Origin: an uncultured Chloroflexia bacterium
Lineage (GTDB): Bacteria > Chloroflexota > Anaerolineae > Anaerolineales > Anaerolineaceae
Direction: 5' to 3'
Assembly (NCBI GenBank): GCA_963704755.1
Contig: OY969938.1
Coordinates: forward strand, 2,250,001-2,282,000
DNA: 32,000 bases
The notes under the pieces were generated by a model. The model had not been told where the DNA came from. It saw nothing but the letters and a program-made list of their open reading frames with translations, and did not search any database. The stretch's first letter is position 1, and the number at the start of each line of letters is the position of its first letter. The position numbers and the translations under genes were made by a program. This document shows positions 1-32,000 of this stretch, in pieces.

Positions 1-3000
1 GAACCAGGCTCCGTTGGCCCCACCCGATTGGGAACTCCAGGTTTGCCAGGAGCCGTTATCCAACTGGTACTGGATATCGATGTGGTCCAGGCCCGATTGG
101 GCGTCCGATGCGCTCCAGGTCAGGTGGACCGCCGTGCTGGCGGTGGTGGACGGCAGCGTGTTGAGCTGCGAGGCCGGCTTGATCCCATCCACGGCCAGGT
201 TCAGGCGCATGTCGCCCCAGGTGTTACCGGCAAAGTCTGAAGCCTGCACATACAGGCCCCCGCCGGTCAGCCCGGATAGGCCGCTTGGGTCCACCGTAAT
301 GCCCCAGCCATCGCTGGGATCGCTGTCTTCGGCCAGGTACTGCCAGGTGCCGCTGACCCAATCCGACGAATGCCAGTAGAAATCGACCCGGGCCACGCCC
401 TGGTCGTCCGAGGCAGTTACGTCCACCTTGAACGGCTGGTTGGCGACCCAACCCTGGTTGGCCCCGCTGATGCTGACGCTGGGATGGGTGTTATCGTCCA
501 TCAAACGCAGGGTGTAAAAATAGTCCGGTCCACCCGAACCGGGGTAATCCCAGGCCTTGACCTTGAGGTAATACGTGCCGGTATAGGGCAGCACTGCTCC
601 CAAGAGCGGGTCCTGTTCGGTGTAGCGCACCCGGTCGTCGTTCTCGACGATCAACGAGCCGTTTTTATCCAGCAGGGTCAACACCGGGTCCATCTGCGAG
701 CCAATGTCTTTGGCCGAAACGGCCGCGGTGATGTGCTCGCCGGCCAGGCCGGTAAATTTGTAGTAATCGATATCGCCGGCCGGGCAAATGGTCTTGCCGC
801 TGAGAGTATTGCCCACCCCGATCGAGGTTGCCGTGGTCATGCTGTTGTCAGGCGTGGTCTCGGCGCAGGACTGGGCGCTATAGTCGCTGGTCACGTTGAA
901 GGAATTGATCAGCCAGCCGCTGCCGGTGTTCCACGAGCTGTCCAGGGTGTTGAAATAAAAGCGGATGCGCACCGTCTTGCCCTGGTAAGCCGAAAGATCG
1001 ATCGGCGGGGAGGTGAGGTCGTAATCCTGGGGATCGTCGTAAAGCTGCCCCAGCACCGGCAGGTCCTGGAATACACCCCCACCGACCGAAATCTGCACGT
1101 GGCGCTGGTCCCACAGAGCGCCGGTCGTTTCGGTATGGTAGTTATAGCCAAAGCGCAAATATGCACTACCGCTGCCGGGGATGGCAATGGGCGGGGAGGT
1201 CAGCGAGCCGGAATTGGCCCCACTGCCGGCGTAACTGGAGCCGTCCTGGTTGCCGTAGCGCCAGCCGTTGCCCACAAAAGTCCACAAGCCGTCGTGGACC
1301 CAGTCACCCGTGTCGCTGCTAAAGTCGGCCTGGTAAGGCGCGGATTTGGCCGGTTGGGAGGATAGAGAATTGTCCTGGGCGACCGTAAAGTACACCGGCC
1401 CGGTGCCGTTGGCCCGGCCGGCGTTATTCTTGGCCCAAATGCGGATGCGGTAGCGCTGGTCGTTCAGGCTGGCCGGCAGCGAGCCGATCGAGGCCCAGGG
1501 GACCTTGAGGTTATCCAGGCTGATAATGGGGGAGATGATGGCGCCGTTGCTATCGACGGTGGAAATCTCGATCTGATAGGTCGCCCCGCCGGGTACGGCA
1601 TAGCTATGGCTGGACGAATCCTGGATGCGCGGCAGCAGGGATTGGGTAGAAAGCACGCTAGAGTTGGCCAGCGGCTCGACCAGTTGCGGGCTGCCCAGGT
1701 CGCCCGAATTCATGCTGGTCGGCTGCACTTTGATCGACGAGACCGTGTCGACCCCGATCAGGTTGTCGGCCAGGTTGGGATCGCTGGTTTCCAGGGTCTC
1801 GTTACGGCCGGAATAGTTGTTGCCCTCGAACAGCACCACCCGTGTGGACGAGCCCACCTGGACCGAGGCCACCTGGTTGCTGCCCACCGACGAGCCGGCC
1901 AAATCCAGGTTGGGGATGGTCACCTCGAACCCGCTCTGGGCGAACTCACTGCACGTGCCCTGGTAATTAGCTTCAGTATACAGAATGATTTTAGTGGACG
2001 TCAGGGTACAGGCAGGCGGCGGCGAACAGGTATAGTTGTTCAAAATTGTACGCAGACCCTGGGGCAGGACGGTCACGTTGCCGTGGTTATCCCACACCTG
2101 TAAGGCGATGTCCACCGGGCCGCTGGGCACGCTGGCCCCGCACAGGTTGATCAATTCACTGAAGGGGTTAGCCGTCTGGGCCGGGCCGACATCGCGCCAG
2201 ATGCCGTCGGTACCGCGGGCGATCACCTGCATGTTGGTCACCTGCTGGTCATCCGCGCCGCTGCCGGCAACCGTGAGGGTGGAACTGGTCACCACGGTGC
2301 CCGCGGCCGGCTGGCTGAGTGTGCCGGTGGGCGGGTTGGTGCCGATGTTGCCCGAGACGTAGGTGCTGCTGCACGAGGAGGGGTTTTCGGCGCAGGTGCG
2401 CGGCCGGCCGCCATCGACGCTGACGTCATCGAAGGTAATGTCCACCGAGCTGGTCAGGTACGAGCTGCCGCTGGATTGCACCTGGAAGTGCAGGTGGCTG
2501 CCGCAGCTCGGCCCGGTGTTATCGACCGTACCCAGGAAGTCGCCCTGGTTGACCACCGCGCCGATGGTCTGCAAGCGGGTTGGAATGCTGTTGGCGGCCA
2601 TGTGCAGATAGAGCTGGTACGTGGTGGGAGTGGTACTTTTATCTTCCAGGACGATGTAATTACCGGTCGTGCCATCCGGCGGGCAAAGGCTTAAATCGCG
2701 GGTAGGGACGTCCATCTTGAACATCTTGACCGTGCCGCCCTTGGCGGCCAGGATCGACCAGTTGGGTACCCCGCCCACCCGGGCAAAGTCGAAGGCGTAA
2801 TGACACAAACCCGACGTACAGGAGGTTGAATCGTGGCTGATCGATTGGGTCAGCGTACCGGTTAGGGAGGCAGCCCAGGGCAGCTTATAGCCGCTAAAGG
2901 TCTGCTGGGTGCCATTTTCGTTGACCTTTTCGCCGGATGTAATGTAAGGCACGCGGACTTCCTGAGGCAGCAGGTCATCCGGCACCTGATCGAGCACGTT

Positions 3001-3384
3001 TTGCCAATCCGAATCGGCCTGCAAGGTCACCATCCAGGCCTGGGCGCCGACCTCGGTCTCGGTCAGGCGGGCGATCGCCAGGCCGGGTTCGCCGGGCACG
3101 GCCTCGCCGGTCTGCGGGTCGAACATGCCCAACCACAGCAGCGCCAGAGTGCCATCGGCGCTGTATTGCACATCCACAATGTGCACATCGTTGATCAGAA
3201 AGCCGAGTACTTTTGCGCCGGTATCATTGACCCGTGCCTGGAAAGCCTGCTGCAGGGTTGGGTCGATCGTTTCATTTTCGGGTGGGGGTTGGCTGGCCGC
3301 CAGGGCAACGGATGGATTCAAGAGGCCAGCCAGGAGCACGAACGCCAGCAAAACTGCCAGCGCGGATTGATTAAATCAATTCAT
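1..3384 (-). CDS. Secreted multidomain M23 (LytM-type) metallopeptidase. The C-terminal end lies beyond the window and the start is uncertain (in-frame TGA at codon 3).
   Basis: Not in the ORF track because it is open at the window edge. My reverse-complement translation from 3384 to 1 is stop-free after codon 3 (1128 codons in phase with position 1). It reads MN*FNQSALAVLLAFVLLAGLLNPSVALAAS (signal peptide). M23 motifs follow: HYAFD and GSHLHFQV. Then come a beta-gamma-crystallin-like segment (KIILYTEANYQGTCSEF...VVLFEGNNYSGRNETLETSDPNL), a MAM/immune-inhibitor-A-like segment and a PPC-type segment (CPAGDIDYYKFTGLAGEH...GTYYLKVKAW). An Ig/FN3-like tail closes the visible part. All plus-strand ORFs listed over 14..3441 are antisense artefacts of this gene. 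Confidence 0.8.
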
Positions 3385-3500
3385 CGGTCCTCCAAATCGC
3401 CGGTGACGTCCCAATTGGCAGAGAAAGAGCGATTCGTTTGAACACCAGGTAACAATTATCGTGCCAGTTTCCCCCCTGACAAGGGTGATTCTGCGTTAAA

Positions 3501-3560
3501 GGATATAGGGATAAATTCGTTTGCGGGGTTTCGCCCCGCAAACAAATCTATCCCTATATC
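3501..3560 (-). terminator. Long imperfect hairpin 4 nt after the holA stop. Candidate operon terminator and member of the GCGGG-TTC-CCCGC hairpin family.
   Basis: Arms are ggatatagggataaattcgtttgcgggg and ccccgcaaacaaatctatccctatatc, with 2 mismatches and apex tttcg. There is no clear U-run downstream on the minus strand. Confidence 0.4.
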
Positions 3561-3564
3561 TCCA

Positions 3565-4599
3565 TTAAGCCAAAGTTGCGATGAAGGTCTGCAAGGCGAT
3601 GACCGGGTCGATCTGTCCGGTCTTGATCATGCGGTCCATCTCCAGCAGGCGATGATAGATCTGCTCCAGTTTTACCAGGGTATAACGCGGCGCCTGGGCC
3701 AGCAGTTTATCCGCGACAAACTCATGCACGGAAAGCTGGCTCGCCAGGGTCTTCTTATCCACCCGGCCCGAGCGATCGATAGCTTCGCGCGCCAGCAGCA
3801 GCAGGCGGAACTGGCGGGCGATCATCCCGAACAGGCTGAAGGGGTCCTGCTCTTGCAGCAGCACGTCCAGGTTGCGCAAGGCCTGGCCGGCATTGCCCAC
3901 CGCAATCGCATCGACCATGGCAAAGATATCCGCCTGCCCGCCGGGAGTGGTCAGCTCCTGCACGTCTTCCAGCTCGACCGGGCGGCGATAATCGACATAA
4001 GTAAGCAGTTTTACGATTTCCTGATAGGCCAGGCCGGTATCCGGGCCGGTCGCCGCGGCCAGAGCCGCTGCTGCCTGGGGCTGAAACTGTCCGCCCGCCT
4101 GGCGTGCGCGGCCGACAATCCAGCCGGCCATTTCGTAAGCGGCCGGCGAGCGGCATTCCTTGGTATACACGCGCCCGGACTGTTTGGCAGCCCATTTCAA
4201 GATGAAGGCGCCGTCCTTGTTCATCAATTTCCAGCCGGCCCGCTTGCCCTGGAAGGTATCGGTTACGGCCAGCACCAGCGCGGTCGTCTCCGGCAAACCG
4301 TCCAGAAAGGCCTCGAAGCGCCCGCGGGCCTCGCTGGAGCCCAGGCCACTGGGAAGTCCGTGCACGATCACCAGGCGGCGTTCGGCCAGGAAGGGCAAAG
4401 CATAGGCGGCGTCCTGCAGGACGTTGAGAGACGCCTCTTTGCCTTGCAGGTGCGTGGTGTTCATCTCGGCCATGGAAGGGTCTCCTCCCATCTTGGCCTG
4501 GAGACTGCTCAAATTGTCCTCTATCTCCAGGGCATTATCCCCGTAAAACAGGTAGAGAACCGGTTTTTCGCTGGCAGGTTCGCTCAAGGCAGGCTCCAC
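3565..4599 (-). CDS. holA: DNA polymerase III delta subunit
   Basis: 344-aa ORF with a GTG start. The N-terminus PVLYLFYGDNALEIEDNL and the overall length are typical of HolA. It lies 14 nt downstream of the preceding minus-strand gene, so an operon is likely. Confidence 0.75.
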   Translation of the reverse strand: MEPALSEPASEKPVLYLFYGDNALEIEDNLSSLQAKMGGDPSMAEMNTTHLQGKEASLNVLQDAAYALPFLAERRLVIVHGLPSGLGSSEARGRFEAFLDGLPETTALVLAVTDTFQGKRAGWKLMNKDGAFILKWAAKQSGRVYTKECRSPAAYEMAGWIVGRARQAGGQFQPQAAAALAAATGPDTGLAYQEIVKLLTYVDYRRPVELEDVQELTTPGGQADIFAMVDAIAVGNAGQALRNLDVLLQEQDPFSLFGMIARQFRLLLLAREAIDRSGRVDKKTLASQLSVHEFVADKLLAQAPRYTLVKLEQIYHRLLEMDRMIKTGQIDPVIALQTFIATLA

Positions 4600-4613
4600 C
4601 GATCGGGCGCTGG

Positions 4614-5132
4614 TCAGCGGGTCAGCACCCGCTGGACGACCCAGTTGCCACGCACATAGCGGTCGATTTGCACCACCCGCAGGCCGGCCAGGTTGGCGTC
4701 GGTGGTAAAGCGCCTCTGCAGCGCCGGGCCTAGCGGTTGGGTCAGGATAATCACCAGGGTCACCAGGGCGGCCACCAGCGGCAGCCGGTCCAGGCGGCTG
4801 CGCAGCGAAGAACCGCTGCCCAGCATGCCCAACCAGGCGGCCACCCCGGCGATTACGCCGGTGGCGGCAAAGTTGGTGCCGCAGTTGGGGTGGATCGCCA
4901 GGTAGCTCTCACCGTTGTTCAAGCGCTGCTGGGCTTCATTGACCGCCTGCTGCAAATCATCGATGCCGACGTTGCCCACCACCCAAAACCCGCGCGGGGT
5001 AGAGTAGCCGGCCATGCGGCCAACCAGCCGGTTGCGCGCCAATACCTGTAATGTGGCGTGCTCCAGGGCATGGTTGCGCCGTACCAGAGAAATCGGGTTA
5101 GGAAAAGCCAGGTCCGGATTGTTATTGGTCAT
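4614..5132 (-). CDS. Conserved hypothetical membrane protein with an HxxxH...CGT metal-site-like motif (tRNA_SAD/AlaX-like)
   Basis: The ORF track gives 4614..5201. I prefer the ATG at 5132 (MTNNNPDL), which is preceded by GGAG 5 nt upstream. Motifs are RNHALEHATLQVL and HPNCGTN. Two hydrophobic segments are present (FAATGVIAGVAAWLGML and LPLVAALVTLVIILT). Confidence 0.6.
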   Translation of the reverse strand: MTNNNPDLAFPNPISLVRRNHALEHATLQVLARNRLVGRMAGYSTPRGFWVVGNVGIDDLQQAVNEAQQRLNNGESYLAIHPNCGTNFAATGVIAGVAAWLGMLGSGSSLRSRLDRLPLVAALVTLVIILTQPLGPALQRRFTTDANLAGLRVVQIDRYVRGNWVVQRVLTR

Positions 5133-5242
5133 CCGTGCTCCATAATTTTCTATTTTTGCAACCACTGCCTGAAAGGGCAGCATATTTATTGTACCCGCCA
5201 AATGGGCAGAATTTTAAGGAAAGGCTCGAAATTAAGAAAATA

Positions 5243-5388
5243 GGCCACAGATGGGCACGGATGGACACAGATAAAGATTTTTTAATTTTTCTGTGCGGGA
5301 TGCATTTCTCAATAGTTATCAAGGCCATTTCTGGAAGAAGCGAATAGATTTACAAAAAATCTGTGTCCATCCGTGTCCATCTGTGGCC
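5243..5388. repeat. Inverted pair of the 30-nt CCGTGG-type element around a 86-nt AT-rich spacer
   Basis: 5243..5272 is ggccacagatgggcacggatggacacagat. It is the reverse complement (29/30) of 5359..5388, atctgtgtccatccgtgtccatctgtggcc. Confidence 0.85.
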
Positions 5389-5397
5389 TTAAATTCT

Positions 5398-5802
5398 TCA
5401 ACGAACGATCCGTTTAATTTCCACCCTGGGCTTTCCGAAATTGATCAGCAAACACAAAGGCAGTTCGGTAGCTTTCAGGTAATTGATCCCCTGGGCCATG
5501 TGGATTTCATTCAAAGCCTTCACGGCTTTTATCTCCAGGATGACGAGATCTTCGACCAAGATGTCGGTGAAGAATTCGCCCACCACGATGCCGTCATAAA
5601 ACACCTGCAATGGGCGCTGTTGGTTTGCCTTCAAACCCGCCTTTTGCAATTCGTAAGCCAGGGCGTTCTCATATACTTTTTCCAGAAAACCGTTCCCCAG
5701 GCAATTGGAGACCTTATAGGCACATCCGATAGCTTTTTCGCTGATCGAATTGATCCGTTGGACAAACTGTGGCTCGAGCATTGAAAACCGGGTTGAATTC
5801 AT
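5398..5802 (-). CDS. GxxExxY protein (PD-(D/E)XK nuclease superfamily, the type associated with 23S rRNA intervening sequences)
   Basis: The translation contains GNGFLEKVYENALAYEL (the GxxExxY motif), DILVEDLVILEIKAV (D...ExK) and LLINFGKPRVEIKRIV. The ORF track start at 5841 lies inside a repeat. The ATG at 5802 has an AAGGGGA RBS 5 nt upstream. Confidence 0.85.
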   Translation of the reverse strand: MNSTRFSMLEPQFVQRINSISEKAIGCAYKVSNCLGNGFLEKVYENALAYELQKAGLKANQQRPLQVFYDGIVVGEFFTDILVEDLVILEIKAVKALNEIHMAQGINYLKATELPLCLLINFGKPRVEIKRIVR

Positions 5803-5826
5803 CACAGTCCCCTTAGAAGAAATTTT

Positions 5827-5910
5827 GACACAGATGTACACGGATGCACATAGATAAAGATTTTTAATTTTTTATCTGTGTCCATCCGTGTATATCTGTG
5901 GTTAATTCTT
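5827..5910. repeat. Second inverted pair of the CCGTGG-type element, with a short AT-rich loop
   Basis: 5827..5855 is gacacagatgtacacggatgcacatagat (minus orientation). 5874..5910 is atctgtgtccatccgtgtatatctgtggttaattctt (plus orientation). Confidence 0.8.
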
Positions 5911-5962
5911 CATCTGTATTCATCCATGCAATTCGTAACTACCCAGGCTTCTGTTAAAAAGT

Positions 5963-6019
5963 TCCCTAATTTTAGGTGTATGCGGGAACTTCGTTCCCGC
6001 ATACACCTAAAATTAGGGA
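5963..6019. repeat. Perfect 27-bp-stem hairpin with a TTC apex
   Basis: tccctaattttaggtgtatgcgggaac - ttc - gttcccgcatacacctaaaattaggga. The two arms are exactly complementary. Confidence 0.9.
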
Positions 6020-6048
6020 TTCTTCCCCATTAGGCTGAGCAGCTACGT

Positions 6049-6117
6049 TAATTCTTTATCTGTGTCCATCTGTGTGTATCCGTGGTCAATTCTTTATTTG
6101 TGTCCATCCGTGGTTGC
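6049..6117 (+). repeat. Two tandem CCGTGG-type elements overlapping the 3' end of radA
   Basis: ttaattctttatctgtgtccatctgtgtgtatccgtggtcaattctttatttgtgtccatccgtggttgc. The radA stop (6094..6096) and its last 7 codons (ATTDGHK) lie inside the second copy. Confidence 0.8.
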
Positions 6118-7533
6118 AAGCAGGGCCATTTTCAGCGCTTCGCGCAGGGACCGCGCCTGGAGAACCTCGATGCCTTCGGGGAAGGGTTCGCCGGCGCGCG
6201 CGCCACGCGGGATAATGGCGGTTTTGAAGCCCAATTTGGCCGCTTCGCGCAAACGCGCCGTCATATGGCCCACCCAACGCAGTTCGCCCGAAAGGCCAAT
6301 TTCCCCGATCAGCACCACGTCGGCGCGCACCGAGGCATCTTGCATGGACGAGGCTATGGCCGCGGCAATAGCCAGGTCGGCAGCCGGCTCGTTGATGCGC
6401 AGCCCGCCGACTACGTTAACGAACACATCCTGGTCGGCCAGGCGCAGGCCGAGCCGGCGCGTCAGCACGGCCGTGATCAGCAGCAGCCGGTTCAGGTCCA
6501 CGCCGTTGGGTGTACGGCGCGGGTTGCCCAGATTGGAAAAGCTGGTCAGCCCTTGCAGCTCCACCAGCAGCGGGCGGGTGCCTTCCATCGTCACCGTGAT
6601 GGCCGAGCCGGGCGCATTGACCATCCGCTCGGCCAGGAACACCTCGGACGGATTGGGCACTTCGATCATGCCTGACTCGCGCATTTCGAACACCCCCACC
6701 TCCGAGGTAGCCCCAAACCGGTTTTTGACCGAGCGCAGTAAACGAAAAGTCTGGAAGCGATCGCCTTCCAGGTACAGCACCGTATCGACGATGTGCTCCA
6801 GCACCCGCGGGCCGGCGATGATGCCTTCTTTGGTCACATGACCGATGACGAAGACAGCCAACCCGCTGCTCTTGGCCAGCTCCCGCAGGCGTGAAGAGCA
6901 TTCGCGTACCTGGGTGACCGTCCCGGCGCTGGATTGCAGCTCAGGGATGTACACCGTCTGGATCGAATCGATCACCACCAGGCCGGGATTGACGTCCTGA
7001 ACGTGTTCTAATATCACGTCCAGATTGGTCTCGGTCACCAGCAAGAGATTATCCGGGATCGGCCGCTCGGGCTGGTCCTCGTTGGGGCGCAGCAGGCGCA
7101 GCGCGCGCATCTTGATCTGCCTTTCGGATTCCTCGCCGGAGACATACAGCACGTTTTGGGTATCGTAATTTCCCCGGCTGAATACATAAGCCAGTTCGAT
7201 TGTCATTTGCAAGACCAGGGTCGATTTGCCAATGCCGGGGTCGCCGCCCACCAGCACGATCGAGCCGGGCACCACTCCACCACCCAGCACACGGGCGAAC
7301 TCGCCGATCGGCAGCGGCAGGCGTTCCTCGACGTCGCCGGAGATCTCGCCCAGGCGGCGCGGCTGCGAGCGCCCGACCATCCCGCGTAATGCGGATTTGG
7401 CCTGGGGGGCCGGTTCATTGATGATCTCCTCGACCATGGTTCCATAGCTGCCGCAAGAAGGGCAGCGTCCTAACTGGCGCGGTGCGGTCCGGCCACAATT
7501 TTGGCATACGAATCGGGTTTGAATTTTAGCCAT
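6094..7533 (-). CDS. radA: DNA repair protein RadA/Sms
   Basis: 479 aa. It has an N-terminal C4 zinc finger (CQNCGRTAPRQLGRCPSCGS), a Walker A motif (GDPGIGKST), a KNRFG motif and a Lon-protease-like C-terminal domain. Confidence 0.95.
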   Translation of the reverse strand: MAKIQTRFVCQNCGRTAPRQLGRCPSCGSYGTMVEEIINEPAPQAKSALRGMVGRSQPRRLGEISGDVEERLPLPIGEFARVLGGGVVPGSIVLVGGDPGIGKSTLVLQMTIELAYVFSRGNYDTQNVLYVSGEESERQIKMRALRLLRPNEDQPERPIPDNLLLVTETNLDVILEHVQDVNPGLVVIDSIQTVYIPELQSSAGTVTQVRECSSRLRELAKSSGLAVFVIGHVTKEGIIAGPRVLEHIVDTVLYLEGDRFQTFRLLRSVKNRFGATSEVGVFEMRESGMIEVPNPSEVFLAERMVNAPGSAITVTMEGTRPLLVELQGLTSFSNLGNPRRTPNGVDLNRLLLITAVLTRRLGLRLADQDVFVNVVGGLRINEPAADLAIAAAIASSMQDASVRADVVLIGEIGLSGELRWVGHMTARLREAAKLGFKTAIIPRGARAGEPFPEGIEVLQARSLREALKMALLATTDGHK

Positions 7534-7682
7534 GCGGTAATTATAGCGTAGGCGTTAGCGGGAATGGTTCGGATTGCTATGCCGTGAGGGGATATAAAAA
7601 TGAGCCCGGATATATTGGCCCGGCACCTGTTGGTGCTATCCGTCCTTCTATCCAGGCCGCCTGCAACCCAACCCCGCTCTGC

Positions 7683-8243
7683 TTATTGGGTGTGCAGCCA
7701 TTCGGATTGGACCAGGGCAAAGACCATATCGTCTTCGAACTTACCCCCAATGAAGTCGTGCTCGTGCAGAACGCCTTCCAGCTTGAAACCCAGGCCAAAC
7801 AGCAGGTTTTGCGAGCGGGTATCTTCCGGGTCCACCAACGCCTCGATACGGTGCAATTTCAGCCCGGTGAAGCCGTAATGCGCTACCGCCTGCAGCGCTT
7901 CACGCATAAATCCGTTTCCCCACTGGCGCGGCGCCAGGTCATAGCTGATTTCCGCCCGGTATTTTTCCCGCACCCAGTCGTGGAACCCACAGGTACCAAT
8001 CAGCAAGCCGGTCTCCAGGTCGAACACCCCCCAGCGTAAGCCCTTCCCATTCACGCGCATCTCTTCCATCTCGGCGATGATCGCCGCAGCCTGGGCCGGC
8101 TCGGCCAGGGTTGGAATACCGGTAAAGCGCGTGACCGTCGGGTCGGCATACAGCTCAAAGAGCCCCTGCGCATCCGCAGCGGTCAACTGGCGCAAAAGCA
8201 AACGCTCGGTTTCGAGGGTGGGAAAGTTCGACAGGATGTCCAT
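7683..8243 (-). CDS. GNAT family N-acetyltransferase (RimJ/RimL-like)
   Basis: TERLLLRQLTAADAQGLFELYADP is followed by the QWGNGFMREAL acetyl-CoA loop. I prefer the ATG at 8243 (MDILSNF) over the track start at 8336, which extends into a repeat tract. Confidence 0.8.
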   Translation of the reverse strand: MDILSNFPTLETERLLLRQLTAADAQGLFELYADPTVTRFTGIPTLAEPAQAAAIIAEMEEMRVNGKGLRWGVFDLETGLLIGTCGFHDWVREKYRAEISYDLAPRQWGNGFMREALQAVAHYGFTGLKLHRIEALVDPEDTRSQNLLFGLGFKLEGVLHEHDFIGGKFEDDMVFALVQSEWLHTQ

Positions 8244-8285
8244 GTGTAAATTGTACATTGCTAAAGTCAAATTTGCCAGTGGGTG

Positions 8286-8525
8286 GGGGAGGAGAGAATA
8301 GTGAGTGGGTGTCAAGGCAACGAGTTGATGCGGCAACGAGGAAATAGGCGGCCGGCGCTGGCCCTCATCCCCCGGCCCCTTCCCCCAGAACTGGGGAAGG
8401 GAAGCCTTGCCAGCCTAATCCACTGCCGGCCTCATCCTCCTCTTTCCTCATTGCCTCATTCACTCGTTGCCTTATTTCCTATTCTCTATTCTCTGCTCTC
8501 TAATCTCTCTTCCCTCTTCTCCCCC
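8286..8525. repeat. Composite repeat: heptamer-periodic tracts in opposite orientation around a small hairpin
   Basis: 8434..8524 reads as 13 heptamers that converge on TCTCTNN (tcctat tctctat tctctgc tctctaa tctctct). 8290..8345 carries the complementary vocabulary (gagaatag, ggcaacgag, gaaatagg). The central hairpin ccttcccccag-aa-ctggggaagg is at 8378..8400. Confidence 0.7.
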
Positions 8526-9751
8526 TTCGGCATCCAGAAGGCCATCAACAGGGCTGCGACCAGGGCCAGGCTGCCGCCAAAAATGAACGGCGCGGACGGG
8601 CCAAAGCCCGCCCAGGAGCCCACACCCTGCCAGAGAATACCGGCGATCAGCGAAGCTGGAAAAGCCAGCAGCCCAATGACCGCATTATAGGTCCCGTAGG
8701 CCGTGCCGCGCAGGTTATCCGGTACCAGGTCGGCCACCAACGCGTTGGCGGTGCCGTAAGCCATGCCGTAATACACGCCATAGACCACATACAACGCCCA
8801 GACCTGCCAGGCCGTTGCAGCCAGGGCGAAGCCCAGGTAAATGGCCGCGTACACCAGCCAGCCGCCGATAATCAGCCGGCGTCGCCCGACCCGGTCCGAA
8901 AGTGAGCCGGCCGGGGTGGAGATGAGGGCATAAATCAGGTTGAAGGTGGCCAGCATGATCAAGACACCGGTCACGGTAATGCCCAGGTTTTGGGCACGTA
9001 AAACCAGAAAAGCGTCGGAGGAGTTGCCCAGGGTAAAGACGCTGACGATCACCAAAAAGATCGTGAAGGGACGCCCCATATTTTTCAACGAGAATTTAGG
9101 CGCGGCCCGTTTCCCGCTGACCGGCACGTCCCGAGCGCCTACGGTCAGCGAGAGCACTGCCAGAAAGGCCGGCAGCAGGCTGATCAGCACCACGGTTTGG
9201 AAGGTGGACTTGCTCAGGTCGAGGGTATTCTTCTGGCTCAACCAGACCACCAGCACCGCGATAACTACGCCGACCATCGCCCCGGCCGTGTCCATGGCCC
9301 GGTGGAAACCAAATGCCAGCCCGCGCATCTCGGGTTTGACCGAATCGGCCACCAGTGCATCCCGTGGGGCCGTGCGAATCCCTTTGCCGACCCGGTCGGA
9401 CCAGCGCACCCCGGCGATTAGTTCCCAACTGCTGGCGATATAAAAGAAGGGCTTGGAGAGGGCCGAAAGGCCATAGCCGGCCACGGCCAGCCACTTGCGC
9501 CCACCCATCTTGTCTGAAAACCAGCCGGAAAATAGCTTCAGGATGCTGGCTGTCGCCTCGGCGATCCCCTCGATCAGGCCAATGACGCTGGTCTGCACCC
9601 CCAACACGTTGGCCAGGAACAACGGCAGGATATTGATCACCATCTCGGAAGAGACGTCCATAAAAAAGCTGGTAAAGCCAACTGCCCAAACATTACGCGG
9701 CAGGTCACGGATCCTGGAACGGGAACCATCCTGATCAACGGGTTGTGCCAT
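8486..9751 (-). CDS. MFS transporter
   Basis: About 12 hydrophobic segments. MFS motif-A-like loops are FSDKMGGRKW and LSDRVGRRRLI. The start MAQPV at 9751 is preferred over 9766. The last ~13 codons (KGEKREERLESRE) are encoded by the heptamer tract. Confidence 0.85.
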   Translation of the reverse strand: MAQPVDQDGSRSRIRDLPRNVWAVGFTSFFMDVSSEMVINILPLFLANVLGVQTSVIGLIEGIAEATASILKLFSGWFSDKMGGRKWLAVAGYGLSALSKPFFYIASSWELIAGVRWSDRVGKGIRTAPRDALVADSVKPEMRGLAFGFHRAMDTAGAMVGVVIAVLVVWLSQKNTLDLSKSTFQTVVLISLLPAFLAVLSLTVGARDVPVSGKRAAPKFSLKNMGRPFTIFLVIVSVFTLGNSSDAFLVLRAQNLGITVTGVLIMLATFNLIYALISTPAGSLSDRVGRRRLIIGGWLVYAAIYLGFALAATAWQVWALYVVYGVYYGMAYGTANALVADLVPDNLRGTAYGTYNAVIGLLAFPASLIAGILWQGVGSWAGFGPSAPFIFGGSLALVAALLMAFWMPKGEKREERLESRE

Positions 9752-9968
9752 GCTCACCTCACACAAAAACGGGATAATCGCTCGGTCCCGGGCGAAAGAC
9801 TGTCTATAGAAGCCACCGGGGCAGCATTACCCCGGTGGTTCTGATCGTCCTGGACTTGAGCTTATTGTAGGACAGATTGGGTGGATTGTTAAGGTGTGTG
9901 AGCGCCGGCCAAACGCACCCCCGGTTAAACACTGTGTCTTGTACCATGTGTCATGTGTCAGGTGTATA

Positions 9969-10358
9969 GGTAGCGTAGCTCGGGTTTCCAAACCCGAGGG
10001 AGCGCCGGCTGGGTAAATTCCCGGCGAACGAACCAGCCTTTGTCGAAAGGGAGACCCACGCAGGTGGGTCTTTGTGTACCTGTAGGTGCAGCTTTAGCTG
10101 CTCACCGATCTGGCCAAGTGGCCGGGTTTTCCTACCTGAAGATATTCCAGCCAGGCTCAACTGGCGACCAAGGTCGCGGCTACAAAAACACAAAGCCCGG
10201 CCTTCGCCGGGCTGGGGTTTGGGTAGGCAACTCGGGTTTCCAAACCCGAGGGAGCGCTGGCCAGTCAAAACCCCGGTTATGGAACTGGCCTTCACTGAAA
10301 TGGAGACCCACGCAGGTGGGTCTTTGTGTATCTGTAGGTGCAGCTTTAGCTGCTCACC
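9969..10358 (+). repeat. Mosaic multi-hairpin repeat, 2 units with a 252-bp period, in the divergent MFS/DinB intergenic region
   Basis: ctcgggtttccaaacccgag occurs at 9979 and 10231. gagacccacgcaggtgggtct occurs at 10051 and 10303. gtaggtgcagctttagctgc follows each copy. gcgaccaaggtcgc and agcccggccttcgccgggct lie between the units. Confidence 0.9.
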
Positions 10359-10404
10359 GGTCCCGGCAAAGTAGTGAAAACTAATCGCAGCACCTCCCCT
10401 TTTT

Positions 10405-10413
10405 TGCTATACT
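10405..10413 (+). promoter_or_regulatory. Candidate extended -10 promoter (TGC TATACT) for the DinB-family gene
   Basis: tgctatact lies 71 nt upstream of the ATG at 10484. No convincing -35 box was found. Confidence 0.3.
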
Positions 10414-10483
10414 GATGGTGCAGAAAAAAAAAGAAACAACCCAACAGCTTTCTTATCCTACGACGCCAAAACAGGAGCGCGCG

Positions 10484-10981
10484 ATGAGTGAGAATATCCT
10501 TGCAAAATTTTTTGAGCACAACCTTTGGGCAAATTTGCAAATCATCCAGGCCTGCGCGGCCTTGAGCGATGAACAACTCGATGCCGAGCCCCAGTCGGCG
10601 ACCAAAGGGAGTATCCGCCAGACGCTGGCGCACCTGGTCGATGGGGAGCAGGATTACCTTGCCACCCTGGCCCGGCGCGAGCCGCGCTACAACTGGCCCA
10701 CACCCCCGTCCTTCGCGGAGATGGAAGAGGCCGTGCGGGTCACTGCCGGTGACTTCCAGGCTTTGCTGAAGGACGAGACCGGCGAACTCCTGGGGAAGCA
10801 GATCCATACCGACGACGGTTACACCATCGATCCCTGGGTGGTCGTCGTCCAGGCGATCAACCATGCCACCGAGCACCGCGAGCAGATCAAGAGCATGCTC
10901 AGCGCCCTGGGAATCAAGCCGCCGCGGGTGGATGGCTGGGGCTACGGCCGGGTCACCCAGGCAATGATCTCACCAAAGTAG
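10484..10981 (+). CDS. DinB-family (DinB_2-like) metal-dependent protein
   Basis: HNLWANLQII, LAHLVDGEQDY and INHATEHREQI form the His triad on a four-helix bundle pattern. The ATG at 10484 (MSENIL) is preferred. The track start at 10415 overlaps the putative promoter. Confidence 0.8.
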   Translation: MSENILAKFFEHNLWANLQIIQACAALSDEQLDAEPQSATKGSIRQTLAHLVDGEQDYLATLARREPRYNWPTPPSFAEMEEAVRVTAGDFQALLKDETGELLGKQIHTDDGYTIDPWVVVVQAINHATEHREQIKSMLSALGIKPPRVDGWGYGRVTQAMISPK

Positions 10982-11042
10982 ATGGGGAGCTGGTAACTTA
11001 CCGTCCGCTTTTTTATATAATTATTCCATGCCGGATTAGAAA

Positions 11043-11165
11043 CCGTAGGGTGGGTGCAGGGATCATCCATAGCGCCGGCGGATCACCGGCCGGCAGGATT
11101 TCCCTAACCTTGCCCGTAACCCACCCTCTTTACGTTTGCGCCTGTGAATAACCGGCTCGCAGCCC
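11043..11165 (+). repeat. Solo GTAGGGTGGGT hairpin element plus its linker, just downstream of the giant gene
   Basis: ccgtagggtgggtgcaggg...ccggcggatcaccggccgg...gcccgtaacccacc is followed by gcctgtgaataaccggctcgcagcc. It is about 80% identical to 16628..16750. Confidence 0.85.
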
Positions 11166-11214
11166 TGGCCATACCCGTTTTACTTTAGAAAGCTGTCGTC
11201 AGGGCCAGATGGCT

Positions 11215-14200
11215 TTACTCTGTTTTGATCAGGACGGCGCGCAGGACGGTGCGCGATTTGTAGGTATTTTGAGCCGGGTTGTAGTCTTCGCAGGTGATCA
11301 GCGTCAGCCAGGGCAGGGTTTCGTGGTGGAGAATCTTTAGATCGTTCGGGCGGACATCGGAATAAGATTCGCGAATTTCGTAGATGTAGCGCTCACCGTT
11401 GACGATGATGATCACCTGGTCGCCCCATTGCAGTTGAGACAGCTTCGCGAATGGCCCGGGCAAGCCATCTGCCCCTGTCACGTGGGCCGCAAGCGCGCTG
11501 TTGCCCGCCCAACCCGGGAAACTGGACCCTTGCAACCAGCCGGCTTTGTTGCCCAACCAGGTGACGTCCCAGGTGCCATCCACCAGGGGGACGCCGGTGA
11601 TCGGGATATCCACTCCCAAGCGGGGGATCTGGAGACGGATCTCGGAGCCGGGAAGAGCACCGTAGCGCTTCTCGTCCGGCTGCTGCGCGAGGTGGGTGAC
11701 GACGTCCGGAGCAAAACCCGTAGCCGGCAGCGCTTTCGCATCCAGGGGGTTGCTGTCGCCGGCGGATGATTTCGGGTCCGGGCTGACGACAAAGGTCACC
11801 TCGCCATAGATGCAGAACCCCAGATTGTCGCAGGCCCGGTAGGTGGCGCTGTCCGTGCCTGAAAAACCGGGTTCCGGGGTATAGATGATGCTGCCCAGTT
11901 GAGCGCTGCCGTGGGCCGGGTAGCGCACGATTTCCAGAGTAACCCAGGATGTTGCGCCGGTGCTCATCTGGTCGTTATCCGTCGGTTCCATCTCGATCGT
12001 GCTGCCGTCCTGCACGCTGCTGTTATCGTTTGTCGCTGACGCTCCGGCTGCGGTGCCTTTTTTCATCACTTTGATGACGACGTCCAGGTCTTTTACGTCG
12101 CTGTTGGGCGCCGTAGCCCGGATTCGGATGGGTAAATATTCTCCGCTATCCAGCGAGAGCGTACCGGTAAGGATCAACTCATGCTTCGAATTGATCACAA
12201 AATAGGACTCGTATGGGAATGCGGTCGCATCGACCAACGCGTAGGTCGTTCCGCTGATGGTGGAGTGCAGGCTGCCTACGACCGTCCCGATCGTATCGCC
12301 GTCGATAGCCTTGTCCGCGGATAGTTCCACGGTCCAATCGGCGGAGGGCACGCCGGTGTCATTCGAGACCGTAATCGCGAATTCTTTCTGGTAGGTTTCC
12401 CCGTTGCCGTCCTGGACCTGGAGGCAGATGGTGTAGCTGCCAGGCACGGCGGAAGAAGAGCGCAGCAGTCCGTTGCCCATGATGGAGAATAGAGCGTTAT
12501 CGCCAGCATCGCCGGCAGTGCACACGCTCCCGCTGGTTTCGAGGCTGAAGGTCAGCGGGGACAGCCCGCCGGTGGCGCTCACTGTGCCCACCAGATCCTG
12601 GAGGTTAGAAACGGTCGGGTTGCTCAACAGCAGGGCACTGGGCGGGTCGGTCACCTGGATGGTGAAGGCCTTTTGCTGGGTCAAGTCATCGCCTTCGCTC
12701 ACCTGGGCGCAAATCTTGTAGGAACCGCTCGATGTACCCGGTGCACGATTTAACTCCGAGCCGCTGACCGAGAACTTGGCGTTATCCGCGCTGTTATCAT
12801 CGCTGCCACATACGCTGCCGGTGGTCTCAAGCGTGTAGGTGAGTGGGGACAGACTGCCGCTGGCGCTGAAGGTACCCACCACGGTTTGTGCAGAAGAAAC
12901 GGTTGTGCGGCTCAAGGCCAGCCCGCTGGGGCCTTCGATCACCTGGATCGTGTAGGCGTATTGGGCTTTGTCGTGCCCGGCATCTTCCACTTCGATGCAG
13001 ATTTTGTAATCCCCGACCGCCGTGTCCGCCTTGCGGTCCAACATGTTGTCGGTAAACGAAAAGCTTGAGTTGCCGGTCGAATTATCCGGGGTACAGGTCG
13101 CGCCGTTGGATGCCAGGCGATAGCTGAACGGCGAACGCCCGTCCGTGACGGTGACCGCACCCACATTCGTGCCGGCCGCGCCAACGGTCAGGCGGCTGAG
13201 GGAACTGCCGTCCAGTGTGGGCGGATTGTTGATCGTGATGGAAAATGCGGTCTGCACCGTACCGCCATCTTTGTCCGCACTCTGTACGCAGATGCTGTAC
13301 GTCCCGCTGCCGGTCCCGGAAAGCCGTTCCAGGTTGCTTCCATCGACAGTGAAGGAGGCGTTATCGGCGCTGTTGGAAGCCGTGCAGACTGGACCGCTGG
13401 TTTCCAGACTGTAGATATATGGTGAACTGCTTACACTGGTAGAGAAACTTCCGACAACCGTGTGAGCGGTGGAGGTCGCGTTGTCGCTCAGGGATATTCC
13501 TCCCACCGATTGGGTGAACGAGGCGCCGGTAGACCCGGCGAATTCGGTGCTGCCGTTGTAACGAGCCGAGAGGGTGTGCACCCCTGCGGTGAGGTCGTCG
13601 GAGGTGCAGGTCGCTTGCCCGGCGGACAGCGTGCCGCTGCACACGATATCGCTGCCTTCGAGGATTTCCACCGTTCCACCTGGTGTGCCTGTCGCCGGCG
13701 ATTTGGCCGCGACCGAGACTGTGAAGATCACCGTTTCAGACAGGCTGGCCGGATCGGGAGTGTGGCTCGCCAAAGTTACTTGAGTCTGGGCCTGGTTCAC
13801 GGAGTGGGAGGTCGTGCCGCTCGAGGAATTAAAATTACTATCCCCGGCATACGAAGCCGTCAGCGTTTTGCTTCCTTGGGTGGTGGAGGTGAGGTCACAG
13901 GAGCCGCTGCCGCTGCTGAGCGCAGCAATCGTACAGGAAGCCCCGCTCCCATCGCTCACCGTCACACTGCCGGTCAGGGTACCGGTGCCCGGAGAAATGG
14001 CCGCCACGGTCACATTCACTGAATACGCCTCGCCGACTTTGCTGGGATCATTTTCATCCGAGATGATGGTCGTGGAAGTGTCCGACATATCGACGGCGTG
14101 GGCGGTCGTGCCGGTGGAGGTGTTGTAGTTGCTGTCGCCTTTGTAGGAGGCGATGATGGTCTTGGCGCCCGCGGTGGTGGAGGTGAGGTCGCAGGAACCG

Positions 14201-16218
14201 CTGCCGCCGGAGAGGGTCGTGATGGTGCAGGTAGCCCCATCTCCGTCGTCCACATCAACGCTGCCGGTGGGGGTGCCGCTGCCGGGGGAGACAGCGGATA
14301 CGGTCACGCTCACGGTGTAGGATTCGCCAACCTTGCTTGGATCGTTTGCATCGGAATTGATGCTGGTCGTAGTACTCGCCTTGTCCACGGAATGAACGGC
14401 GGTGCCGGTGGCGGATGCGAAGACCGAATCCCCGTCGTAGGAAGCCGTCAGAGTTTTCGATCCCGCGCTGGAGGAAGTCAGGCTGCACGATCCGCTGCTG
14501 GGGCTGCCCACCGTCAAAGATGCGGTGCAGGCGCCGGTTTCGCCATCATCGACCGTCACCGAACCGGTCGCCTTGCCGATGTAATCGCCGGCGACGGTGT
14601 AATTGGCGGTGTAGCTCTGCTTGCTAACCGAGGTCGAGGGCGATATGGAGGTCAGGCTGACCTTAACAAGGTGCTCGAACAGAGATGGATAAGTGTTGCC
14701 ATCGTTGATTTTCCAGGTCCCCGGTATGCTCCAGCCGACGCTGGTAAAAGTACCGGAGGTCTGCATCCCGGTGGTGGACAAAGGAACGCCTTTGCCGGTA
14801 TCACTCAGGCCCGAAACGTCGCTGTCGTAAAAGCTGGTGCTGACCGTACCGGTATTGACGGCTACCAGGCCGCCGTTGACGCTAAGAGTTGTCACGCGGG
14901 TAGCGCCGTGGATCGTGCCGTTGTTGTGATACGACGAACTGTCGTACACCGTGTCCCCGCTGGCCTCGGTCAGTTTCCAGTAGCCGATCAGCCCGGGTTC
15001 GTTGCCGGTCAACTGTTTATCTTTATCAGCCGCAATTTCAGCCGGGGTGAGTACTTTGTTCCAGAAGCGCACGTCGGCGATGTTGCCCTGGAAGAAGAGG
15101 GTAGGCGTGCCGACCGGGTCATTGCGGGCGCCAATAAAAAATTCATTCGTATTCGACGCAAGCGGATTGACCTCAGGATTAACCAGGGGAAGTGGGGCGA
15201 CCGTGCCTACGTCGACGCCGTTCTGGAAAATGTGCTGTGGAATGCCGTTGAGCAGGATCTGGACCTGCTGTTTGGAATAATCCCAGATGGTGGCCACGTG
15301 GTTCCACCCCGGCTGGAGGACGTTCTGCGCATCCTGGTAGGCCCTGGGATCATCATATGTGGTAGCTCCGCGAAGCACCGGAATAAAACGGATGCCGTCC
15401 GTGCCCGAACCGCCCCCGGTGTGGATGTCGTAATTTTCGAGGCCTTTACTGGTAATGAACTGGGTAGCCGACCTGACGGATGACGTCCAATTGAACCAGG
15501 CCTCGAGCGTGAAGCTGCTGGTCACGTAAGCTGAATTATGGGGAATGGAGATGTAATCGCTAATGCCGTCGAACTGGACGTAGGTATTGGTCACGGCGCC
15601 GGAGACGGTCGCCGCGGCGTAGGTATTGGTTAGCGTGCCGCTGTTGCTCCCTACCAGGCCACCGTTATTGTTGGCGCCGCTGACGGAGCCAATGGCGGAT
15701 GCATCGGTGATCTTCCCGGAATTAATCCCGACCAGCCCGCCGACATCGGTGGCACCGCTGACGATCCCCTGGACGGATACCCGGGCTACCGTACCTCGGT
15801 TCTCACCTGCAAGGATACCGGTCGCGTTGGCAGCCGTGATGGTGGCAGCTTCGATGTTCAGGTCAGTGACCGATCCCCCAACCCCGATCACACCGAAGAG
15901 TCCCTGATCGACGGTGGTCGATAGGGTGTTGGAAACGGCCAGGTGGCGGATCGTATGGCCGCCGCCATCCAGGCTCCCGGTGAAGGCGGTCGTTCCATCG
16001 CCCAGCGGCGTCCAGTTGAGAACGGAACCCAGGTCAATATCTGCGGTCAGGATGTAATTCCCGGCCAGGTTATCGCGAATACCGATTAGATCCGAGACTG
16101 ATCCGATATCCGTAGGTGATTGGGCCATTACTAGCGACGTTGCTGGAGTAAAAACGGTGTTTAGGAGACACACAAAAATCAGGGTACTAACCAGAATGGT
16201 GCGATTCGGTCTCTTCAT
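11215..16218 (-). CDS. Giant secreted surface protein (GLUG repeats, LamG, Ig-like x4, cadherin-like x5) with an internal LPATG motif and a C-terminal sortase domain
   Basis: 1,667-aa ORF with an ATG at 16218 and an AAGGTG RBS. The signal peptide is MKRPNRTILVSTLIFVCLLNTVFTPATSLVMA. GLUG motifs are GGLVGINSG and GGLVGSNSG. The LamG-type segment runs YVQFDGISDYISIP...GNIADVRFWN. There are repeated Ig-like units (ASYxGDSxFxxSTG) and five ~95-aa two-Cys repeats. The C-terminus is described in the next two features. Confidence 0.9.
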   Translation of the reverse strand: MKRPNRTILVSTLIFVCLLNTVFTPATSLVMAQSPTDIGSVSDLIGIRDNLAGNYILTADIDLGSVLNWTPLGDGTTAFTGSLDGGGHTIRHLAVSNTLSTTVDQGLFGVIGVGGSVTDLNIEAATITAANATGILAGENRGTVARVSVQGIVSGATDVGGLVGINSGKITDASAIGSVSGANNNGGLVGSNSGTLTNTYAAATVSGAVTNTYVQFDGISDYISIPHNSAYVTSSFTLEAWFNWTSSVRSATQFITSKGLENYDIHTGGGSGTDGIRFIPVLRGATTYDDPRAYQDAQNVLQPGWNHVATIWDYSKQQVQILLNGIPQHIFQNGVDVGTVAPLPLVNPEVNPLASNTNEFFIGARNDPVGTPTLFFQGNIADVRFWNKVLTPAEIAADKDKQLTGNEPGLIGYWKLTEASGDTVYDSSSYHNNGTIHGATRVTTLSVNGGLVAVNTGTVSTSFYDSDVSGLSDTGKGVPLSTTGMQTSGTFTSVGWSIPGTWKINDGNTYPSLFEHLVKVSLTSISPSTSVSKQSYTANYTVAGDYIGKATGSVTVDDGETGACTASLTVGSPSSGSCSLTSSSAGSKTLTASYDGDSVFASATGTAVHSVDKASTTTSINSDANDPSKVGESYTVSVTVSAVSPGSGTPTGSVDVDDGDGATCTITTLSGGSGSCDLTSTTAGAKTIIASYKGDSNYNTSTGTTAHAVDMSDTSTTIISDENDPSKVGEAYSVNVTVAAISPGTGTLTGSVTVSDGSGASCTIAALSSGSGSCDLTSTTQGSKTLTASYAGDSNFNSSSGTTSHSVNQAQTQVTLASHTPDPASLSETVIFTVSVAAKSPATGTPGGTVEILEGSDIVCSGTLSAGQATCTSDDLTAGVHTLSARYNGSTEFAGSTGASFTQSVGGISLSDNATSTAHTVVGSFSTSVSSSPYIYSLETSGPVCTASNSADNASFTVDGSNLERLSGTGSGTYSICVQSADKDGGTVQTAFSITINNPPTLDGSSLSRLTVGAAGTNVGAVTVTDGRSPFSYRLASNGATCTPDNSTGNSSFSFTDNMLDRKADTAVGDYKICIEVEDAGHDKAQYAYTIQVIEGPSGLALSRTTVSSAQTVVGTFSASGSLSPLTYTLETTGSVCGSDDNSADNAKFSVSGSELNRAPGTSSGSYKICAQVSEGDDLTQQKAFTIQVTDPPSALLLSNPTVSNLQDLVGTVSATGGLSPLTFSLETSGSVCTAGDAGDNALFSIMGNGLLRSSSAVPGSYTICLQVQDGNGETYQKEFAITVSNDTGVPSADWTVELSADKAIDGDTIGTVVGSLHSTISGTTYALVDATAFPYESYFVINSKHELILTGTLSLDSGEYLPIRIRATAPNSDVKDLDVVIKVMKKGTAAGASATNDNSSVQDGSTIEMEPTDNDQMSTGATSWVTLEIVRYPAHGSAQLGSIIYTPEPGFSGTDSATYRACDNLGFCIYGEVTFVVSPDPKSSAGDSNPLDAKALPATGFAPDVVTHLAQQPDEKRYGALPGSEIRLQIPRLGVDIPITGVPLVDGTWDVTWLGNKAGWLQGSSFPGWAGNSALAAHVTGADGLPGPFAKLSQLQWGDQVIIIVNGERYIYEIRESYSDVRPNDLKILHHETLPWLTLITCEDYNPAQNTYKSRTVLRAVLIKTE
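11218..11640 (-). other. Sortase catalytic domain (C-terminal ~140 aa of the giant ORF)
   Basis: Motifs in canonical order: LQIPRLGVDIPI, GWAGNSALAAH (His1579, 11482..11484), GDQVIIIVNGERYIYEI, LTLITC (Cys1643, 11290..11292) and RTVLRAV. Confidence 0.85.
11716..11730 (-). other. LPATG sortase-recognition motif (residues 1497-1501) inside the giant ORF
   Basis: The reverse complement of 11716..11730 is ctg ccg gct acg ggt, which translates to LPATG. The protein context is DAKALPATGFAPDVVTHLAQQPDEKRY. No hydrophobic helix or K/R tail follows. Confidence 0.85.
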
Positions 16219-16415
16219 CAGAGGTCACCTTTAATAATCGGTGTTGCCCAATACCCTACCACTGAAATGGCTATTCAATTGGTTGTAAGTGCGTAGAACT
16301 TGCTATTGAGCCCTACTAATCATAAATAAAAAAAATTTAACGACCATAAAAAAAGGATAAATTTTGAAAACAAGATTGTTCTTTCTATTGCTATTCGACT
16401 ACGGCCGCATTATCC

Positions 16416-16919
16416 CGATGTGGGTTGGGTGCAGGGCTCGTCTACGGAACCGGCGAATCACCGGCCGGCTTGACAATCCAGGCTTTGCCCGTAACCCACC
16501 ATCTTTATATGTGCCTATTTTAGCAAGCGGTTTGCAGCCCAGTAGTGGTTTACGGGGCGGCGTAATTGCAAAACGGAGAATCCAGGCGTACCCGCCCCTG
16601 CACCCACCGTACATCGGTATAGTAATACCGTAGGGTGGGTGCAGGGCTCGTCAACAGAACCGGCGAATCACCGGCCGGCTTGGCAATCCAGGCTTTGCCC
16701 GTAACCCACCATCTTTACCTTGGCCCATGTGAATAACCGGGTTTCAGCCAACCGGTGGGTTACGGGGCGGCGTAATTGCAAAACGGAGAATCCAGGCGTA
16801 CCGCCCCATCACCCACCCTACAGCGGCATTGCAAGGCCGTAGGGTGGGTGATGGGCTCATCAACAGAACCGGCAAATCACCGGTTGGCTTGGCATTCCAG
16901 GCTTTGCCCGTAACCCACC
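16416..16919. repeat. Array of five GTAGGGTGGGT hairpin elements in alternating orientation (+,-,+,-,+), BIME-like
   Basis: Plus copies are at 16416..16500, 16628..16710 and 16837..16919 (ccgtagggtgggtgcagggc...gcccgtaacccacc). Minus copies are at 16544..16613 and 16754..16822 (ggtgggttacggggc...gcccctgcacccaccctac) and have a different interior. Confidence 0.9.
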
Positions 16920-16961
16920 GGTAGCAATTAGCTGTTAGCGGTTAGCTGTTGGCTGTGGCTT
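16920..16961 (+). repeat. Heptanucleotide tandem tract (GTTAGCG/GTTAGCT type), 6 units
   Basis: ggtagca attagct gttagcg gttagct gttggct gtggctt. Confidence 0.8.
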
Positions 16962-17049
16962 TCTAAACCGGCCAATTAATCAATGCTGGAGAGCGGCTAC
17001 GGCCGCGAATAAAGGGGTGAGATAGGGCCAGGCACTCCTCCCCAAAAAA

Positions 17050-17179
17050 CTCTCTGCGCCCTCTGCGCCTCAGCGGTGATTTCTTTCCCTGTAGTTTCAG
17101 GTAACCCCTTCGAAAGCCGGGCTACCTTGACAAAAAATCTCTTCTCCGTGTACTCTGTGCCTCCGTGGTTAATTCTTTC
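17050..17179 (+). repeat. Two CCGTGG/CTGCG-type elements. The second overlaps the stop codon of the SRPBCC gene.
   Basis: 17050..17088 is ctctctgcgccctctgcgcctcagcggtgatttctttcc. 17132..17179 is aaaaaatctcttctccgtgtactctgtgcctccgtggttaattctttc. The TAA stop (17169..17171, minus) is the ttaa of ggttaattc. Confidence 0.8.
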
Positions 17180-18053
17180 TTCCCGGTTTAACTACGAGCA
17201 AGCCCAACAGCACTGCATCGCCGGCCAGGCGGATCCACAGGGCCGGTTGCAGGTAAGTCAGCCCAAATAGCCAGACGATGGACAGCACAACGGTTACAAA
17301 CGGCAGCAGCCAGCTCCGCCGGCGCAGATAGGCCACCGCCGCCGCGATTCCGCAGCCCAGGGCGGCCAGCCATAAGACGATCTCGGCCGGCTGGACCCAG
17401 GCGGCCTCATGGCCCCCCTCTGCGCGTAGTTTGATACCTTCCATCATCTTGCGCTCCATTACAAAACCGGTCAGCGAAATGAGCGGACTGGCCCCGGCAG
17501 GCATACCTGAGCCATTAATATTGACATCCCCGGCGCGAATGCGGGTAAACAGTCGTGTTTGGCCATTTTCAAGGGGTGAGAGCGCCCAGATCCAGGTCAG
17601 GTTCATTTTCATCAAGTCCGAATCACCCTGGGCCAGCAAATATGCGTCTTTTTCAGCCTCGGCCACCTGCATGTAATCAAAGATCATGCCATCCCCTGGC
17701 TGGGGATCCTGGAATTGGGGCAAGATTTGATCCGCATTGACGTACAGGCGTTTCCCCGCGATCAGGTTCTCGATGAAGGTGTAGCTGTAAAATCCACCCC
17801 GGTCATCCCCGATCTGCGCGACCCATGGCCAGACCTGATCGACCGGCGCGTCGATGGTAATGGCCTGGTCCCAGGAAAATCCCACGTCCTGGACGACCTT
17901 ATCGCCCGGCAGGGATTGGGCCACCTCGGCCGGTGTAGCTCCCCAGGTTGGAATCCAACTCACTACATCATAGAAACCGGCCACTAAAAGCACAAGGACT
18001 ACCCCCAGCCCGGCCAACAGGCGCGTCGTTCGTGTTTGTTTATCCATTTTCAT
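17169..18053 (-). CDS. Membrane-anchored SRPBCC (START/polyketide-cyclase-like) family protein
   Basis: 294 aa. There is an N-terminal TM segment (LLAGLGVVLVLLVAGF) and a soluble core with DAPVDQVWPWVAQIG...GGFYSY, typical of SRPBCC folds. C-terminal hydrophobic helices follow. The family call is from motif memory only. Confidence 0.6.
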   Translation of the reverse strand: MKMDKQTRTTRLLAGLGVVLVLLVAGFYDVVSWIPTWGATPAEVAQSLPGDKVVQDVGFSWDQAITIDAPVDQVWPWVAQIGDDRGGFYSYTFIENLIAGKRLYVNADQILPQFQDPQPGDGMIFDYMQVAEAEKDAYLLAQGDSDLMKMNLTWIWALSPLENGQTRLFTRIRAGDVNINGSGMPAGASPLISLTGFVMERKMMEGIKLRAEGGHEAAWVQPAEIVLWLAALGCGIAAAVAYLRRRSWLLPFVTVVLSIVWLFGLTYLQPALWIRLAGDAVLLGLLVVKPGRKN

Positions 18054-18158
18054 ATCTCCCCGAAGGTTATATTGGGATGTGATAGCAATGTTTTGCAGGT
18101 CAAATCAATATACGCAAGATTTTGTCGATTGTTTCTTGGGAGCAATAATTGTTTTGTG

Positions 18159-18214
18159 GTCGCGGGTAGCGGGTAGCTTTTAGCGGTTAGCGGTTGGCTT
18201 TTGGCGGTTAGCCG
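18159..18214 (+). repeat. Heptanucleotide tandem tract (GTTAGCG type), 8 units
   Basis: ggtcgcg ggtagcg ggtagct tttagcg gttagcg gttggct tttggcg gttagcc. Confidence 0.8.
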
Positions 18215-18320
18215 GGTGATCAGCTATTTACACCGTCCTAAAAATCATCGATTTAGAACGGCTTCGGCCGAGGATTGCGCGGGACCGGGCCGCTCTGCTA
18301 TAGGTTATCATCCTTCCGAC

Positions 18321-18377
18321 CCAAATTTTCTTTTCTTTCTTTTCTCCGTGTCCTCTGTGGATCCGTGGTTAGTTTTC
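18321..18377 (+). repeat. CCGTGG-type element
   Basis: ttttctccgtgtcctctgtggatccgtggttagttttc. Confidence 0.8.
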
Positions 18378-18402
18378 ACTTTTATTCGTAAAGGCCGCCT
18401 TC

Positions 18403-18490
18403 TAAGGTGCGTTCCGGGCACACCAGGGTGGGCCAGTGGTCCAGTGATTCAACGATGCTCTGGATGTCAGCCCTCAAACGCACCCTACGA
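18403..18490 (-). repeat. Variant GTAGGGTG hairpin element (GGTGCGT/ACGCACC stem) in minus orientation
   Basis: The minus strand reads cgtagggtgcgtttgagggc...gcccggaacgcacc. The stem G-to-C change is matched by a C-to-G change in the partner arm. Confidence 0.7.
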
Positions 18491-18501
18491 CGGCGCTCTT
18501 T

Positions 18502-18549
18502 CTAAAATTCTTCTCCGTGTCCTCTGTGCCTCCGTGGTTAATTCTTTTC
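18502..18549 (+). repeat. CCGTGG-type element
   Basis: ctaaaattcttctccgtgtcctctgtgcctccgtggttaattcttttc. It is a direct repeat of 18321..18377, and together they flank the 18403..18490 element. Confidence 0.8.
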
Positions 18550-18640
18550 TATTGCCCATGCTTCGCAGGCCGGGCTGCGCAAATGCCTTTGCTCTTTTCG
18601 TGTTAAAATGAACCAAATTCTCAGCCCTTCCAGAAGGTAA

Positions 18641-19922
<1,282 letters not shown>

Positions 19923-20850
19923 GTAGCCGGCGACCAAGGTCGCGGCTGCAAAAACACAAAGCCCGGCGAAGGCCGGGCTCAGGGTAGGCAGCTCGGGTTT
20001 CCAACCCGAGGAATGCGCCAGCCAAACAGAGTAACACTCATGGAAGCGCCCCATGCCGAAAAGGAGACCCACGCAGGTGGGTCTTCGTGTATTCGTAGGT
20101 GCAGCTTAAGCTGCTACGGCCCTGGGCAGAGAAGACGGTCTTGCTACCCCCCGGCTTTGAAAGCCGGGCTACGGGGGCGATTGGCTCCCGGCGACCGGGA
20201 CCGCGCCGGGCTCAGGGTAGGGCAGCTCGGGTTTCCAACCCGAGGGAATACGCCGGCCAAACAGATTAATGGTTATGGGAACGCCCCATGCCGAAAAGGA
20301 GACCCACGCAGGTGGGTCTTTGCGTATTCGTAGGTGCAGCTTGAGCTGCCACGGGCCTGGTCAGGGGTATCGACCGTGCTACCCCCCGGCTTTGAAAGCC
20401 GGGCTACGGGGAAGAATGGTTCTCGGCGACCGGGACCGCGCCGGGCTCAGGGTAGGGTAGCTCGGGTTTCCAACCCGAGGGAATGCGCCAGCCAAACAGA
20501 GTAACACTCATGGGAGCGCCCCATGCCGAAAAGGAGACCCACGCAGGTGGGTCTTCGTGTATTCGTAGGTGCAGCTTGAGCTGCCACGGGCCTGGTCAGG
20601 GGCGTCGCCCGTGCTACCCCCCGGCTTTGAAAGCCGGGCTACAGGGAAGAATGGTTCTCGGCGACCGGGACCGCGCCGGGCTCAGGGTAGGGTAGCTCGG
20701 GTTTCCAACCCGAGGAATGCGCCAGCCAAACAGAGTAACACTCATGGAAGCGCCCCATGCCGAAAAGGAGACCCACGCAGGTGGGTCTTCGTGTATTCGT
20801 AGGTGCAGCTTGAGCTGCTACGGCCTTGGGCAGAGAAGACGGTCTTGCTA
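19923..20850 (+). repeat. Mosaic multi-hairpin repeat array, 4 units with a 234-235 bp period, between convergent tyrS and the membrane-protein gene
   Basis: ctcgggtttccaacccgag occurs at 19992, 20226, 20461 and 20696. Each copy is followed 72-73 nt later by gagacccacgcaggtgggtct. After that come gtaggtgcagcttRagctgcYac, ctaccccccggctttgaaagccgggctac and gcgaccgggaccgcgccgggct. Confidence 0.95.
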
Positions 20851-20869
20851 CTGCCTCAGCCTGCCCCTC

Positions 20870-22861
20870 TTATTGCCCGCAGGCGGAAATATCGTACAGC
20901 CGGCGAAAATCGTCCTTATATTTGGCATCCACTTCGTCCAGTAGCTTAACACAGGGTCGCTCGAACTGCGAGCGCACAGCCGAGTCGAGCCGGTCCCAGG
21001 TGTTCCGGTCCAGGTAAACATAGGCATAGCCCGCCCCGAGTAAATCAGTAAAGCCCGGCGTTTCGGTCAGCGCCTTCCATTCCGGCTTGAGCGTGTACCA
21101 GGTGGAGGAAGAATTCACCGCCCGGCCGAAGACCACCACGCTGCGGTTGGGGTTCCAATCGAAGACCATCGCATCCTTGGGCAGCCTGTTCCAGTATTTT
21201 TGCATCACCTGGGCATCCAGGGTGGTTAGGTAATCCAACTCGACCGGTTTTTGAATGGCCATAAGGTCCACCCCCAGGATGATAAATCCGGCAAACATAG
21301 CCACAAATGCCAGGCTGAGTTTCAGACCGCTGAGCTTTTTCAGGATAACCCAACCCAGCGGAATGGCATACAGCCGGGCCAGGCCCATGAAGTCGAACAG
21401 GCGGGAGGTATTAGCCACGCCGGTCACCCCGCTAAAGCGGACGAACAGCATCCCAAAAGAGAGAAACCCGGCCAGCACGTAGGCGGCTTCGAACCAGCGG
21501 CCGCTGCGGTAGGCCTTGATTCCCCAAACCGCCAGGAAAGGCAGCACCAGGACCAGCGGCCCGACTTCCGCCAGGGCCACGATCAACTGGCGTACATTAA
21601 TGAGCGACAACACCCCTAATTGCTGGGAAACGATGGCCGGTATCCAGGAAACCGTAAACTGGATGGTCTGGTACGAGGTTGGCGTGTTGTGGTAAATAAT
21701 CCTTTGAAAAATGCCGGTGAGTGTGTCTGTCCAGGCCCCGCCCTGGATCAACGCCAGGAGCGTGCCCAGGCCGGTCACCCACAGCCAGTTGCGCAGGGTC
21801 CTGGGCAAATGCAGGCTCTTGTGGCGGACGACGTAGAGCAAGGTAATCAGCGCCCAGGCCGCCAGAAATAACGCCACCGCCAATTCATAGATCAAACCGG
21901 TGGCCGCGATCAAAAGGACCGAGATGGCGCCGCCCAGCCAGCCGCGCCAGCGGTTGAAGGTCAACAGCAGCACAATAGGGATGCAGGTGGCCATTAACCC
22001 GGTGATATTGAACATATCCATCACCCCAGGCTGAATCACACCGTTGATAAACGCGAACGGGAAGGCCATTGGGCCGCCCAGGGAAGCCCAGGAATGCAGC
22101 AGGGCGTCGGCCAGGTTGGCGCCCGAAGCCTGGCCGGAGCCCAGCATTTGCACCGGTCCGGAGAGCCAGTTGAGCGCCTGGGGCGGCAAGAGTAATAACA
22201 GCCAGCGGGCGCCGCTGCCGAAAGCGGCCATGGCGCCGCCCAACAGCCCGGCCAGGCGGTTGCCGGTCACCCGCCGGGCGAACAACGCCGCCAGCAAGAT
22301 CGCCAGGGAAAAAGACAGCGCTCGAGCCAGGTCCAATGCCGTCCATATATACAAATTACCCAGGCGGACGATTTGGGCCGCGAACAGCGTTAAAGAATCG
22401 TGATACCCGTAAGCCACACTGGGATCCAGGCTGAAGACCGGCGGGATACTCCCGGCCGCCATCATCGAGGTGGTCGGCAGGTGGGCGTAATCGTCGTTGA
22501 TGGGCATCCCCCGGCCGATCTGGAAGGAAATCCATAGGATGGCCAGGAAAACCAGGAGCTGGAGCGGCTGGATGGGGATGTCCAGGGCGGAGCGCCAGCC
22601 GGAACGCATCACCAAAACGAAGCCCAGCGCCAGAACCAGCAGCGCCGCTGCCCAGGCGGCCTGGTTGACCGGCAGGATGCGTGCCAGCCAGTTGGCCAGC
22701 ACGTTTTCCATCACCATGCCGACCAGCAACCCAACCATCACTTGCTCGTGTTTGGCTAAGCGCAAAGCTGCTTTCACCAGCCAGATCCCGCCCAGGCCCC
22801 AGGCCAAGGCCCAGATGAGCAGGAATAGAATGCCGGCAGGATTTTGGGAAATATCTTGCAT
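20870..22861 (-). CDS. Large polytopic integral membrane protein with a C-terminal soluble domain. Function unknown; possibly a GT-C-like glycosyltransferase.
   Basis: 663-aa ORF that is hydrophobic throughout the first ~530 aa (more than 12 candidate TM helices). It has an early-loop acidic motif (PINDDYAH) and a polar ~130-aa C-terminus. The functional guess is weak. Confidence 0.6.
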   Translation of the reverse strand: MQDISQNPAGILFLLIWALAWGLGGIWLVKAALRLAKHEQVMVGLLVGMVMENVLANWLARILPVNQAAWAAALLVLALGFVLVMRSGWRSALDIPIQPLQLLVFLAILWISFQIGRGMPINDDYAHLPTTSMMAAGSIPPVFSLDPSVAYGYHDSLTLFAAQIVRLGNLYIWTALDLARALSFSLAILLAALFARRVTGNRLAGLLGGAMAAFGSGARWLLLLLPPQALNWLSGPVQMLGSGQASGANLADALLHSWASLGGPMAFPFAFINGVIQPGVMDMFNITGLMATCIPIVLLLTFNRWRGWLGGAISVLLIAATGLIYELAVALFLAAWALITLLYVVRHKSLHLPRTLRNWLWVTGLGTLLALIQGGAWTDTLTGIFQRIIYHNTPTSYQTIQFTVSWIPAIVSQQLGVLSLINVRQLIVALAEVGPLVLVLPFLAVWGIKAYRSGRWFEAAYVLAGFLSFGMLFVRFSGVTGVANTSRLFDFMGLARLYAIPLGWVILKKLSGLKLSLAFVAMFAGFIILGVDLMAIQKPVELDYLTTLDAQVMQKYWNRLPKDAMVFDWNPNRSVVVFGRAVNSSSTWYTLKPEWKALTETPGFTDLLGAGYAYVYLDRNTWDRLDSAVRSQFERPCVKLLDEVDAKYKDDFRRLYDISACGQ

Positions 22862-22893
22862 GATTACCCCATGGTTACTACGCTTGCTTGCGC

Positions 22894-22962
22894 AAGAAGA
22901 CCCCGAACTTGAGATATTTGCGGAGGTGAGGCCTGCGCAATTATCTCGAATTCGGGGTTCTT
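22894..22962 (-). repeat. Imperfect ~27-bp-stem hairpin between the PP2C gene and the membrane-protein gene
   Basis: aagaagaccccgaacttgagatatttgcg pairs with cgcaattatctcgaattcggggttctt. The loop is gaggtgaggcctg. Confidence 0.6.
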
Positions 22963-22995
22963 AATCCTCAGATTGAACGATTATATATTTTATCC

Positions 22996-24135
22996 CTAAG
23001 GCGTGTTGGTTGGCCAGGGGGTGAGGGTAACTCCGCTTGGGCCGGTCGGTAGAGCCGTAAACACAGACGTGATTATCTGGACCGGCGGTGGGGTCGCGCT
23101 GAGGAACCCTGGCGCCGCGGTTTGGCTCTCACCGGGCCTGGCTGCCGGCCGGGTGGAGATATTTTTCGGGCCCAGGCTGGGTGTGGCCACGACCGAGACG
23201 TCTGGCTGCCAGTTGGTCACGCCCCAAATAACCAGTCCGGTCAGGGCGACCACGATCAACAAGGCCAGGCAGCCGGTGACCACCGTCCGGGAGCGGTTTG
23301 GGCGCGGGGTAATCGTAACCGGCTCACCTGCCGCTTGCAGGGCAATGACGGTGATATTATCGTGGCCGCCGCGCTGGTTGGCCAGGTCGATCATGCTGCG
23401 GGCGGCCGTATCACAGTCGCTATCGATAAACGCACGGGCGATCTCCTCGTCGGTGACCAGGTCGGTCAGCCCGTCGGTCGTCAACAGAAGAATATCCCCC
23501 TTTTCCAATTCGACGCCCTGGTTGGCTATGGCCTGCTCGTCATTTTCACTCGCGTCCAGCCGCAACCGAATATCGGCCAGGGGCGGGTAAGGCGAGCCGA
23601 GGAACTGGCGAATGACGTGCGCATTGGGGTGCCCGCGGACTTCATCGGCATGGATAATCCCCCTGGCCAAGGCTTCCTGGATCCAGGTATGGTCGGTGGT
23701 GAGCTGGTGCAGGTACCCGTCCCGCAGCAGGTAGATGCGCAAATCGCCCACGCTGGCGGTATACAAGTGATTGCCCACGACGTAAACACAGGCGCAGGTA
23801 GCTCCCATACCCTCCTGGGCGCGGTTATTACGGGCCTGTTCGCTTATCGTCTGGCTGGCCACCCGGATCGCGGCCTGCAATAAATGGGTTGGCTCGACCC
23901 GATCTCCGTTTTCGGCCACGTATGCGCTGATTTTGTTGACGGCCAACTCCGCCGCCACTTCTCCGGCGCGGTGTCCGCCGATCCCATCCGAAATGACTGC
24001 CAGCAACACCGGGGTCTGGCGACCGTCTTCCTTCAAAAAAGCGGTCACTCCCAGGCGGTCTTCGTTGTTCTTTCCGCGCATGCCGGGATGGGTAAACGCA
24101 TGCACCGGCAGGTGCGATTGTTGGATACGCTTCAT
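22996..24135 (-). CDS. PP2C-family Ser/Thr protein phosphatase with a C-terminal TM segment and a Pro-rich tail
   Basis: Motifs are GMRGKNNEDR, VISDGIGGHRAGE, LLLTTDGLTD and GGHDNITVIA. The TM segment is VVTGCLALLIVVALTGLVIWGV. Its ATG overlaps the upstream gene's stop (ATGA at 24132..24135). Confidence 0.9.
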   Translation of the reverse strand: MKRIQQSHLPVHAFTHPGMRGKNNEDRLGVTAFLKEDGRQTPVLLAVISDGIGGHRAGEVAAELAVNKISAYVAENGDRVEPTHLLQAAIRVASQTISEQARNNRAQEGMGATCACVYVVGNHLYTASVGDLRIYLLRDGYLHQLTTDHTWIQEALARGIIHADEVRGHPNAHVIRQFLGSPYPPLADIRLRLDASENDEQAIANQGVELEKGDILLLTTDGLTDLVTDEEIARAFIDSDCDTAARSMIDLANQRGGHDNITVIALQAAGEPVTITPRPNRSRTVVTGCLALLIVVALTGLVIWGVTNWQPDVSVVATPSLGPKNISTRPAARPGESQTAAPGFLSATPPPVQIITSVFTALPTGPSGVTLTPWPTNTP

Positions 24136-26090
24136 ACCTGTCTCTTGGATGAACCGGCCGACGAATGATAATCCTCAGGCGGATTGGCCAACTCGAAGCG
24201 GAAAGCGGCCCGACCTAAATGGATCAGGTCGCCATGGCGCAGCACCAGGCCGGTAGCCGGCACCGGCGCATAATTAACCCAGGTCCCCGCCACCGACCCG
24301 GCGTCGAAGATCTGGAAGTTGCCCTCGGGCGTTTGTACGATGCGGGCGTGCAGCCCGCTCATCGAGGTGGAATTGACGCTGAAATTGGCCCGCTTGGGGT
24401 CACTCCCCAGGGTGACTTCCCGGCGGATAAGGGGGATCGCGCTGGCCGAGCGGGCGTTGGCGCCGTTCCCGTTATTCCCGGGCTCATTTTCCGGCAGCCG
24501 GACCAGCCAGGCAGGTGCGGCAGCCAACCCGGCGGTAGCGCTGCGCGGCCAGGTTGGGCGTTCAACGTGCGGCACCGTCTGGGCAGAAACACGCGAGCGG
24601 TCTTTACGCACCACGACCGTCTGGGTCAGGGGATCGTTCTTCTTTGTTCCCCGCTCCTGGATCGCTTTACGCAAGCCGTTTCCACCAATGCCCAACACCA
24701 GCAATATCGCCAGCCCGGCCACCAGGATGGCCGCCAGAGCCAGCGGATTATCGCCGGAAAGGGCGGTATCCCACCAATGCGTCGGGCGCGCTTCTACATT
24801 AATCATTATCGGAATCGTGATGCTGGATTGGGTCAGCCCCAACAAATCTTCGATCTCGGTGCGCAGCATGTGCTGTCCACTGGCAGTAATTTTACTCAAA
24901 TCCCAACTGAAAGTGTCGAATGGCTCCTGGGTATTTTCGGCCACCAACGCATCGTCAACATATAACTTGCTGGCACGCAACGGGCGGGTAAACCCGTCCG
25001 GGAATTCGATCATGATATGGATATCGGTGCTCTGGGGCGCCAACACGGCATCCTTTGAATGGGTATCGGGCTGCCAGGTGCGATCGATTTGTGCCTGGGG
25101 AGCCAGGAAAATCGGGTTAGGAGGCAGCACGTTGACCTGGATGTTTTGAGGCACAGAATTGGCCTGGATCTGCGCACTGTTGACCTGCACCTGGACGGTA
25201 TTAGCGTCCGCCGAGGCGATTTTCGAAGGATAACTGGCCTGGTAAAGGTAGCGGTAGGGTTTCAGGTAACCGTCGATGTCCGGCAGGGTCTCGGCCCCCG
25301 AGAACAAGAAGGTTTGCCCGCCGGTTGAACCGGCCAGGTCTTGCAACGCCGATACCAGGTCTGGGCTGGCATTGGCGGCGACCTGAGTACCTACCAGCCA
25401 GACGTCGATGGTCACGTTCTGCTGGCTGGCGCGGGAGGCCAGGTCGCTAATCCCCTGCAAATTATCCGGGGTAAACAGGGGGGTCACGTACAGGATAACC
25501 GATTTCATCACGTTTTGCACGCCGGAATCGGTGGCCAGGTCCACTGCGCTGGTCAATGTGCTGAGGTCAGGGGTCTCATTGTTGTAATCGACCTGGTCCA
25601 ACTCGCCAATGATCTCGGCCCAGTCCTGCGGCTTGGCCGAACGGACCAGGGAAAGGTCGGCGTTGGTCTCTACGCTGAACTGGTCCTGGCTATCTGCCGG
25701 GCGGTTTTGGGTCCAGGCCAGCAACTGCTGGTCGATGTATTGTGATCGGGGAATCCCGCCGTAGCTGCGGCCCAGGTCTGGCCCGGCATTGACCGCCAGG
25801 ATAAACTGCACTCCGGGTTGGAGCTTCGACAACTGATCGACCGGGAGAGTGGTGCCGCCTTCATTGATTTGCACATCGCCCGCGGATAGGTCACTGACAA
25901 AGTTGTTACCGGCATCCAGGGCAGTGAACTGCACTTTTACTTCCGGGAAGGAAGTCGTATCGACGGCTGCAATGGCCACACGGCCGCCATCCTGCGCACT
26001 GGCCGGTGCATTAAATGCAAATAACACTCCCCCAAAAAGGATTAGCCATAGTGTGATGGCGAGCAGCTTAATTCGCCTGTGCTCGATCAT
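24132..26090 (-). CDS. Bitopic membrane protein: extracytoplasmic vWA-like region, one TM, cytoplasmic C-terminal FHA domain
   Basis: The N-terminal signal/anchor is IKLLAITLWLILFGGVLFAF and the TM segment is LALAAILVAGLAILLVLGIGG. The FHA core is VTLGSDPKRANFSVNSTSMSGLHARIV...FDAGSVAGTWVN...GDLIHLG. The vWA assignment for the N-terminal half is tentative. Confidence 0.85.
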   Translation of the reverse strand: MIEHRRIKLLAITLWLILFGGVLFAFNAPASAQDGGRVAIAAVDTTSFPEVKVQFTALDAGNNFVSDLSAGDVQINEGGTTLPVDQLSKLQPGVQFILAVNAGPDLGRSYGGIPRSQYIDQQLLAWTQNRPADSQDQFSVETNADLSLVRSAKPQDWAEIIGELDQVDYNNETPDLSTLTSAVDLATDSGVQNVMKSVILYVTPLFTPDNLQGISDLASRASQQNVTIDVWLVGTQVAANASPDLVSALQDLAGSTGGQTFLFSGAETLPDIDGYLKPYRYLYQASYPSKIASADANTVQVQVNSAQIQANSVPQNIQVNVLPPNPIFLAPQAQIDRTWQPDTHSKDAVLAPQSTDIHIMIEFPDGFTRPLRASKLYVDDALVAENTQEPFDTFSWDLSKITASGQHMLRTEIEDLLGLTQSSITIPIMINVEARPTHWWDTALSGDNPLALAAILVAGLAILLVLGIGGNGLRKAIQERGTKKNDPLTQTVVVRKDRSRVSAQTVPHVERPTWPRSATAGLAAAPAWLVRLPENEPGNNGNGANARSASAIPLIRREVTLGSDPKRANFSVNSTSMSGLHARIVQTPEGNFQIFDAGSVAGTWVNYAPVPATGLVLRHGDLIHLGRAAFRFELANPPEDYHSSAGSSKRQV

Positions 26091-26605
26091 AGCGTCGTGA
26101 TCCTGATTTTACCTTAAACTTCCCGCAGGAAAACCTACGCTTAAACTACTATTTCCCACCGGCGAGGAAGGTTTGGCCGGGGCTGGTCCCAAAATACCTT
26201 TGGGATCGCCTCAATCTCTGTAAATTCGCTCCGGTCGTTTTCAAAACTGGCATAATGAAAATTAAAAAGAAAAAAACCGTAATCCAATTGGCTGGCCTCC
26301 AGGCCAATTCAAGAATCCCACCCCCCTTACGAAGGGGGGCAAGAAAGGGCACATCCCCCCTTGGAGGCTGTGAAGAAATGTGGTTATGCAACGAATTCTC
26401 GGAAATTTGTTATTCCATGGCAACGAATATGGGTCTGGTAGTTCTTCACCGCATCAGCAAGGGGGGACGAAGGGGGGATTCAATGCGCTTGCCTGGATGG
26501 GGCTTCGAAAGTAAATTAACGTGAATTCGGGATAAAAGAAAAGAGAAGTAATTTGGATGGGGGTAGATGCCGGCCTAATACAACAAGAAATGACATTTTC
26601 CAGGC

Positions 26606-26634
26606 TTGACAGCCGCAAGAGGGCTTGCTATCAT
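26606..26634 (+). promoter_or_regulatory. Sigma-70-type promoter candidate for deoC (TTGACA-N17-TATCAT)
   Basis: ttgaca is at 26606..26611 and tatcat is at 26629..26634, separated by a 17-nt spacer. It lies 85 nt upstream of the deoC ATG. Confidence 0.5.
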
Positions 26635-26718
26635 AAAGCGGTAGTCTCGTCATGTGGTCATTACCAGTTATAAATGATCTCACTATGAAACTAACACTGC
26701 TAAGGCGAGGATTAAGTC

Positions 26719-27540
26719 ATGCTTGCGGAAGATATTTCAGTAGAAAAACTGGTCGAGATCATCACCCGAGAGGTTATGGCGGCCATTCAGGAACAAAAAA
26801 GATTTGCCGGCGCGACGCCCGCCGCCCCGGTCAGCAGCGCGCCGGCGGGCAGCCTGGCCGGAATGATCGATCATACCCTGCTCAAGCCAGATGCCACCCC
26901 CGATCAGATCGCTCAATTGTGCTACGAAGCCCGCCAGTACGGCTTCGCTTCGGTCTGCATCAACCCGGCCTGGGTCGAGCTGTGCGCCCGCCTGTTGGCA
27001 GGCTCAGCGGTCAAAGTTTGCACGGTGATCGGTTTTCCCCTGGGGTCCAACGCCCCCGAAGTCAAAGCTTTCGAGGCCCGCAACGCCATCGATCATGGCG
27101 CCAGCGAGGTCGATATGGTGATCAATATCGGCGCGCTCAAAGCCTGCGACCTGGACCTGGTCGCCAGGGACATTCGTGGAGTTGTGGCTGAAGCCCATCC
27201 ACGCGGCGCACTGGTCAAAGTGATCCTCGAGACCGCCTTGTTGAGCGACGATGAAAAGGTCACCGCCTGCCAGCAGGCCAGGTTGGCCGGCGCCGATTTC
27301 GTCAAGACGTCCACCGGCTTTTCCGGCGGCGGGGCTACCGTCCACGACGTGGCCTTGATGCGCCGCACCGTCGGGCCGGAAATGGGAGTCAAGGCCTCCG
27401 GCGGGGTACACACCTATGCAGAAGCGGTAAGCCTGATCCAGGCCGGAGCGACCCGCATCGGGGCCAGCGCCGGGATCAAAATCATCCAGGGGGCCAACTC
27501 AGCCGAACCAGAAAAAGGAACGGAAAAGTCAGGCTATTAA
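26719..27540 (+). CDS. deoC: Deoxyribose-phosphate aldolase with a ~45-aa N-terminal extension
   Basis: Collinear with Bacillus Dra: [60 protein letters not shown] (Schiff-base Lys) and GVKASGG. A GAGGA RBS lies 8 nt before the ATG at 26719. Confidence 0.9.
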
Positions 27541-27549
27541 ACCTGTATC

Positions 27550-27605
27550 CTGGCCTAGTTTTTGGCTGCATAAGCGCAGCCAAAAACCAGGCCAGGTAGA
27601 TTTTT
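27550..27605 (+). terminator. Rho-independent terminator candidate after deoC
   Basis: ctggcctagtttttggctgc - ataagc - gcagccaaaaaccaggccag (1 mismatch), followed by gtagattttt. Confidence 0.6.
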
Positions 27606-27868
27606 CCACTTGAATCCAACCCGGTAGCGGTTAACTCGAACGGCCGGGCGAAAAAGAAATCTCGCGCTTATCGATTTTGAAAGCTTTTTTCACCTGCGAA
27701 TTCATTATACTTAATCGGATTGTCATGGCTCATTATGGGCTGGTAAACCAGAAAGAGAGGTGTCCGCGGAAGGGAGCGTCCACAAGCCACCTCTCTTTCT
27801 ATGTTCCCCGGCCGGGGCCGCGAGCTATGGCAATTAAATCTTAATGGGGATCGATTTAATACCGGGAG

Positions 27869-29959
27869 ATGGGAATGAGACTTACCAACATCATAGCCAG
27901 CCTTAAACGTTTTGTCTATTGGGGGGATTCAGTTGTAAAAAAGCTAGAACGTGTAAAACCAAATATAATGCTCCAACAACTGGGAAGTTTTTTAATTGTG
28001 GTCGCCATCATGGTCGGCCTGGGTGCGTATTCGTTGGGGCAAATGCGATTGCTTAACCAGGAAACGGTCTACATCGGCGAAAAGACCGTTTCTAGCCTCA
28101 AGACGGTCAACAAAATATTCCTGACCATCGACAATTATCGCAGAATGCAGCTCCAGCATGTTCTCACCTCTGCGACTAAGGATCAAGACACCTACGAGTC
28201 GATGATGACCGAGGATGCCAGCCAGTTGGACGACCTGTTCAAATCCTACCAGGCGCTGGTTTCCGACCAACAGGACCAGAACTACCTGGATAATATCCGC
28301 CAGGTCTGGCAGCTCTATACCGAGCAGAGCAGCGGTTTTCTGGAACCAAGCCGCGCGCAGGACGATGCGACCGCCCTTACCTTCCTGATGAGCGACGCGA
28401 AGTCCACCTTTGACGGGATGACCGTCAAACTTCAGGAATGGGTAACCTACAATACCCAACTTTCCGACGATAAGATCACCGAAGCCGAGAAAACATTTAC
28501 CGTCGTCCGGCTGATTACTATCGGGATCATTGTCCTGGCCGCCCTGATTGCCTTGGGGCTGGGCTTCTTCCTGTCCCGCTCCCTGTCGAACGCGGCCAAA
28601 ATGATGGTGGCCGCGGCCAACCAGATCGCCGAGGTGGACCTGGCCGAGCTGCAGGTGGCCAGCAAAGCCCTGGCGGAAGGTGACCTGACCCAATCGATCA
28701 CGATCCATACCCAACTATTGAACTACAACTCGCGGGATGAGATGGGCGACCTGGCCCGCTCGTTCAACGCGATGATCAAACGCCTGCGCGAGACCGGGGT
28801 GGCGTTCGCAGAAATGTGCGATAACTTGCGTGAGACGATCTCACAGTTAGCCGAAAATGCCGCCAACTTGAGCGCCGCCTCCGGCCAGTTGGCCAACGCC
28901 GCGGACCAGTCCGGGCAGGCCGCCAACCAGATTGCTGCGACCATCCAGCAGGTAGCCAAAGGTACCGCCCAACAATCGGCCTCGGTCAACCAGACGGCCA
29001 TGTCGGTCGAACAGATGGCGCGCGCTATCGATGGGGTCGCTAAAGGCGCTCAGGATCAAAACCAGGCTGTCAGCCGGACCGCCGAACTCACCGGCCAGAT
29101 TTCTGCGGCTGTCCAACAGGTAGCCGCTAACGCTCAGGCCGGTACCCAGGGTACCCAAAAAGCAGCCGAAGTCGCCCAGTCCGGCGCACGGACGGTCTCG
29201 ACCGCCATCCAGGGCATGGGTATGATCCAGGCCAAGGTCAATCTCTCGGCTCAAAAAGTGAAGGAAATGGGCGCGCGCTCCGAACAGATCGAGGTGATCG
29301 TCGAGACGATCGATGACATCGCCAGCCAGACCAACCTGCTGGCGCTCAATGCGGCCATCGAAGCGGCCCGGGCCGGGGAACACGGCAAGGGCTTCGCCGT
29401 GGTCGCCGATGAGGTCCGCAAACTGGCCGAGCGCTCCAGCCAGGCCACCAAAGAGATCGGCGGGCTGGTCAAGGATATCCAGCGCACGGTCAATGAAGCG
29501 GTCAAGTCGATGAAAGAAGGCTCACTGCAGGTGGAGCAAGGGGTGAACCAGGCCAACGAGGCCGGCGACGCCCTCGAGCAGATTCTGGCCGCCTCTGAAG
29601 AAGTCAGCCGGCAGGTGAATGAGATTGCCACGGCAGCCGCTCAGATGAACACCCTATCCAGCGACCTGACGGCAGCCACGGACGCAGTCAGCGCCGTGGT
29701 CGAAGAGAACACCGCCGCCACCGAACAAATGGCCGCCGGATCGACCGAAATCACCCAATCCATCGAGAACATCGCCAGCGTGAGCGAAGAGAATGGGGCC
29801 GCGGTGGAAGAGGTCAGCGCCAGTGCCGAGGAAATGAGTTCGCAGGCCGAGGAAGTCAGCGCATCGGCCCAGTCGATGGCAGAGATGGCGGAAGCCTTGC
29901 AGGGCCTGGTGGCCCAGTTCAAACTTTCGAACGATGATGGCGCAGCCGCAAAAAATTAA
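27869..29959 (+). CDS. Methyl-accepting chemotaxis protein (4HB-type sensor, HAMP, MA domain)
   Basis: Two TM segments ([17 protein letters not shown] and [24 protein letters not shown]) flank a ~170-aa sensor. The HAMP region contains [13 protein letters not shown]. The signalling hairpin is [42 protein letters not shown]. The ATG at 27875 has the better GGGAG spacing. Confidence 0.9.
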
Positions 29960-29986
29960 GACGCCAAGCGCATACCGGTAAATGCT

Positions 29987-30032
29987 ACAGGTGTTGGCGG
30001 GGGCTTCGCCCCCGCCAACACCTGTATTTTTT
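29987..30032 (+). terminator. Rho-independent terminator after the MCP gene, shared with the convergent aminotransferase gene
   Basis: acaggtgttggcgggggc - ttc - gcccccgccaacacctgt is a perfect 18-bp stem, followed by atttttt. The T-run overlaps the aminotransferase stop codon (30031..30033). Confidence 0.8.
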
Positions 30033-31146
30033 AATCAAGCCCGTTGAGGCTGCCGACTTTTTCCAGCGCCTCGCGGAAGTTCGCCCGCCCCAGGCCGATG
30101 CGGAAATGCCCGCCGGGGAAGTCGAACATGCTGCCGGGCACGATCATGACGCCCTGCTCATCCAGGGCCTGCCGGCAAAAATCATCCACCGTGCCAGGGC
30201 CAAGGTAGCGCGGGAAAGCAGTCGAGCCGGCCAGCGGCTGGAGCCATTCGAAGTGCTGCGGGCGAGCCATAAAAAACTGGCGGGCGGCCGCCAGGTTGGC
30301 CTGGACGATACCCAGGCTGCGCTCCGCCACCGTTTGCCAGGCGCCCAGGGCGATGCGCGCCAGTACTTCACTGGGGGCGCTGTTGCAAATGGTGGTGTAG
30401 TCCTTGAACGACTGGCAGCGCCGGATCAGGTCCTGGTCGCGGCTGGCCAGCCAGCCGATGCGCAGGCCGGGCATGGCAAAGGTCTTGGACAGGCCGCTAA
30501 GGGTGACGGCCCGCTCGTAGCGATCGCACAGGGCCGGCAAGCGCCGGGCCGGGTCGTGCTCGAGCAGGCGGTACATCTCGTCGGAAAAGACGTAAATGCC
30601 GCGTTTGCGCGCCATTGCGATGATCGCGGTCTGCTGGTCCAGGTCGAGCAGGTGACCGGTTGGATTGTGAGGAAAGTTGATCACGATCATCCGGGTATGC
30701 TCATCCAGGCTGGCCTCCAGCCGGTCCAGGTCCACCTGCCAGGCGCCGCCCTGGGCCTGCAGCGGCCAGGGTGTGACCCGGCAGCCGATCGCACCGGCCA
30801 GCTCGTACAGCGATTGGTAGGCCGGCGAGATCGCCACCACCCCATCGCCGGGCTCCAGTAGGGCGTACATCGCCAGAAAGATCAACTCCTCCGGCGCGGC
30901 GATCAGCACGTCGTCAATATTGATGGAGGTGTACAGGGCGGTGACCGCCTGGCGCAGCAGCGGGTCGCCGGACGATTCGGTGTAGCCCAGGCTGAGCTGC
31001 TCCCAGGCGCGTAGGTCATCCGCGGATGCCAGTGCCAGCAGGTCCTTGACCGGGAAAGCCTCGCAATCCGAGGGGCTGAGCAGGTAGCGGACCTTGAATT
31101 CATATTGCGCGAAATAGCGCTCGAGTTTGAAGGGGGGTAGGTTCAT
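30031..31146 (-). CDS. PLP-dependent aminotransferase, class I/II
   Basis: 371 aa. Motifs are INFPHNPTG and the SGLSKTFAMPGLRIGW PLP-lysine motif. The N-terminus is MNLPPFKLERYF. Confidence 0.85.
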   Translation of the reverse strand: MNLPPFKLERYFAQYEFKVRYLLSPSDCEAFPVKDLLALASADDLRAWEQLSLGYTESSGDPLLRQAVTALYTSINIDDVLIAAPEELIFLAMYALLEPGDGVVAISPAYQSLYELAGAIGCRVTPWPLQAQGGAWQVDLDRLEASLDEHTRMIVINFPHNPTGHLLDLDQQTAIIAMARKRGIYVFSDEMYRLLEHDPARRLPALCDRYERAVTLSGLSKTFAMPGLRIGWLASRDQDLIRRCQSFKDYTTICNSAPSEVLARIALGAWQTVAERSLGIVQANLAAARQFFMARPQHFEWLQPLAGSTAFPRYLGPGTVDDFCRQALDEQGVMIVPGSMFDFPGGHFRIGLGRANFREALEKVGSLNGLD

Positions 31147-31149
31147 GGG

Positions 31150-31236
31150 GGGAAGAGAAGAGATTAGGGAATAGAGAATAGTTAGCGGTTAGCGGTTAGC
31201 GGTTAGCTGTTAGGTGTTAGCTGTTAGCTGTTCGCC
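31150..31236 (+). repeat. Heptanucleotide tandem tract: AGAGAAT-type running into 8 GTTAGCG-type units
   Basis: gggaaga gaagaga ttaggga atagaga ata, then gttagcg x3, gttagct, gttaggt, gttagct x2 and gttcgcc (31181..31236). The tract abuts the aminotransferase ATG. Confidence 0.85.
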
Positions 31237-31291
31237 AGAAGATTAAGAGTATCGAAGGTAATTATAACGAAAAGACGACAATCTGCCAGCA

Positions 31292-31373
31292 TGTAGGTTG
31301 GGTTGCGGGTTCTTTTATGGCGCCGGCATGCGGAAGGGCTTCTGTTTTGCCGGGCTTTTCCCGTAACCCAACG
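31292..31373 (+). repeat. Variant GTAGG hairpin element (GTTGGGT/ACCCAAC stem)
   Basis: gtaggttgggttgcggg...cccgtaacccaac forms a 13-bp stem with one G-T pair. Confidence 0.7.
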
Positions 31374-31401
31374 GGAGATGATGGCCGGGGCTTCGCCCTC
31401 A

Positions 31402-32000
31402 GTAGCGTAGCTCGGGTTTCTAACCCGAGAAAGCGCCGGCCTGCCAGAACCCTGGCTAGGGAATCGGCTTTCGCCAAAAGAGAGACCCACGCAGGTGGGT
31501 CTTCGTGTACCTGTAGGTGCAGCTTTAGCTGTCGTAGACCCGGACAGAGATGCATGCCGAGCTACCCCCCGGCTTTGAAAGCCGGGCTACGCAGACGTAA
31601 GGCCCCGGCGACCGAGGTCGCGGCTGCAAAAAACACGAAGCCCGGCGCAGGCCGGGCTCAAGGTAGCGTAGCTCGGGTTTCAAACCCGAGAAAGCGCCGG
31701 CCTGCCACAACCCTGGCCAGGGAATCGGCTTCTGCCGAAAAGGAGACCCACGCAGGTGGGTCTTCGTGTACCTGTAGGTGCAGCTTTAGCTGTCGTAGAC
31801 CCGGCCAGAGATGCCGAGCTACCCCCCGGCTTAGAAAGCCGGGCTACGCAAACTCATCCCAACCTTCTTCCTGCGGAGGGCTCAAGGTAGCGTAGCTCGG
31901 GTTTCTAACCCGAGAAAGCGCCGGCCCGCCAGAACCCTGGCTAAGAGACCGGCTTTCGTCGAAAAGGAGACTCACGCAGGTGGGTCTTCGTGTACCTGTA
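31402..32000 (+). repeat. Mosaic multi-hairpin repeat array, at least 3 units (periods 261 and 224 bp), continuing past the window end
   Basis: ctcgggtttcYaacccgag occurs at 31411, 31672 and 31896. gagacYcacgcaggtgggtct lies 71-72 nt later in each unit. The modules gtaggtgcagctttagctg, ctaccccccggctttgaaagccgggctac, gcgaccgaggtcgc and agcccggcgcaggccgggct are also present. Confidence 0.95.

Follow-up and report, generated by a model that had tools for sequence, protein, structure and literature searches.

A sortase domain and its LPxTG motif on one polypeptide: a candidate self-sorting C-terminal module in surface proteins of Anaerolineae

The window, a 32,000-nucleotide stretch of DNA from an uncultured bacterium of the Anaerolineaceae (contig OY969938.1, positions 2,250,001 to 2,282,000), contains a minus-strand gene for a large secreted protein in which an LPATG motif is followed by a complete sortase domain. 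The neighboring genes are housekeeping genes, and no RNA genes were detected in the window by Rfam or tRNA scans. The features of the protein are as follows:

11215..16218, minus strand: open reading frame (ORF) of the secreted protein, 1667 aa, with an ATG start and the stop codon at 11215..11217
16123..16218, minus strand: signal peptide, residues 1-32 (MKRPNRTILVSTLIFVCLLNTVFTPATSLVMA), the sole hydrophobic segment
11731..16122, minus strand: passenger, residues 33-1496, delimited by Pfam scan and repeat regular expressions, with no transmembrane (TM)-like segment
11716..11730, minus strand: LPATG sorting motif, residues 1497-1501, assigned by family conservation
11638..11715, minus strand: FAP and polar linker, residues 1502-1527 (FAPDVVTHLAQQPDEKRYGALPGSEI), joining the motif to strand β1
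11218..11637, minus strand: sortase catalytic domain, residues 1528-1667, assigned by Pfam PF04203, AF2, and Foldseek, ending the protein
11482..11484, minus strand: catalytic His1579 (GNSALAAH), codon checked, invariant in 273 modules (see below)
11290..11292, minus strand: catalytic Cys1643 (TLITC), codon checked, invariant in the same 273 modules
11251..11253, minus strand: catalytic Arg1656 (KSR), at Cys+13, codon checked, likewise invariant in the 273 modules

An earlier note, made from the sequence alone, had proposed a single N-terminal signal peptide, and this was borne out by a Kyte-Doolittle scan of all 1667 residues, in which the 19-residue maximum was 2.04, at residue 8, and no membrane segment was found downstream of the signal peptide (maximum of 1.28 past residue 45 and of 0.85 inside residues 1497-1667). 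Cleavage of the signal peptide probably occurs after VMA, and 22 of 36 full-length homologues have N-termini like that of the window protein. In the passenger, the Pfam scan found a Laminin_G_3 domain (residues 217-396), four Big_3_5 Ig-like domains, and a single Big_9 domain (residues 1395-1475), and the repeat regular expressions found GGLVG-type repeats and, at residues 945-1265, four Cys-pair repeats of ~96 aa. The LamG and four Ig-like domains listed in the earlier note were therefore recovered, but the GLUG and five cadherin-like domains that it also listed were not found by Pfam.

The complete sortase fold that had been read at the C-terminus was confirmed by a match to Pfam Sortase (PF04203) at residues 1529-1663, with a score of 69.8 bits relative to a cutoff of 26.6, and the best E-value in a PDB profile search was 1.6e-13. 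The AF2 model of the domain had a mean pLDDT of 89.4 and a pTM of 0.86, and Foldseek placed it, with a probability of 1.0 and TM-scores of 0.6-0.7, among sortases of known structure from classes C, D, E, and A; the model and these matches together indicate an eight-stranded β-barrel of the sortase type. The class-specific profiles all scored far below their cutoffs: for class C (NF033745), 35.2 bits with the whole protein and 40.5 with the module, relative to a cutoff of 160, and, with the 187-aa module, 49.7 relative to 160 for class E (NF033747), 47.1 relative to 166 for class F (NF033748), 31.7 relative to 165 for class D (NF033746), and 19.1 relative to 158 for class GN (TIGR03784). The protein has none of the DP[W/F/Y] lid, C-terminal TM helix, and pilin gene cluster that mark class C.

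The catalytic set expected of a sortase is a His, the Cys of TLxTC, and an Arg some 13 residues beyond it, and all three are present. His1579 and Cys1643 had been named correctly, whereas the Arg assigned within RTVLRAV did not stand: the second Arg of this peptide, Arg1660, is variable in a 32-sequence alignment, and the catalytic residue is Arg1656, at the spacing of C184 and R197 in S. aureus SrtA. The enzyme has no membrane anchor, neither an N-terminal signal-anchor nor a C-terminal TM segment, and the same is true of its homologues; hydrophobic sequence is confined to the signal peptide, 1,500 residues upstream of the sortase domain. The search of the window for another sortase domain or a sorting-signal-like LPxTG found none, in agreement with the statement that no separate sortase or other LPXTG ORF is present. 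The central claim of the earlier note, that enzyme and recognition motif lie on one polypeptide, is thus correct as to architecture, and there is no C-terminal membrane anchor.

The LPATG lies at residues 1497-1501 (11716..11730), where the earlier note had placed it, and it has the form of a canonical LPXTG pentapeptide with a variable X, in which the predicted scissile bond is Thr1500-Gly1501. It begins 171 aa from the C-terminus, and behind it, in place of the hydrophobic helix and K/R tail that canonical signals carry within ~50 aa of the C-terminus, stand a polar linker and the 140-aa sortase domain. The polar character of the linker, also a claim of the earlier note, is reflected in a mean Kyte-Doolittle value of -0.62. 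AF2 predicts that the motif and the first part of the linker are ordered, with pLDDT values of about 88 for the motif block and 82 for the first of two linker blocks; the second linker block had a value of 66.

The same arrangement was found throughout a large family, for which we define the cis-sortase module as [LI]PxTGFAP, a conserved linker of ~27 aa, and a sortase domain that ends the protein, with 138-143 residues from Thr to Cys. This module of ~170 aa forms the C-terminal end of no fewer than 1,500 protein clusters of 270-5,482 aa, nearly all from Anaerolineales, in which the adhesin-like passengers are varied. One cultured carrier is Ornatilinea apprima P3M-1. The identity of the window sequence to module members is 45-58%, and every invariant column is retained in it. 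The module lies at the extreme C-terminus in 150 of the 150 best representatives, which are 207 to 5,482 aa long, and all 77 xPxTG[FYWL][AS]P motifs in 1.1 Mb of related loci are located 166-183 aa before the ORF stop. A TLITC-type sortase motif follows in 76 of these, and the 77th leads into module β1 sequence. Because the entire arrangement is conserved over hundreds of independent sequences, chance is excluded.

The earlier note had made its proposal depend on conservation of LPATG among orthologues, and it was found that in 273 unique modules P and G are present in 100% and T in 97% (as frequencies, L 0.86, P 1.00, T 0.97, and G 1.00), with 18 residue types at position x and, among 149 other best representatives, 15. 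In this respect the motif resembles a sortase signal. The P, T, G, and F of the motif block equal the catalytic triad in conservation, and motif and enzyme are strictly co-conserved. Behind the Gly, the module-specific FAP (F 1.00, A 0.96, and P 0.96) and linker positions T14, L16, P17, Q19, P20, and Y25 are conserved in the same 273 sequences, and the Thr-to-Cys spacing is constant at the value given above. Selection on both the spacing and the linker is expected of a motif that docks in cis, and not of a free trans signal. Mean-field DCA of the 273 modules, which is underpowered at a Meff of 229, gave weak couplings between linker and domain (T14-L80, A2-T85, and L3-F71, at ranks 33-108).

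Full-length module proteins begin with a signal peptide and contain no TM segment beyond it, and their passengers contain adhesin-type domains such as DUF11/CLIPPER, DUF7507, Big_9, Cadherin_5, and SdrD_B. Some of the genes form tandem arrays, in which each gene has its own module. Around 80 module loci there was no conserved partner gene, only lineage synteny, and in 1.1 Mb around module genes we found no canonical sorting signals or other LPxTG substrates; the sorting-signal candidates in these loci were all short spurious ORFs and were rejected. A search for standalone sortases near module genes also found none. The Litorilinea grappling-hook protein GhlA (6,596 aa, DUF11) was considered as a module protein and rejected, its C-terminus resembling a '...YWLVDVD...YLPLI' type (for example, YFYWLQEVTR at 6557-6566) and not the sortase module.

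Standalone sortases of Anaerolineae form a conserved family of ~255 aa, N-terminally anchored and 35-38% identical to the module domain. None of 120 of the closest TM-anchored standalone sortases contains an LPxTG, and their pre-β1 segments are not homologous to that of the module. At two loci (L081 and L087), canonical substrates with LPETG, a TM segment, and a K/R tail adjoin standalone sortases, which by this context appear to act on LPETG signals, and a conserved neighbor of the standalone sortases ends in IPxx[ST]GF, a TM segment, and RRRR, with the 'TGF' in common with the module motif. At the level of the class Anaerolineae, the module family therefore coexists with a canonical trans sortase system. 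The AF2 model of one standalone sortase (P0234) had a mean pLDDT of 68, and of 64-76 in the pre-β1 segment. In more distant TM-anchored relatives (P0042-P0046), ELPGSSFPP occurs twice at the position of the module motif; these uncleavable look-alikes suggest that substrate-mimic lids occur in this lineage.

On balance, we consider it probable that the tail is an autonomous, single-use, self-sorting C-terminal domain that cleaves its own Thr-Gly bond and transfers the passenger to an amine of the cell envelope. Such a module would replace both the LPXTG, membrane helix, and K/R tail of a canonical substrate and the separate membrane-bound sortase. In the mechanism that we propose, the protein would be exported through Sec by means of its N-terminal signal peptide, after which the sortase domain would fold beyond the membrane, and the conserved FAP-linker would keep the upstream LPATG in or beside the substrate groove. 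Cys1643 would attack the Thr1500-Gly1501 bond, in cis or between neighboring copies, leaving the passenger of ~1,470 aa as a thioester on the sortase domain, which would gain a GFAP N-terminus. A cell-envelope amine would then resolve the thioester, the likeliest acceptor being an amine of a peptidoglycan stem peptide or cross-bridge and an alternative being a Lys of another surface protein. As a result, the passenger would be anchored covalently, and the 167-aa sortase domain would be freed. Autoprocessing after Thr1500 is the mechanism that we infer to be best supported.

We put forward more tentatively, as somewhat less than probable, an extended form of this proposal in which each surface protein bears a single-turnover 'suicide sortase' tag that pre-docks its own LPxTG, turns the passenger into a latent thioester, and ligates it covalently to the wall, the sheath, or a further protein without need of the membrane or lipid II. 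This would amount to Hedgehog-like cis autoprocessing and transfer on a sortase fold, beside the classical trans system.

Several considerations count against self-sorting: the look-alikes of the more distant relatives point to substrate-mimic lids, the access of a non-membrane sortase to lipid II is not obvious, and one enzyme per substrate is costly, with any advantage a conjecture. Another concerns the geometry. The lid of class C sortases fills the substrate groove, and the lid proline overlaps the proline of LPAT (PMC3493515). Because this lid fills the groove from the same pre-β1 position as the module motif, docking of LPATG in cis is feasible; by sequence spacing, however, it is the FAP proline and not the LPATG proline that matches the lid proline, so the segment could be a lid, with LPATG just outside the groove.

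That possibility, which we regard as unlikely, would leave LPATGFAP uncleaved and autoinhibitory like the DP[WFY] of class C, and the tethered sortase would work in trans. The closest solved structures are indeed lid-bearing class C enzymes, and the Foldseek alignment spans 174 of 184 columns, the N-terminal extension among them. HMMER places GFAP opposite the sequence GLDPF in E. faecalis SrtC, which is presumably the DPF lid motif of that enzyme, at an equal distance to β1. Class C lids have been described as pseudo-substrates whose position overlaps that of the LPAT peptide (PMC3493515), and the two ELPGSSFPP sequences of the TM-anchored relatives occupy this very position. A lid does not need an exact scissile Thr-Gly, yet in the module T and G are nearly or fully invariant and x is free, and the motif, absent from the nearest standalone relatives, lies exactly at the junction of passenger and enzyme. 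No other LPxTG substrates or canonical signals occur in the 1.1 Mb around module genes. On the lid reading, each lineage would also have dozens of giant proteins that lack an anchor and bear an active sortase with no target.

We think it quite unlikely that LPATG is instead cleaved by a membrane-anchored housekeeping sortase that transfers the passenger to lipid II, with the C-terminal domain serving as a substitute for the TM and K/R retention signal or in a second step (e.g., cross-linking, as in pilus assembly by class C and class A sortases together). An enzyme of the required kind exists in the anchored ~255-aa family, which is related to the module domain at the identity given above, acts by context on LPETG signals, and has a neighbor whose 'TGF' matches the module motif. 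However, a mere retention device does not need the perfect triad seen in 273 of 273 modules, and a soluble domain does not hold a precursor at the membrane. A trans signal requires neither a fixed distance from motif to Cys nor a conserved linker, and no standalone sortase was found near module genes.

Sortases that have no available nucleophile carry out hydrolysis, and self-release by hydrolysis of the Thr-Gly bond is one form of a last alternative, the other being polymerization, head to tail or through Lys, into covalent fibers or a sheath. We judge this very improbable, despite the pilus polymerases being the nearest structural relatives, the filamentous habit of Anaerolineae, and the richness of the passengers in pilin-like CnaA/CnaB-type domains (CLIPPER family; PMC12617251), as release is achieved more cheaply by a stop codon and pilin-type gene clusters are not conserved around module loci. 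The head-to-tail self-polymerization offered in the earlier note is disfavored because the predicted mature N-termini of the homologues are not conserved, with no common Gly or Ala nucleophile, and because the passengers are highly diverse. Joining through Lys is disfavored as well, since the passengers differ too much to share a pilin-motif Lys.

The putative self-sorting tail has apparently not been described before: no account of a cis-sortase architecture of this kind was found in NCBIfam or in the openly searchable full-text literature. Module proteins are currently annotated just as 'sortase' or 'LPXTG-site transpeptidase', and they escape surveys that look for sorting motifs in the final 50 residues only (PMC12617251). 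If the self-sorting proposal is true, more than 1,500 clusters of substrates, each with its own soluble sortase, represent a different means of covalent envelope attachment, in a phylum that is poorly understood, filamentous, and probably monoderm. The module also makes an evolutionary link between true substrates and the pseudo-substrate lids of class C plausible. The compact, self-contained cassette of cargo, LPxTG, and sortase (~170 aa, possibly Ca-independent) would also suit protein ligation and surface display, its appeal being that the cargo would be activated in cis to serve as acyl donor.

In the established model of sorting, a separate membrane-anchored enzyme serves many substrates, which are held by a TM segment and K/R tail. 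The module shares with this system, as represented by S. aureus SrtA and the standalone Anaerolineae enzymes, the fold, the His/Cys/Arg triad, and the logic of the LPxTG pentapeptide, in which x alone is free, and the window protein, like canonical substrates, is secreted, multidomain, and adhesin-like. In contrast, the module unites enzyme and substrate in a single polypeptide, has no hydrophobic helix or basic tail behind the motif and no membrane anchor on the enzyme, places the motif ~170 aa from the C-terminus relative to ~35 aa in canonical signals, and has an invariant FAP and conserved linker behind the Gly; each enzyme presumably makes one turnover. The module has its best matches, by sequence and by structure, among class C (pilus) sortases, and in both groups a pre-β1 segment located ~27-34 residues before strand β1 is placed for the groove, but the module has a genuine LPxTG in place of the lid motif and is without a C-terminal TM helix or a pilin operon.

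PEP-CTERM with exosortase and the T9SS CTD with PorU are modular C-terminal tags on many unrelated surface proteins, often in many copies per genome. The module resembles them as a modular tag on many surface proteins within one lineage, whereas they are processed by a membrane protein distinct from the tag, and the module contains the enzyme as part of the tag. The Hog/Hint domain of Hedgehog and the 'clip-and-link' domain of Neisseria FrpC are C-terminal domains that cut their own N-terminal boundary through an ester or thioester and pass the passenger to a nucleophile in a single turnover. The resemblance is a functional analogy only, the folds and chemistry being unrelated and without homology. 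Engineered single chains that contain a sortase and an LPXTG, namely the SrtA-LPXTG-target construct of Mao and BISOP, cleave themselves (PMC2901362), and like the module they have a sortase and its own LPXTG site on one chain. These fusions are artificial and have the order enzyme-motif-cargo, in which the cargo is the leaving group, whereas the order in the module is cargo-motif-enzyme, and the cargo is predicted to become the activated acyl donor.

The 1667-aa protein that was proposed, on the basis of the DNA alone, to carry LPATG and a C-terminal sortase domain on one polypeptide was found to have this architecture, as borne out by its ORF, Pfam matches, motif position and hydropathy:

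11215..16218 (-), sortase-fusion ORF, 1667 aa
N terminus, signal-like peptide MKRPNRTILVSTLIFVCLLNTVFTPATSLVMA, the sole hydrophobic segment
residues 217-396, Laminin_G_3 (Pfam)
four Big_3_5 Ig-like stretches (Pfam)
residues 1395-1475, Big_9 (Pfam)
residues 1497-1501, LPATG, 11716..11730 (-)
residues 1529-1663, Sortase PF04203 (Pfam, 69.8 bits vs the cutoff of 26.6)
His1579, Cys1643 and Arg1656, catalytic residues

The Kyte-Doolittle maximum (19 residues) was 2.04, at residue 8, and 1.28 beyond residue 45; that of the last 171 residues was 0.85. LPATG is followed by the polar FAPDVVTHLAQQPDEKRYGALPGSEI and then by the sortase barrel up to the stop codon. The earlier note was right about His1579 and Cys1643 but not about the Arg of 'RTVLRAV', the second Arg of which varies among aligned homologues; the catalytic Arg is Arg1656, at Cys+13, which is invariant across 273 modules (a module being the C-terminal tail of about 170 aa that comprises [LI]PxTGFAP, a linker and the sortase domain). 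The spacing of 13 is that of SrtA. The labels 'GLUG' and 'five cadherin-like' had no Pfam support, although the sequence does contain GGLVG repeats as well as four Cys-pair repeats of ~96 aa.

Scanning of the 32-kb window yielded no further sortase or sorting-signal-like LPxTG, as the earlier note had stated. The genes around the ORF are of a housekeeping type (holA, radA-like, MFS transporter, DinB, tyrS, PP2C and FHA), and the window also contains:

1-3375 (-), first 1,125 aa of another large secreted protein (Peptidase_M23, PPC, Big_7), its C terminus lying past the window start
9979-10117 and 10231-10369, two copies of a 139-nt direct repeat (83% identity), intergenic between the MFS and DinB genes
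17169-18053 (-), 294-aa membrane-like ORF without a Pfam match
20870-22861 (-), 663-aa ORF without a Pfam match, adjoining the PP2C phosphatase and FHA-domain genes

Both repeat copies start with the palindrome CTCGGGTTTCCAAACCCGAG; the repeat looks like a small REP/MITE-like element, and the mechanically called ORFs that overlap there on the two strands are probably not real.

The module is a family and not an accident. A query with the last 184 residues retrieved about 40 metagenomic proteins (45-57% identity), nearly all of which have [LIVA]PxTGFAP about 30 residues ahead of the sortase domain. When a profile was run against 1.84 billion representative proteins, 1,501 clusters matched at E<=1e-30, with 5,315 matching at E<=1e-10. 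The module was the extreme C terminus in 150/150 of the best profile matches, in proteins of 207 to 5,482 aa. When one genome per species was scanned, at least 570 copies were confirmed, the best 80 of which, from 76 genomes (1.1 Mb of loci), were nearly all from Anaerolineales or Chloroflexota; among the carriers are Ornatilinea apprima, which is in culture, and MAGs classified as Levilinea, Longilinea or Ca. Villigracilis. One locus (CALOCI010000015.1) is in a MAG labelled Thermodesulfobacteriota, which may reflect mis-binning or transfer, essentially all others being from Chloroflexota.

Within the 1.1 Mb, all 77 xPxTG[FYWL][AS]P motifs lie 166-183 residues from the ORF stop, 76 with a TLITC-type sortase motif downstream and the 77th followed by the module beta1 sequence. 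Full-length proteins have a signal peptide and no later TM. The passengers, i.e., the parts N-terminal to the motif, are adhesin-type and varied (DUF11/CLIPPER, DUF7507/CLIPPER_2, Big_9, Cadherin_5, SdrD_B, DUF7933). At several loci, two or three adjacent genes each have their own module, and no conserved partner gene was found beside the modules at the best 80 loci.

When 273 unique modules were aligned to the profile, conservation was 0.86 for the motif L, 0.97 for T, 0.96 for both A and P of FAP, and 1.00 for the motif P, G, the following F and each of the catalytic His, Cys and Arg, whereas x took 18 residue types (A commonest, 0.40). The linker is more than a free tether: it contains conserved residues (T14, L16, P17, Q19, P20 and Y25), and in nearly all members the Cys lies 138-143 residues from the Thr. 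In the AF2 model of the 184-aa tail (mean pLDDT 89.4, pTM 0.86), the blocks that hold LPATGFAP and the N-terminal half of the linker have pLDDT values of 88 and 82, from which order on the sortase domain is predicted.

The most economical reading, to which we give somewhat better than even credence, is that the sortase tail has its own passenger as substrate. This reading is supported by scissile residues conserved as strictly as the triad around a hypervariable x, by selection on spacing and linker, by a motif exactly at the domain boundary, by the lack of a membrane anchor or partner together with standalone enzymes lacking the motif, and by the self-cleavage of engineered single-chain sortase-LPXTG fusions (PMC2901362). 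Beyond the sequence pattern, we infer every step: after Sec export, the sortase domain would fold, Cys1643 would attack Thr1500-Gly1501, in cis or between copies, and the passenger would be held as a thioester until an envelope amine resolved it, freeing a 167-aa GFAP-sortase fragment. Peptidoglycan is a candidate acceptor, and an ornithine type has been reported in one Chloroflexota species (bioRxiv 10.1101/2025.08.19.671072). A possible advantage over a trans system is anchoring to layers that a membrane enzyme cannot reach.

It is unlikely that LPATGFAP is only a lid, acting as a pseudo-substrate. The nearest solved proteins to the module, by structure and profile, are the lid-bearing class C pilus sortases. 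HMMER pairs the module GFAP with GLDPF of E. faecalis SrtC, which we interpret as its DPF lid motif, both being 27-28 residues from beta1. Class C lids are documented pseudo-substrates, with DP[YF] overlapping the LPAT peptide of an SrtA complex, proline on proline (PMC3493515). A motif at this position could therefore reach the groove in substrate orientation; by this analogy, the position supports cis docking and would equally allow a pure lid role. In addition, a group of more distant TM-anchored sortases (P0042-P0046) has ELPGSSFPP twice before beta1. Four of them (P0042, P0043, P0044 and P0046; ~300 aa, with an N-terminal cytoplasmic segment and TM) have ELPGSSF(P/A)P twice in the stretch from the TM to the catalytic domain, S-S replacing T-G. 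In our own reading this would be an uncleavable look-alike of LPxTGFAP, which keeps the lid idea alive.

Cleavage in trans by a standalone sortase appears quite unlikely. The nearest standalone relatives, which form a family of sortases of ~255 aa with an N-terminal anchor, are labelled Anaerolineae or Chloroflexota where named and are 35-38% identical to the module domain; 116/120 have an N-terminal TM and 0/120 have LPxTG. The profile-profile alignment of module and standalone family starts only at beta1, and so the segments before beta1 are unrelated. It is only in the fusion that LPxTG adjoins the enzyme, and only in the module that FAP comes after the Gly. Textbook signals end proteins near two standalone sortases ('...FLPETGTKEAEQGQSVVNLIIAFTVVTVSAASCWFWYKNKQAK...' at locus L081 and '...LLPETGVGVTAVTSMTGWLLGWSLLGIGGIAVLYLWCKIKRG', up to the stop, at L087), and therefore the classical arrangement is known to the lineage. 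At the following loci, the standalone sortase has a conserved secreted protein of ~255 aa immediately downstream:

L081, 10948-11727
L086, 9130-9903
L087, 9051-9803

It ends in FIP(T/S)(V/I)(T/S)GFS(L/A)(S/A)PLRD, a TM and RRRR; its IPxx[ST]GF signal is non-canonical and has 'TGF' in common with the module motif. The two proteins directly upstream of standalone Anaerolineae sortases are, at these loci, a giant CLIPPER/SdrD_B protein and a Peptidase_C25 protein of 986 aa:

L083, 504-6857 and 6896-9856
L084, 1-1560 and 1599-4559
L085, 1-4851 and 4894-7854

Both proteins end, without a TM helix, in ...(K/H)(I/L)YLP(L/R/I)I(T/F/V)(R/K)(Q), possibly an unusual tag at the extreme C terminus; similar peptides are found at the C terminus of GhlA, the grappling-hook protein of Litorilinea.

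Release or polymerisation is very unlikely, and the head-to-tail self-polymerisation raised by the earlier note is disfavoured because the mature N termini of homologues are not conserved. The observation in that note is confirmed, and its interpretation is partly supported, with self-sorting by the module as our preferred reading.

Module proteins are named in databases only as 'sortase' or 'LPXTG-site transpeptidase family protein', and in the open-access full-text literature we found no account of a sortase and its substrate naturally fused in cis. Such proteins would have escaped a 2025 survey of surface proteins with isopeptide domains, which sought sortase motifs in the C-terminal 50 residues only (PMC12617251). 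No NCBIfam model covers the module, and by itself the module came near no class cutoff (class E, 49.7 vs 160; class F, 47.1 vs 166; class C, 40.5 vs 160; class D, 31.7 vs 165). Sortase/LPXTG chemistry is known; what is new is the fused, anchor-less and presumably single-turnover architecture, which is widespread and strongly constrained and would surprise sortase specialists.
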